From an uncultured delta proteobacterium (GTDB taxonomy: Bacteria > Desulfobacterota > Desulfobacteria > Desulfobacterales > Desulfosalsimonadaceae), in assembly GCA_963826785.1 (NCBI GenBank), contig CAWGYD010000006.1:768001-832000 (forward strand): a stretch of 64,000 bases of DNA. Direction: 5' to 3'. The notes beneath the pieces were generated by a model. The model had not been told where the DNA came from. It worked only from the letters and a program-made list of their open reading frames with translations, and did not search any database. This document shows, one piece after another, positions 1-64,000 of the stretch; positions within the stretch are counted from its first letter, which is position 1; every line of letters starts with the position of its first letter. A program made the translations under genes and the position numbers.

Positions 1-748
1 GAGGACTTCGCCCAGCCGATCGATAGACCGCTCCTTCTCCGCCGTACAAGGCTTCCACGGCTCCACGGGCGGTCTGGTAGAGCAGCTCGGCATGCTTTAG
101 CCGGGTCAGTTCCTGCCTGAGATGATCGTCCTCACCCGCGGTGATGCCGGCACTTTCGATTTCAGTTTGCTGAAACTGCAGCAGTTCGACCTGTTCCTGC
201 TGCTGTTGGACGGATTGCTGCAGATGATCCAGTTCGGAAAGGGCGGGCGTGATCTCCCGGTAGCATCGCTTCACCGCGTTGCGGAGCGGCGCCAGTCCGC
301 CGAAATCGTCTAAGATGAAGAGATGCCGGTTCTCATCCAGGAGATTTTGATGTTCATGCTGGCCCGAAATGGCGGCAAGCTGCTGGGTGATGCTGCCCAG
401 CAGTTGTATGGTGGAGAGTCGGTCATTGATATACACCCGGTGCCGGTCGTTTCGGGAAATCACCCGCCGGATCACCAGGCCGTCGGCAGGGTCGATATCG
501 TGTCCGGCCAGGTGTGCCCGGACGGGGCTTGCTTCCGGCAGGTGAATCAGGGCGGTGATCTCCGCACTGTCGGCGCCGGTGCGGATCATGTCCGCATTGG
601 CCCGGCTTCCCAGCAGGAGATTGACCGCATGGATGATGATCGACTTGCCCGCCCCGGTTTCCCCGCTTAAAACAGAAAGCCCCTCGGAAAAACGGATGGT
701 GATGTCATCGATGATGGCAAAATTTCTGATGGCAAGTTCACTGATCAT
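1..748 (-). CDS. recN: DNA repair protein RecN (N-terminal part, cut by window edge)
   Basis: Hand translation from ATG 748: MISELAIRNFAIIDDITIRFSEGLSVLSGETGAGKSIII, the RecN N-terminus with Walker A. Absent from the ORF track. Probable 1-nt indel near position 25. Confidence 0.93.
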   Translation of the reverse strand, partial: MISELAIRNFAIIDDITIRFSEGLSVLSGETGAGKSIIIHAVNLLLGSRANADMIRTGADSAEITALIHLPEASPVRAHLAGHDIDPADGLVIRRVISRNDRHRVYINDRLSTIQLLGSITQQLAAISGQHEHQNLLDENRHLFILDDFGGLAPLRNAVKRCYREITPALSELDHLQQSVQQQQEQVELLQFQQTEIESAGITAGEDDHLRQELTRLKHAELLYQTARGAVEALYGGEGAVYRSAGRSP

Positions 749-908
749 GTCGGCATACGGGTCTTTGTCCGGCGCCCTGCCTGCAGCACCTGAAGTTTAT
801 TTGTAAAAACCGATTGACGGCCGTAAAGAGGAATAATAGATTTACAGATCGATGAAGTTCCGTCGATTCTGCCCATTATAAATTGAAGCGGATTCTTGTC
901 AAGCAAAC

Positions 909-1878
909 ATGGCGATCGGAAATCAAGCACAAGTGGAAATGAAACCAGCAGAAACCGAAATTATCCGGACCGAGCCCCAGATCATCGGCGGAGTGGCGGT
1001 TAAAGCCTATTTCATTCGGGCTGCAGACGGGACCGATCTGGCGGTCACCCGGATCAAGCCCCGGCATGATCGGCCTGCCGGGCATCCGGTGGTCCTGGTG
1101 CATGGCAGCTATTCCAACCGGCATTTTTTCATATCGCTAAAGGGGATCGGCCTGGGCGTGTTTCTGGCGGAACAGGGATTTGATGTCTGGATTGCCGAAA
1201 CCCGGGGACATGGGCTGTCCCCGAAAGGGAAACGGTTTTCGGGGATGACCGCGGAAGACCAGATCCGCCACGACTTGCCGGCGGTTCAAAACCTGGTGAC
1301 GGACCAGACGGGCTTAAGCGCCTTCTGGATCGGCCATTCCTTCGGGGGCCTGTTCATCATCGCCGAGCCTGTCGGCCGGCTGGCTATCCCAGGACCGGGT
1401 CACCGGCGTGGTGACGTTCGGCAGCCAGATCAGCCTGGGGGAAGAATATCTGAAAATTCCGCCCCTGGTCTGGACATTGAGTATCGTGCTCCGCCTGATC
1501 GGCCATTTCCCGGCACCCCGGTTCGGACTTGGCCCGGAGGCGGAACCGGCCGGGACCATCCTTGAGACCATCCGCTGGAAAAAGCTGGGGGGAAAATGGA
1601 CCAGTACGGCTGGGTTTTCCTACTGGGATGGACTTTCGAAGATCTCCGTGCCGGTGCTTTCCTATGCGGCGGCCGCCGACAGGAATGATCCGCCCGAAGG
1701 GTGCAAGTTGATTTTCGATCGGCTGGGATCCAAAGACAAGATTTTTATCATTTTGGGTAAAAACTACCGGTATTCAAAAGACTATGACCATGTGGGGATG
1801 GTGGTCAGCACCGAAGCCATGGCGGAAGTGTGGCCGGATGTGGCCGGATGGCTCAACGACCGGAGCGAATCGGTTTGA
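909..1878 (+). CDS. Alpha/beta hydrolase (split by a probable sequencing frameshift ~1363)
   Basis: ORF 909-1565 has VLVHG and the GHSFGG nucleophile elbow. ORF 1408-1878 supplies the Asp (RNDP) and His (YDHVG). Confidence 0.85.
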
Positions 1879-1889
1879 ACTCAGATTTC

Positions 1890-2576
1890 ATGCATCAAAC
1901 GATTCGTGAAAGCAGGGGCGGGCTTTTCATCCGGGCCATGGTGGTTTTGATGGTGCTGGCCCTGGCCGGGCTCGGCGGGGCGGTTTTTTACGGGTCTAAA
2001 ACCGTTCATGACCTTTTTAAAAATAATCAGAAGCTCAAGGCGGCCCTCTCCAACCTGACCCATGAGGATCAGATCGGGTACGCCAAGGTGATCGGCCAGA
2101 CGCAAAAAGAGGGCCGGCTCTATACCTCTTTGAAATTTGTGGAGACCGCCCGGGGAAATCCGCTGCAAAAAATTCTGGAACGGGAATATACCATCGAGGG
2201 GGATGTGGTCTTTTTTGATGCGATGATCGTCACCTTCGATGACCGATGGGTCATGGACGGCACCCGGCGGGCGATTTACCTGTGGCGGCGGGTATACGGA
2301 GAGAACATGCCACCGGCGCAGGGATTTCCCATTGAAATGGAATCGACCGCCCCCAGGCGATATGCGCCGCTCTTTGCCCCACTGGGGAACCAGGAGGATG
2401 ACATGTTCTGGGATGCGGTCTGGCAGCTGGCCGATGATCCAGACGCCCTGGCGGAATACGGGATCAAGGCGGTCTACGGCAATGCGGTGTACAAGAAGCT
2501 GAAGCCCGGCCTGATTTACGTATTTAAAATCAGCAACACCGGGCAGGTCTATCCGGAAGTGGTGCCCGACATATAA
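1890..2576 (+). CDS. Hypothetical membrane-anchored protein
   Basis: Long ORF in operon position with an N-terminal hydrophobic helix (VVLMVLALAGLGGAVFYG) followed by a short coiled segment. Start uncertain. Confidence 0.7.
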   Translation: MHQTIRESRGGLFIRAMVVLMVLALAGLGGAVFYGSKTVHDLFKNNQKLKAALSNLTHEDQIGYAKVIGQTQKEGRLYTSLKFVETARGNPLQKILEREYTIEGDVVFFDAMIVTFDDRWVMDGTRRAIYLWRRVYGENMPPAQGFPIEMESTAPRRYAPLFAPLGNQEDDMFWDAVWQLADDPDALAEYGIKAVYGNAVYKKLKPGLIYVFKISNTGQVYPEVVPDI

Positions 2577-2590
2577 TGAAAAATTAAAAA

Positions 2591-3052
2591 ATGGCCGAAT
2601 CGTTTCAATCGAAAATCACCCGGTGGGCATACAATTTTCATCCGGTCTACCGGCGGACCGGGGCCAAGATCATCTACATCGACGATTCCTGGCGGGAACT
2701 TCGCATTGCCATTCCGCTGAAGTTCCGGACCCGCAATTATTACGGAACCATCTCCGGGATCTGCATGTTCGGCGGAGTGGATCCGATTTACATGGTGATG
2801 CTCATCAAGTTGCTGGGGCCGGGATATGTGGTCTGGGACAAGCGGGCGGCCATTGATTTCAAGAGACCGGGAAAAAGGACCCTGACCGCCCGGTTTGTGG
2901 TCGATGAGAGCGAGCTGGCCCATATCCGCAAGCAGCCTGAAAGCGCAGCCGAACCTTGAGCGGATCTATCCATCGACCTGGTGGACCCGGAGGGCACCGT
3001 CTGCGCCACGGTGGAGAAAGTGATCCATATCCGAAAACGAAGATCGCCTTGA
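2591..3052 (+). CDS. DUF4442 / hotdog-fold thioesterase family protein (two compensating indels near the 3' end)
   Basis: Motifs RNYYGTISG..M, DPIYMVML and WDKRAAIDFKRPG. The C-terminus IDLVDPEGTVCATVEKVIHIRK resumes in the start frame and ends at TGA 3050-3052. Confidence 0.8.
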
Positions 3053-3060
3053 ACTGAGGC

Positions 3061-3247
3061 GACATGGCTGTGGGTTTCTCCCGCTCGCTGTTCATTATTT
3101 TGATGCTTCTAAGATTCGCGGCGCTGCATCCTGGAAACTCGCCTGTCGGCTCAAACACTCCAGGATGCGGCCGCGCCGCTTCATCTAAGAAGCATTCGCA
3201 AAATAATGAAGCAATGGTTGTCGCCGGGAGAAACCCACAGCCATGTC
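3061..3247. repeat. ~187-bp nested palindromic (MITE/REPIN-like) element, copy 1
   Basis: Perfect 23-bp terminal IR (3061-3083 / 3225-3247). Inner IRs TTCATTATTTTG/CAAAATAATGAA and GCATCCTGGA/TCCAGGATGC. Second copy, inverted, at 11783-11965. Confidence 0.9.
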
Positions 3248-3306
3248 TTGTGGCATTGACCCCGTGGAAAATACCGGGTTTAAATATTCGAATCGGAAAA
3301 TAGAAA

Positions 3307-3704
3307 ATGGATTACGAAAACGTATTTACGGAACCAAAGCTGAAGGAAATATTCTCCCCGGACCGGGCGGATGATTTTTTCGAGGCGCTTTACGGCGATG
3401 CCGCCGAGGGTTCCTATGACATCGAACTGGTGTTTGTGAAAGGGGAGGCGGACCGCCTGAATTTTGAATTCCGACTGCACCAGCGGACTGGGAAATGCCT
3501 CCGCTGCAATCTCACCTACGGCTTGCCCAAGGTGTTTTCCCGCCATCCGGTTATCGGCGTGGCGGGGGTAATCGACCGGATCGATCAGGAGCTCTCCAAT
3601 GGCATGAAAACCGCCGGCTGGCGGCTGGGCGACACCCGGGAAGATTTCCCAAAAGACTGCATGTGATCCCGCTGACCATCGATCTGCAAAAAATGCCATC
3701 CTGA
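3307..3704 (+). CDS. Conserved hypothetical protein with CxxC motif (frameshift ~3645)
   Basis: FFEALYGDA..GSYDI..KCLRCNLTYGLP. The C-terminus LHVIPLTIDL lies in another frame. Confidence 0.7.
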
Positions 3705-3757
3705 ATTCCAAAATAATTTTCATTGTACTGCTTGTTGTATTCGCCATCGGCCTGGGC

Positions 3758-4933
3758 GTGGTACTGTATCCAGGAGATGATCAAGAGATTGTCCAAAAAG
3801 ACATTGAAATTCCGCAGCAGACGGTATCCGCTCCGGCTGCCCAAAGTGTAACGAAGCCGTCCGTAAACAGTGAACCGATGTTGCCGGCGGTGGCTTCAGT
3901 GGCCGATGATCCGGCAGTTTCGCAAGATTTGGCATCAGATGATAACCCCTACGTGTTTTATCCCGTATCGCTTGTCAGAGAGCTGGGGATCGACATGGAC
4001 AAGATGATTGCCGAGCGCGACCAATTCAAGAATACGGTGATTCATGTGGAATGGATGGACAGGGTCAACGATGTGCTGAAAAATCTCGACCCGGAAAAGA
4101 AGGCCGCCGTCATTAAAAACCATACCACGCTGCTCTACATTAAAGACCTGCTCAACCAGGCGTATCTTACCGGCGAAATGGACCATGAAACGTTTATCAC
4201 CGCCGTGGCCGAACTGATGAAGTGGCATCAGGACACCTTCGAGTCCATGCTGACCGGGGCGGAATACGAAGCTCTGTTTGAACTCAATCCCGAGGCGGCG
4301 GACCAGATGATCGATGAACTGCTGGAATCGTCTCCCAGATACAGTTTTATTTTGAATCAATCCGTTCCGGTCGAAGAGGTCACCAAACAGGTCCAGGGAT
4401 TCAAGCTTGAAGAAGTGGACGCCCAATTTAAAAAAATGATTTTCGACCGCGAGCAGATCGGTAAAAAAATCAATGCGGGGGAGATGACCCTGGAGCAGGC
4501 AAGAAAAGCCCTGGCCCAGAGCCAGCAGGCGTTTATCGACAAATGCAAGGCACTGCTCACCACAGACGAGATCAACACGATTTTCGGGTCCATGGCAGCC
4601 CTGGAAACCGGCCAGGTGCAGACCGAACCGCCCGCTGTCTTAGGGGATTCCGATGAAGTGGAACTCGGTTTCAGGATTGAAAACCCGGAAACCTCCATTG
4701 AAATGGTCAAGAAAAAGGTGGAACCGCAAAAGCTTGAAGATATCAAGTTTTTCTACCAGCAGCGGGCAGAGGAAAGAGAAGGCCTTGTCACCAGGCTTGA
4801 AGCCGGCGAAATAAAAGAGGAAATTCTTGAAAACATATCAAATGAAATGGATCAGGCCTTTGAGGAAAACTGCAAAAGCATCCTCACCGGCGCAGGGATT
4901 GTCTATTTTTGCGATAAAATCCGCTATAACTGA
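3758..4933 (+). CDS. Exported/anchored helical-repeat protein
   Basis: The frame extends upstream into a hydrophobic anchor (KIIFIVLLVVFAIGLGVVL), so the true start is probably near 3700. Three ~70-aa helical repeats ending in LTxxE-like motifs. Confidence 0.75.
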   Translation: MVLYPGDDQEIVQKDIEIPQQTVSAPAAQSVTKPSVNSEPMLPAVASVADDPAVSQDLASDDNPYVFYPVSLVRELGIDMDKMIAERDQFKNTVIHVEWMDRVNDVLKNLDPEKKAAVIKNHTTLLYIKDLLNQAYLTGEMDHETFITAVAELMKWHQDTFESMLTGAEYEALFELNPEAADQMIDELLESSPRYSFILNQSVPVEEVTKQVQGFKLEEVDAQFKKMIFDREQIGKKINAGEMTLEQARKALAQSQQAFIDKCKALLTTDEINTIFGSMAALETGQVQTEPPAVLGDSDEVELGFRIENPETSIEMVKKKVEPQKLEDIKFFYQQRAEEREGLVTRLEAGEIKEEILENISNEMDQAFEENCKSILTGAGIVYFCDKIRYN

Positions 4934-5043
4934 AATGAAATGACAGGCCAAAAAGAATCTCTGCACGTTGAGCCCGGCGTTCGTATTGAGCGCTTAAACG
5001 AAAACCGACAATTTTTCCCGGATGATCACCGAAAATGTTTTCG

Positions 5044-6208
5044 TCATTTTCCCGCCTTGCGGATCCCCAGCTTATCCATGGCAATGATCATCTTGCAGAT
5101 GTTGGCCGAGCCTTCCACCATGGCGTAGGTGGGGGCGTCCCGGTAGAGGCGGGCCACCGGATACTCGGTGGAATATCCGTAGGCGCCCAGAATGCGCATG
5201 GCGGCGGTGGCGCACCGGGTGACGGTCTCTCCGGCAAAATACTTGGCCTGGGCCACGGAGAGCCCGTTGTCCAGATTGCCGGCGTCTTTTTCCCTGGATG
5301 CCTTATAGACGAGCAGACGGGCTGCTTCGATGTCGGTGGCCATCCGGGCGATAAGATCCTGGTTCATCTGGTACTCGCCGATGGGTTTTCCGAACTGCCT
5401 GCGCTGGTTGCAGTATTTGACGGCGGCATCCAGGCAGGCCTGGGCCACGCCCACGGCCCCGGCTGCTGCGGAGACACGGGTCTGATTTAATGACGAAAAC
5501 ACAATGCGGGCGCCGTCGCCGGGGCTGCCCAGGATGTTTTCCCTGGGCACTTTCGCATCGGTGAGGAAAATTTCGCCGGTGGGCGAAGAGTGTGATCCCA
5601 TCTTGTCCAGCCGGGAGGTTTTGATGCCTTCGAAATTTTTCATCTCCAGCACAAAAGCAGAAAGCCCCCTGCCGCGCTGGTTTTTGTCCGTGAAGGCATA
5701 GCAGATGATCACATCGGCGATGTCGGCATTGGAGATCCAGGTTTTAGAGCCGTTTAACAGCCAGTGGTCGCCTTTATCTTCTGCCACCGTTGAGATGGAC
5801 ATGACATCAGATCCCGTATCCGGTTCGGTGATGGCAAACCCGCCCAGGTATTCGCCGCGCACCAGCCGGGGAATATATTTTTTCTTCAGTTCCTCGCTGC
5901 CGTACTTATAGATGGTGTAGGCCGACCCGAGCCCCTGCATGTTCACCTGCACCCTAAGTGAACTCGATGCCCGGGCGATCTCCTCGGTGATGATGGCCGC
6001 CGACAGCCAGTCCATCCCTTCGCCGCCGTATTCCTCCGGGATGCACATGCCGAAAAACCCCAGCTCTCCCATGGGCTTGATCACTTCCTCATAGGGGAAA
6101 TAATGGTCCGCGTCCCACTGGTCCGCATAGGGGGCAATCTTCTTGGCGGCAAATTCCCGCACCGCCTTGTCGCAGCATTTCGTGTTCTTTTGATAGTGTG
6201 AAATCCAT
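5044..6208 (-). CDS. acd: Glutaryl-CoA dehydrogenase, non-decarboxylating (frameshift ~6170)
   Basis: Closely matches the Desulfococcus multivorans Acd sequence as I recall it (HFPYEE..PMGELGFFG, YRDAPTY.MVEGSANICKMIIA). True start MDFTLSKEHEML at 6208. Confidence 0.88.
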
Positions 6209-6241
6209 TGTTTTATTCCTTTTGTTCGATGGTTTGTTTAA

Positions 6242-6493
6242 ACCATGAAGAACACGAAGTTCACGAAGACTCTAATCCGGTAGATCCGTGAAATGATGAT
6301 TTTCAGCCGCAAACTGCCCGGACACCCCCCTTTGCCCCCCTCAAGGGGGGATTTGAAAGGAATTGTCTTTTTTAATTCCCCCCTTCAGGGGGGTTAGGGG
6401 GGTGTTGCTGCCTGTCGTTTGCATGAATCTTCACATTTTAGGGCTATTGTCACTAAAATTTTTCTTCTTCATGCCCTTCATGTACTTCATGGT
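6242..6493. repeat. Nested repeat: inverted 9-mer triplets enclosing a REP-like doublet
   Basis: ACCATGAAG-AACACGAAG-TTCACGAAG at 6242-6268 is inverted at 6467-6493. Inside is an inverted pair of CCCCCC-TCAA/TTCA-GGGGGG hairpins (6322-6405). Confidence 0.8.
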
Positions 6494-6503
6494 GAATTCA
6501 TTT

Positions 6504-7268
6504 TTACGCCATGGTCAGCCCGCCGCTGACACTGAGCACCTGGCCGGTGATAAATGACGCCTCGTCGGAGGCGAAAAAGACCACCGCATGGGCGATGTCC
6601 TGGGGGGTGCCCATGCGTTTTAAGGGAATGATCCTGTCCATGCCGGAGAGGATCTTGTCCGCCAGGGCGTCCTCGGCCTTCATGTCGTCCAGCAAAGGCG
6701 TGGGCGTCGGCCCCGGGCAGATCACGTTGACCGTGATCTGGTTTCTCGCCAGTTCCCGGGCCATGGTTTTGGAAAAAGAGATCACCGCCCCCTTGGCCCC
6801 GGCGTAGACCGATTCGCCGGTGCTCCCCACCCGGGCGGCATCCGAGGCGATGTTGATGATCCGCCCCGATCCTCTGGCCATCATCTCCCCGGCCGCTGCA
6901 AAGGTGGTGTTGAGCACCCCTTTGTAGTTGATGTCGATCACCTTGTCCCAGAATTCCGGGGTGGTCTTCACAAACGGCTTCATCCGGTCCCACCCGGCAT
7001 TGTTCACCAGGATGTCGATGGTGCCGAAATCCTGTTTGACTTTTTCCGCCATGGCCTGGACCGAGGCCAGGTCAGTGATGTCGGTGCGCACCGCCACGGC
7101 CCTCCCGCCGGCGGCTTGAATTTCCTCCGCCGTCTTTTGGGCGTCTTCTTCCAGCAGGTCGGCTATGGCGACCCTTGCCCCCTGGACCGCCAGGATTGAT
7201 GATATGGCCTTCCCGATCCCCCGGGCCCCGCCGGTGACGACGGCGACTTTGTCGGTGAGTTTAAACAT
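6504..7268 (-). CDS. badH: SDR dehydrogenase, BadH-like (2-hydroxycyclohexanecarboxyl-CoA dehydrogenase family)
   Basis: TGGARGIG, NNAGWD, IASDAARVGSTGESVYAGAK and ICPGPT are signatures of the BadH-type SDR clade. In an operon with a BadI-like gene. Confidence 0.7.
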   Translation of the reverse strand: MFKLTDKVAVVTGGARGIGKAISSILAVQGARVAIADLLEEDAQKTAEEIQAAGGRAVAVRTDITDLASVQAMAEKVKQDFGTIDILVNNAGWDRMKPFVKTTPEFWDKVIDINYKGVLNTTFAAAGEMMARGSGRIINIASDAARVGSTGESVYAGAKGAVISFSKTMARELARNQITVNVICPGPTPTPLLDDMKAEDALADKILSGMDRIIPLKRMGTPQDIAHAVVFFASDEASFITGQVLSVSGGLTMA

Positions 7269-7329
7269 CCGCTTCTCCTTTGTCCGTGAATTGTTATCCC
7301 TTCATCCACAAAACTGACAAATGATTCGA

Positions 7330-7474
7330 GTGCCTGAACGGGAAAGCGCAGATTTCGGTTCAAGACAAGGCCGCAGGAATTTTTTGACCGGAGGCGCAGC
7401 AGTCGCTGCGTTGAGGATCAAAAAATTCTGAGAATGCAGTATTGGGCCGAAAGATGCGCTTTCCATTCAGGCAC
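7330..7474. repeat. 145-bp MITE-like palindromic element overlapping the thiolase stop codon
   Basis: Terminal IR GTGCCTGAACGGGAAAGCGCA / TGCGCTTTCCATTCAGGCAC. Inner IRs GAATTTTTTGA/TCAAAAAATTC and CGCAGC/GCTGCG. Confidence 0.82.
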
Positions 7475-8651
7475 CACAAAGGTTTTCCCAGAGGATCGAA
7501 TACCCCTGACCCCGCCCCACGCACATGGTGGTGATGCCGTATCTGGCATCGGGATGGTCCTTGAAGTGGCCGGCCATGAACGCGGTCAGCCGGGGGCCGG
7601 AAGCGGCCAGGGGATGACCGTAGGCCAGTGCCCCGCCATAGGGGTTGACCCGCGGGTCATTGATATCCACCCCCAGGCGGTCTAAGGAGTATAGCACCTG
7701 CACGGCAAAAGCCTCGTTGATTTCAATGAAATCGATGTCATCCATGGTCAGGCCGGTCCGCTTGAGCAGTTTCTGGGTGGCCGGCACCGGGGCGATGCCC
7801 ATGATGGTGGGATCCACCCCGGCCACGGCAGACGCCACAAAGCGCATGGCCGGCTTTAATCCCAGTTCATCGGCCATCTCCCGGCTCATCATCAGGGTGG
7901 CGGCGGCCCCGTCGTTCAGGCCCGAAGCGTTTCCCGCGGTCACCCGGCCGTTTTCACGAAAGGCGGGCTTGAGGCCGGCCAGGGCTTCCATGCTGGTATT
8001 GGGCCGGGGTTGCTGGTCCTTATCTGCGGTGATGGGGGTGCCATCGGCCAGGGTCGTCTCAATGGGGATGATCATATCCTTCATCTTGCCGGATTTGATG
8101 GCGGCATCTGCCTTTTTCTGGGAAGCTACCGCATAAGCGTCGGCCGCCTCCTTTGTGAATTCCGGAAACCGGTCGTGGATGTTTTCGGCGGTAAGTCCCA
8201 TGACCAGGGCCGATTCATCCCCCAGGACCTGGGCTGCCCGGGGGTGGTGGTCCCGCATGAACCCCATGGGCACATGGCCCAGATGCTCCACCCCGCCGGC
8301 AATGAGGCAGTCGGCCATCGCCCCGGCGATGGTGGTGGCGGCAAAACCGATGGCGGTCAGGCCCGAAGCGCACATCCGGTCGATGGAGCATCCCGGTATT
8401 TCCCACCCCCAGTCGGCCAGCATGGTGACCATCCGCCCCAGGGTGGAGGCCTGCTCCTTTACCTGGTTGGTCACCCCCCAGATGCTGTCTTCGACCATAT
8501 TCGGGGAGACGGCCGGATTGCGGCGGATCAGGGCTTTGAGCAGGGCCACGGCCAGATCCTCGGCCCGGGTGTTATAGAATATCCCTTTTTCGCCGGCCCG
8601 GCCGAAGGCGGTGCGCACGGCATCGATGAGAACGACTTCTTTGATTTCCAT
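7467..8651 (-). CDS. Acetyl-CoA C-acyltransferase (thiolase)
   Basis: Motifs DRMCASG, NEAFA, GHPLAASG and TMCVGRGQG. Confidence 0.95.
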   Translation of the reverse strand: MEIKEVVLIDAVRTAFGRAGEKGIFYNTRAEDLAVALLKALIRRNPAVSPNMVEDSIWGVTNQVKEQASTLGRMVTMLADWGWEIPGCSIDRMCASGLTAIGFAATTIAGAMADCLIAGGVEHLGHVPMGFMRDHHPRAAQVLGDESALVMGLTAENIHDRFPEFTKEAADAYAVASQKKADAAIKSGKMKDMIIPIETTLADGTPITADKDQQPRPNTSMEALAGLKPAFRENGRVTAGNASGLNDGAAATLMMSREMADELGLKPAMRFVASAVAGVDPTIMGIAPVPATQKLLKRTGLTMDDIDFIEINEAFAVQVLYSLDRLGVDINDPRVNPYGGALAYGHPLAASGPRLTAFMAGHFKDHPDARYGITTMCVGRGQGYSILWENLCGA

Positions 8652-8670
8652 GGGTATTCCTTCCTTTCGT

Positions 8671-10452
8671 TTAAAACGCGCCTGCGGGCATGTCGACGAT
8701 CTCCCGGCCAGGCAGGGTCAGGGTCTGAATGCGGGCCCGGGTCTGGGGTAGCGTCACATCGGCAAACCAGGCAGCCTGGAGGCTTTTGCCGGTGTAAAAA
8801 TCGCTTGTTTTGCCTTGTGCCGCTTTATGGGCGATGATCCCCAGATCGAGCAGCCGCCAGGCCATGATGATGTCGCCGAAGCACTGCAGGGCCGGGTAGG
8901 TGACCGAGGCCCATTGCAGGGGATCGGTCTTCCGGCGGGCGGTCAGTTCGGCTGAAGCGAGATACAGGAGCTCTGCCGTATCTTCAAGGTTTCTGATGTT
9001 TCCGGAAAAAACCGGATGGTCCCGGTGGGATCGGCAGAACCCGGAAAACTCCTGCTTGAATGCGGTAAAGGGGGCACCGCCGTTAATTTCCATTTTCCGC
9101 CCCATCAGGTCGATGGCCTGGATCCCGTTGGTCCCTTCGTAGAGCGACAGAATTTTGACATCCCGCAGGTACTGCTCCAGGGGAAAATCCCTGCAATAGC
9201 CGTATCCGCCCAGGCACTGGATGGCCGTTTCGCAGACCCGAAATCCCGTTTCCGAGCAGTAGGCCTTTACAATCGGCGTCATGAAATCGATCAAATGCTG
9301 ATAATGAGATTTTTCTTCCCCGTCGTCCAGTTCGTGGGCCAGGTCCGACCAGTAGGCGGCGGTGTAGCACATGGAGCGCATGCCATCCACGGCCGCTTTC
9401 ATCGACAGCAGCATCCGCCGGATATCCGGGTGGTCGATGATGGGAACGCTGCCCTGCTTGCGGCCGGCCAGGTCTCTTCCCTGCAGCCGTTCTTTGGCGT
9501 ACGCCAGGGCATTTAAATAGGCGGTGGAAGCCATGGCCATGCCGGAAACTCCCGTGTTGATGCGGGCGGAGTTCATCATCTGAAACATGTGGGAAAGCCC
9601 CTGGTTTTCCCTGCCGCACAGGTACCCGATGCAGCCGTCTTTGGCGCCGAACTCCAGCTGGCAGGTGGGCGAAGCGTGCAAGCCCAGCTTGTGTTCGATT
9701 CCCCGGCAGACCACGTCGTTTAATTCACCCGCGGACCCGTCCGGGTTGACCCTGTACTTGGGGACAATAAACAGCGATATGCCCCTGACCCCTTCGGGCG
9801 CTCCTTCGATACGGGCCAGCAGCAGGTGCACGATGTTATCGGTCAGGTCGTGGTCCCCCCAGGAGATGAAGGTTTTAATGCCCTTGATCTTGAAGCCCTC
9901 CCCGTCTCTGAATGCGGTGGTTTTGATGTCGGCCAGGTTGGACCCTGCTTCGGGTTCGGTGAGACACATGGTGCCGGTCCAGTCGCCGCCGTAGCATCTG
10001 GGCACAAACCGTTTTTTGAGAGTTTCTTCGGCAAAGGTTTCGATCAGGTGGGCCGCACCGTGGGTGAGGCTCGGGGCCATGTTGAACGACTGGCAGGCCC
10101 CGTACATGATGTCATTTACCACGATGCGCATCATGTTGGGGAATCCCTGGCCGCCGTAAGTGGTGTCCCGGGCGATGGCCACCCAGCCGTCTTCGCCGAC
10201 CCGGCGGTAGGCGCGCCTGAATTCCTCGGGGCAGGATACCTTTCCGTTTTCAAAGGTGACCCCGGCGGCTTCCCCGATTTCCTGCAGCGGGTCCACCACT
10301 CCCCGGGCAAAGGTGACAGCTTCGGTAACCAGCAGGTCCAGGGCTTTTTCCGAAAGATCCGCATAACGGGGCAGGCTGCACAGCGAGCCGTAGTGGAGCT
10401 GGTCCTTTAAGATAAAAAACAGGTCCTTGGGATTAATCTTAAAATTTGTCAT
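8671..10452 (-). CDS. Large (~590 aa) acyl-CoA dehydrogenase
   Basis: GTMCLTEPEAGS, FISWGDHDL, EHKLGLHASPTC, LYEGTNGIQAIDL. Confidence 0.95.
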   Translation of the reverse strand: MTNFKINPKDLFFILKDQLHYGSLCSLPRYADLSEKALDLLVTEAVTFARGVVDPLQEIGEAAGVTFENGKVSCPEEFRRAYRRVGEDGWVAIARDTTYGGQGFPNMMRIVVNDIMYGACQSFNMAPSLTHGAAHLIETFAEETLKKRFVPRCYGGDWTGTMCLTEPEAGSNLADIKTTAFRDGEGFKIKGIKTFISWGDHDLTDNIVHLLLARIEGAPEGVRGISLFIVPKYRVNPDGSAGELNDVVCRGIEHKLGLHASPTCQLEFGAKDGCIGYLCGRENQGLSHMFQMMNSARINTGVSGMAMASTAYLNALAYAKERLQGRDLAGRKQGSVPIIDHPDIRRMLLSMKAAVDGMRSMCYTAAYWSDLAHELDDGEEKSHYQHLIDFMTPIVKAYCSETGFRVCETAIQCLGGYGYCRDFPLEQYLRDVKILSLYEGTNGIQAIDLMGRKMEINGGAPFTAFKQEFSGFCRSHRDHPVFSGNIRNLEDTAELLYLASAELTARRKTDPLQWASVTYPALQCFGDIIMAWRLLDLGIIAHKAAQGKTSDFYTGKSLQAAWFADVTLPQTRARIQTLTLPGREIVDMPAGAF

Positions 10453-10521
10453 GTGTTCGCCTTTTTTCATTCACAATTGCCAATGGTGAATCGCCAATCG
10501 TTTGAAAAGCAGTCGTTGGAA

Positions 10522-11391
10522 TCATTTTTTCTTTTCTTCCAGGGTGTAATCATACCATCCCCTGCCGGTTTTTTTCCCCAGGTGGCCGGCCTTGACCTTC
10601 CGCCGCAGCAGAAGCGGCGGGTACCATCGAGGATCGCCGGTTTCGTGGAACATGGCCATCAGCGCCCCATAGGTGACATCGAGGCCCACCATGTCCCCTG
10701 TTTCAAAAATTCCCATGCGCCGTCCCGAAGCGAGTTTGAGCCCCTTGTCGATATCCTCGATGGTGGCCACCCCTTCTTCCACCAGACGCATGGCCTCCAT
10801 GGTGGAAGGCATGTTGATCCGGTTGATCACAAATCCGGCCACGTCCCGGTTGACCATGATCGGCTCTTTGCCCAGTTTCAGGACGAATTCCCGCCCCGTC
10901 TGCTGTGTTTCCCTGGAAGTGAGCATCCCCTTGATCACCTCCACTGCCATCATCATGGGCACCGGGGAGAAGAAATGAAGCCCCAGCACGTTCTCCGGGC
11001 GCCTCGTGACCGCGGCCAACTCGGTGATGGGAATGGCCGAGGTGTTGCTGGCCAGGATCGCTTCCGGGGAGCAGACCTCATCGAGCTGCTTGAAAATCCT
11101 GGTTTTGAGCTCAAGATTCTCGTTGACCGCCTCGATCACCAGGTCGGCCGAGGAGGCATCATTTAGGTCCGTCATGGCCGATATCCGGTTCATGATGGTC
11201 TCTTTGCCCTCCAGCAGCTTTCCTTTTTCCACCAGCTTGCCCACCGACCAGCCGATATTCTTCATGGCGTTGTCGTGGACTTCGGTGGAGACATCGTGCA
11301 GAAATACGGAAAATCCGGCCTGGGCGCACACCTGGGCGATGCCGCTCCCCATCAGCCCGGCGCCGACGACAAATACGGTGTTGATTTTCAT
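10522..11391 (-). CDS. 3-hydroxyacyl-CoA (3-hydroxybutyryl-CoA-type) dehydrogenase
   Basis: GAGLMGSGIA, LASNTS, GLHFFSPVP, GFVINR. Confidence 0.93.
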   Translation of the reverse strand: MKINTVFVVGAGLMGSGIAQVCAQAGFSVFLHDVSTEVHDNAMKNIGWSVGKLVEKGKLLEGKETIMNRISAMTDLNDASSADLVIEAVNENLELKTRIFKQLDEVCSPEAILASNTSAIPITELAAVTRRPENVLGLHFFSPVPMMMAVEVIKGMLTSRETQQTGREFVLKLGKEPIMVNRDVAGFVINRINMPSTMEAMRLVEEGVATIEDIDKGLKLASGRRMGIFETGDMVGLDVTYGALMAMFHETGDPRWYPPLLLRRKVKAGHLGKKTGRGWYDYTLEEKKK

Positions 11392-11422
11392 GATATCCTC
11401 CTATGAATGGTTTATCTACAAA

Positions 11423-11656
11423 GCAGGTTCTTCAATATCCGGGATTACGGCGGACGAGCCCGCGGGGAGAAATCTGTTCGCTCAGCGATCTTTTTGCCGG
11501 CCAGGCAGCCGGTCAGTTGACATGATCAAGAAAATTGATCAACGAATCCCGGTCTCTGCATTTTAGGCAAAAATCTCGAATTCGCTCCCAGACTCCTCCC
11601 CACGGGCTCGTCAGGGTGCGCCTGTAAATGCCCGCAAGCTGTATTTTCGAAACTGC
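11423..11656. repeat. ~230-bp nested hairpin element (different family)
   Basis: IR GACGAGCCCGCGGGGAG (11453-11469) / CTCCCCACGGGCTCGTC (11596-11612). Inner arms TTTTTGCC/GGCAAAAA and TGATCAA/TTGATCA. Confidence 0.7.
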
Positions 11657-11782
11657 TAATCTTTTACATTCCGATTAATTCAGGCGCATTGCGTTCTGGA
11701 CCCCAGCCTTCGCGGGGGTGACGGTCAAATCAAGCGACACTGGGATTGCCCGAATAAACAATATTAGAATTGCATGGCCCGA

Positions 11783-11965
11783 GACCTGTCTGTGGGTTTC
11801 TCCCGGCGAACATTGCTTCATTATTTTGCGAATGCTTCATGGCGAAACGGAGCGGCCGCATCCTGGACTGTCTGAGCCGGCAGGCGAGTTTCCAGGATGC
11901 AGCGAAGTGAGCCATAGAAGCATCAAAATAATGAACAGTGAGCGGGAGATACCCGCAGGCTGGTC
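11783..11965. repeat. ~185-bp nested palindromic element, copy 2 (inverted relative to 3061-3247)
   Basis: Its reverse complement aligns end to end with 3061-3247, including the flanking GAGGC and the loop AACTCGCCTGYCGGCTCARACA. Confidence 0.9.
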
Positions 11966-12089
11966 GCCTCGATTCCACAAAATCCCATGTCCTCGCTCCC
12001 CCATAAACTTCATGGTTTTTTTCATGCCGGTACTCGTGAAATATGACATCAAGATCCTGCTGACAAACATCGTGAAGCAAAAGCAAATG

Positions 12090-12884
12090 CTATTTGCGAA
12101 ATTTATTGAAATCCGGCTTGCGCTTTTCCATGAAGGCATTTTTGCCTTCCAGGGACTCTTCGGTGTTGTAGTACATGGAAAGTCCCCCCACCCCCAGGTG
12201 GGTGATGCCCACCACGCCGTCGGTTTCCGCGTGAAAGGCGTATTTGAGCATCTTTAATGCCGTGGGACTTTTGGCCAGGAGTTCTTCGCACCACTTGTCC
12301 ACCTCCGCATCCAGCTGGTCGGGCGGCACCACCGCGTTGACCAGGCCCATGTCATAGGCCTGCTGCGCGGTGTATTGCCGGCACAAGAACCAGATCTCCT
12401 TGGCCCGCTTCAGCCCCACGGCCCGGGCCAGGTCGCCGGTGCCGAAACCCGGGTCGAAGCTTCCCACCCTGGGGCCGGCCTGGCCGAATTTAGCCGTCTC
12501 GGAGGCGATGGAAAAATCACACACCACATGAAAGACATGCCCCCCGCCGATGGCATATCCGTTGACTCGGGCGATCACCGGCTTGGGGATGGTGCGGATC
12601 AGGGTGCTCACTTGCTGCCAACCCACCTCCAGGGGAAGCGCCGCCACGGTTCCCGCGTATCCGCCTGCCGCCCGGATGGACTGGTCCCCGCCGGTGCAGA
12701 AGGCTTTTTCCCCGGCTCCCGTCAGGACGACCACGCCTGTGCCGGCATCCACCCAGGCATCGGTCAGGGCCTGGGTGAGTTCATAGATGGTGGTGCTGGT
12801 GCAGGCATTGTACTTTTCGGGCCGGTTGATGGTGATCTTCGCCACCCCGTCTTTTTTTTCGTACAGGATCTCGGTAAATTCCAT
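12090..12884 (-). CDS. badI: BadI-like ring-cleaving hydrolase (crotonase, MenB/BadI family)
   Basis: AFCTGGDQS and GSFDPGFGT are BadI-like rather than MenB (GGDQK/R, DGGWG). Context is beta-oxidation, with no men genes. Confidence 0.68.
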   Translation of the reverse strand: MEFTEILYEKKDGVAKITINRPEKYNACTSTTIYELTQALTDAWVDAGTGVVVLTGAGEKAFCTGGDQSIRAAGGYAGTVAALPLEVGWQQVSTLIRTIPKPVIARVNGYAIGGGHVFHVVCDFSIASETAKFGQAGPRVGSFDPGFGTGDLARAVGLKRAKEIWFLCRQYTAQQAYDMGLVNAVVPPDQLDAEVDKWCEELLAKSPTALKMLKYAFHAETDGVVGITHLGVGGLSMYYNTEESLEGKNAFMEKRKPDFNKFRK

Positions 12885-12955
12885 GATGATGCCTCCCTGT
12901 ATAGAATAAGTTTACATCTTAATAACTTCTCGCTTTTCATCGATTCCGACTTCTC

Positions 12956-12987
12956 CGTGCACGTGCACGTTCACGTTCACGAAAAAA
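12956..12987. repeat. GTGCAC/GTTCAC hexamer tandem repeat
   Basis: CGTGCACGTGCACGTTCACGTTCACGAAAAAA. Related copies at 63157-63186 and 60709-60753. Confidence 0.75.
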
Positions 12988-13008
12988 GTGGAATTTCTGG
13001 AAAGCGAT

Positions 13009-14151
13009 TCATAGATTCATACTGCGTGCGATCAGCTCCTTCATCAGCTCGTTGGCGCCGCCGTAGATGCGCTGCACCCGGGCATCCACGAAGTATCTGG
13101 AGATGGGATATTCGGTCATGTAGCCGTAGCCGCCGAAAAACTGGAGGCATTTGTCTGCAGTCTCAAACTGAAGATCGGTCATCCAGTACTTGGCCATGGA
13201 AACCTCTTTGACCAGGTGTTCGCCCGCCATGTGCCGGGGAATGAGATCGTCTAAAAATGATCGGGCCAGCTGGATTTGAGTGGCCAGTTCCGCCAGGGTG
13301 AACCGGGTGTTCTGGAAATCGCTTATGGATTTTCCAAAGATTTTGCGGTTCTTGACGTAATCGATGGTGATGTCCAGTGCGCCGGCGGCCGCCGCGCAGG
13401 CGCCGATGGCCAGCACCAGGCGTTCCTGCTGGAGATTGTGCATCAGGTATTTGAACCCTTCGCCCTCCTTTCCCAGCAGATTTTCCGCGGGCACCCGGCA
13501 GTCGTCAAAGAAGATCTCCGAGGTGTCCTGGGCGTGCATGCCGATCTTTTCCAGGTTGGTGCCCCGGCGATACCCCCTGGAATCCGCCTCGATCACCAGC
13601 AGGCTGATGCCGTCGTGGGGCCTATGGGTGTCCGCGGTCCGCACGGCAGTCACGCACAGGTCCGCCAGCTGGCCGTTTGAGATGAAAATCTTGGACCCGT
13701 TCACCACGTAATGGTCCCCGTCTTTTACTGCGGTGGTGGAAAGGCGGGCCAGGTCGGACCCGGCATCGGGTTCGGTCATGGCCACCGCCAGGATGGACTG
13801 GCCGGAAACGCATCCGGGAATCCACTTTTTTTTCTGCGCTTCACTGGCATAGAGTTCGATGTAGGGAAACACGATGTCGTTGTGCAGCGGCCAGAACAGG
13901 CTGGAGACCCCGTGGTAGTACATTTCCTCGGTGATCACCGTGGAGTAGAGGAAATCACCCCCCGGCCCGCCGAAGCGCTCTTCCGCGGTGGGGCACAGCC
14001 ACCCGTTTTTTCCCGCCTCGATCCAGATCTCCCGGGGGGTGATGCCCGCCTTTTCCCACTCGCCGTACGCGGGGATGACTTTTGACTTCAGGTACTGCCG
14101 AAAGGATTTCCGGAACATGTCATGTTCCTTTTCAAATATCCGCCTTTTCAT
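13009..14151 (-). CDS. Acyl-CoA dehydrogenase (long-chain/FadE-like)
   Basis: AMTEPDAGSDL, KIGMHAQDTSE, LQQERL, RIYGGANE. Confidence 0.95.
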   Translation of the reverse strand: MKRRIFEKEHDMFRKSFRQYLKSKVIPAYGEWEKAGITPREIWIEAGKNGWLCPTAEERFGGPGGDFLYSTVITEEMYYHGVSSLFWPLHNDIVFPYIELYASEAQKKKWIPGCVSGQSILAVAMTEPDAGSDLARLSTTAVKDGDHYVVNGSKIFISNGQLADLCVTAVRTADTHRPHDGISLLVIEADSRGYRRGTNLEKIGMHAQDTSEIFFDDCRVPAENLLGKEGEGFKYLMHNLQQERLVLAIGACAAAAGALDITIDYVKNRKIFGKSISDFQNTRFTLAELATQIQLARSFLDDLIPRHMAGEHLVKEVSMAKYWMTDLQFETADKCLQFFGGYGYMTEYPISRYFVDARVQRIYGGANELMKELIARSMNL

Positions 14152-14178
14152 TGAGCCTCCTGGTAGGGTTATTCAGAT

Positions 14179-14793
14179 TCATGGAACCTGGCAAAGCAGG
14201 TGCTGCTCGACGAACCGCTCCAGTTCCCGGGTGTGGTTCTGGATGATTTCAGTGAATATATCCGGCGCCAGAAGCCGCTTCATGGTGGGTAGAGAGATCA
14301 CCAGATACCGGTGTGCGCCCAGCAGCTGAAGGATAAACACTTCCGGGTGAAACGGCTTGAAAATTGATTTCTGCTGACCGGAGCGGACGATGCCGGTGAG
14401 TTCTGTGAAATAATCGCCGAAAAACCATTTTCGGGCTTTTTCGATCCGGCGGGGGTTGTCCAGCAGTTCCCTGAGCAGGATCTGATCCCGGTTGGGTTTA
14501 TCTATGGAACTCTGGGCGAGAAGATGCAGAAACTGTTTCAGCTGCACTTTTTCATCCGGATAGCGCGCACGGATGGACTGCACTTCCCGGGTCATTTCAT
14601 CGGCAAGTCTTTTCAGCACCGCGCCATAAAGCTTTTCCTTAGAAGGATAATGATGCAGCAGGGTTGATTTGGCCACCGGCAGGCGCTCGGCCACCAGCCG
14701 GATGCTGGCGCCGTAAAATCCTTTTTCCGCAAATACCGATTCGGCGATTTCAAGCAGCCGCTGCGCGGTATCCGATTCATGCCCTTTATTCAT
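14179..14793 (-). CDS. TetR/AcrR family transcriptional regulator
   Basis: N-terminal HTH: AESVFAEKGFYGASIRLVAERL...LLHHYPSKEKLY. Confidence 0.93.
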   Translation of the reverse strand: MNKGHESDTAQRLLEIAESVFAEKGFYGASIRLVAERLPVAKSTLLHHYPSKEKLYGAVLKRLADEMTREVQSIRARYPDEKVQLKQFLHLLAQSSIDKPNRDQILLRELLDNPRRIEKARKWFFGDYFTELTGIVRSGQQKSIFKPFHPEVFILQLLGAHRYLVISLPTMKRLLAPDIFTEIIQNHTRELERFVEQHLLCQVP

Positions 14794-14830
14794 ACAAGGA
14801 TTTCCTTTTTACGGGTGCTTGCCTGAAAAC

Positions 14831-14859
14831 AAACTACCGACCGATCGGTAGAGAGTCAA
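14831..14859 (-). promoter_or_regulatory. Sigma70 promoter with a TetR-type operator in its spacer
   Basis: TTGACT-N17-TAGTTT on the minus strand. Palindrome CTACCGA-N4-TCGGTAG at 14834-14851. Confidence 0.72.
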
Positions 14860-14973
14860 GGCAAAAAGCAGATTAAAAATCGAATCGTCTGATAATATAT
14901 CGATCTATAAGAACTTTTTTTCTGTTTTTTCTTAAATTTATTTTTGAAAATTTCAGGCGGGATCTATGTTGAT

Positions 14974-16353
14974 TTAAATTCCGAGAAAGAGGCGAATGGT
15001 ATAAAAAAAGATCAGCAATCCGGTAATATCCACGATGGTGGTCAGGGCGGGGCTGGCAATGACGGCAGGATCTTGTTTGAACCCGGACACGATCAGGGGA
15101 AGGAATGCACCGATGATGGTGGCGGAGATCACCTGAAGCGCCAGGGCCGCAGAGACAGACAGGGCAATGGTAATCATGGAAAACCCCTGGGGAAGAACCG
15201 TCTGGCCGTTGAACAGCCAGACGCGTCCAAAGGCAAGGATCCCCAACACCAGGGCGAGGGGAACGGCCACCTGAAATTCCTTGGCCAGCACCCGCAGAAT
15301 ATCCCTGGCGGAAATTTCCTTCAAGGCCAGCGCCCGGATGACCAGGGTGGCGGATTGGCTGCCGGTGTTGCCGCCGGTATCGGCCAGCATGGGGATGAAA
15401 CTGGCCAGGAGAGTGAACTGGAGGATGAGCCCTTCGAAGTTCTGGACGATAAACCCCGATATCAGCCCGAAACCGGCCAGGACAATGATCCACCCGCACC
15501 GCCGTTTGAAATGCTCCAGGGGAGATGTCCGCAGGTAGTCCCCCGCCTCATGGGGGCCGGCAATGGCCATGAGTTTTTCGAGGTCTTCGGTCTGTTCCTG
15601 GGTGATGATATCGATGGCATCATCATAGGTGATGATGCCCACCAGCTGATCCTGGGAATTGACCACCGGAAGCGCAATCAAATCATACTTCTGGAGTTTG
15701 CGGGCCGCGTCTTCCTGGTCATCGGATACCTGTGCCAGGATGACATGGGTGTTCATGATCTGGCCGATCAATTCGGACGGGCCGGCCAGGATCAGGTCCT
15801 TCAAGGATACCAGCCCCACCAGCTTTTTCTCGTGATCGGTCACGTAGGCATAATAAATCGTTTCCTTGTCCGGGGCCACCCGGTGCAAGTGTTCGATGGC
15901 GCTCCTGACGGTAAATTCCGGCGACAGAGCGACATAATCCGATGTCATGGCCGATCCGGCCGTCCCTTCCCGGTAGGCGGCCAGACGCAGGATATCCTCG
16001 CGCTCGGCTTTGGCCAGGGCCGGGATCAGCACTTCCTGGATATGTTCGGGAAGTGCCTTGAACAGGTCGGCCCGGTCATCGGCGGGAAGATCCGTGAACA
16101 GGGTGGAGAGTTCCTGCCGTTTCAGGGAATTGGCGATATTGAGCTGGGTTTCTTCCCGCAGGTGGGAAAAGGTGTCCGCACGGTCTTCCGGAGGCAGGTA
16201 GGTCAGCAGTTCCCAGGCATCCTTGGGGGGAAAGCCGGACAGAATCTCTGCAAGGTCCCGTGCGTGAATGGATGCGCATACGTCCCTAATGGACCGGGCA
16301 TCTTTTCTGGAATAAAGATCTTGAATCTGTGAAGAAACGGGGTTTGCTTCCAT
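14974..16353 (-). CDS. mgtE: Magnesium transporter MgtE
   Basis: N-domain, CBS pair, and TM motifs ADTGGNTGSQSAT and DPAVIASPALTTIVD. Confidence 0.95.
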   Translation of the reverse strand: MEANPVSSQIQDLYSRKDARSIRDVCASIHARDLAEILSGFPPKDAWELLTYLPPEDRADTFSHLREETQLNIANSLKRQELSTLFTDLPADDRADLFKALPEHIQEVLIPALAKAEREDILRLAAYREGTAGSAMTSDYVALSPEFTVRSAIEHLHRVAPDKETIYYAYVTDHEKKLVGLVSLKDLILAGPSELIGQIMNTHVILAQVSDDQEDAARKLQKYDLIALPVVNSQDQLVGIITYDDAIDIITQEQTEDLEKLMAIAGPHEAGDYLRTSPLEHFKRRCGWIIVLAGFGLISGFIVQNFEGLILQFTLLASFIPMLADTGGNTGSQSATLVIRALALKEISARDILRVLAKEFQVAVPLALVLGILAFGRVWLFNGQTVLPQGFSMITIALSVSAALALQVISATIIGAFLPLIVSGFKQDPAVIASPALTTIVDITGLLIFFYTIRLFLGI

Positions 16354-16410
16354 TGCTCACCTCTACCGCTGCTGTGTCGAACCCGGGCGGAGGCTTGCAA
16401 AGACGGTAAA

Positions 16411-16491
16411 TCAGTCGATGGGCGTCCCCGACCGGCGGGTTGCGGGTATTTTAAAAAATTTGTGCGGACTGTAAGGGTCTGCCTCGTTCAT
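16411..16491 (-). CDS. Putative mgtE leader peptide, 26 aa (MNEADPYSPHKFFKIPATRRSGTPID)
   Basis: GAGG SD 7 nt before the ATG. Four Pro codons. Stop is 57 nt upstream of the mgtE start. Confidence 0.55.
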   Translation of the reverse strand: MNEADPYSPHKFFKIPATRRSGTPID

Positions 16492-16581
16492 TCAGTCGCC
16501 TCAAAAACGATTTTTGGTTTACAGATTGCGTTCAAATGGCCTTCTTGTAAGCTGTTTAAAACAATTTGTCAATTGCGACTT

Positions 16582-17439
16582 CTAGTAGATCTTGCGTCTG
16601 CCGAAGGTCGATCCCAGGACATTAAAGGTATTCTCCACGATAAACAGGGCGTTGGCGTCTATGGTAAATACCGCTTCCTCCATCCGCTTGAGCATGATGT
16701 TGTTGGTGATGGCCATCAGAATTTCCCGGTCCTGGTTCTTGTATGCGCCCCGGGCCTTGATGTAGGTCGCCCCCTGTTTCAAATTTTCAAGTATGATCCT
16801 GGCAATCTCCTCATTCTTGTCGCTGATGATCATGACGATTTTCCGCTGACTGAACATGGCCAGCATATAGTCGATGGAAACCGAAGAGATAAAAACAACG
16901 ATTAAAGATGCGATCACCAGATCGATTTCAAAGCGGATCAGAAAGAAAACGAACAGGATCGAATTGAAGATCAGATAGAACCGGCCGATTCCAAAATTGA
17001 ATCGTTGATTCAAAATGACGGCGATCACATCCAGACCGCCGCCGGAGCCAAGGGAGCGCAGGATCAGTCCGCTGCCCGCCCCGCACAGGAACCCGCCGGC
17101 AATGGCGGCGTAAAGTTGATCATGGATTTTAAGATTATAACTGATCAGATATGAGGAAATAGTGATCAGAAGAGCGGCATACAGGCTGTAAAAGAAAAAA
17201 CGCCGGCTGATCAAAAACCAGCTGATCACAAACAGGGGAATATTGAGCAGCATAAACCAGAACTCCGGGGAAAAGGCCGGATGGGAGTAATGGATCAGCA
17301 GGCCGATGCCATAGAGTCCGCTGGTGATAAAGTTCTGCTGAATCACCACGGCCTTGGCGCCGAAGGAAAACAGTACAGCGCCGGCCGTGATCAGCATAAG
17401 GTTGTAGAGGGGTCGGTATCTGAATTCGGTCGAATCCAT
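16582..17439 (-). CDS. YitT family membrane protein
   Basis: LLNIPLF, GSGGGLDVIAVIL, and C-terminal DUF2179-type GATYIKARGAY...IDANALF. Confidence 0.92.
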   Translation of the reverse strand: MDSTEFRYRPLYNLMLITAGAVLFSFGAKAVVIQQNFITSGLYGIGLLIHYSHPAFSPEFWFMLLNIPLFVISWFLISRRFFFYSLYAALLITISSYLISYNLKIHDQLYAAIAGGFLCGAGSGLILRSLGSGGGLDVIAVILNQRFNFGIGRFYLIFNSILFVFFLIRFEIDLVIASLIVVFISSVSIDYMLAMFSQRKIVMIISDKNEEIARIILENLKQGATYIKARGAYKNQDREILMAITNNIMLKRMEEAVFTIDANALFIVENTFNVLGSTFGRRKIY

Positions 17440-17873
17440 TCTGATCCTGTGCGAATATGTTGTAAGTGTTCTAAAATGAATACAAAAAGAATTTGCCATA
17501 AAGACCGGGCACTGCGGTTTCATCCCCGCCTTATCGCTTCTGAATTATTTTTTCAAGCATATTGCATAAGGATAGAAAGGAAACGCGTGAAGGCAGAAAG
17601 CGGGAAAAGAGGGGCCGCCTGTTTATCCTCATGGATAAAAATCGACTCAAGATTTTAATTCCTAAAGCGATGGTTCCAAATACTGTCCAGACTGCCCGCA
17701 AGTACAGGATGTACCCCATATATTTCATTTCAGATCTTCTTTAAGGTAGCAGGCATCTCTTCAATGCCAGGGCGCAGCCGTGGCCCGTGATCCTTAAGTC
17801 ATAAACATCTGTCAAAAAAAATTGTGATAACTTCATTTATTCGCTTTTATTGACGATTGTGAAAGGATGCCCG

Positions 17874-18623
17874 ATGGACGTTCAGATGCGTTCAGGTTCG
17901 GAATTCGGCGGGCAGATGCCCGCCCCTATGGTCATGCGGTTTTCCCAATCCGGTCTGCGCCGCAGGGGAACATATCATCATGACCCCGGTAGAATCATTG
18001 GTATCAACCAGGAAACGCCGACCGCCTGCCAGGAGGCAGCGGATCATTTTGTCCGTCAGGCACATGATGCGATTCGCTTAAACGGCCGTTTTAATGTAGC
18101 CCTTTGCGGCGGCGGTATGGCGGAGAAAATGTGTGACCTGCTTTCCCGGCCGCCGCTTGCCAATCAAGTCGAATGGGGAAAAACCCATCTTTACCTGGTA
18201 AATGAATTGGGCGTGCCATCCGATGATCGCCGATCGCATTTCCAAATGCTGAAGACCGGACTGCTGGCGCAAGTTCCGGTGCCCCTGGCGCAGATTCATC
18301 CGATACCGAGTCAGCTGCCCGCTTCTTTAGCCGCTGTTTACTATAATCATCTGATGCAGGCCCTGTTCGACAGCAGCGGATTGGACATGGTCTTTCTGCA
18401 GTGGGGGGAATACGGGCACAATCATTTTTTCGCAAATCAGACACCGGTAGTGCAAAAAACACATGCATGGGTTGCCGAACTTTATTTCCCAAAGCGCAAT
18501 CTGTACGCAATCACACTGACCATGCGTGCCGTGTACCGGGCTCGGAAAGCCGTGTTCCTGATACATCAGAATGCCAAAGAATATCATTTGAAAAATCTTT
18601 CATTGATCAATAAATCATCTTAA
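17874..18623 (+). CDS. 6-phosphogluconolactonase-like protein with degenerate motifs
   Basis: Recognisable 6PGL backbone (GRFNVAL.GG, VEWGKTHLY, VPSDDRRS), but the canonical motifs are altered. Confidence 0.7.
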   Translation: MDVQMRSGSEFGGQMPAPMVMRFSQSGLRRRGTYHHDPGRIIGINQETPTACQEAADHFVRQAHDAIRLNGRFNVALCGGGMAEKMCDLLSRPPLANQVEWGKTHLYLVNELGVPSDDRRSHFQMLKTGLLAQVPVPLAQIHPIPSQLPASLAAVYYNHLMQALFDSSGLDMVFLQWGEYGHNHFFANQTPVVQKTHAWVAELYFPKRNLYAITLTMRAVYRARKAVFLIHQNAKEYHLKNLSLINKSS

Positions 18624-18642
18624 AAGACATACGGAAGCCGGA

Positions 18643-19626
18643 ATGACGGAATCGACCTTTGCCATCGGCGTGGATCTCGGCGGCACCAAAATCGCCTACG
18701 CGCTGGTAGACCGGAACGGACAGATTCAGGAGGAGCTTCGTCAGCCCACCGATGCCGCCGTCCGGTGGGAGACGGTGGTCTCCCAGATCATCGAGGGGGT
18801 CAAAGCGATAACTGCCAAAACGGGGATTACGCCCGCAGGTATCGGGGTGGGTGTGGCCGGACAGGTAGACCGAAAAACCGGGGCCGTGCGGTTTGCCCCC
18901 AATCTGCGCTGGCACGAAAAGCCGCTTCGGGCGGTTCTTGAAGATGCCCTGCAGGTGCAGGTGAGAGTGGATAATGATGTGCGCACGGCGACCTGGGGGG
19001 AATGGCTTTATGGGGCCGGAAAAGACTGCGACGATCTGATCTGCGTATTCGTGGGTACGGGCATCGGCGGCGGGATCGTCTCCGGGGGCCAAATGCTGCA
19101 CGGCTGCTCCAATACGGCAGGGGAGATCGGGCATATTACCGTTGATCTTCACGGCCCCCTGTGCACCTGCGGAAATCAGGGCTGCATGGAAGCCCTGGCC
19201 GGCGGCTGGGCCATTGCCAAGCGGGCGCGAAATATCGTGATCAGCCATCCTGAACTGGGAGCCGGAATTTCCATGCTGACAAATGACCGGATCGAAGATA
19301 TCACCGCAGTCGAGGTGCTCAGGGCCTATCGAGCGCATGATCCATTGGCAAAAGTGCTGATCCGGGAAGTCGTCGAAGCGCTGGTGGCCGGAGTGGCCAG
19401 CCTGGTCAGCATGGTCAATCCCTGCAGAATCATTCTGGGAGGCGGGATTGTCGGCGGCCTGCCCGAATTGGTGGAACGGGTGGACCGGGGAGTTCGATAC
19501 CGGACGCTGTCAGCTGCCTCGGAACCCCTGCGAGTGTTTGCGGCCCAGTTGGGCGATCAGGCGGGCGTGGTCGGAGCAGCGGCCATGGCCATGCAATCTG
19601 TGAAAAAGGGGCAGAGCGGGCACTAA
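18643..19626 (+). CDS. ROK family sugar kinase (glucokinase)
   Basis: IGVDLGGTK, DNDV, VGTGIGGG, GEIGH, CTCGNQGCME. Confidence 0.93.
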   Translation: MTESTFAIGVDLGGTKIAYALVDRNGQIQEELRQPTDAAVRWETVVSQIIEGVKAITAKTGITPAGIGVGVAGQVDRKTGAVRFAPNLRWHEKPLRAVLEDALQVQVRVDNDVRTATWGEWLYGAGKDCDDLICVFVGTGIGGGIVSGGQMLHGCSNTAGEIGHITVDLHGPLCTCGNQGCMEALAGGWAIAKRARNIVISHPELGAGISMLTNDRIEDITAVEVLRAYRAHDPLAKVLIREVVEALVAGVASLVSMVNPCRIILGGGIVGGLPELVERVDRGVRYRTLSAASEPLRVFAAQLGDQAGVVGAAAMAMQSVKKGQSGH

Positions 19627-20459
19627 TTGGCTCGATGCCCGGGGTATTGTCTATTGCCGTCAGGAAACAGCTGATTGAACCGCAGGGGAAGATAGCTGGC
19701 CCGGAGGTATATCTGGGGAAATTCGTCGGAAAGATCTGAATATCGGTAAATCGCGTTCAGTATCTGGTGGATGTGCCGGTCTCCGGACCAGATGGTTTTG
19801 GATTCCCGTTCAATTCCGGATTTGGTGCAGCAGTTGGCCACAAAACAGATGTCCGTCTCGCTGGGCGGGTCAAACATTTCGAATTCAAAGTAGTCTTTGC
19901 AGAAGTCCACAATGGACCCATGGAGCGGATGTGATTTCAAGTCGAATACCTGTCCGTTTTTTCTCAATGTTTCCAGAAACATATCAATATGTTCCAGGAA
20001 AAGCTTCTGATGCTTCCAGATGTCTTCGATCCAGCTGTCCCGGTGGCAGCTCCGGTTGTGGTACGCTCTGAAAAACTGACGCACGCCATTGTTCAACTCC
20101 GCATGGATGTCGGTGGTAATACAAATGGACGGTGCATAGATGACTTCTTCAATGACCCGGATAAAGCGTTTCAGTTCGTAGAAGAGCATGGGCAGATAGC
20201 CGGCCAGTTCACGGTCGTTCACCCGTTTGATAAATCCGATATAGTTGAAAATCTGGTTGATCTGGGCGGATTTGACATAACCGGGATAGCGGGGCGTCCC
20301 TTTTTCTATGGCCTGGGTTTTCCGGGGATCATCGATTCTGGGGATAGGGAAGTTATACGGGATGTAAGCGGTTAAAATATTGGAATCGACAATATTTTCA
20401 AACCGGTTATTCTCCAGTTCACATTTCAGCAGATGCGCATAATTTTCAAATTCTTGCAC
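19623..20459 (-). CDS. Hypothetical protein, probable PIN-like nuclease fold
   Basis: IVDSNIL ... PSETDICFV ... IWSGDRHI. Likely GTG start at 20459; the ORF is open to 20564. Confidence 0.6.
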   Translation of the reverse strand: MQEFENYAHLLKCELENNRFENIVDSNILTAYIPYNFPIPRIDDPRKTQAIEKGTPRYPGYVKSAQINQIFNYIGFIKRVNDRELAGYLPMLFYELKRFIRVIEEVIYAPSICITTDIHAELNNGVRQFFRAYHNRSCHRDSWIEDIWKHQKLFLEHIDMFLETLRKNGQVFDLKSHPLHGSIVDFCKDYFEFEMFDPPSETDICFVANCCTKSGIERESKTIWSGDRHIHQILNAIYRYSDLSDEFPQIYLRASYLPLRFNQLFPDGNRQYPGHRAN

Positions 20460-20844
20460 AAAAAACCCCTGCCGACAAGCCCGTTCACACAAAAACGCAT
20501 TACCCGTGTATGCCCAACCTGATGGACCCATATTCCATCGAAGTAAAATGCGTGGCAGTAACATTTATGAGTCGATTGGCTTGGGCGCACTGATCCGTCA
20601 ATACGCCGCAGATGTTCAAGCGGCTTTTAAAAAAAACCAAGGTAAGGTCAAAGAGCAGTAGAAAACTGTTACATTACAGGAAAAGAAAAATGAGTACAAA
20701 ATTTTTGCAATTTAAATTCTATATGTCAAGCAAATTACGAATTGCTCAATTATCCTTTCACTTCCAGGTTGTTTTTGATTAAAAGGAACTTAATTTAAAA
20801 ATTTTGATCAAATGACCCAAGTGTTTCCGGAGGTGAAAAATCGA

Positions 20845-21657
20845 ATGGTGCGTATCAATGGTCCCATGGACATCTTTAAACTGTTGAATCAAAACAACTG
20901 CAGGGAGTGCAACGAGAAAACCTGTCTGGCGTTTGCCGTGGCCGTATTCAAGAACAGACGGCAGCTCAGTGAATGTCCGCATCTCGAAGACGATGTCATC
21001 GAGCGGTTTGGGGGCGAAACCGAAAAGCCCAATACCGTCGATGAATTCATGGACGAAGCGGTCGCGCAGCTGAAAAAAAGAATCAGTGAAATCGATCTGG
21101 CCGCGGCCGCCGACCGGCTGCACGCCCGGTATGAAAATCAGAAACTTACGGTAAAGGTGCTGGGCAAGGATTTCAGCGTGGATGCACAGGGCCGCATTTC
21201 AACCGACATCCATGTCAATCCCTGGATTGCCGTTCCCGTCTTAAATTATATCTTAAATGGGAAGGGGCGGCCGGTTTCCGGCAACTGGGTGACCTTCAGG
21301 GATCTTGAAAACGGCCGATCCCGGTACGCGCTTTTTCATCAGCGCAGTGAAATTCCATTAAAGAAGGTGGCCGACACCTATCCGGATCTGTTTGCGGACA
21401 TGCTCGATATTTTCGACGGCAAACGCATAGAGGGGCACGTGGACTCGGATATATCGATCGTCCTGCATCCGCTGCCGTTAATGCCCATACTGGTCTGCTA
21501 CTGGGAGCCCGAAGACGGCCTTGAATCCAGCCTTCACCTGTTTTTGGACCAGACTGCGGAAGAAAATCTGGATGTCGATTCCATATATACCCTCTGCGCG
21601 GGGATGGTGAAGATGCTTGAAAAGCTTTCTTTGCGGCACCGCTATGATCAATCCTGA
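20845..21657 (+). CDS. Fe-S-binding / DUF3786 domain protein
   Basis: N-terminal NCRECNEKTCLAFA..ECP Fe-S motif, followed by WVTFRDL.. and PLPLMPILVCYW. Confidence 0.85.
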   Translation: MVRINGPMDIFKLLNQNNCRECNEKTCLAFAVAVFKNRRQLSECPHLEDDVIERFGGETEKPNTVDEFMDEAVAQLKKRISEIDLAAAADRLHARYENQKLTVKVLGKDFSVDAQGRISTDIHVNPWIAVPVLNYILNGKGRPVSGNWVTFRDLENGRSRYALFHQRSEIPLKKVADTYPDLFADMLDIFDGKRIEGHVDSDISIVLHPLPLMPILVCYWEPEDGLESSLHLFLDQTAEENLDVDSIYTLCAGMVKMLEKLSLRHRYDQS

Positions 21658-21877
21658 GACTTAGAAACTTTCTTCATTTTCCGGGCGAATTGCTCTAAAA
21701 CATTAAAATACGGCTTTTGAGCAAAAGCGCGCGATTTCAAGGAATACGGGCGACGATCAATCGTGAACCCTGATAATTATGGGTTTGCTGATGTGCATCC
21801 GGGGGAAGGCATGGTTATGATTTTCATTAAAGGCAGTCAAGCCGATTTTGAAAATGGAAGCAGAAAGGAGGCAATCC

Positions 21878-22039
21878 ATGCCGAAAGAAATGAAGGACAC
21901 GGAAAAAGGCGGAAAGGATCGGATCCGGGAACTTAAGAAAGAACAGCAGGAAGAAATGGAAGAATCTGAAGTCAAGGAAGTGGGGAAATACCCGAAAGCC
22001 AAAGGGGATACGCAGCAGGACGTCCCTCCCGGCACCTGA
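21878..22039 (+). CDS. Small hydrophilic protein (53 aa)
   Basis: Strong SD AAAGGAGG. K/E-rich ORF MPKEMKDTEKGGKDRIRELKKEQQEE... Confidence 0.65.
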   Translation: MPKEMKDTEKGGKDRIRELKKEQQEEMEESEVKEVGKYPKAKGDTQQDVPPGT

Positions 22040-22097
22040 TATCTAAAACATCATCGGTATCCCGGAACAAGCATCCGAATGCCGGATAACTTGAAAA

Positions 22098-22796
22098 TCA
22101 CAGCCCGCGGTGAATTATGCCCGCGGGCTGTTTGGCTTCTGGCCGGCAAAATAAACAGAAAAGAACGGATGCCATCCCGCCGAGGGTGCCGCCGAGATGG
22201 CAGACGGCCAGCGGCGTGCCGCACAAACCGAATTGAAGAAACGAAAACAGCACCGTTCCGCTGGCGGCTTCATAGACTGATTTGCACAATACCACCGCCA
22301 GGCAGATCACACCGGTGGTAAATTCGGATTTTTTCTGCATCATCTCCAGGGCGGAAACCGCCATCAGGCCGTGTGCGGTCCCTGAGAGTCCGCACAGCCC
22401 CAGGGTCCGGATCTGCGGATCAAACCCCCAGGCCGCCGCCAGTCCGGCGGCGCCGCAAATTCCCGCATGGAAAAGCCGCCGGCCCATGCGCTCTTCCGAA
22501 AGGCCGCCATAGAGCAGCAAAAAGGCCCCCGCATCCAGCAGGAAATGATACCAGGTCAAATGTACGAATGGATGCGTCACGATCCGGTACCAGTCCCCGG
22601 CAAGCCATTTATCCGGAAAGAACACCAGAGCGCGGCAGGAGTAGCCCAGCAACAGGTGCGCATTGAGCAGCAGGATGATGCCGGCAAATATCATCGTATC
22701 CGGCCGGATGCCGATGCTGGCTGAAAGGGTCGCCCATCTACCCAGGGTATGCAAAAGCGGTGGGCGCGCATCGGCCCGATTGGCATAAATGGCCAT
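22098..22796 (-). CDS. Rhombosortase (rhomboid intramembrane serine protease)
   Basis: WYRIVTHPFVHLTWYHFLLD, catalytic GLSG and CHLGG. SD AAAGGA. Adjacent to a GlyGly-CTERM-like substrate. Confidence 0.85.
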   Translation of the reverse strand: MAIYANRADARPPLLHTLGRWATLSASIGIRPDTMIFAGIILLLNAHLLLGYSCRALVFFPDKWLAGDWYRIVTHPFVHLTWYHFLLDAGAFLLLYGGLSEERMGRRLFHAGICGAAGLAAAWGFDPQIRTLGLCGLSGTAHGLMAVSALEMMQKKSEFTTGVICLAVVLCKSVYEAASGTVLFSFLQFGLCGTPLAVCHLGGTLGGMASVLFCLFCRPEAKQPAGIIHRGL

Positions 22797-22892
22797 TTCT
22801 ATCCTTTCGGTTGAGCCGGGACGAAGCGTCCCGGCCGTGTGGATTTTCATTGGCGTTTGAGTTGATACCCGACGCAAATGCAGAATGATGGA

Positions 22893-24968
22893 TTAATGCG
22901 GGTGTCGATTCTTTCGGCGCCGCAGCCACAGGGCGAGCCCGGCAAACAGCGGCCCCACCGGCCCGGCACCCAGGCTGAAATCGCGGCTCTGCGACCTGGC
23001 GGGGGCGGGAGAGCTGGGCTGCTGTGCTGCGGGCGCCTGGGCCAGCTTCGGCGCATCTGATGCAGGGGCTGCCGGATCCTGGGGCCCGATGCCGGCCACG
23101 GCCTTGGACTTTATTTTTTCCAGCTGTGCCTGACGTTCGGTCTGGGCTTTCCGGTCCCGCTCCAGGCGAAGGCTGTTTTTCCGCTCGATCTTCCATCGCT
23201 GGTACTCGGCATCATTTTCCAGCACCAGAAAAGAGGTGTATTCAGTGACGATGGAAAAAGCTTCTCCCAGCCGGATGATCTCACCCGTGACTGCTAAGCG
23301 CGATCCGGTCCGATCCGCGGCCTTGAGCAGCTGATCCACTCGCTTTAACGCCCACATCCGTTCGATCTCCGGGTTTTGGAGATCCTGATCCGGGAATGCA
23401 AGATCCATGGATTGGGTGATCGCCACGCCGGCCACATTGCCGGTCAGGGTCACCCTGCCGGTTCCGCTGGAGCTGTAGCGCCCGTAGATTCGCAAGGGGG
23501 AGCCGTAATAGAGATTGGGAAGTGCGGCGGGTTCCACATCAGAAACGCTGATTCCGGAGATTTCCATCCTCAGGTCCGAGGCTGCCGGCCGCATCAGTTT
23601 GCGCCTGAAGGCCTTGGCGGCCCGCTGGAAATTGTCGCCATTGGAGATGAATGCCGCAAGGCCACCCGAGTCCTCGGCCATCTGGGAAAGCATGGGCCGG
23701 TTGACCTCGTTTCCGATGCCGATGCAGAAAACGCGGGCATTGGCCGGTCGGGAGGCGATCATCTGCAGCAGCACCTGCCGCTCCTTCTGCTCGGTCATGC
23801 CGTCGCTCATGATGACGACATTCAAGGGCCGGTCGGAATCGCCGTATTTATAGGCGATGGTCAGGGCGGGGGAAAGTTCGGTGCCGCCCCGGGCCTGCTG
23901 GCCGGCCATGAACTGCATTGCCTGCTGTCGGAAATCCACCGTGCCCGCCTTCAGGCTGCCGAACAGAACCTGGGGGGCGACATTGAAGGTCATCACCTCA
24001 AACCGGTCGGTTTCGCCCAATTCGCTGATAAATGCGTCCAGTGCGTTTTTGGAGACCACCAGCTTGCCGTCATTGGCCATGGAGCCGGACACGTCCAGCA
24101 CGAACACGTAATCCATGCCCGTATCGAGTTTTTCCAGTTCCTTTCCGGTGGCCACAGTCATGCAAAAAAATCCGTCTTCCCCTTTTTGACGGGAAGTGAT
24201 CAGGTCGATGCCGGTCCTGGGGCGGGAAATGTCATAGTTGATGACCACATCAGATGCCAGACTGCCGCCGGCGGCCTCCAGGGATGCCTGGCAGTATGTA
24301 TCGGCATGCCTGGCCACCACGAATACATCGGGATGGCTGGGGCTTTTGATGTCAACAATGGGAATGGCCGATTTGACGTCCAGGTTGATGGCGAAACGGC
24401 CGGTGGTTCCGGCGTTGATGTCCCTGCGCGTAACCGTCGCCAGGGGGTAGACATAGGTGGCCTGGTCATGATCGACATTGAGTTCCTGGTAATAGGTGAT
24501 GCGCACCTTCTGTTCCGCCCCGGCGTTGATGGGGAAGATGCGCATCTCGAATGTTTTGTAATCCACCTGCTCCAGCAGGCCCGGGTCTCGGCGCTTCTGT
24601 TTGTAGCTGTTGTAGATTTGCCGGGCCCGTTCCTTTTCCACCACCTCACCGGTCATTTCCTTTCCATTGATCCACATGGAGAAATTGGCCACCGAGGCGC
24701 CATTGGGGACCGGAAAGGTGTACAGGGCCTCCACCTGGCGCTGTTCGGTGTTGATAAATACCTGGGTGACATCGGTAACCGCCACGCCGTTGTTGATGGA
24801 GACATTGACCGCATGTTCCTTGATTTGAAGCACCCCTCCGAAGCCGCCGTCGGCAATAAGCAGCCCGGCGGCTTCCGAAGAAGCGGGCAGGAGCACAAAC
24901 AGCATCACCAGCAGCGCAGCCGCCAAAGAAAAAGTGAGAGACCTGATCCGGTTGAACCCGTTTTTCAT
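22893..24968 (-). CDS. Exported VIT + vWA domain protein with a GlyGly-CTERM-like sorting signal
   Basis: Signal peptide, VIT domain (EALYTFPVP..ARQIY..DPGLLE), MIDAS DVSGSM..T..SDG, P/A/S linker, then GAGPVGPLFAGLALWLRRRK. Confidence 0.9.
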   Translation of the reverse strand: MKNGFNRIRSLTFSLAAALLVMLFVLLPASSEAAGLLIADGGFGGVLQIKEHAVNVSINNGVAVTDVTQVFINTEQRQVEALYTFPVPNGASVANFSMWINGKEMTGEVVEKERARQIYNSYKQKRRDPGLLEQVDYKTFEMRIFPINAGAEQKVRITYYQELNVDHDQATYVYPLATVTRRDINAGTTGRFAINLDVKSAIPIVDIKSPSHPDVFVVARHADTYCQASLEAAGGSLASDVVINYDISRPRTGIDLITSRQKGEDGFFCMTVATGKELEKLDTGMDYVFVLDVSGSMANDGKLVVSKNALDAFISELGETDRFEVMTFNVAPQVLFGSLKAGTVDFRQQAMQFMAGQQARGGTELSPALTIAYKYGDSDRPLNVVIMSDGMTEQKERQVLLQMIASRPANARVFCIGIGNEVNRPMLSQMAEDSGGLAAFISNGDNFQRAAKAFRRKLMRPAASDLRMEISGISVSDVEPAALPNLYYGSPLRIYGRYSSSGTGRVTLTGNVAGVAITQSMDLAFPDQDLQNPEIERMWALKRVDQLLKAADRTGSRLAVTGEIIRLGEAFSIVTEYTSFLVLENDAEYQRWKIERKNSLRLERDRKAQTERQAQLEKIKSKAVAGIGPQDPAAPASDAPKLAQAPAAQQPSSPAPARSQSRDFSLGAGPVGPLFAGLALWLRRRKNRHPH

Positions 24969-25030
24969 GATATCCTCCTTGAGTTGGACGGTTTTGAGTT
25001 TTACAGACAAACGGATTTGAGGTTCAACAG

Positions 25031-25046
25031 ATCAATAAGCGTGCCA
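25031..25046 (-). promoter_or_regulatory. Candidate sigma54 promoter of the VIT-rhombosortase operon
   Basis: TGGCACGCTTATTGAT: perfect -24 element, -12 reads TTGA instead of TTGC. Confidence 0.5.
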
Positions 25047-25302
25047 TAACCGAAAATGATGCGGTATGCAGCTGTAATAATATTGTATTCTAATTCAGGC
25101 GGGGCGGCCGGGAATCTTTACCGGTATGCATGGCATGTGCGGGAAATGTACATCAGGTGCCGGATAAAGTCTTGCAAAACAATGGTTTATATTGACAACC
25201 CTGTTTTAGTTACAAAACAATGTTTCATTGGCGGCCATGCGCCGGCGACGCATGGCCGCCCAAGCGACGGCAACTTTCAGGCAGGTTTTTTGGAAGAGGG
25301 GG

Positions 25303-27582
25303 CTACTGAGAATCGATCCGGGCGTATGATCCGGACAGCATCGCATCGAATGAGAAGGATTCGTTGAATATTTCCAAAAGCTTGATGTTCTGCTTGGTCA
25401 TCATCAGGCAGTTGCCCACGATGGCATAATAGAGGATGCTCAATCGGGTATTGGAAAGGTCCTTCCGGATCCGGTCGATCTGGTTGCGGTTGAACTGGTC
25501 GGCCAGGGTCCGCATGTGCCGGTATAAATCCACGATATTGGCGTAATCGACGATCTGCTTGTTCTGAAAAGAGATCTCGACTTTGAGCAGGATGTCTAAA
25601 ATGCAGATCTTGATCTGCTTGAGTTCATCCACCTGGCTCTCCAGAAGACCCCGGTGCATGTTGTTGACATGCATGTAGGAACGCAGCGTGGTGTCCCGGT
25701 GGCCGTCGGAGAGCTTCTGCAGACGCCGGATGATCTGGGCATATTTAAAGGATACCTGGGCATCCTTCTTCTGCAGCAGCCGAAGGACCTTGAATACATT
25801 TGCCATGATGATGTTGGCCCAGAGCTGGATTTCCCTGACCCGCCGCCGCTGCCGGCCGAGTTCGACGGCATCTTGTGCGAACAGCGCGTCGAAGGTGATA
25901 TCCATGGACTCGCGGATTTCCCTGAGCAGAAATGCCAGGTGCTCAAAAGTGTCGGAAACGGCCTGCCGGGGGTCTGTGACATTGCGCAGGGTGATGACCC
26001 GTATGTTTTTTTTCTGCTCCACATGGATCTTGTGCTTCAGGTGATTCTTCCGGATCAGGTAGAGGGCGGCGATGATGAGGGCGGCCACTCCCGGGGTATG
26101 AAAATAGTAGATGATGTTGGCAAACACGTAGGCGACGCTGAAAGCGATCAGCGCCGTCATGAACCATCCGCCGATGACCACCAGTACGCCGGTGATTCTG
26201 AATACGGCGGTCTCCCTTCCCCAGGCCCGGTCGGAAAATGAAGATCCCATGGCCACCATGAAGGTGACATAGGTGGTGGAAAGCGGAAGCTTCAAAGAGG
26301 TGGCAAAGGAGACCACCGCACTGGCCACCATCAGGTTGACCGAGGCACGGACCAGGTCAAAAGGTGCTTTTTTCTCCCCTTTATCCGCCGGTATCTGCAC
26401 CCGGGGATCGATGCGGCGGTCGACGAATTCCCGGAAATTTTTAGGGATCACCTTCAATACGGCCGAATTGATCGAGTCTGCCATCTGGATGATGGTCCGG
26501 GACAGCCAGATGGATTCAAACCGTTCCGTTCCTTCCTCCTGCTTGCCCAGGCTGATTTCGGTTTCCGTGACGGACCGGGCCTTGCGTGAAAGCCACAGGG
26601 TCAGCACCATGATCATCCCCGCCAGCAGCAGCAGTCCGGTCTGGGATTGCATTTTATGGCTCAAGGCCCCCATGGTCGCATCCAGGGGGGCATCCGTGGC
26701 CATGGCCGTTCGGTAGGCGTAAAGACCCGCCAGGGGCACGCCGATGAAGTTCACCAGATCGTTGGCGGCAAAAGCCATGGCCAGGGCAAAGGTTCCCACC
26801 AGCACGATGGGTTTTAAAATATTGACGTTAAAAAAACTGATGAGGATTTGAAACATTGCGGCGCTGAACAGGAATATGGCGAAAAGGAGCGTGGCCGAAT
26901 GGGTATTGATCCATTCCACCGTTTCAGGCGTCATGAAGGACGCCCCGCCGGCCCCCTTGACCAGGATGAAAAAAGTGATGACCGACATGGCCATGCCCCC
27001 CCACAGGGCGCCGTATCGCTTGAGCCGGACATGGTAATCAAAAGTGAAGATCAGCCGGGTGATGAACTGGACCACCGCGCCGAAGAAGAACGCCACCACG
27101 ATGGACAGCAGGATGCCGAAGATGATGATCATGGCTTTGGCGGTATTGATGTATTCGCCCAGGGTCAGCGCATCTGCGTGCGCATGCAGGATCTTTGCCG
27201 CTGAAATGGCCACCGCAGCGCCCAGGAGTTCAAAAACAATGGAAACGGTGGTGGAAGTGGGCAGGCCATAGGTGTTGAACAGGTCCAGCAGGAGGATGTC
27301 GGTGAGCATCACCCCCAGAAAGATCATCATGAGTTCGGGCATGGTAAAAAACTGGGGATGAAAAATGCCTTTGCGGGCGACCTCCATCATGCCGCTGGAG
27401 AAGGTCACCCCGGCCAGGATGCCGAGGCTGGCCACGGTCATGATGATGTAATAGGGCGCCACCCGGGAGCCGATGGAGGAGTTTAAAAAATTGACCGCAT
27501 CGTTGGCAACGCCCACCACCAGGTCCGAAACGGCGGCCAGCATCAGAAGGATCACCGCAATAAAGAAAATTTCAGTGCCCAT
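25303..27582 (-). CDS. Inorganic phosphate transporter (PiT family) with a long C-terminal PhoU-like helical domain
   Basis: GVANDAVNF, LPTSTT, FAANDLVNF and LPLSTT PiT signatures. Confidence 0.9.
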   Translation of the reverse strand: MGTEIFFIAVILLMLAAVSDLVVGVANDAVNFLNSSIGSRVAPYYIIMTVASLGILAGVTFSSGMMEVARKGIFHPQFFTMPELMMIFLGVMLTDILLLDLFNTYGLPTSTTVSIVFELLGAAVAISAAKILHAHADALTLGEYINTAKAMIIIFGILLSIVVAFFFGAVVQFITRLIFTFDYHVRLKRYGALWGGMAMSVITFFILVKGAGGASFMTPETVEWINTHSATLLFAIFLFSAAMFQILISFFNVNILKPIVLVGTFALAMAFAANDLVNFIGVPLAGLYAYRTAMATDAPLDATMGALSHKMQSQTGLLLLAGMIMVLTLWLSRKARSVTETEISLGKQEEGTERFESIWLSRTIIQMADSINSAVLKVIPKNFREFVDRRIDPRVQIPADKGEKKAPFDLVRASVNLMVASAVVSFATSLKLPLSTTYVTFMVAMGSSFSDRAWGRETAVFRITGVLVVIGGWFMTALIAFSVAYVFANIIYYFHTPGVAALIIAALYLIRKNHLKHKIHVEQKKNIRVITLRNVTDPRQAVSDTFEHLAFLLREIRESMDITFDALFAQDAVELGRQRRRVREIQLWANIIMANVFKVLRLLQKKDAQVSFKYAQIIRRLQKLSDGHRDTTLRSYMHVNNMHRGLLESQVDELKQIKICILDILLKVEISFQNKQIVDYANIVDLYRHMRTLADQFNRNQIDRIRKDLSNTRLSILYYAIVGNCLMMTKQNIKLLEIFNESFSFDAMLSGSYARIDSQ

Positions 27583-27849
27583 GTATTTCTCCCGGTCCAA
27601 AAAATATACACATCAGGTGAGGCGCCTCAAGCAGAGAAAGGTCTATTTATTGGAAAAGGCGGGGTAAAAACAAGAAAATTCTGCATTCGCAGTACAGATG
27701 CGGCCTGGCTTTATGCGCAGAATTTCAAAGGCGGGATGGAAGCACAGACCCATCGGTGATGAGCGGAAGAAATCCTTCTCATCGCTTTGCTGAAAGAGGG
27801 GAGATGCGGCCCTGCCCGGGACAGCGCTCATCGGGGCAGGGCCTTTGGA

Positions 27850-28290
27850 TCAAAAGGGAATATCATCATCGATGGCCGAGGCCGGAGCGGACCCTGCATT
27901 TGCCGGTTCATAGGTGTCTTCGGAGCGGGAGGGGGCATTGTAGGCGCCGCCGGCGGTCTTTGGATCCAGCATCTGCATGTCGCTGGCCACGATCTCCGTG
28001 GTATAGCGGGTGACTCCGTCCTGTTCCCATGAGCGGGTCTGCAGCCGTCCTTCAATATAGACCTGGCGCCCCTTGGAAAGAAACTGGCCGCAGATTTCGC
28101 CCAGCTTGCCGAATGCCACCACCTTGTGCCATTCGGTCTTTTCCTTTTTTTCCCCGGAACTCTTGTCGGTCCAGTCTTCACTTGTGGCAACCGTAAAATT
28201 GGCGATCGCCGTACCCCCCTGGGAGTACCGGATTTCCGGGTCACGGCCAAGCCTTCCGATCAGCATTGCCTTGTTCAATCCTCTTGCCAT
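27850..28290 (-). CDS. ssb: Single-stranded DNA-binding protein
   Basis: [31 protein letters not shown] and C-terminal DDDIPF. Confidence 0.97.
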
Positions 28291-28330
28291 GATCACCCCT
28301 CTTTTCTGGTCAGTTTGGGTTTATATTGGA

Positions 28331-28356
28331 CTGGATCGCCGGTTCCGGCGATCCAG
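28331..28356. terminator. Strong hairpin between the small ORF and ssb
   Basis: CTGGATCGCCGG-TT-CCGGCGATCCAG perfect IR. No clear U-tract. Confidence 0.5.
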
Positions 28357-28363
28357 ATCGAGC

Positions 28364-28534
28364 CTACTCTTCGATATTTTTCGGTTGATCCGGAGAATGC
28401 CGGACGGGTTTGTTTTTGCCGGTCAACTGACAGGCATCTTTCATTCATGTGGATACTCCCATTTTAGGTAGAATCCACGCCTGGAGGGCGTACCAGATGC
28501 CGATAAAAAGTCCGATGAATATAATGGTTTTCAT
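28364..28534 (-). CDS. Candidate small membrane-anchored selenoprotein (56 aa, UxxxxC)
   Basis: MKTIIFIGLFIGIWYALQAWILPKMGVST-TGA-MKDACQLTGKNKPVRHSPDQPKNIEE-TAG. SECIS-like hairpin 9 nt after the TGA. Confidence 0.62.
28418..28435 (-). promoter_or_regulatory. Candidate bacterial SECIS element
   Basis: GCCUGUC-AGUU-GACCGGC hairpin. Apical G is 18 nt 3' of the UGA at 28445-28447. Confidence 0.55.
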
Positions 28535-28790
28535 ATCTTAAAAATTCCCGCATCTTTAGGGTGGTTGTGTTTTTACCGGTGAAATAGAAGAGAGCGTCTG
28601 AAAAATTGAGAAGCAGTCCGGTTAAAATTTTTTTCAATGTAAATTAAAAGCAGAAAAATGTCAAAATAGAAAAAGACAGCCGGGGTGTGGCCGCGACCGG
28701 CAAATCCGAAAGAAGCCATCAAGACCGCCATTTGTTTGACAAAATGGGTAATAATTCAATATAATTAATTAATTGAGATCAGGGGGAGAG

Positions 28791-29021
28791 ATGGAAAACG
28801 ATACGGCTCGCAGTGTCGAAATTCAACGGCTGGTGTATCTTTCCGCGGAGCGCACCCTTTTGTCATGGATCCGAACGGCACTGGGTTTGATGGCGCTTGG
28901 GTTTGAGAAATTAAAAGATACCGATCCCGGCCCGGGGCTGTTTCCGGCCATCGCGTTTTCGCTCCTGATGGCCGCCGCAGGAGTTGCCGTTGCCGGTTTT
29001 CTGATGGCCGTGAAGTACTGA
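28791..29021 (+). CDS. DUF202 (YidH-like) membrane protein, short
   Basis: YLSAERTLLSWIRTALGLMALGF signature. Appears to lack the middle TM helix. Confidence 0.75.
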   Translation: MENDTARSVEIQRLVYLSAERTLLSWIRTALGLMALGFEKLKDTDPGPGLFPAIAFSLLMAAAGVAVAGFLMAVKY

Positions 29022-29079
29022 CGAAAAATTCGGTTACCATCGTTTGGCAAATTTTAAACCAGTTGAAAAGGGGGATGTG

Positions 29080-29505
29080 ATGGAAGAACTCAAGCCAGGC
29101 CTGATCCATGAATTTATTTTTACGGTTCCGGAATCCAAGACGGTTCCCCATTTATTTCCGGAAGCGGCCGAGTTTCAGGTTATGCCCCATGTGCTGGCAA
29201 CCGGCTACCTGGTGGGCCTGATCGAGTGGGCCTGCATTCAGGCGATCCGCCCTCACATCAACTGGCCGCTGGAGCAGTCGGTGGGCATTCGGGTGGATAT
29301 CTCGCATATGGCCGCCACTCCGCCGGGAATGTCGGTAACCGTTCGGGTGGAGCTGATTGAAAAGACGGGCCGGAAGCTGAAATTCGAAGTGCAGGCCGAC
29401 GATGATGCCGAGACCATCTGCCGGGGCACCCATGAGCGCTTCATCATCGACTCGGAAAAATTCATCGACAAGATCACGGTCAAGCAGAAACAGGCCGGAT
29501 TTTGA
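29080..29505 (+). CDS. Fluoroacetyl-CoA thioesterase (FlK)-like hotdog thioesterase
   Basis: VLATG...IEWAC, SVG..VDISH.AATPPG, GTHERFII. Confidence 0.88.
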   Translation: MEELKPGLIHEFIFTVPESKTVPHLFPEAAEFQVMPHVLATGYLVGLIEWACIQAIRPHINWPLEQSVGIRVDISHMAATPPGMSVTVRVELIEKTGRKLKFEVQADDDAETICRGTHERFIIDSEKFIDKITVKQKQAGF

Positions 29506-29934
29506 TTTAGGGGTGAAGGCGGCCGCCCGGATTCTATCGGGTCCAAATCAGCCTTTTGGCCACGCCATGGTATTTATTATCGGCAGATATTGACATGCCT
29601 GAAAACGGATTTATATTTAGAACAAAATTATACCTGTTGAATTGTAAGTATCTGAATTTCATTTTTTTCAAATCACTGTCGCCATGAATGAAACTGATTT
29701 GAAGAAACCGGTGCAGCAATTACAGCGGTGCAGCATCGCCAGGCTGTTCCGGCCTCACCTGTCGATTTCACTTTTGATGTTTATCTTTTGGAAACCGGCC
29801 GGGGACATCCTGTCCCCATCCTGATTCCTTGTGGCCGGAATTATTATAATTTTTTTCCTGATCCGTTGGCATGAGTGATTCATGCGGGCGGTTTGGATAT
29901 TTAATTCATAACCTTTTAATTTGTGGGGATTTGC

Positions 29935-30225
29935 ATGATGAAAATCAAACCGTTGAATGACCGAATTCTGGTAAAGCGGGAAGAGGGCGAAAAAAAGACC
30001 AAGGGCGGGCTTATCATTCCGGATACCGCCAAGGAAAAGCCGCAGAAGGGGACAGTGGTGGCCGTGGGGCCCGGAAAGATGGGCGAGGACGGCAAGCGGA
30101 TTTCCATGGATGTCAAGGCCGGCGACAAAATTCTTTTTTCCAAGTACGCAGGGACGGAGATCAAAATCGATGATGTCGAGCATTCCTTCATGCGGGAAGA
30201 CGATATACTTGGGATTATCAGCTAA
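29935..30225 (+). CDS. groES: Co-chaperonin GroES
   Basis: [39 protein letters not shown]. Confidence 0.97.
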
Positions 30226-30229
30226 ATAA

Positions 30230-31879
<1,650 letters not shown>

Positions 31880-31939
31880 TGCGGCTGAAAAGCCGTTGCG
31901 GCCATATGCCGCAGCTGTCGCGGATATGAACTGAAATAG

Positions 31940-31982
31940 AAGGGGCGCCGTTTTGATTTGACCAAACGGCGCCCCTTTTTTT
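31940..31982 (+). terminator. Rho-independent terminator of groESL
   Basis: AAGGGGCGCCGTTT..AAACGGCGCCCC followed by T7. Confidence 0.85.
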
Positions 31983-32164
31983 ATGGTCTTTGCGTAAAAC
32001 CCGTCCTTTTGCTGGGCGGCGTGCGCCCCCCAGTTTTTGTTTGATTTTTTTCCGCAACCTGTTTACATAAATCCGCATTCCATTCGCGATTCACATGGGG
32101 CCGAAAATCGGCTTGTAAGATTTTCCGGATCCATCCGGCTGATGTTTCAAAAGGAATCCACTCA

Positions 32165-32659
32165 ATGAGTTTTACCATCACCCATTCCTATGCGAAAGAT
32201 TCGGATATCCTGTTTCGCGTGCTCACCGATGCGTCTTATCTGGTGAAGAAATTTGAGGCCACCGGCGCAAAAAACGTCGAGGTCATTGAATGCCGGGAGC
32301 GGGGCGGGGTTTTTGTGATTACCCGGAAGCTGGATCTTCCGACCAATCCCCCGGGATTTGCTAAGAAATTCGTCAAAAGCACCAATACGGTGATCGCCAC
32401 GGACACCTGGCAGTCATTTGACAATCCGCTGAAGCAGGGGGTGTTTGAGCTCGATATCAAAGGCGTGCCGATATCGGCAAGCGGCCAGATCATGCTGAAA
32501 CCGACGAAAAAAGGGTGTGATTATATCGTCGTATTTGAACCGAAAGTCCGCATCCCCCTGATCGGCGGAAAAATCGCACAGCTGGTGGAAAATGACACCC
32601 GGGCCAACCAGGAAAAAGATTACCGGTTTACCCGAAAATACCTGGAATCGCTTGAATGA
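32165..32659 (+). CDS. DUF2505 (SRPBCC/START-like) protein
   Basis: F.ITHSY, PGFAKKF, GVPISASG..L, VRIPLIGGKIAQLV pattern. Confidence 0.75.
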   Translation: MSFTITHSYAKDSDILFRVLTDASYLVKKFEATGAKNVEVIECRERGGVFVITRKLDLPTNPPGFAKKFVKSTNTVIATDTWQSFDNPLKQGVFELDIKGVPISASGQIMLKPTKKGCDYIVVFEPKVRIPLIGGKIAQLVENDTRANQEKDYRFTRKYLESLE

Positions 32660-32708
32660 GTATCCCACCGCGCTTTTCCATACTGAATTTTCCCGATGGT
32701 GACCTCCA

Positions 32709-34889
32709 TTGAAGTTTTCGTCTCCCCCGCAGCCGAATCCATATAAGCGGTCCGATTCACGGATTGTGGATCTTCCCGCACCATGGTGGATGCACGCCTT
32801 GTGCGTGCTGGCGTTGGTGGTCGCCGGAACGATCATCTATTCCAATATGTTTTCAGCCCCGTTCGTTTTTGATGATATCAACTTCATCACCAAGAACGAT
32901 CCCCATGTGCATATGACAACATTGTCATGGGATGGGATTCGGGAGGCGGCCTTTGAAGGCCAGCCGCGCAAGCGGTTTCTGCCCAACATCAGTTTTGCAC
33001 TCAATTACTGTGCCGGCGGGGAAAATACGTTTGGTTATCATCTGGTCAATCTGATGATCCATCTTTTTTCGGGGGTGCTGCTGTTTTACTTTGTCAGAAC
33101 GACCTTGAGCCTGCCTTATTCCCATTCTGATGCTTATTTCCATTCGGCATCACAAAAGCATAATAAAGATATCGGTATGGCGGTGGCGTTTTTTGCGGCC
33201 CTGCTCTGGCTGGTCCATCCGCTCCAAACCAATGCGGTGACCTATATCTGCCAGCGCATGGCCAGCATGGCCGCTTTGTTTTTCATCCTCTCCATGCTCC
33301 TTTATGCCAGGGGCCGGATCCTTCAGCGTGCGAAAAAGCCAAAGATGGCCATTGCCTGTTTCACGGGAATGCTTTTTTCCAGCGCCTGTGCATTTGCAAC
33401 CAAAGAAAACACGGGCATGCTACCGGTTTTCTTTCTCCTTTATGAATGGTTTTTTTTCCAGGATCTTCGGAATATATTCAATAAGCGGATTCTGATGTTT
33501 GTCGGCGCCGCATTGGTTATCTTTTTGATCGTCGTGATATATTACATGGGCGACAATCCTTTTCACCGGATTCTGGCATCATATGGCAAAAGAGACTTCA
33601 CGCTTCCCCAGCGGGTCCTGACCGAATTTCGGGTGGTGGCCTACTACATCAGCCTGATCGTCTACCCCCGGCCGGAGCGTCTCAATCTGGATTACGCCTA
33701 TCCGCTGTCATATTCAATGGCCAATCCGATGACCACATTCTGGGCCATGGGGGCCATTGCCGGATTGCTGGTCCTGGCCTTCTACAGTGCCAGGCGGCAT
33801 CGATTGGCCGCATTCTGTATTCTCTGGTTTCTGGGCAACCTGGTGATCGAATCTTCAGTAATCGGGATCGAAATCATCTTCGAACACCGGAATTATCTGC
33901 CCATGATGCTGCTGTGCCTGCTTCCTGCCCGGGCGGCTTTCAAATGGATGCGTCCAGTAAATGCGGCCGCGGTTCTGGCGGCGGTGGCAGTTCTGGCAGG
34001 GACATGGACCTACCAGCGCAATTTTGTGTGGGAAACCGATGTGGCATTCTGGAGCGATATCGCTCAAAAATCGCCGAGAAAGGCCCGGCCATATCAGAAT
34101 CTTGCCTATTCCTTTCAGCAAAAGGACCGGCATGCGGAGGCGGTGCGCTATTATCGCAAATCCCTGGAGTTTGAGCCGCACCCGGTGGCCTATTTCAACC
34201 TGGGTCTGGCCCTGGCCAAAATAGACCATTATGCAGAAGCGGTGGACGCCATGACCGCGGCTGTAAAAATGAATTACCGCACCCCGGGAGTTTACGTCAA
34301 CCTGGCCTATGCACTGAGCAACATGGGTGAATTCCAGGCGGCTCTGGAATATTTTGAGCAGGCTCAGAAACTGACCCCCGATGACCCAAATCTTGGGAAG
34401 AACATCCGTGAACTCAAGGGATTTCTCAATTACTGCCGCACGCCACTCAACTGTGTAATCCGGCGCATTGATCAGCAGCCACAAAACGCGGCCCTTTATT
34501 ATAAACTCGGGGTGATGCGCGAACAGCGCAAGGAACTGGCCCTGGCCGGGGAAGCGTATGAAACCGTGCTAAAAAAGCTTCCCGAATCGGACCAGAAGCT
34601 GTATCTTCTGGCGTTGAATCGACTGGGCGTCGTATGTGCCGCACAGGGGGAGATCCGCCGTGCCGCCGATCTGTTTGAACAAGCCGTGCGATTGGCGCCG
34701 GAAAACCCGTACTTTTATTACCAGGCGGCGGTGACCTATGCCGGAATGCAGAATGAAAAAGAGGCGGTCAAGTGGCTGGACCGCGCCATTGAAAAAGGAT
34801 TTTCCGATTTTGACGCGATCAGCGGGGACAAGCGCTGGCAGTTTATTCGAAACACCCCTTATTATCAGTATCTCCAGGATCGGCTGTAG
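32709..34889 (+). CDS. TMTC-like membrane glycosyltransferase with C-terminal TPRs
   Basis: FVFDD, YHLVNLMIH, LWLVHPLQTNAVTYICQR, TKE and FEHRNYLP, then TPR repeats. Confidence 0.85.
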   Translation: MKFSSPPQPNPYKRSDSRIVDLPAPWWMHALCVLALVVAGTIIYSNMFSAPFVFDDINFITKNDPHVHMTTLSWDGIREAAFEGQPRKRFLPNISFALNYCAGGENTFGYHLVNLMIHLFSGVLLFYFVRTTLSLPYSHSDAYFHSASQKHNKDIGMAVAFFAALLWLVHPLQTNAVTYICQRMASMAALFFILSMLLYARGRILQRAKKPKMAIACFTGMLFSSACAFATKENTGMLPVFFLLYEWFFFQDLRNIFNKRILMFVGAALVIFLIVVIYYMGDNPFHRILASYGKRDFTLPQRVLTEFRVVAYYISLIVYPRPERLNLDYAYPLSYSMANPMTTFWAMGAIAGLLVLAFYSARRHRLAAFCILWFLGNLVIESSVIGIEIIFEHRNYLPMMLLCLLPARAAFKWMRPVNAAAVLAAVAVLAGTWTYQRNFVWETDVAFWSDIAQKSPRKARPYQNLAYSFQQKDRHAEAVRYYRKSLEFEPHPVAYFNLGLALAKIDHYAEAVDAMTAAVKMNYRTPGVYVNLAYALSNMGEFQAALEYFEQAQKLTPDDPNLGKNIRELKGFLNYCRTPLNCVIRRIDQQPQNAALYYKLGVMREQRKELALAGEAYETVLKKLPESDQKLYLLALNRLGVVCAAQGEIRRAADLFEQAVRLAPENPYFYYQAAVTYAGMQNEKEAVKWLDRAIEKGFSDFDAISGDKRWQFIRNTPYYQYLQDRL

Positions 34890-35251
34890 CTCGGGCGCAT
34901 TTCAGAAAGATTGGATTATCCGATGTTAATCCATTGACATCCGGGTAACGCGTCCTACTATTTCAATGCCGTAAACAACCGGCGGCTCAGCGGATTACCG
35001 GATCAGGATATTGCGGGTGCCGGAAAAATCGTTTCAAGACCCGCCATTCTTCAGTCATTTTTCCATTTGCCATTGCCATGTCATGGCGAATCTGAAAGGT
35101 GCACTCTCGATTCGCTTAACTGGACTCTGCAGATCAAGCGTCATGCATCGGGAAATCTCCATCATTTCCGGATAGCGCGTTTCCAAGCGGTAAAACGTGA
35201 ACCGGGTCCGGTCCGGGTTGCCATAATGAAAGCCGGGCGGATGCATGGATC

Positions 35252-35388
35252 TGACAATTTTGTCATGCGGTTTTTGAAAAATGTAACAAAAATGTCAGAA
35301 AGTAAATGGCGCTCATATTTTTTATATGAAATTATCTTGTAAATTCAAAATGATGGGCGAACATTTAATAGCAGGTATAATATTTGCA
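35252..35388 (+). promoter_or_regulatory. Paired palindromic sites plus candidate promoter upstream of the glutamate synthase operon
   Basis: TGACAATTTTGTCA (35252-35265) and TAACAAAAATGTCA (35284-35297). AGGTATAATATTTGCA (35373-35388) has GG-N10-GC spacing and also contains TATAAT. Confidence 0.4.
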
Positions 35389-35592
35389 TTGAAGTTTCCC
35401 TCTTGGCGTTTGGTGAAGTCTGAAAAGTGAGGAAAAAGGGGTTGCCGTCATCCCCGAAAAGGCGGAAATCCATTACTGATGGGTGTTTTGGGATGCCTGC
35501 CGCCGCGGGCATGAGGTGAAAATTTTCTTTTCCAAGACCATCAACATTTAGCAGGCACAATTTAACACGCATTACAAAACAGGAGCGATTTT

Positions 35593-36724
35593 ATGTGTCG
35601 TTTATTCGCCATGACCAGTGACACGCCGGTCTCCCCCATGGTGGCGCTCAATGCGCTCGATGTCATGCGGGAAGGGCATGACGGTTCCGGGGTCGGGCTG
35701 TTTTTGCGGGACCTGGGCGGAGCGTTTGAAGAGATGAAGGATGCCCCCATCCTCTCCGGGATTTTCACGGAATCCGGGATCAAGCGGCTGGACGGCTATA
35801 TGATTGATATCGGGTTTCTGACCAAGTACAAAATCTCCATCAAAGTGCCCAAGGTGCCGCCCCCCGGAACACCCCGGCGGGATATCTACCTGATCCGCGC
35901 ATATGAGTATCCGGAGGAATGGGAGCATCTGGATCTGGCCGAAAAGTACGCCCGGCTCCTGCAGATCCGTCTTTCTCTCAGGAAATGGGGCGCGAGGAGA
36001 AGGACATGATCGTCTTTTCATTCTGGCCGGATACGGTAATGATCAAGGAAATCGGTGATCCAATGGCCGTGGGCAAATATCTGGAGTTGGACAAAACAGG
36101 AGCTCACCTGCCCGGGTGATCATGGCCCAGGGGCGGCAGAATACCAATTATGCCATCAACCTGTACGCCTGCCATCCGTTTTTCATCCAGGGGTTTTCCA
36201 CGATGACCAACGGGGAGAACACCGCGTTTGTACCCATCCGGGAGTATCTCATGTCACGGGGGGTGACCGGATATACCGGGTTTTATTCCGACTCGGAAGT
36301 ATTCGTCCATATCCTTCATTATATGACCACCCGTCTGGGACTCGACATCGAGACCTATAAGCATGTCATCACACCGCTGCAGGATGACGATCTGGAAGAT
36401 CATCCGGATGGCATGTTTTTGAAGCACCTGAAGAAAACCTGCCGGAAACTGATCATCGACGGACCCAATTGCGTCATCGGGGCGACACCCGACAACACCA
36501 TGTTCATGGTCCAGGATCGAAAGAAACTGCGGCCCGGGGTGGTGGGCGGACGTCCCGGTCAATACGCGTTTTCATCTGAAATCTGCGGGTTGGATGCGGC
36601 CATGCCGGATCGTGATAAAACAACCGATTTTCAGCCCATGCATCTGGATACGGTGATCGTCAAATCCGATCGCCGGGAGGTAAAGATATGTCAACAGACA
36701 CAGCGATTATCCCTTCTTCATTGA
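35593..36724 (+). CDS. Glutamate synthase amidotransferase subunit (class II GATase; frameshifts ~35980, ~36100)
   Basis: N-terminal MCRLF (Cys nucleophile), GHDGSG, QGRQNTN, CHPF, NGEN, SDSE, DRKKLRP spread over three ORF fragments. Confidence 0.88.
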
Positions 36725-38326
36725 GCATCAAGGATCTGCCCTGGCAGATCAACTGGAGCAAGGAGAAGTGCACCCTTTGCGGCCAATGCACGGCGGTATG
36801 CCCGGTTCACGCCATTGAACTGGGCGTGTTCCGGAAGCGCCTGATCGATGCCGGAATCGGTATTCAACAGAAACCATCCAATGTGTATACCACTTATCAC
36901 GGCATCCGGCAGCGCACCGCTCCGGCATACCACTGCGTGGGGTGTGCCATGTGCACCATGGTCTGCCCCAATGACTGCCATTATGCCGCTGAAATCGGAC
37001 GAGGCCGAAAAACTCAAGTTTCACCTCAACCAGGGCGGCGAACCTGAGCGCCGGGGCGGCCGTCGCAATGCACCCGGCGGCGTGCTGGACCGGATCAAGT
37101 TCATCCGCATTTCCATGCTCTCGGACCCGGCCCTGGATGCCGGACGGCACGAGTTCGAGATGCGGACCCTGCTGGGTCGAATCCTGTCCCCGGAAGACAG
37201 CATCAAGTTCGTCCGGGAGCACGGATGGATTCCGCCGGTGCGGGAGATTTATCCGCTGATCATCGGCGGCATGTCCTTCGGCGCCCTTTCCCCCACCATG
37301 TGGGAAGGGCTGCAGATGGGGGTGGCCTATTTGAATGAGGAATTGGGCATGCCCGTGCGCATCTGCACCGGGGAAGGCGGATGCCCCCCGAGGCTGCTGC
37401 GTTCACGCTTTATGCGCTATGTGATCCTTCAGATCGCTTCCGGCTACTTTGGCTGGGATGAGATCATTCATGCCATTCCGGAGATGAAGGCGGATCCCTG
37501 CGCCATCGAGATCAAATACGGCCAGGGGGCCAAGCCCGGGGACGGCGGGCCTGCTGATGTGGTACAAAGTGAACAAGCTCATCGCGGCCATCCGCGGCGT
37601 TCCCACAGGGGTCAGCCTGCCCAGTCCGCCCACCCATCAGACCAAGTACTCCATCGAAGAAGCGGTGGCCAAGATGATCCAGTCCATGTACATGGCCTGG
37701 GGGTTCCGGGTGCCGGTCTATCCCAAAATCTCCGGCAACTTCTACTGCACTTGCGGTTTTGAACAACCTGACCCGCAATCCCTATGCCGGCGGTCTGGCC
37801 ATCGACGGCGAGGACGGCGGCACCGGGGCGGCCTACAATGTCTCCATGAACCACATGGGGCACCCCATCGCCAGCTGTCTGCGGGACTGCTACCAGAACC
37901 TGGTGGCGGTGGGCCAGCAGAATGAGATTCCCCTGTTTGCCGGCGGCGGCATCGGCAAGAACGGCAACCTGGCGGCCAATGCCGCTTCCCTGATCATGCT
38001 GGGGGCCAGCGGGGTCCAGGTGGGCAAATATGTCATGCAGGCGGCAGCCGGATGCCTGGGATCGGAATCGGGCCGCTGCAATATCTGCAACATCGGGCTC
38101 TGCCCCAAGGGGATCACCTCCCAGGATCCCGCGCCTGTATCGGCGGTTGAATCCCGAAGATGTGGCCCAGCGGGTGGTGGACATGTTTGTGAGCTTCGAT
38201 ACGGAACTGCGAAAGATCGTGGCCCCCCTGGGCCGGTCCACATCGCTCCCCATCGGCATGTCCGATGCGCTGGGCATAGACGACCAGAGCATCGCGGAGC
38301 GGTTGAAAATCAAGTATGTCGTATAG
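36688..38326 (+). CDS. Glutamate synthase FMN-binding subunit with N-terminal 2x[4Fe-4S] (about 4 frameshifts)
   Basis: CTLCGQCTAVCP, CVGCAMCTMVCP, MSFGALS, TGEGG, QIASGYFG, EIKYGQGAKPG, C..C..C cluster. Confidence 0.9.
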
Positions 38327-38360
38327 GTTGAAGCTTGCTTGATATTGGCAGGGGCACGAA

Positions 38361-38446
38361 TGGAATAATGGAATTTTGGAATATTGGGTTTCAGGCAGTG
38401 TCGGTTGATTCCACGCAAAATTTCATTCCATCATTCCAATATTCCA
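38361..38446. repeat. Inverted pair of TGGAATNN octamer arrays
   Basis: TGGAATAA-TGGAATTT-TGGAATAT-TGGG and TCATTCCA-TCATTCCA-ATATTCCA. Confidence 0.7.
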
Positions 38447-38519
38447 TTAATATCGGATAAATGATCAGGATTGATCGATAGAAATCTATAGAGCAGCAGA
38501 TAACGCTGAACGAGGCCAT

Positions 38520-40931
38520 ATGTCGGATCCACAGCAATATTTTGTCATAGAAGGCGGGAAAACGGCGTCCGCCTGGAATCGCGGGTTTTGGAGGAGCGCA
38601 TCCAGGCGGCAGTAGAGGCGGGGCACCGCCATATAGAGGTGAACGCCTATGGCCAGCACGGCATCGGCGGCCGCCTGTGGAAGGCCGGAAATGATACCGT
38701 AACGGTGCGGGTGACCGGCCATTCGGGCCAGCGGCTGGGGTCCATGGGATTTCCCAACACCCGCATCGAGGTGATGGGGCCGGCTTCCGACGATGTGGGG
38801 TGGCTGAACGCCGGGGCCGAAATCGTCGTACATGGCAATGCCTCAAACGGTGCCGCCAATGCCATGGCCCAGGGAAAGGTTTACGTCGCCGGAAATATCG
38901 GCGCCCGGGGCATGACCATGACCAAGCACAACCCGCGGCTGGATCCGCCCGAGTTGTGGGTGCTGGGAAGCGCAGGCGATTATTTCGGCGAATTCATGGC
39001 CGGCGGCATCGCCGTGGTCTGCGGCATCAATCCCCAGACGCCGGAAAATATCCTGGGATATCGGCCCCTGGTGGGCATGGTCAGCGGCAAGGTCTTCTTC
39101 CGGGGACCCCATGGGGGCTACAGTAAGAGCGATTCCCGACTATCGCATATCGGGGATGCGGACTGGGCCTGGCTGGAAGAAAACCTGAAGGTGTTTTTGG
39201 AAAAAATCAAGCACCCGGAACTCTATGATCAGCTGTCCGACCGCGACCACTGGCAGATGATAGCCGCACGGCTTCCCAAGGACAAGGTCGTCCGGAAGAT
39301 TCGATCCATGGCGGATTTTCATGAAATCGTATGGAACCGGGAGCTCGGTGCCGGCGGTCTGGTGGGAGACCTGGTGGAAGCGGACATGAGCCAGATCGGC
39401 GTTATCACCACCGGTGAACTGCGGCGCTATGTACCGGTATGGGCGAACCGGCAATACAAGGCCCCCTGCGAAACGGCCTGTCCCACCGGGCATTCCGGTG
39501 CAGGACCGATGGCGCTTGATCCGGGAGGGCCGGGTGGATGAGGCCGTGGATATGGCCCTGGCCTATACCCCTTTTCCGGCCAGCGTGTGCGGCTATTTAT
39601 GTCCCAACCTGTGCATGGCCGGCTGCACCCGGCAGATCGCCGCGATGCCCCCGGTGGACGTCACTCAACTGGGCAAGGCCAGCATACGGGCCAAACTTCC
39701 GGAACTGCCGGTCCTTTCAGGAAAAAAAGTGGCGGTCATCGGCGGCGGACCGGCGGGGCTTTCGGTGGCCTGGCAGCTTCGGCAGCGGGGACACGAGGCC
39801 ACTGTTTTTGATATGTCCGGTCAGCTGGGGGGTAAAATTTCCGCCCTGATTCCCGAAAGCCGGATTCCCAAAGAGGTCATCGACGAGGAGCTCAAACGGA
39901 TCAAATCCGTCCTGCCGCATGTTCACCTCCAGCAGCCCCTTACACCCGATGATATGGAACAGTTCAAGGCCGATTACGACCTGGTGGTGGTGGCTACGGG
40001 AGCTCAGAAACCCCGGACGCTGCCGGTCCCTGGAAAAGAGAAGATGGTTGCCGCAAGCTCATTTCTGGCCCGCGCCAAGACCGACCCCATCCTGCCGGGA
40101 GAAAAGGTGGTGATCATCGGTGCGGGAAACGTGGGGTGTGATGTGGCGGTGGAAGCCAGCCGGCTGGGCGCTCAGTCCATCATCCTGATCGATGTGCAGA
40201 AACCGGCTGCGTTCGGCAAGGAAAAGCAGCACGCCGAAGCGGTGGGCGCCAAATTCAGATGGCCCTGTTTCACCCGGGAGATCACGGATGAAGGAGTGGT
40301 GCTGGACACCGGGGAAGTCATCGGCGCAGACACGGTGGTGATCTCCATCGGCGATATGCCGGATATTTCATTCCTTCCGGCAACGGTTGCCACCGACCAC
40401 GGATTTGTGAGCGTAAACGATTATTTCCAGACCACCGACGAAAAGATATTCGCTATAGGTGACATGGTGCGCCCCGGGCTTCTCACCGATGCCATCGGCG
40501 CGGGCCGAAAGGCCGCTGAGGTGATGAACAACATCCTGGAGGGGAAGCGTCCTCTTTCGCCCGGCCCCAACGGCAAGACAACGGCATCCGCCGATCCGCA
40601 TCTGTCCGAGGGCGAAGGGGTGCATACCAGCGCCTGGGATATGCGGCCGGCCATCGACAAGCACCGGATCAAACTGGAGTATTTTGATCCCCGGATCATC
40701 GAATTTGACGATCTGGAATCCTGCGGATCCCAGTGCTCCTCCTGCGGGGCCTGCCGGGATTGCGGACTTTGCGTGGCCATATGCCCCCAGTCGGCCATCA
40801 GCCGGAGGGAAATAGGAGACCGCGATTATGAATACATCGTGGACCCGGACCGGTGCATCGGATGCGGGTTCTGCGGCGGGACCTGCCCCTGCGGCGTATG
40901 GGATCTGGTGGAAAATACGCCTTTGATTTGA
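38520..40931 (+). CDS. Glutamate synthase GXGXG domain fused to a GltD-like FAD oxidoreductase and ferredoxin (frameshifts ~38555, ~39490)
   Basis: GQHGIGG, DDVGWLNAG, GEFMAGG; APCETACP, IGGGPAG, IGAGNVG; C-terminal CxxCxxC pairs. Confidence 0.88.
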
Positions 40932-41103
40932 ATGATAAATCTGGTACAAGAGGCGTTGCCGATCCGGGCGGGTGTATTATTTTATGATGCCGGATTGACC
41001 GTTTTCCATCCTCAATTCACAATCAGGCGATCGCGATTGGCCCATCGTTAATTGAGACATATCAATTTACGGATATGAAAAAGCTGCAAGGATCTGAACA
41101 TAC

Positions 41104-42246
41104 ATGAAAGCGTTAATGGCCCTGGAAGACGGCCGCACCTTTGAATGCCAAAGCTTTACCGGCCACGGTGAAGCGTTCGGTGAAGTGGTGTTCAACACCT
41201 CGATGACCGGGTACCAGGAAGTGCTCACCGATCCTTCCTACCGGGGTCAGATGGTGATGATGACCTATCCGCTGGTGGGCAACTATGGAATAAACGCACA
41301 GGACATCGAATCCAACCGGATCCAGGTGGCGGCATTCATTGTCCGGGAATATCAGGAATTTCCCAGCAATTTTCGCTCCACCGCCTCTTTGCGGGATTAT
41401 CTCATGGACCATCATGTCCTGGGGGTCGATGAGCTCGACACCCGGGCCTTGACCATCCATCTGCGCACCGCCGGGGCCATGCGTGCGGCCATCTCCACCC
41501 GGGATCTGGACGCCCGCAGCCTGGTGAAACGAGTTTGCGCCATTCCCGTCATGGAGGGCCAGGACCTGGTCAGCGGAGTGACCGCCAGCAAGCCCTACTT
41601 CTGGGAAAATGATCGCCCCCGGCCCTGCAAAATGCCGATAGAAAAGTTGAATCCCGAGATCTGGCGGCGGCCGGATAAACCGTTTAAGGTCACCGCCTTT
41701 GATTTTGGAATCAAATACAACATCCTGCGCTATCTGGAACAGGCGGGATGCGAGGTGCTGGTGCTGCCGGCATCGGCTCCCGCAGATGTGGTTCGTGAAG
41801 TGTCGCCGCACGGCATTTTCCTGTCCAACGGTCCGGGCGATCCGGAGCCCGTGGACTATGCCGTCAACACCATCCGGGACCTGCTGGGGTATAAGCCCAT
41901 GTTCGGAATCTGCCTGGGCATCCAGCTTATCGGGCTGGCGCTGGGGGGGCGGACCTTCAAACTCAAGTTCGGCCATCACGGCGCCAATCAGCCGGTGCAG
42001 AATCTGGCCACCGGGCGGGTGGAGATCACCTCCCAGAACCATGGGTTTGCAGTTGACCCGGACAGCCTGGATCCAGGCCAGGTAGAGATCACCCACATGA
42101 ATTTAAATGACCACACGGTGGAAGGATTCCGGCATAAAAACATGCCGGTATTTGCCGTGCAATATCATCCCGAAGCGGCTCCAGGGCCCCATGACGCCGA
42201 TTACCTGTTTGGCCAATTTGCAACCCTTATGGAAAAAAATTCCTGA
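41104..42246 (+). CDS. carA: Carbamoyl-phosphate synthase small subunit
   Basis: [33 protein letters not shown]. Confidence 0.98.
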
Positions 42247-42248
42247 TC

Positions 42249-45200
42249 ATGCCCAAACGTACCGATATCCACAAAATCCTGATCATCGGGGCCGGACCCA
42301 TCATCATCAGCCAGGCCTGCGAATTTGATTATTCCGGCACCCAGGCCTGCAAGGCGTTGAAAGAAGAGGGGTACGAGGTCATCCTGGTCAACAGCAACCC
42401 GGCCACCATCATGACCGATCCGGAAATGGCGGACAAGACCTACATCGAGCCGGTGACGCCCAGGACCGTGGAGATGATCATCGAAAAGGAGCGGCCCGAT
42501 GCGCTCCTGCCCACCCTGGGCGGTCAGACGGGATTGAATACCGCGGTGGCGGTGGCGGAAAAAGGGATACTGGAAAAATACGGCGTGGAAATGATCGGTG
42601 CGACGCTGGCTTCCATCCGCAAGGCAGAGGACCGGGACGAGTTCAGGCACGCCATGGAAAAGATCGGTCTGCGCATCCCCATCAGCGGCATCGCCAAAAA
42701 CATGGACGCCGTGCGGCAGATCGCCTCTGAGATCGGATTTCCCCTGATCGTGCGGCCCAGCTTCACCCTGGGCGGCACCGGCGGCGGGGTGGCCTACAAT
42801 CCCGAGGAACTCGAGGAACTGGCCGCAGCAGGCCTGGATGCCAGCATGAATACCCAGATCATGCTGGAGGAGTCCGTGCTCGGCTGGAAGGAATACGAAC
42901 TCGAAGTCATGCGGGACAAAAACGACAATGTGGTGATCGTCTGCTCCATCGAAAACCTGGACCCCATGGGAATCCACACGGGGGATTCCATCACCGTGGC
43001 ACCGGCTCAGACGCTGACTGACCGGGAGTACCAGGTGATGCGAAACGCCTCCATCGCCATCCTGCGGGAAATCGGGGTGGACACCGGCGGTTCCAACGTG
43101 CAGTTTGCCGTCAATCCGGAAAACGGGGAGATGATCGTGGTGGAGATGAACCCGCGGGTGTCGCGCAGCTCCGCCCTGGCTTCCAAAGCCACCGGTTTTC
43201 CCATCGCCAAGATCGCCGCCAAGCTGGCGGTGGGATATACCTTAGATGAGCTGGCCAACGATATCACCGGCGAGACGGTGGCCTCCTTTGAACCGGCGCT
43301 CGACTACTGCGTGGTCAAGATTCCCCGCTGGACCTTTGAAAAATTTCCGGAAGCCGAAGACGTGCTGACCACCTCCATGCGTTCCGTGGGGGAGACCATG
43401 TCCATCGGCCGGACCTTCAAGGAAGCGCTCCAGAAAGGGCTGCGGTCGCTTGAAATCGGCCGGTTCGGATTCGGGGCCGACGGAAAGGACGGGCAGGAGG
43501 CGCCCCCTTCCCTGGAGGAGATCGAAAAAAACCTGTCCAAGCCCAATTCCAAACGGATTTTCTATCTGCACGACGCTCTGGCCGCCGGCATGTCGGTGGA
43601 GACCATCTATCAGCTCACCCGGATTGACCCGTGGTTTCTGTACCAGCTCAAACAGATCGTGGAGATGGAGAAACAAATCCGGTCCGCCGCCGACACCCCG
43701 ATGTCTGCTGATTTCTTGAGAAAGGCCAAGGCATGGGGCTTTTCCGACGTGCAGCTGGGGCATCTGACGAATACCAATGCAGAGGCTGTCCGGTCGCTTC
43801 GGAATCAGTTCGATATCCGGCCTGTGTACAAGCTGGTGGATACCTGCGCGGCCGAGTTCAAGGCGGCCACCCCCTATTATTACTCCACCTATGAGATGGA
43901 AAACGAGGCCCGGATCACCACCGGAAAGAAAATTATGATCCTGGGGGGCGGGCCCAACCGGATCGGGCAGGGAATCGAATTCGACTACTGCTGCGTGCAC
44001 GCCTCGTTTGCCCTTCGGGAACTGGGGATCGAGAGCATCATGGTCAACTCCAATCCCGAGACCGTCTCCACCGACTACGACACATCGGACAAGCTTTATT
44101 TTGAGCCGCTTACCCATGAGGACGTGCTCCACATCGTGGAGACGGAAAAACCTGACGGGGTGATCGTACAGTTCGGGGGGCAGACGCCTTTAAACCTTTC
44201 CATGGGCCTGCTGGCTGCCGGGGTCCCCATCATCGGCACCCATCCGGACAGCATTGCCCGCGCCGAAGACCGCAAATTGTTCCAGGCCATGCTGGAAAAG
44301 CTCAACCTGGTCCAGCCCCCCAACGGCACGGCCCGATCGGTGGCTGAAGCGCAGGAGGTGGCCGACCGCATTGGATTTCCGGTGATTGTACGGCCCTCCT
44401 TCGTGCTGGGCGGGCGGGCCATGAGAATCGTCTACAACCCCCAGCAGCTGCATAATTGTACCCATCTGGCCATGATCGCCTCTCCGGAATATCCGGTGCT
44501 CATCGACAAATTCCTGGAAGACGCCATCGAGGTGGACGTGGATGCCGTTTCCGACGGCCATACCACCGTCATCGGGGGCATCATGGAGCATATCGAAGAG
44601 GCGGGGGTCCATTCCGGGGACAGCGCCTGCGTGCTTCCCCCCTACAGCCTCAAGTCATCGGAGATCGAAGAGATTACGGCAGCCACCAAGGCCATGGCAA
44701 AGGAGCTCAACGTCATCGGCCTGATGAATGTCCAGTATGCCATCAAGGCCGGCAAGCTCTATGTGCTGGAAGTCAATCCCCGGGCATCGCGGACCGTTCC
44801 TTTTGTGAGCAAGGCCACCGGGGTGCAGCTGGCCAAGATCGCCACAAAGGTGATGACAGGCAAAACGCTTGCCGAGCTTGGATTTACCAGGGAAGTGGTA
44901 CCGTCTCATATTTCGGTGAAAGAGGCAGTCATGCCCTTTAACCGGTTTCCGGGGGTGGACATCCTGCTGGGGCCGGAAATGAAATCCACCGGAGAGGTGA
45001 TGGGCGTGGACACGGATTTCGGCAGGGCCTATGCCAAATCCCAGCTCGGGGCCGGCCAGAACCTACCGGAAACAGGGGCAGTGTTCATCAGTATTCAAGA
45101 TTCCGACAAGCAAGCCGTGCTTTTAGTGGCCAGGGAATTCGAACACATCGGTTTTACGATTCTGGCCACCCGGGGCACCTCCGAATTTTTTCGTGCCCAC

Positions 45201-45500
45201 GGCATCGAAAACCAGGTGGTCAACAAAGTATCGGCGGGCCGTCCCCACGTGGTGGACGCCATCAAAAACCGGGAGATCCACCTGGTCATCAATACCGGCA
45301 CCGGGGATGAAACCCGGCGGGATGGATATCTGATCCGGCGGGCGGCATTGAAGTTCAATATCCCCATCGCCACCACCATTGCCGGTGCCAAGGCCATGTG
45401 CAAAGGAATCGCCGCATTGAAGCAAAAAGCGCTTTGTGTGGAGCCGATTCAAACATATCATCCAAACCATAAGCAATTGCGGCAGCAAAGCCATGAATAA
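42249..45500 (+). CDS. carB: Carbamoyl-phosphate synthase large subunit
   Basis: [16 protein letters not shown], duplicated ATP-grasp domains, MGS domain. Confidence 0.98.
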
Positions 45501-46920
45501 CCAAAATCGCATAAACGACCGGCCGAGAGAAGCCTGCGGTATTTTCGGCATCTTTAATCATCCCGAGGCGGCCCGCCTCAGCTACTTCGGCCTCTATGCC
45601 CTCCAGCATCGCGGCCAGGAGAGCGCGGGAATCGCCATCGTCAGAGACGGGCATATCAATTTCCACAAGGGAATGGGGCTGGTGCCGGAAGTCTTCAATG
45701 ACGACAACCTGGAAAGCCTTTCCGGCCAGTGCAGCGCCATCGGCCATGTCCGCTATTCCACCACCGGGGACTCCAATCTGACCAATGCCCAGCCCTTCGT
45801 GGTCAACCACAAGGGCAAATCCTACGGGGTGGCCCACAACGGCAACCTGGTCAACGCCCACATGCTGAAAGAAGAGCTGGAGGAAGAAGGTTCAATCTTT
45901 CAGACCACCATGGACAGTGAGATTTTTCTTCATCTCTTCGTCAAGAATTTGAAGCATGGTTTCGAAGAGGCGCTCACCGCCGCGGTGGCCCGCATCGAGG
46001 GGGCATATTCCTTTGTTCTGCTCACCAGCCGGGGCGAGGTGGTGGGGATCAAGGATCCCAACGGATTTCGGCCCCTGTGCCTGGGCAGGCTCTCCACCGG
46101 CCACTATGTGCTGGCCTCCGAAACCTGCGGACTGGATCTGGTCCAGGCGGAGTTCGTTCGGGAACTGGACCCGGGCGAGATCGTCATCATCAGTTCAGAA
46201 GGTGTCAAAAGCATCCACCCGCACAAACAGGTCCGGCGCACCTGCTGCATTTTCGAATACATCTACTTCGCCCGGCCGGACAGCACCATTTTCGGCAAGA
46301 ACGTCTACCAGACCCGCAAGGCCCACGGACGACGCCTGGCCCGGGAAGCGCCGGTGGATGCGGACCTGGTGATGCCGTTTCCCGATTCCGGAATCTACGC
46401 GGCCCTCGGGTATTCCGAAGAATCGGGCCTTCCCTTCGACCTGGCCATGATCCGGAACCACTATGTGGGCCGCACCTTCATTCAGCCCACCCAGGGGATG
46501 CGGGATTTCGGGGTGCGGATGAAGCTCAACCCGGTAAAGGAACTGCTGTACGGCAAGGACATTATCATCATCGAAGACTCCATCATCCGGGGCACCACTT
46601 CCAAGACCCGTATCCGCGCCCTGCGGGAGCTGGGGGTCAGAAAAGTCCACATGCGCATCAGCTGCCCGCCGCACCGGTTTCCCTGCCATTACGGAATCGA
46701 TTTTTCCACCCGGGGGGAATTGATCGCGGCCAGCAAAACCGTGGATGAACTGCGGCAGTTTCTGGATCTGGATTCCCTTCATTACCTGAGCCTGGAGGGT
46801 CTTTTGGAATCCACGGGAGTGGCGCATCCCGAAAATAATTTCTGTAAAGCTTGCTTTGACGGATGTTATCCGGTAGAATTCGACGAAATGGTTTCAAAAT
46901 CCTGTTTGCAAAATCGGTGA
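45493..46920 (+). CDS. purF: Amidophosphoribosyltransferase
   Basis: Propeptide then [32 protein letters not shown]. Confidence 0.97.
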
Positions 46921-47025
46921 TTGTGGTATTATCGCAAATAGAAGGCCCGTTTTAGAACGCTTCAGCCGATATGCAGATTCAAGCCGAACGGATATCCCTG
47001 TAGTTTTGGCGGAGGAGTATGACCG

Positions 47026-47550
47026 ATGATCGAATCCAAGTACCTCAAGGATAACGTCCAGAACATCCAGCGGCTAATGGCGATTCCTGGATTGAAGGAA
47101 TTTGAAACCCGGAACCTGGCCAAGCTGCTTCGGCTGTCCAAAATCCGGGAGTACGAGGATGGCGAACTCATCATCCGGGAAGGGGACGAGGATCCCTGGT
47201 TGTATTTTCTGCTGTCCGGCGGCCTGAAGATCAAGAAGAACAGCATTGAAATCGGCACCATTTCCCAGATTGGCGAAATTTTCGGCGAAATGCGGATCAT
47301 CGACAGCCTGACCCGCAGCGCATCCGTGTATGCCGAGGGCGCCACCATCTGCCTCTGCGTAGATACCTCGGCCAAGGGGCGGCTGGCCACTGCAAGCGCG
47401 GAGGAGCGTGATGAACGCCTCGATTTTCTGCTCCTGCTCTACCGGATATTTGCCGAATACATGTCCATCCGCCTGCGGGCCACCAACGAAGAGCTGATCA
47501 AGACCAAGGTCGTGCTCCAGAACCTGATCGAAGCCGAGCAGATGGAATAG
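47026..47550 (+). CDS. Cyclic nucleotide-binding domain protein
   Basis: IIREGD..LYFLLSG..GEIFGEM..RSASVYA. Confidence 0.9.
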   Translation: MIESKYLKDNVQNIQRLMAIPGLKEFETRNLAKLLRLSKIREYEDGELIIREGDEDPWLYFLLSGGLKIKKNSIEIGTISQIGEIFGEMRIIDSLTRSASVYAEGATICLCVDTSAKGRLATASAEERDERLDFLLLLYRIFAEYMSIRLRATNEELIKTKVVLQNLIEAEQME

Positions 47551-47646
47551 CATCCGTTTACCATCTTTGCAAAAGGCCCATCTCTTGCACCGATTTGCAT
47601 TCAAGATGTTTCCATGTCATTTTTGAATGCCGCACCCGTTATTTCA

Positions 47647-48647
47647 ATGAATAAAACCGTCGCTTTTTCAAAAGATTCCATCAATGTGTTTTTCCATCTC
47701 CTGACCCGGTGCAACCTGCGCTGCAGCCACTGCTACATCAACCCGGATCAGCACGGCCGGGACATGCTGCCCAGGCCGATCATCGAAAAATGGCTGTCTG
47801 CCATCCTGCCCGAAAGGCGACCGGCCAACCTGATCCTGCTGGGGGGGAGCCCACCCTTCATCCCGACCTGGCGGATATCATCAAATCCGCCCGAAGCATG
47901 GGATATGCCTCCATCACCATCGACACCAACGGGTATCTTTTTCATGATATCCTGGACAGGGTCAGCGTCGATGATGTCGATTTTTTCAGCTTCAGCCTGG
48001 ACGGGGCCACGGCCGAAACCAATGACCGCATCCGGGGGAAAGGGTGTTATGCCAATTGCCTGGCCGGCGTCCGAAAGGCGGTGAAAAGGGGTTTTCACAC
48101 CAGCATGATCTACACGGTCAGCTCCGAAAACATCCATGAACTTTCCCGCATGCCGGAGCTGATTGCCGACTTGGGCGTCGAGCGGTTTTTCATCCAGGTG
48201 ATCGGGATCCGCGGCAAGTCCGCTGCTACCGAAAATACCCGTCTTCAGGTGGACCCGGAAAAATGGAACTCGCTGATTCCGGAAGTGGCGAAAAGGGCTG
48301 CGGCATTGGGCATCCATGTGACCTATCCGAAAGTGTTCCTGGATGCCGATGAACCTTTTGAATGCGCGGGAAAAGTGGCGGACAACTATTTCATCTTTCC
48401 CAACGGCCGGGTCTACCGGTGCCCCCTGTGCGAGGACTATCCGCTCCACAGCCTGTGCTTTGCCGATGACAAACTCGCGCGTATGGCCAAAATCAATGAA
48501 GCGGACCTGTTTGAACTCAAAATTTCCGAGGGCTGCGTGATGAACAAGCTGATCCAGCCCGGAAACATCACCTACTCGTCCGACGGCACCCCCGTGCACC
48601 GGATCGCCTGCTGCCTGCTCAAAGAAGAAGTCCCCCCTGAAAAATAA
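47647..48647 (+). CDS. Radical SAM protein (frameshift in the G-run at 47841)
   Basis: CNLRCSHC, GGEPTLH, DTNG, SLDG; C-terminal Cys-rich SPASM/twitch-like segment. Confidence 0.88.
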
Positions 48648-48863
48648 GGGTCTGGTTTACAAAAGCGATTTCTGATCGCTTATTTATCCATCTTAGTCTT
48701 TCACAGAAAGGCCGAAAAGATTGGTTTTTCGCAGATGCGCTGTAAAATTTAACCCCGTCTTTTATGCAATCTACGACCTTGCGCCGGGTTCGCGTGAACC
48801 GGAAAAGAAGGTTATACTGAAGGGAGAGACGACCGTTAAAGTTGCCAGAGAATAGATTTGATT

Positions 48864-49958
48864 ATGGGATTGCTCGTATTTTATTTTATTCTTGCCATCG
48901 GGGTGTCGTTTTTCTGCTCCATCCTGGAGGCGGTGCTGCTGAGCGTCAGCCGCTCCTATGTGCTGATGCTCAAAAAGAAGCATCATGCGGCCGGGGGGAC
49001 GCTGCAGGATTTCAAGGAAGACATTGACCGGCCCCTGTCGGCCATTCTCAGCTTGAATACCATCGCCCACACCGCCGGTGCGGTGGGGGTGGGGGCCCAG
49101 GCCGAAGTGGTTTTCGGCGACGTCTACGTGGCGTTGACCTCCGCGGTGCTGACCCTCCTGATTCTGGTGATATCGGAGATCATCCCCAAAACCCTGGGGG
49201 CGAATTACTGGCGGGAACTTGCCGTATTTACGGCCCGCTCCCTCAAAGTGATCATGTTCATCATGTATCCGCTGGTCGTTTTGTCACGCATGGTGACCAA
49301 CCTGATCGCCAAGAGCGATGAAATCCGGCTGTTCAGCCGGGAGGAATTTTCCGCCCAGGTGGATATCGGCACCCGTGCCGGGGTGTTTGCGGAAAAGGAA
49401 TCCCGGATATTCAAGAACCTGATCCGGTTCAGTTCCCTGCGGGCCACCGACATCATGACCCCTCGCATCGTGGTGATCATGTTCGACGAGCAGATCGTGA
49501 TTTCCCAGATCATTAAAAAAATCGAAAAATTGCGGGTTTCAAGGATTCCCGTGTACATCGATAATCCGGATAATATGACCGGCTATGTCTTGAAAGACGA
49601 CCTGCTCCTGAGCATGGCCCGGGGCGAAACCCACCGGCGGCTCCGGGATTTCCGCCGGGATATCTCCATCCTTCCCGAGATGCTGAAGCTCGGCGATGTT
49701 TTTGAGTCCCTCCTGGAAAAGCAGGAGCACATTGCCATTCTGGTGGATGAGTACGGCCAGTTTTCGGGCCTGGTGACGCTCGAAGATGTGGTGGAGACCC
49801 TGCTGGGAATGGAGATCGTCGACGAAGTGGACAGCGTCCGGGATATGCAGGTGCTGGCCCGGCAGCGCTGGCAGGAGCGGGCCAGTCGCCTGGGTCTGCT
49901 GGAGATGAGCGAGAGCATAAACCACCAGGAGACCCGGAAGGATGTTACACCCGAATAG
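48864..49958 (+). CDS. CNNM/DUF21-CBS (hemolysin family) protein
   Basis: SFFCSILEAVLLS, SEIIPKTLG, IMTPR, SRIPV, VDEYG..GLVTLED. Confidence 0.92.
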   Translation: MGLLVFYFILAIGVSFFCSILEAVLLSVSRSYVLMLKKKHHAAGGTLQDFKEDIDRPLSAILSLNTIAHTAGAVGVGAQAEVVFGDVYVALTSAVLTLLILVISEIIPKTLGANYWRELAVFTARSLKVIMFIMYPLVVLSRMVTNLIAKSDEIRLFSREEFSAQVDIGTRAGVFAEKESRIFKNLIRFSSLRATDIMTPRIVVIMFDEQIVISQIIKKIEKLRVSRIPVYIDNPDNMTGYVLKDDLLLSMARGETHRRLRDFRRDISILPEMLKLGDVFESLLEKQEHIAILVDEYGQFSGLVTLEDVVETLLGMEIVDEVDSVRDMQVLARQRWQERASRLGLLEMSESINHQETRKDVTPE

Positions 49959-49970
49959 AAGAGGACTGGC

Positions 49971-50735
49971 ATGAAACTGGATAAAAAAGTCGCCCTGGTC
50001 ACAGGGGCGGGACGGGGTCTGGGCCGGGCCGTGGCCATCGCTTTTTCCGCCGAAGGCGCCCGGGTGGGAATGCTGGGATTGAAGGAAGAAGATCTTGCGC
50101 AGGTGCAGGCGGAAATCGCGCAAGAAGGCGGCGAATCGGTTTATATGGTGGGTGATGTATCGGATGAAGGTGATGCGGCCCGGTTTGCCCGGACCGTGTT
50201 CGAACGGTTCGGCCGGGTGGACATCCTGGTCAACAATGCCGGGGTGATCGGACCGCCTCGGTTTCTCGAGGATGCGGATTTAAATTCCTGGTCCCGGACG
50301 CTGGGGGTCAATTTAACCGGCATGTACCTGTGCAGCCGCGCGGTGATTCCCCTGATGCGCCAAAATCCGGGCGGAATCATCATCAATGTAACGTCGGGGC
50401 TGGCACGGATGCCGTTTCCCCGGTTCTGCGCCTACGGGGTTTCAAAGGCGGGGGTGGAACAGCTGACCCGGAATTTAAGCGTTGAATTCGCAGCTGACCG
50501 CATCCGGGTCAATGCCATTGATCCGGGGGTCATGGACACCGCCATGCAGGATCAGATCCGCTCTTTCGGGGACGATGTTCTGGGGCCGGAATTATCGCGT
50601 CGATTTGTTTCATTTAAGGAAAACAAAGATCTTTCCGATCCCTCGGAGGTGGCCCGCCTATCGCTTTACCTGGCATCCGAAGATGCGGCGGATATCACGG
50701 GGGAGATCCTTTCCCTGTCCGATCTCCCCCGCTGA
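49971..50735 (+). CDS. SDR family oxidoreductase
   Basis: TGAGRGLG, NNAG, YGVSK. Confidence 0.93.
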   Translation: MKLDKKVALVTGAGRGLGRAVAIAFSAEGARVGMLGLKEEDLAQVQAEIAQEGGESVYMVGDVSDEGDAARFARTVFERFGRVDILVNNAGVIGPPRFLEDADLNSWSRTLGVNLTGMYLCSRAVIPLMRQNPGGIIINVTSGLARMPFPRFCAYGVSKAGVEQLTRNLSVEFAADRIRVNAIDPGVMDTAMQDQIRSFGDDVLGPELSRRFVSFKENKDLSDPSEVARLSLYLASEDAADITGEILSLSDLPR

Positions 50736-50743
50736 TTGAGTGG

Positions 50744-51238
50744 CTATTCGGCTTTAAAGAATACCTGTTTTTTCGATCCGCAGACGGGGCAGACGTCGGG
50801 GGCCTCATTTTCGCAGGTGTTTCCGCAGACCGAACAGACATAGTAATCGACTTCTTCAAGAGATTCAATGTTGTCCAGGGCATTCTGGTAAAGCTGCGCG
50901 TGGATTTTTTCCACTTCGTTGGCATATTCAAAGCTGCGGGTGGCGGCCGTGTTTCCTTCTTCTTTGGCATTTTCAATCATTTCCGGATACATCACCTTGA
51001 ACTCGTGCGTCTCGCCGGAAATGGCAGCCTTCAGATTTTCCTCCGTGCCCTTGATGCCGCCCAGCGCCCGCAGGTGATTGTGGGCGTGAACCGTTTCGGC
51101 TGCCGCGGCCGCCCTGAAGAGTTTGGCCACCTGGGTGCGCCCCTCCTGGTCGGCTTTTTTGGCAAATGCCAGGTACTTCCGGTTGGCCATGGATTCGCCG
51201 GCAAACGCTTCTTCAAGGTTGTTCTCCGTCTTGCTCAT
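50744..51238 (-). CDS. rbr: Rubrerythrin
   Basis: AFAGES.A, AETVHA, E..MYP, EKIH; C-terminal CSVCG..CPVCG. Confidence 0.93.
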   Translation of the reverse strand: MSKTENNLEEAFAGESMANRKYLAFAKKADQEGRTQVAKLFRAAAAAETVHAHNHLRALGGIKGTEENLKAAISGETHEFKVMYPEMIENAKEEGNTAATRSFEYANEVEKIHAQLYQNALDNIESLEEVDYYVCSVCGNTCENEAPDVCPVCGSKKQVFFKAE

Positions 51239-51452
51239 TTGATTTCCTTTCATGTGGGGGGGAATGGTATGGTTTTTCCGTAGTTGACCTATTTTAAAAA
51301 AATAGGCCTGTTTCCGGAAAAATCAAGAGCACATCGCGCGGTTCGGGGCAGGAGAGGAAAGATATCAGGGGGGCATAACCCGATATTTTTTCCGGAGCGT
51401 CAATCCCGGTTCCTGTAAAGCAGGGGCAGTCGGCCGTCTAATCATCCGCGGG

Positions 51453-52472
51453 TCAAACATTGAACCGGAAGTTGATGATATCGCCGTCTTTGACTTCGTA
51501 GGTTTTTCCTTCCAGCCGGAGGGTGCCCCGCTTCTTGGCCTCGGCCATGGAGCCCGCATCCATGAAATCATCATAGGAGATGACCTCGGCCCGGATGAAC
51601 CCCTTTTTGATATCCGAGTGGATCACTTCGGCCGCGTCCAGTGCTGCCGTTCCTTTTTTAAGGGTCCATGCCCGCACTTCGTCTTCGCCCACCGTAAAAA
51701 ATGCCATCAGGCCGAGAAGTCCGTAGGAACTGGTGATGACCCGGTCGGTGGCAGATGCGGAAATATTGAATTCCGCCAGAAGCTCAGCGGCTTCATCTCC
51801 GCTCATCTGGGCCAGTTCGTGCTCCAGCTTGCCCCTGATGATGATGGTTTTTTCGCGGTCAAAGGGGGCGGAGCGGTCCGGGGCGGTCATATCGTCATCC
51901 GCGTTGTTGAACAGAACCAGCATCGGTTTTGCCGACAAAAAAGCATAGCCGCGAAGGGAGCGGGCAGACGCCAGTTCGGGAAGGCGGCGCAGGGGGGTTT
52001 CGGATTCGAGTGCCTCCTTGCAGCGCTCCAGGAGGTCGCGCTCTTCGGTATCGATCTGCCTGGATCTTTTGGCGTCCGCTTCCATCCGTTCGATCCGTTT
52101 TTCGACCACCGCCAGATCGGAGATGATCAGATCCTGGTCCAGCTGCGTAAAATCGTCCTGCGGCGCGGGCGCATCAATGCCGAACTGGGCAAAATTGCGG
52201 ATCACATGGATCAGGGCGTCCGCATCCCGGACCGGTGTCCATGTGCTTTCCTCCCTGCCGCCGGCCCGGCCGGGGAGCAGGTATTCCACCTGGGTATAAA
52301 TGGTTTTTCTGGGTTTGAAAATGGCGCTCAAGGCGTCGATCCGGCTGTCCGGCACGGCGACGGTGCCCAGCCGGTTTTCCCCTTTGGCGCCGGTGCCGGC
52401 AAATTCACCGGTCAGTGCCTCGAACACGGTGGTTTTCCCCGCGCCGGCCAACCCGATAATGCCTGATTTCAT
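51453..52472 (-). CDS. ychF: YchF-family (DUF933) ATPase
   Basis: GLAGAGKTT, FFTVGEDEVRAW, IHSDIKKGFIRAEV, YEVKDGDII. G3 region is atypical. Confidence 0.82.
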   Translation of the reverse strand: MKSGIIGLAGAGKTTVFEALTGEFAGTGAKGENRLGTVAVPDSRIDALSAIFKPRKTIYTQVEYLLPGRAGGREESTWTPVRDADALIHVIRNFAQFGIDAPAPQDDFTQLDQDLIISDLAVVEKRIERMEADAKRSRQIDTEERDLLERCKEALESETPLRRLPELASARSLRGYAFLSAKPMLVLFNNADDDMTAPDRSAPFDREKTIIIRGKLEHELAQMSGDEAAELLAEFNISASATDRVITSSYGLLGLMAFFTVGEDEVRAWTLKKGTAALDAAEVIHSDIKKGFIRAEVISYDDFMDAGSMAEAKKRGTLRLEGKTYEVKDGDIINFRFNV

Positions 52473-52558
52473 GCTAATCCTCCTTGAAGTGCCAAAAATT
52501 CACCACCAAGGGTGGCTTCGTGGTTCAATACCATTTGCGGGTTGAAGGTTTTGCCTCT

Positions 52559-53356
52559 TTACGCTTGTCCGGATATATCAATCCTGAACAGCCGGCCGGT
52601 GTTGTCCCGGATGGATTGCGCCAGCGTCTCCGGATGCTCCTTGCGGACCTCGGCCAGTTTAAACAAAACAGACCGGACAAATGCCGGTTCGTTGCGGCGG
52701 GTTCGGTTTTTTTCGGGCGCCGGGGTAAGGTATGGCGCATCGGTTTCCACCAGAAGCCGCTCGGCCGGAATATGGGGCGCCAGGCTGCGCAATGGTGCGC
52801 CCCGGGATTCTATGGTGAGAATGCCGGTGATGCCGATATAAAACCCCAGTTCCAGGTAAGACTCCATTTCCTTGCGGTCGCCGCTGAAGCAGTGCACCAC
52901 CGCATCCCGGCCGGTACCCGCATACCGGTTCTGCAGAATTTCCAGGAACCGGCCCTTCGAGTCGCGTTCGTGAAAAATCAGGGGAAGGTCGAGTTCATCG
53001 GCCATGTCCAGCTGCCGGATGAACCATTTTTCCTGGATATCCGCAGGGGAGTACATGCGGTTGAAATCAAGACCCGTTTCCCCCCAGGCCTTTACCTTCG
53101 GGTTCCGGGTTAGCATTTTCAATGCCAAAAGGCCTTTTTCGCTGCAGGCGGATGCATCATGGGGGTGAACCCCCACGGATGCAAAGCATCCGGAATATTG
53201 ATTTGCGATGTCAATGGCCTGCCGGGAGGTCTCTTCCGTGATGCCCACGACCATGGCGCCGATAACGCCTGACGTCGCAGCCCGCTCCATGACCGCGTCC
53301 ATATCTTTTTTGTAGGCCTTGTCATTTAAATGGCAATGGCTGTCAAACAGTTTCAT
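52559..53356 (-). CDS. tatD: TatD family hydrolase
   Basis: DSHCH, GVHPH, GETGLD, HCFSG, ETDAPYL. Confidence 0.95.
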   Translation of the reverse strand: MKLFDSHCHLNDKAYKKDMDAVMERAATSGVIGAMVVGITEETSRQAIDIANQYSGCFASVGVHPHDASACSEKGLLALKMLTRNPKVKAWGETGLDFNRMYSPADIQEKWFIRQLDMADELDLPLIFHERDSKGRFLEILQNRYAGTGRDAVVHCFSGDRKEMESYLELGFYIGITGILTIESRGAPLRSLAPHIPAERLLVETDAPYLTPAPEKNRTRRNEPAFVRSVLFKLAEVRKEHPETLAQSIRDNTGRLFRIDISGQA

Positions 53357-53589
53357 CTTCCATTCCGGCAATTGTTCTTTTAACAAGGTGCGTTAACCCG
53401 ACGGTAACAGGCCAAAATAGATAGCATTCCACCCGGACAAACGCAAGGGGTCAATCCTTTTTTTGAAAAATTCGGCGGCCCGGCTGGATTGTCCGGTAAA
53501 ACCCCGGATATGCGTGATCAGAAAAGAGGCTTTGAATTGAAAGCATGTTTTGGGAAAAGAGCTATCGAACTGGTTGGGGTATTCCGGTT

Positions 53590-54420
53590 TCAATCAGGGC
53601 GGTGATGCCATAAATGGTGCAGAAGCGGGCCGGAGCCGTGGCCCACGCTTGCATCTCTGGCCATGGCGATCAATTTTGACGTAAATTTTACGGATGCTGA
53701 AAACGCCGGCGCCGGATCCAGCCCCTGGGCCAGGTACGAGGAGAAGGCCGAAGCGAATGTACATCCGGTACCGTGGGTGTTCAGGGTGGCAAAGCGCTCG
53801 TGTGTCTCGGTTGTGGTTTCCATCCGGCCGCCGGACCTGAACAGCAAAATGTCGGTCACCCGTTTGGCGTCGGCATCATCATGGCCGCCTTTCAATACGA
53901 TTCCGGCCAGATTTTCAAACCGTTTCATCAATTCAATCCCTGCCGCCCGAAGATCTTCGGGGGGGCGGCCATAGAGGATTTCCAGTTCAAACAGGTTGGG
54001 GGTGATATAGTTCGACCGGGGGATAATTTTGCGCTTCAATGCCTCCACCGCCGCCTCGTCAATGAGCCGGCAGCCGGTGGTGGAAACCATCACCGGGTCG
54101 CATACCACGGTGCGCTGTTCCAGCCACGGGGCAATGGCATCACAGATCCCGGCATCGGGGATCATGCCCAGCTTGATCACATCCACCCGGATATCGGTGA
54201 GCACCGCTTCCAGCTGCTGCGTGACAAAATCGGCCGGCACCGTCATCACGCCGGTCACTTCCCGGGTGTTCTGGGCGGTGAGCGCCGTGATCACCGCCGC
54301 ACCGTAAGCGCCGGTGGCGGCAATCGTTTTCAGGTCCGCCTGAATGCCCGCCCCGCCGGAAGGATCGGAACCGGCAATGGTAAGCACCGTGGGAATCGTT
54401 TTGGATTGGGGTGTGCGCAT
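53590..54420 (-). CDS. thiD: Hydroxymethylpyrimidine/phosphomethylpyrimidine kinase
   Basis: LTIAGSDPSGGAGIQADLKT, DPVM, NTHGTGCT. Confidence 0.95.
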   Translation of the reverse strand: MRTPQSKTIPTVLTIAGSDPSGGAGIQADLKTIAATGAYGAAVITALTAQNTREVTGVMTVPADFVTQQLEAVLTDIRVDVIKLGMIPDAGICDAIAPWLEQRTVVCDPVMVSTTGCRLIDEAAVEALKRKIIPRSNYITPNLFELEILYGRPPEDLRAAGIELMKRFENLAGIVLKGGHDDADAKRVTDILLFRSGGRMETTTETHERFATLNTHGTGCTFASAFSSYLAQGLDPAPAFSASVKFTSKLIAMARDASVGHGSGPLLHHLWHHRPD

Positions 54421-54467
54421 CGGGCTTTCTCCGATTGACAATTTTTAAGAACGATACGTTCTGCAGT

Positions 54468-54518
54468 CAATTGTGAATTGTGAATTGCCAATTGCCGATT
54501 GTCAATTGACAATTGACA
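54468..54518. repeat. Heptamer (C/G)AATTGN tandem array
   Basis: CAATTGT GAATTGT GAATTGC CAATTGC CGATTGT CAATTGA CAATTGA. Degenerate relative at ~10470-10500. Confidence 0.78.
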
Positions 54519-54558
54519 GTCATCAGGATCTGGCCCGGAAAGGATAGTGCGGGAAATT

Positions 54559-54586
54559 CGGCGGGGGAGAGGCATCTCCCCCGCCG
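54559..54586 (-). terminator. Hairpin downstream of the FMN glutamate synthase gene
   Basis: CGGCGGGGGAGA-GGCA-TCTCCCCCGCCG. Weak U-tract. Confidence 0.6.
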
Positions 54587-54616
54587 TTCATCAGAGAGAA
54601 AGGAAGTAAATGTTAA

Positions 54617-56270
54617 TTATGCATTCAGGATCTTTTTGGCCACTTCGTCATTGACGTCCGATACGTGGGGGATGCCGGTTTCGGCGGCGGTTTCGCGGTT
54701 TCCGGCAAACAGGTCCGTACGGGCGATCTGGTTTAAGGCGAACTTGCGCGCGCCGGCCATGAGCTGCTGCAGGCCGCAGGAGAGCTTGTCCGCCAGGGTG
54801 CAGAAGGCGATGGCGCCATAGGGGATGTTCTTCATCTCCTTCTTGCCCACCTTCTTCTGGACGTCAAAATAACCGGCGAAGATCTCTTCGGCGCTGTTGC
54901 CGAAATCCGTAACCGTCTTGGGCAGCTTGTCCCAGTTTCCGGCCAGCTTTTCCCGGCGTTCGGGATGGAGCGCCCCTTCGATGTTGGAGCCCAGGAAGCC
55001 CGGGATCATGATGGCGCGTCCCATGCAGATCAGTTTGGTGTAGGGTGCGCCCAGGGCCAGGGCCTTGAAGATGTGGTCTTCCAGGGCAAACCCGCCGGCA
55101 AAGGACATGTCCACCACTCTTTGGCCCTTGGCCGCCAGGATGGAGGCATATTCATACGCTTTGGAATGCAGGTTGATGGAGGGAACGCCCCAGCTCTGCA
55201 TCATGTTCCAGGGGCTCATGCCGGTGCCGCCGCCGGAACCGTCGATGGTCAGCAGGTCGCAGTCCGGCCTCGGAGGCGAACTTGATGGCCATGGCCAGCT
55301 CTTCCATGCCGTAGGAACCGGTCTTCAAGGTGATCCGCTTGAATCCGATCTTGCGCAGGTAATCCACGCTGTTCATGAAATCCTCGCGAACCTTGGCCGC
55401 CGTATCCAGGTTGGTGCCGCCCAGCCGGCTGTGGCGGGCAAAGGAGCGGATCGCGCCTTCCTTGAACGCTTCCTGGACTTCCGGGCGGGTGGGGTCCGGG
55501 TCGACCACGTAGCCGCGGTCCTTGAGGAACAGGGCGTAATCGAGGCTGGTCACCTGGATTTCACCGCCGATGTCCTTGGCGCCCTGGCCCCATTTCAGCT
55601 CGATGATGCACTTGTCGCCGTATTTGTCCACCACGAACTCGGCAACGCCGTTTCGGGTGTCTTCCACGTTGAGCTGGACAATGATGGCGCCGTAGCCGTC
55701 ATAGTAGCGCAGGTAGCCGTCGATGCGCCGTTCCAGTTCCGGTGCGCTCTTGATTTTGCCCTTGCGGTTTTTGCCGGTTCCGATCTTGGATTCCCGGTCA
55801 ACCCCCACCACATTTTCACCGATGACCACCGGGATGCCGGACAGAGCGCCGCCGATGGCAAATGAATCCCAGTATTTGGCCGCAATAAAGGTGGAACCCA
55901 GCGCGCCGGTCATCAACGGGATGCGGGCCTTGGTCTTGACCTCATTTCCGAATTCGGTCTCCAGGCTGACGTTGGGGAAGATGCAGTCGTCCGCATCGTT
56001 GCTCAACCCCTTGGACAGGCCGTTGGCACCATACGCATATCCCTGGATCCGCAGGGAGTTGTAGGAAACCCCCACGTGGGTGGTATTGTTGGCGCCGGCG
56101 GTCACGGTGCCGAAGTCCCGGGGATAAAGGAGTTTGCGGCCAACCACGCTCGACAGCCAGGTCTCGCATTTGCCCATGCAGTCGGCCCGGCACAGGGTGC
56201 ACAGGCTCGATTCGGCCGGATTGCCGCGGTTGGTGGTGCCCAGAACATCGTTGTTTTTTTGAAAGCGCAT
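54617..56270 (-). CDS. Stand-alone FMN-binding glutamate synthase family protein (frameshift ~55262)
   Basis: N-terminal CTLCRADCMGKCE, GALGST, ELKWGQGAKDIGGE, GGGTGMSPW, AGGFALED. Confidence 0.88.
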
Positions 56271-56353
56271 GATGATTTCTCCTTTTGTCTGCTGTTGAGT
56301 TGTTGCTATTTATTGTTATTCAAATGACTTGCCTAAAACCTTCAAGCGGGCAT

Positions 56354-56435
56354 AAAAAAACGCCTCTTCTCCCCGGTGGGAGACAGAGACGTCCTTGTCT
56401 TTGTCAGTTTAACTTACACACCATTGTATAAGTTA
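56354..56435 (-). promoter_or_regulatory. ANTAR-type antitermination leader: twin hexaloop hairpins plus intrinsic terminator
   Basis: P1 UAACUUAUAC-AAUGGU-GUGUAAGUUA; 9-nt linker; P2 AGAC-AAGGAC-GUCU overlapping the terminator GACGUCUCUGUCUCCC-ACCG-GGGAGAAGAGGCG-U7. Confidence 0.82.
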
Positions 56436-56693
56436 ACTATGACTAATTAGACAGCGCGATGCGGGAAGTCAAGAAATTTTTAATGAATATCGAAGCCGTG
56501 TGCTATAGGGAAGTAAGCGAAAAAGCGGTCGAGTGTTGCGGGATTTGGATATAAGCGAGAAACGGTTTGCGAAAATCCTTGATACGTTCAGGAGCAGATG
56601 TTATAAGCATATGCTCAAAAATGTGAAAAGGTTTACATCTCGATCAGGTAAAACGGATTGTATCCGATATGAATTTAGATAAAAGGAGGCGGC

Positions 56694-57578
56694 ATGCAGG
56701 TATCCCAGTTGGTGAAGGCAAAAGGCGGAAAACCGATCATCTCGTTTGAGTTTTTTCGGGCCAAAACGGAAAAAGGGGCTGAAAACCTCGAGAAAACACT
56801 CGATGTGCTGTGTGCGACCCCGCATGATTACATGACGGTGACCTTCGGGGCGGGCGGTTCCACCCGTGACGGCTCTTTCCAGCTCATCGACAAGATCAAA
56901 AAGGAAAGAGGGCGCGACGTGGTGGCCTACATCGCCGGCATCGGCCTTTCGCCGGATGAACTGATTTCGATTTTGGACCGGTTTAAGCAGCAGGGCATTG
57001 AAACCGTTTTTGTCATTCGGGGAGATGAGCCAAAGGATGACGCCGGATTCGCGCCGCATCCGGATGCCCTTTCCTATGCATCGGATTTGCTGACATTCAT
57101 CAAATCCCGGTATGATTTCTGCCTGGGCGCCGCGGGGTATCCCGAAGGGCACATCGAGGCCGTAAGCCGGGAAAAGGATATTGAATATGCGCTGTTGAAA
57201 GAAAAAAACGGTGCGGATTATATCGTTGCGCAGTATTTTTACGACAATCGGTTTTTCTATGATTATGTCGACCGCTGCCGGGCGGCGGGGGTGACCGTGC
57301 CGATTTTTCCCGGGATCATGCCGATTTATTCGGTGAAGATGCTGGAAATCCTGTCACGGGTCTGCGGTGCAACCATAACGGATGAGGTCCGGACCGGACT
57401 GGAGGCCGTTTCAAACGAAGGGAATGACGGCGTGGTTCAGTTTGGCATCGAACTGGCCACGAAACAATGCCGGGATCTGCTGAAGCACGGGGTGCCCGGT
57501 CTTCATTTTTATACCATGAATCGCGCCGGATCCGTCAGCACCGTTATCGCCACCCTGGAAAAGGAAGGGCTGCTGTAG
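56694..57578 (+). CDS. metF: Methylenetetrahydrofolate reductase
   Basis: ISFEFF, VTFGAGGSTR, IRGD, AAGYPEGH, GLHFYTMN. Confidence 0.93.
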   Translation: MQVSQLVKAKGGKPIISFEFFRAKTEKGAENLEKTLDVLCATPHDYMTVTFGAGGSTRDGSFQLIDKIKKERGRDVVAYIAGIGLSPDELISILDRFKQQGIETVFVIRGDEPKDDAGFAPHPDALSYASDLLTFIKSRYDFCLGAAGYPEGHIEAVSREKDIEYALLKEKNGADYIVAQYFYDNRFFYDYVDRCRAAGVTVPIFPGIMPIYSVKMLEILSRVCGATITDEVRTGLEAVSNEGNDGVVQFGIELATKQCRDLLKHGVPGLHFYTMNRAGSVSTVIATLEKEGLL

Positions 57579-57629
57579 GCTCGATTCCTCTGAGTGGCGG
57601 CGGCCGCAGCAGGAAGTGATGATGAGGAT

Positions 57630-58343
57630 TCAGTAGAGGTCTTCGGACAATAAAATGGCTTCGGCAACCTGGCGCATGGATTTTCGGGAATCCATGCTCT
57701 TTTTCTGCAGCCAGCGGAAGGCTTCTTCGGCGGAGAGATTCATTCGCCTCATGATCACTTCCTTGCTCCGCTCCACCAGCTTGCGGGTTTCCAGTTCTTC
57801 CTGGATCACTTTTGTTTTTACGATCAGTTCGGAGTTGAAGATCGCCACGGCCGCCTGATTTGCCACCGTGGTAATCAGATTCACCTCGTTTTCGGAAAAA
57901 TCATGGTACTCGGAAGTAAAACAGTTTAGAACCCCCATCACTTTTTCATCGCGAAGGGTCAAGGGCACGCTGGCCAAGGATTTCAGGCCCAGCTTCTGGG
58001 CCATTTCCTTTTCCTTGAATTTGGGCTCCTTCAATACATCGGCGATGATCAGGGGCTGCCGGTGGCCGACCACGTACCCCACCACCCCCTCATTGACCAG
58101 CAGAACCCGGTCTTTGACATATTCCGGATCGATGGCCTGGGTGGCTTTCAGGCGGATCTTGCGGGACCCGTTTCCCTCGTCCACCAGCCACAAAGAGCAG
58201 ATCTCCACTCCCGTGACCTTGGCCGTCACCATCACGATCAGCTTCAATATTTCTTCCAGGTACAGGTCGGAATTGATGGCACTGCTGATATCCATCAATG
58301 CCTTTATATATTTGTCGGTGCTTTCGGTCGGCATGGGGCTCAT
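57630..58343 (-). CDS. GAF and ANTAR domain RNA antitermination regulator
   Basis: GAF domain (EGVVGYV, SLASVPL, GVLNCF, ANQAAVAI) plus ANTAR (LETRKLVERSKEVIM..SAEEAFRWLQKKSMDSRKSMRQVAEAI). Confidence 0.93.
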   Translation of the reverse strand: MSPMPTESTDKYIKALMDISSAINSDLYLEEILKLIVMVTAKVTGVEICSLWLVDEGNGSRKIRLKATQAIDPEYVKDRVLLVNEGVVGYVVGHRQPLIIADVLKEPKFKEKEMAQKLGLKSLASVPLTLRDEKVMGVLNCFTSEYHDFSENEVNLITTVANQAAVAIFNSELIVKTKVIQEELETRKLVERSKEVIMRRMNLSAEEAFRWLQKKSMDSRKSMRQVAEAILLSEDLY

Positions 58344-58358
58344 TAAACTTTTAGCGTC

Positions 58359-60647
58359 TCAACTCGATTTAACGTAATCGTATACGCGGGGGTTGGTGCA
58401 GACCTCATAATAACATGCATCTGTCTGCCGCAGCACGCTCATGTCATCGGGGGCAACCTCGGGAACGGGCGCCTCCCGGATAACAATGCGCTGATAGTTG
58501 CCTGAGTTGGTGGGAAATTTTCCCGTGTACAGGATCAATTGATCCGGGCCGATGTCGGGGATTTTTCCCTCGATTCTTTTCAGGTGGATCTCTTTTCGGA
58601 GTTTTTCAAATCCTTCCGGCGCCAACTCAATTCCGTGCACATTGTACCGGATCAGGGGGGAATCGGACAGAAGCGGTGCATTCGGGTTATGGGCCGGTTT
58701 GAAGACATAAAGATTAAACGGCGGGGGATGATCCTGGAAGCGCTCCCGCAGGGATTTGTTGCACCCGGACAGCTGATCCGCCACGTTGATGGCCGGTGAT
58801 ATCATGATCCGGTTGTCTTCATCATAAAAGAAGGTGGGCGGCTTGCCGGTATATCCGATGCCGATGCCCAGATCCAGGTTGGGCAGGTTGTTCTGACTGT
58901 TCCGGCGGTTGTATTTCTTGACGATCATCAGGATGTTGATGGCCAGCCCGCAGGCTCGCGCCACGCTGTACCACTTCCCTGCCATGCCTTCGTATTCGAA
59001 TATGGCCAGGATGACCGCGTCCCCTTCGATGAAGACCTTGGCCGCGCCGTACTGGGACAGAATCTTGCTGATGGGGTCAAAAAAATTGAGGCTGAAATTC
59101 GATGCCGGATTCATGTCCTTGGCCTTCATCTGCTCCACGATATTCGTCGACCCCCGGATATCGGCCTTAATCACCACGTGATGAATGATCGACTGTTTGT
59201 CCGTGCCGGATTCATAGGAGAGGACAAATTCATACAGGGTATGATTCCCGCTGGACAGCTTGATGATCCGTTCATCGGTGACCAGGTTGATGCAGTCGCA
59301 GGCGTCCCGAATCATCTGGAAGTTCCGGATGTCCCGGTGATAGCGCGCGAAATCTTTCAAAAAACGGACCAGGTAGCGCTTCTGTGCATATCGCGGGGTA
59401 TGCTTGATCTGGTTGATGGTGCGGCGGAGCGGAGACAGGGGAAACGATTTTCCATAATATTTCTTGAAGCGGTGGAGTTTTCGAATGGTGTTTTTCCGGG
59501 CCTTGGGAAGCACCAGGTACTGCAGGCATTCCTGGGGGGAAAGCGGCGGGCAGTATCGATGATAAATGGACTGAATCTTATAAGCCGCCACGATCCCGTC
59601 GATCATGTTTTCTTTGACGATGTTTTTATAAAACTGATTCAGCAGCTGTTTCTGAACCTGGCAGCGTCTTTTCAGGGTGTGGATCTTCTCCTTGTCCGAA
59701 TGCCTTTTTTTCAGCTTTTTATAAATATCCAGCGTATGGTAGAAGTTAAAGAGCTTATCCACATTTTCCACATGCTTGATCCATCCGTCCACCTGGGCGT
59801 AAATGGGATTGACCAGCTGCCCCATCGGCTCCGGATCATCCTGGGGCATGGGTATGGGCTGGGCGGATGACGGATCCGACGTCTCCTGCCGGGTGTTCAG
59901 GTGCTTCAAAAACTGTGAAAATACATTGATCAGCGTATTGTAATTGACGGGATCCTCGATGCGGTGCCCCAGCAGGACATAATTTTCGATCAGGAAAAAT
60001 CCATCGGGGGCAATGGTGGACTGCAGGATGGGATTGGAAAAGAGTTCTTCGGGCAGCCTTGCAACTTCGCCGAAATTGGAAGTGCGCAATTCGCTCACCT
60101 CATGCTGAACCTCGATGAAGTACTGAAACAACTCGGCGCCCACCTTCTGCAAAATGCGATTTTTTCGCTGAATGATGCCGGAGAGCTCTTCCCGGAGCCG
60201 CATGGTGGCTTCCATCCGGTTTAATATTTCCTGCTTGCGGATGATGGTCTTGCAGTGCTGGATGACCTGCTCATACTGGTGGTGGACCTCTTCGGTGAGC
60301 ATTTTCACCATGGCGGTCTGGGCCAGAAAATCGATCTGCACTTCCCGCTGGGATTTGGCCTTGTCGATACCGTCTGTGAGAATTTCCGTGCACAGCCGCT
60401 TGAATACGGCAATCTCCTTGAACCAGTTGAAATCCGTGCTGAGGATAAAAGAAGGGGATGCGTCTGCGTATTTCAGGATCAGTTCAAATGTGATCAGGCC
60501 GGTGGTCTTGCGAAATTCGGGACTGATGAGCACGTCATAGCGGACATTGTCCACCCCCAGTTTCAGCCTGGAAAAGGGCAGATCCAGGTCATAGGATTTC
60601 AGTGGGAACAGCGAAATGTCCGTGTATGTCGCATTGAAATTAAACAT
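58359..60647 (-). CDS. Large protein with a C-terminal class III nucleotidyl cyclase-like domain
   Basis: VIKADIRGST, KVFIEGDAVIL, LGIGI, ISPAINVADQL. Long uncharacterised helical N-terminus. Confidence 0.72.
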   Translation of the reverse strand: MFNFNATYTDISLFPLKSYDLDLPFSRLKLGVDNVRYDVLISPEFRKTTGLITFELILKYADASPSFILSTDFNWFKEIAVFKRLCTEILTDGIDKAKSQREVQIDFLAQTAMVKMLTEEVHHQYEQVIQHCKTIIRKQEILNRMEATMRLREELSGIIQRKNRILQKVGAELFQYFIEVQHEVSELRTSNFGEVARLPEELFSNPILQSTIAPDGFFLIENYVLLGHRIEDPVNYNTLINVFSQFLKHLNTRQETSDPSSAQPIPMPQDDPEPMGQLVNPIYAQVDGWIKHVENVDKLFNFYHTLDIYKKLKKRHSDKEKIHTLKRRCQVQKQLLNQFYKNIVKENMIDGIVAAYKIQSIYHRYCPPLSPQECLQYLVLPKARKNTIRKLHRFKKYYGKSFPLSPLRRTINQIKHTPRYAQKRYLVRFLKDFARYHRDIRNFQMIRDACDCINLVTDERIIKLSSGNHTLYEFVLSYESGTDKQSIIHHVVIKADIRGSTNIVEQMKAKDMNPASNFSLNFFDPISKILSQYGAAKVFIEGDAVILAIFEYEGMAGKWYSVARACGLAINILMIVKKYNRRNSQNNLPNLDLGIGIGYTGKPPTFFYDEDNRIMISPAINVADQLSGCNKSLRERFQDHPPPFNLYVFKPAHNPNAPLLSDSPLIRYNVHGIELAPEGFEKLRKEIHLKRIEGKIPDIGPDQLILYTGKFPTNSGNYQRIVIREAPVPEVAPDDMSVLRQTDACYYEVCTNPRVYDYVKSS

Positions 60648-60820
60648 TAATGAAGCTGTCAGCCCTCAGCCGCTAACCGTTAACATGCAATTTTAAACGG
60701 GTCATATCATACATACCATACCCATACCCATACCCATGTTCATGTACATGAAAGAAGAATTTAAGTGAACAGATATCAATCACGTTCGCCAAAGCAATCG
60801 CTGGTGACCGACCGCTTGCC

Positions 60821-61609
60821 TCACGAGTACGTATGCTCGGGTGCGGGAAAGGTCCCTTTCTGCACCTCTGTGATGTAATCCCGGACGCCTTTGTCCGCGG
60901 CTTCCCGAAGGGAGGCAAAATTTTTGACGAATTTGGGGACGTGGCCGGTGTTGAGTCCCAGGCAGTCATGGAGCACCAGGACCTGGCCGTCGCATGCGGC
61001 CCCTGCGCCGATGCCGATGGTGGGTATGGAAAGGGCCGCCGTGATCCTTTCCGCAATATCGGCGGGGATGCCTTCCAGCACGACGGAAAACGCTCCCGCG
61101 GCCTGGACTTCCAGGGCGTCGGCCATCAGGCGGTCCTCATCCCGCTGGACCTTGTATCCCCCCATCTGGTGCACGGACTGGGGCAGCAGGCCGATGTGGG
61201 CCTGAACCGGAATCCCCACCTGGCACAGGGCCTTGATGACGGGGCTCACCGCCGCGCCCCCTTCCAGTTTCACCGCGGCAGCCCCCGCTTCCTTCAGGAA
61301 ACGGCCGGCGTTGGTGATGGCCTCGGGGATGGAGGCATGATAGGAAAGAAACGGCATATCGCCGACAACCATGGCATTTTTGGTGATGGCAGCCACAATG
61401 CGGGTGTGGTAAATCATTTCATCCATGGTGACGCCAAGCGTATTGGGCCGACCCTGGATCACCCCCCCCAGGGAATCGCCCACCAGCAGTACGTGAATGC
61501 CCGCTTCATCGGCAATCCTGGCGAAGGTATAATCATAGGCGGTCAGCGTGGCGATTTTTTCGCCCTGCTGCTTCATCTGTTGCAGTGTTTTTACGGTAAT
61601 TTGAGGCAT
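60821..61609 (-). CDS. panB: 3-methyl-2-oxobutanoate hydroxymethyltransferase
   Basis: [38 protein letters not shown]. Confidence 0.97.
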
Positions 61610-61892
61610 AACGGCCTTCCTTTTTTTATTTTAACGGGCCGAACGGCTTTGCCGCCATCGGTTTTTCCGGCCGGGGTCCGGGATTTGATCGGTTTAAAAT
61701 GTTAATTAATACAACTAAATATGACGATGGCGGCCCCACCGGGCCGGAACATAAATTATTGACTAAATAACCGCTTTTCAATATAGATGATAAATTATGC
61801 TCGTGCCGATGAATAACTGCCCGGGAATATGCACATTATCATATTAAAAAGAATTATCGATTGCAAACCTTATTCCAGAGTACGCAAATATC

Positions 61893-63155
61893 ATGATACA
61901 ACTTGTTCGCGGATTTAAAGATATCCTGCCGGATGAAATTGAAATGTGGAAGCATATTGAACGGACCGCCATGGTCCTGTTCGAGGATTTCGGTTTCCGT
62001 CAGATTCGGCTGCCCCTGTTGGAAAAAACCGAGCTGTTTGCGCGCAGCATCGGGGAGCATACCGACATCGTGGAAAAGGAGATGTACACCTTTCCCGGCA
62101 GCCGGGACGAGATGCTGACCCTGCGCCCGGAAGCCACCGCCTCGGTGGTCCGCTCCTACATCCAGCAGAAACTGTATGCCGCCGACCCGGTCCGCAAACT
62201 CTATACCATCGGCCCCATGTTCAGAAAAGAGCGGCCCCAGAAAGGCCGATACCGCCAGTTCTATCAGATCAATGCCGAAGTGTTCGGGATCGATTCCCCC
62301 TATATGGACGCCCAGCTGATCGTGATGCTGACGACGTTTTTCGCAGAACTTTCGGTCGCCGGCCTGACAGTGCGGGTCAACTCCCTGGGCTGCCCGGACT
62401 GTCGGCCGCAGTTCAAAGAGGCCCTCACCGATTTTCTGGCGCAAAGGTCTGCCGCGCTCTGCACCGATTGCGTCCGGCGCATGAGCACCAACCCCATGCG
62501 GGTGCTGGACTGCAAGGTGCCTTCCTGCAAAGAGGCCATTGCAGGCGCTCCATCCATGATCGATTATCTCTGCGGCGCGTGCGCCGCTCATTTTGAGACG
62601 GTAAAATCCGCACTTCAAAACCAGAAGGTGGATTTCACGGTGGACGCAAAGCTGGTGCGGGGGCTCGATTATTATACCCGGACCGCCTTTGAAATTCAAA
62701 CGGACGCGTTGGGCGCCCAGAACGCGATTGCCGGCGGGGGACGGTATGACGGCCTGGTGGAGGCGCTGGGCGGTCCTGCCCAGCCGGCGGTGGGATTTGC
62801 CATCGGCATGGACCGGCTGGTGGACCTGATGAAACTCAAGCAGCCCGCCGTTCCCCTTTGCCCGGAACTGTTCATCGCCTCCCTGGGAGAAGCGGCCCGG
62901 GAAAAAGCATTTGCATGGTCCTGTGAACTTGGACGGGCCGGTGTGAAAACGGAGATCGATTTTTCCGACCGGAGCTTGAAAGCCATGATGAAGCGTGCGG
63001 ATCGGGTCGGGGCGGCCTATGTGCTCATCGCCGGGGACCAGGAACTGGCCGATGGGGCGGTGCAGCTGAGGGACATGGCCACCAAAGCCCAGACGGCGAT
63101 TGGCCTGGGTGAGGTGGTTGAACGGGTGAAGGCGGTCATCGGAAGTAAGGTTTAA
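61893..63155 (+). CDS. hisS: Histidine--tRNA ligase
   Basis: RGFKDILP, LRPEATAS, FRKERPQKGRYRQFYQ, LVRGLDYY, GGGRYD. Confidence 0.98.
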   Translation: MIQLVRGFKDILPDEIEMWKHIERTAMVLFEDFGFRQIRLPLLEKTELFARSIGEHTDIVEKEMYTFPGSRDEMLTLRPEATASVVRSYIQQKLYAADPVRKLYTIGPMFRKERPQKGRYRQFYQINAEVFGIDSPYMDAQLIVMLTTFFAELSVAGLTVRVNSLGCPDCRPQFKEALTDFLAQRSAALCTDCVRRMSTNPMRVLDCKVPSCKEAIAGAPSMIDYLCGACAAHFETVKSALQNQKVDFTVDAKLVRGLDYYTRTAFEIQTDALGAQNAIAGGGRYDGLVEALGGPAQPAVGFAIGMDRLVDLMKLKQPAVPLCPELFIASLGEAAREKAFAWSCELGRAGVKTEIDFSDRSLKAMMKRADRVGAAYVLIAGDQELADGAVQLRDMATKAQTAIGLGEVVERVKAVIGSKV

Positions 63156-63221
63156 CTTTTCATGAACGTGCACGTGCACGAAAAAATTATACGCGCTTTT
63201 ATCAGGTAAAGGAGAATCAAG

Positions 63222-64000
63222 GTGACGGAACCATTGGGCGATATGCGGCGGACCCACTACTGCGGTGCGCTGGGCATAAAAGATGTGGGGGCGGAAGTGA
63301 TATTGATGGGGTGGATCCAGCGGCGCCGGGACCACGGAGGGGTGATTTTCGTGGACTTGCGGGACCGGGACGGCATAACCCAGGTGGTGTTCAACCCGGA
63401 GAAGAACCCGGCGGTCCATGAAAAAGCCCATGACATCCGCAGCGAATATGTGCTGGCCGTCAAGGGCGTGGTGGAGAAGCGGCCCGAGGGCATGGCCAAC
63501 CCCGATCTTGCCACCGGCGAAATCGAAATCATGGTCACCGGGCTCAAGATATTGAACACCGCCCAGACCCCGCCGTTCATGATCGAAGACAACATCGACG
63601 TCAATGAAAACATCCGGCTCCAGTACCGGCACCTGGATCTCCGGCGCCCCAGGCTCCAGCGCAATCTCATCATGCGCCACAAGGCGGCCGCCGCCCTGCG
63701 GCAGTACCTGAACGCTCAGGGGTTTTTGGACATCGAAACCCCTTTTCTCACCAAGAGCACGCCGGAAGGCGCCCGGGACTACCTGGTTCCCAGCCGGGTC
63801 AGCCAGGGGATGTTCTACGCCCTTCCGCAATCTCCCCAGTTGTTCAAACAGCTGCTGATGATTTCGGGCTATGACCGGTACTACCAGATCGTCCGGTGTT
63901 TCCGGGACGAGGACCTGCGGGCCGACCGGCAGCCGGAGTTTACCCAGATCGATATGGAGATGTCGTTCGTGGGGGAAGAGGATGTCATGGCGATATCCGA
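63222..64000 (+). CDS. aspS: Aspartate--tRNA ligase (N-terminal part, cut by window edge)
   Basis: GTG start after [82 protein letters not shown]. Confidence 0.97.

Follow-up and report, generated by a model that had tools for sequence, protein, structure and literature searches.

The locus lies in a 64,000-nucleotide stretch of DNA (the window) and consists of a short minus-strand gene placed between DUF202/thioesterase genes and an ORF that we take, from its sequence, to be ssb. The frame of this micro-gene begins with an ATG at 28534, passes through an in-frame TGA at 28447-28445, and ends with a TAG at 28366-28364; translation of the window gives 56 amino acids with read-through, in agreement with the coordinates and translation of the initial annotation. 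The features of the locus are listed below.

28364-28534, minus strand: candidate micro-selenoprotein gene, ATG to TAG, with the TGA as Sec30, 56 amino acids (sequence and conservation)
28469-28528, minus strand: single transmembrane helix, approximately residues 3-22, predicted N-out/C-in (sequence, model of a Cys homologue, K/R bias)
28445-28447, minus strand: in-frame TGA, almost certainly a Sec codon, after the conserved LPxxG(I/V)xT motif (TGA in 116 of 116 loci; Cys in the same column elsewhere)
28430-28432, minus strand: Cys35, candidate resolving cysteine (UxxxxC here; the spacing varies in the family)
28417-28436, minus strand: putative SECIS hairpin, loop AGUU at 28428-28425 (fold, covariation, contrast between Sec and Cys forms, model criteria)
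28329-28359, minus strand: strong hairpin after the TAG, without a U tract (fold and z-score)
28636-28664, minus strand: sigma-70-like promoter match TTGACA-17-TACATT, 10 of 12 positions, about 100 nt before the ATG (consensus match alone)
27850-28296, minus strand: presumed ssb, downstream on the same strand; a neighbour outside the element

Two sigma-70-like matches were found, with 0.8 expected, and the ribosome site of the micro-gene is weak (GGGA, 11 nt 5′ of the ATG). A further sigma-70 match, perfect at 12 of 12 positions, stands ahead of a short DUF202 ORF that is divergent from the micro-gene (window positions 28736-29021, plus strand) and whose second half looks degraded. As the initial annotation had stated, a strong hairpin follows the TAG rather than the TGA: at 28359-28329, the fold had a z-score of −4.98, and none of 200 shuffled sequences folded as well. 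It lacks a U tract and does not figure in the terminator list, and the own genome (the genome from which the window comes) contains it in full only once; it is possibly an attenuator or an RNA stability element before ssb.

Reading of the in-frame TGA

Matches to the query protein were found in 27 of 40 relatives, and since the TGA is common to all 27 homologues, it is not an assembly error. Four weak matches among the 40 relatives (E above 0.03; L035 and L036 included) were dropped as non-homologues. A profile of the 27 cores matched 181 of 401 genomes of the same phylum, own genome included (45%); gene content and the published homologues point to Desulfobacterota as this phylum. Among the 150 matches listed, 147 hold one TGA, and the other three, which stop just before the site, show a TGA when fetched. 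A set of 116 Sec loci was drawn from the 40-relative search (28), the profile search (28, two duplicates removed), and a further 60 picked for family spread among 120 profile matches listed without loci. The codon at the site was TGA in every one of the 116 (114 by script and two by eye). Frame, stop, and hairpin counts were made on 115 of them, one locus ending at a contig edge.

The frame following the TGA was open for at least 11 codons in 115 of 115 loci, so that coding sequence continues past this codon; in the two alternative frames, a stop comes after 10 codons or fewer in 58 and 48 loci, respectively. Insertions after the TGA codon are in frame among homologues, and the true stops of the 115 genes are distributed among TGA (49), TAA (41), and TAG (25). 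A site-blind scan of metagenomes, using a DNA pattern of only the 13 codons before the site, yielded at least 121 loci. Among the matches listed, 117 were distinct, with TGA at the site in 116, TGC in one, and TAA or TAG in none, and the tails after the TGA were at least 12 codons long in 116 of 116. Replacement of the codon by TAA or TAG, which the initial annotation had named as evidence against recoding, was likewise seen in none of the 116 genomic loci.

The homologues with cysteine at this position that had also been anticipated were found. Cys occupies the site in 17 of 35 protein matches; 15 others show Trp, and these we read as products of gene callers that use TGA as a Trp codon. A pattern that demanded Cys returned 71 genome loci, whose titles include 44 Planctomycetota, eight Acidobacteriota, and five Myxococcota or Deltaproteobacteria. 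One TGT allele (L196) is identical to a TGA allele (L262) at 169 of 182 nt; the L196 record is titled Cyanobacteriota and lies at a contig end, and may be misbinned. A tree of Sec and Cys forms (38 columns, 185 rows), with eight of 180 branches starred, is too poorly resolved to order their origins. The Cys-only pattern gave no loci on viral contigs, and no match to the family was found on plasmids.

The sequence immediately 3′ of the TGA folds into a hairpin of 4 bp, a 1x1 mismatch, and 3 bp closed by the loop AGUU (−9.1 kcal/mol). Its loop begins 16 nt past the UGA and places a G at +18, the apical position given in the initial annotation. Taken alone, the hairpin is modest: on 38 nt, z was −2.35 (four of 200 shuffles as good), and on 48 nt, −1.33 (20 of 200). 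The bSECIS model, as set out in a 2026 review (PMC13188914), specifies a loop of 3-9 nt, a stem of 4-16 bp, a G in the first two loop positions, a spacing of 16-37 nt, and an energy of at most −7.5 kcal/mol; the query hairpin, with a loop of four (AGUU), seven stem pairs, a spacing of 16 nt, and −9.1 kcal/mol, lies within all of these ranges.

The mean hairpin z-score was −2.27 in the 115 Sec loci vs. −0.21 in the 71 Cys loci, and the loop carried a G at its first or second position in 110 of 115 and 40 of 71, respectively. The presence of the hairpin thus tracks the codon, being kept in TGA loci and absent from Cys homologues. When 32 loci of the commonest type were aligned, pairing held in 91.5% of cells, and two-sided compensatory changes occurred in three of the seven SECIS pairs. 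Covariation reached 0.352 vs. 0.202 in shuffled and at most 0.195 in slid alignments, a control that is inflated by related sequences. The hairpin is conserved in the way that had been proposed as a check on the candidate.

The selenocysteine machinery of the hosts is in part visible. The own genome has tRNA-Sec (selC) and a selA gene split by a frameshift at one point into two frames (G000:C3:45512-46608, L001), probably through an assembly indel; searches for selB and selD were negative in the assembly, which is 88% complete. A TGA is present at what we take, from their motifs, to be the Sec position of FdhA, one MvhA-like, and two MvhD-like genes. Among the 181 carriers of the family, selA was found in 170 (ten unlisted negatives were deduced) and selB in the 10 examined of the other 11, which places selA or selB in 180. 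The co-occurrence discriminates little, because selA is present in 371 of the 401 genomes of the phylum. In genomes with the Cys form, selA is present in at least 22 of 50. Elsewhere in the window (35593-37762), genes that are presumably glutamate-synthase-like seem broken into consecutive ORFs, which suggests further assembly frameshifts.

It is highly improbable that the TGA is a true stop, leaving a 29-residue membrane peptide and, behind it, either a re-initiated 26-residue ORF or a conserved RNA hairpin, or that it is an assembly error: the conservation past the TGA overlaps the hairpin and could be RNA-driven, selB and selD were not found in an assembly that carries frameshifts, and an ATG follows the TGA in the own genome, but TAA and TAG never occupy the site in the 116 genomic loci and the 117 metagenomic cases among the matches listed, Cys alleles exist (one of them near-identical), the frame stays open and takes up in-frame insertions, and the hairpin is absent from Cys forms. 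The two-ORF arrangement (TGA-ATG), offered as an alternative in the initial annotation, fails because homologues with an ATG right after the TGA number only 80 of 115 in the genomic set and, among the matches listed, 42 of 116 in the metagenomic one. Codon 30 is almost certainly read as selenocysteine via SelB-tRNA(Sec) and the hairpin. The central proposal of an unannotated membrane micro-selenoprotein with a SECIS element is well supported by the invariant TGA, the open frame, the covarying hairpin, and the Cys forms, and the expectation that ORF callers would miss the gene agrees with the output of standard callers, which either cut the product at 29 residues or take the TGA as Trp.

Protein architecture and relation to described families

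In an AlphaFold2 model of a Cys homologue, residues 2-25 form one helix, with pLDDT of 90+ over residues 1-20, followed by low-confidence coil. Lysine and arginine are more numerous after the helix than before it in 115 of 115 Sec forms and in 58 of 70 Cys forms; by the positive-inside rule, this excess places the Sec at the cytoplasmic face. A single-pass topology with the N terminus outside and the C terminus inside is therefore predicted. A lipoprotein reading was rejected by inspection under the lipobox rule: an invariant Thr occupies position −1, and a charged, proline-broken stretch precedes the residue.

The initial annotation described the candidate as UxxxxC, which holds for the window copy but does not define the family. 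The distance from U to C is five in 92 of 115 genomic loci; a second Cys lies within seven residues in 106 of these loci, later in four, and nowhere in five. Among the metagenome matches listed, it lies within seven residues in 71 of 116, farther away in 35, and is missing from 10. The second Cys being usual but not fixed, the invariant unit is the helix plus LPxxG(I/V)xT plus Sec or Cys, and not UxxxxC. A subfamily with U-A-V-P-x-P-R-R has the second Cys at the far end of the tail or has lost it (for example, metagenome loci L207, L208, L245, L247, and L304).

The initial annotation had not recognised a described family in the candidate. That the family is undescribed is not supported: six members are printed in deep-Sep Data S1 among known selenoproteins. 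The query and these entries, compared by eye, have the same length, the same hydrophobic helix, and the same LPxxG(I/V)xTU-x4-C core, and show no substantive protein difference. The traits of the printed family (~50-60 residues, one helix, LPxxG(I/V)xTU, Cys five residues on), for which the source gives no profile or cut-off, were found by eye in the query. Judged by sequence, the window gene belongs to a family that is already in print as a label. The family is absent from Table S1 of the deep-Sep paper and does not appear by name in the 119-family Table 1 of the 2026 review (PMC13188914). No description of its function or origin was found in the literature searched, including PMC5029168, PMC2398784, PMC13326102, and PMC9163753; Haft and Tolstoy 2025 or the BSepDB supplement may name it. 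Nor did the literature searched yield a description of its range, Cys homologues, neighbours, or overlap with sigma factor genes. Recoding as such is nothing unusual; the family, predicted once before and without a function, is uncharacterised in the literature searched.

Searches against collections of known families returned little. None of the NCBIfam models (June 2026) matches the query, and the 27 members gave scattered weak hits alone; a word-indexed protein search with the query gave no match. The family has no curated model. The sole Pfam match of the query, DMAC1/Dmo2, was below the cut-off (E 0.078) and was rejected. One unnamed cluster in the ESM Atlas, at 0.89, is a lead.

The YgaP-like transmembrane domain (PF11127, formerly DUF2892) resembles the family in being a small membrane protein, and ends in W-x-L-x-x-x-G-x-x-x-C; it differs in having two helices and an invariant Cys-Pro motif. 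HHalign aligned the WILPxxGxxTC stretch with the YgaP-like C terminus over 13-15 columns, at a probability of 42-47%. Membership of PF11127 was rejected, the alignment being short and weak and neither the query nor the 17 Cys members having a Pfam match to it; the similarity of the core to the YgaP-like C terminus hints at shared origin and not at membership. SELENOK and SELENOS have a single-pass anchor and a disordered cytosolic tail with the Sec near the C terminus, far from the membrane. The family is likened to them by this architecture, with the difference that its Sec stands right behind the helix, and the query has no Pfam match to either. Thioredoxin-fold UxxC/CxxU selenoproteins share with the family a Sec with a downstream Cys and probable thiol-redox chemistry. 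Assignment to that class was rejected, because the product has one helix and low-confidence coil in place of a folded domain, and its spacing is variable, at five or more. Should the prediction be correct, a membrane-anchored, domain-less architecture is added to the bacterial selenoproteome, and the family, found in 45% of 401 genomes, is among the most widespread selenoproteins of the phylum while being invisible to standard annotation.

Gene neighbourhoods and possible functions

The ORFs at 187 loci were sorted into clusters, of which the 70 largest were retained and had their representatives named by Pfam and NCBIfam. Flanks were 4 kb for Cys loci and 1.5-2.5 kb for Sec loci, and the counts are raw and include kin, which are not independent. 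A sulfur, thiol-redox, or anti-sigma neighbour lies within 4 kb in 56 of the 71 Cys loci, a raw count in which 44 loci are Planctomycetota and not independent. These neighbours comprise small YgaP-like proteins (28 of 71 loci), zinc anti-sigma (26; zf-HC2, with RsrA-like below the cut-off), thioredoxin (16), ArsR (14), rhodanese-YgaP (10), TauE (9), CoA-disulfide-reductase/rhodanese-like proteins of the pyridine-nucleotide disulfide reductase-rhodanese type (9), and SQR-like proteins (7). The 116 Sec loci are accompanied by FmdB zinc ribbon (16), ECF sigma (12), anti-sigma (11), Tat 4Fe-4S protein (12), ssb (8), and thioredoxin, ArsR, rubredoxin, and NrfD (five each). The position upstream of ssb, reported in the initial annotation, is real in the window but, at 8 of 116 loci, a local arrangement. 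At 65 of 116 Sec loci, the window's among them, every redox or regulator class that was counted is absent, and tblastn of the own genome with the small YgaP-like, ECF sigma, and anti-sigma proteins tried was negative; hence none of these is an obligatory partner. At one locus (L084:2469-3005, plus strand), a Sec micro-ORF runs in frame into thioredoxin, a possible 178-residue fusion; this is a single case and may reflect stop loss.

The company that Cys relatives keep, namely rhodanese, YgaP-like, thioredoxin, SQR, ArsR, and zinc anti-sigma genes, suggests a thiol/sulfane-sulfur relay. According to this model, the hairpin, 16 nt past the UGA, would bring in SelB-tRNA(Sec) for the insertion of Sec at codon 30. 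The product would be a single-pass anchor with its N terminus outside, the Sec at the cytoplasmic membrane face, and, past it, a predicted disordered tail that usually carries a second Cys. The targets of the Sec would be disulfides or membrane-soluble sulfane sulfur such as polysulfide and persulfide; the tail Cys may resolve the adduct to a selenenylsulfide, and thioredoxin may reset the latter. Drawn from neighbours and chemistry, this whole reading, in which a recoded gene supplies a membrane-tethered selenol/thiol for a sulfane-sulfur relay, falls somewhat short of probable, and we put it forward tentatively. If true, it connects the family, in a way that can be tested, with the handling of reactive sulfur by anaerobes of sulfide-rich settings.

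The same neighbourhoods also suggest a role in signalling, in which the selenoprotein would report the redox state to a zinc anti-sigma and its ECF sigma partner and, at loci where the genes overlap, Sec read-through would set sigma translation. A zinc anti-sigma gene lies directly upstream in 26 of 71 Cys loci, and among the 116 Sec loci, the genes directly downstream include an ECF sigma in 12 and an anti-sigma in 11, in several families. In 11 of the 12 sigma loci, the predicted sigma ATG comes immediately after the SECIS and lies in the +1 frame, 34-43 nt downstream of the first UGA base. In nine of these 11, the usual interval contains no strong ribosome site (0 to −4.9 kcal/mol, vs. a small-ORF median of −7.15), and in nine, the best ribosome-site sequence is the SECIS loop itself. 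However, AGGU is also the loop most often seen elsewhere (32 of 115), the loop lies 16-19 nt from the ATG in seven of nine cases, which is long for a ribosome site, and the sigma starts are predicted ones. No conserved ECF-type promoter was found upstream of 115 Sec genes (top gapped words, all AT-rich, occurred 11 times vs. 5-7 in shuffled sequences), and 104 of 116 Sec loci, as well as the own genome, are without a sigma link. We consider signalling an unlikely role for the family. A complex prediction for the Cys peptide and the zinc anti-sigma gave a score of 0.00, which speaks neither for nor against. In the overlap loci (L016, L018, L020, L023, L025, L026, L031, L043, L046, L052, and L054), the sigma gene starts inside the tail of the micro-ORF and is followed by a zf-HC2 anti-sigma gene.

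The stronger version, in which the family would be the input arm of a redox- and selenium-sensing module, tied to anti-sigma/ECF sigma in two phyla, and the SECIS would double as the sigma translation-initiation region, with sigma synthesis under the control of Sec insertion at a single UGA, is very doubtful. The own genome being without that sigma, the window copy would be an uncoupled member. Overlap loci make it possible to test directly whether UGA read-through serves bacteria in sensing selenium, and, were this version true, it would amount to a selenium sensor that bacteria have made out of their recoding machinery.

It is likewise unlikely that Sec and Cys serve at the membrane as ligands of a soft metal (Hg, Cu, Zn, or W/Mo delivery). 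The two residues are close together, some Cys forms have CC tails, RND efflux and membrane-fusion genes occur near 15 and 22 of the 71 Cys loci, mobB is near five Sec loci, and zinc-ribbon neighbours occur in 16. Nevertheless, the U-to-C distance varies between five and over 20 residues, and some members lack the Cys, unlike in a fixed metal site, and the frequent neighbour clusters include no metal-resistance enzymes.

That the selenoprotein is a small accessory subunit of membrane electron-transfer complexes appears quite improbable: while the micro-gene follows a Tat-exported 4Fe-4S protein gene in 12, a membrane partner gene in nine, and NrfD in five of 116 Sec loci, and bd-oxidase-I-like genes are near nine Cys loci, the partners differ by lineage and are absent beside most copies, the window's included. 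Compared with these alternatives, the sulfane-sulfur relay remains the reading that we favour.

A further observation concerns the FmdB-type zinc-ribbon genes that adjoin 16 Sec loci. All 16 end in TGA, which is followed by one to three codons and a second stop, giving the motif C-x4-G-F-S/T-U-x1-3-stop, and most have a SECIS-like hairpin (examples are L120:2609-2821, minus strand; L124:2849-3058, plus strand; and L081:2683-2892, plus strand). Such genes are probably a second hidden selenoprotein with a C-terminal Sec, as judged from their sequences; this candidate is distinct from the known FmdB UxxU form, and its C-terminal motif was not found in the deep-Sep supplements. One of the three FmdB homologues of the own genome has the same TGA ending (G000:C8 near 363353, minus strand).
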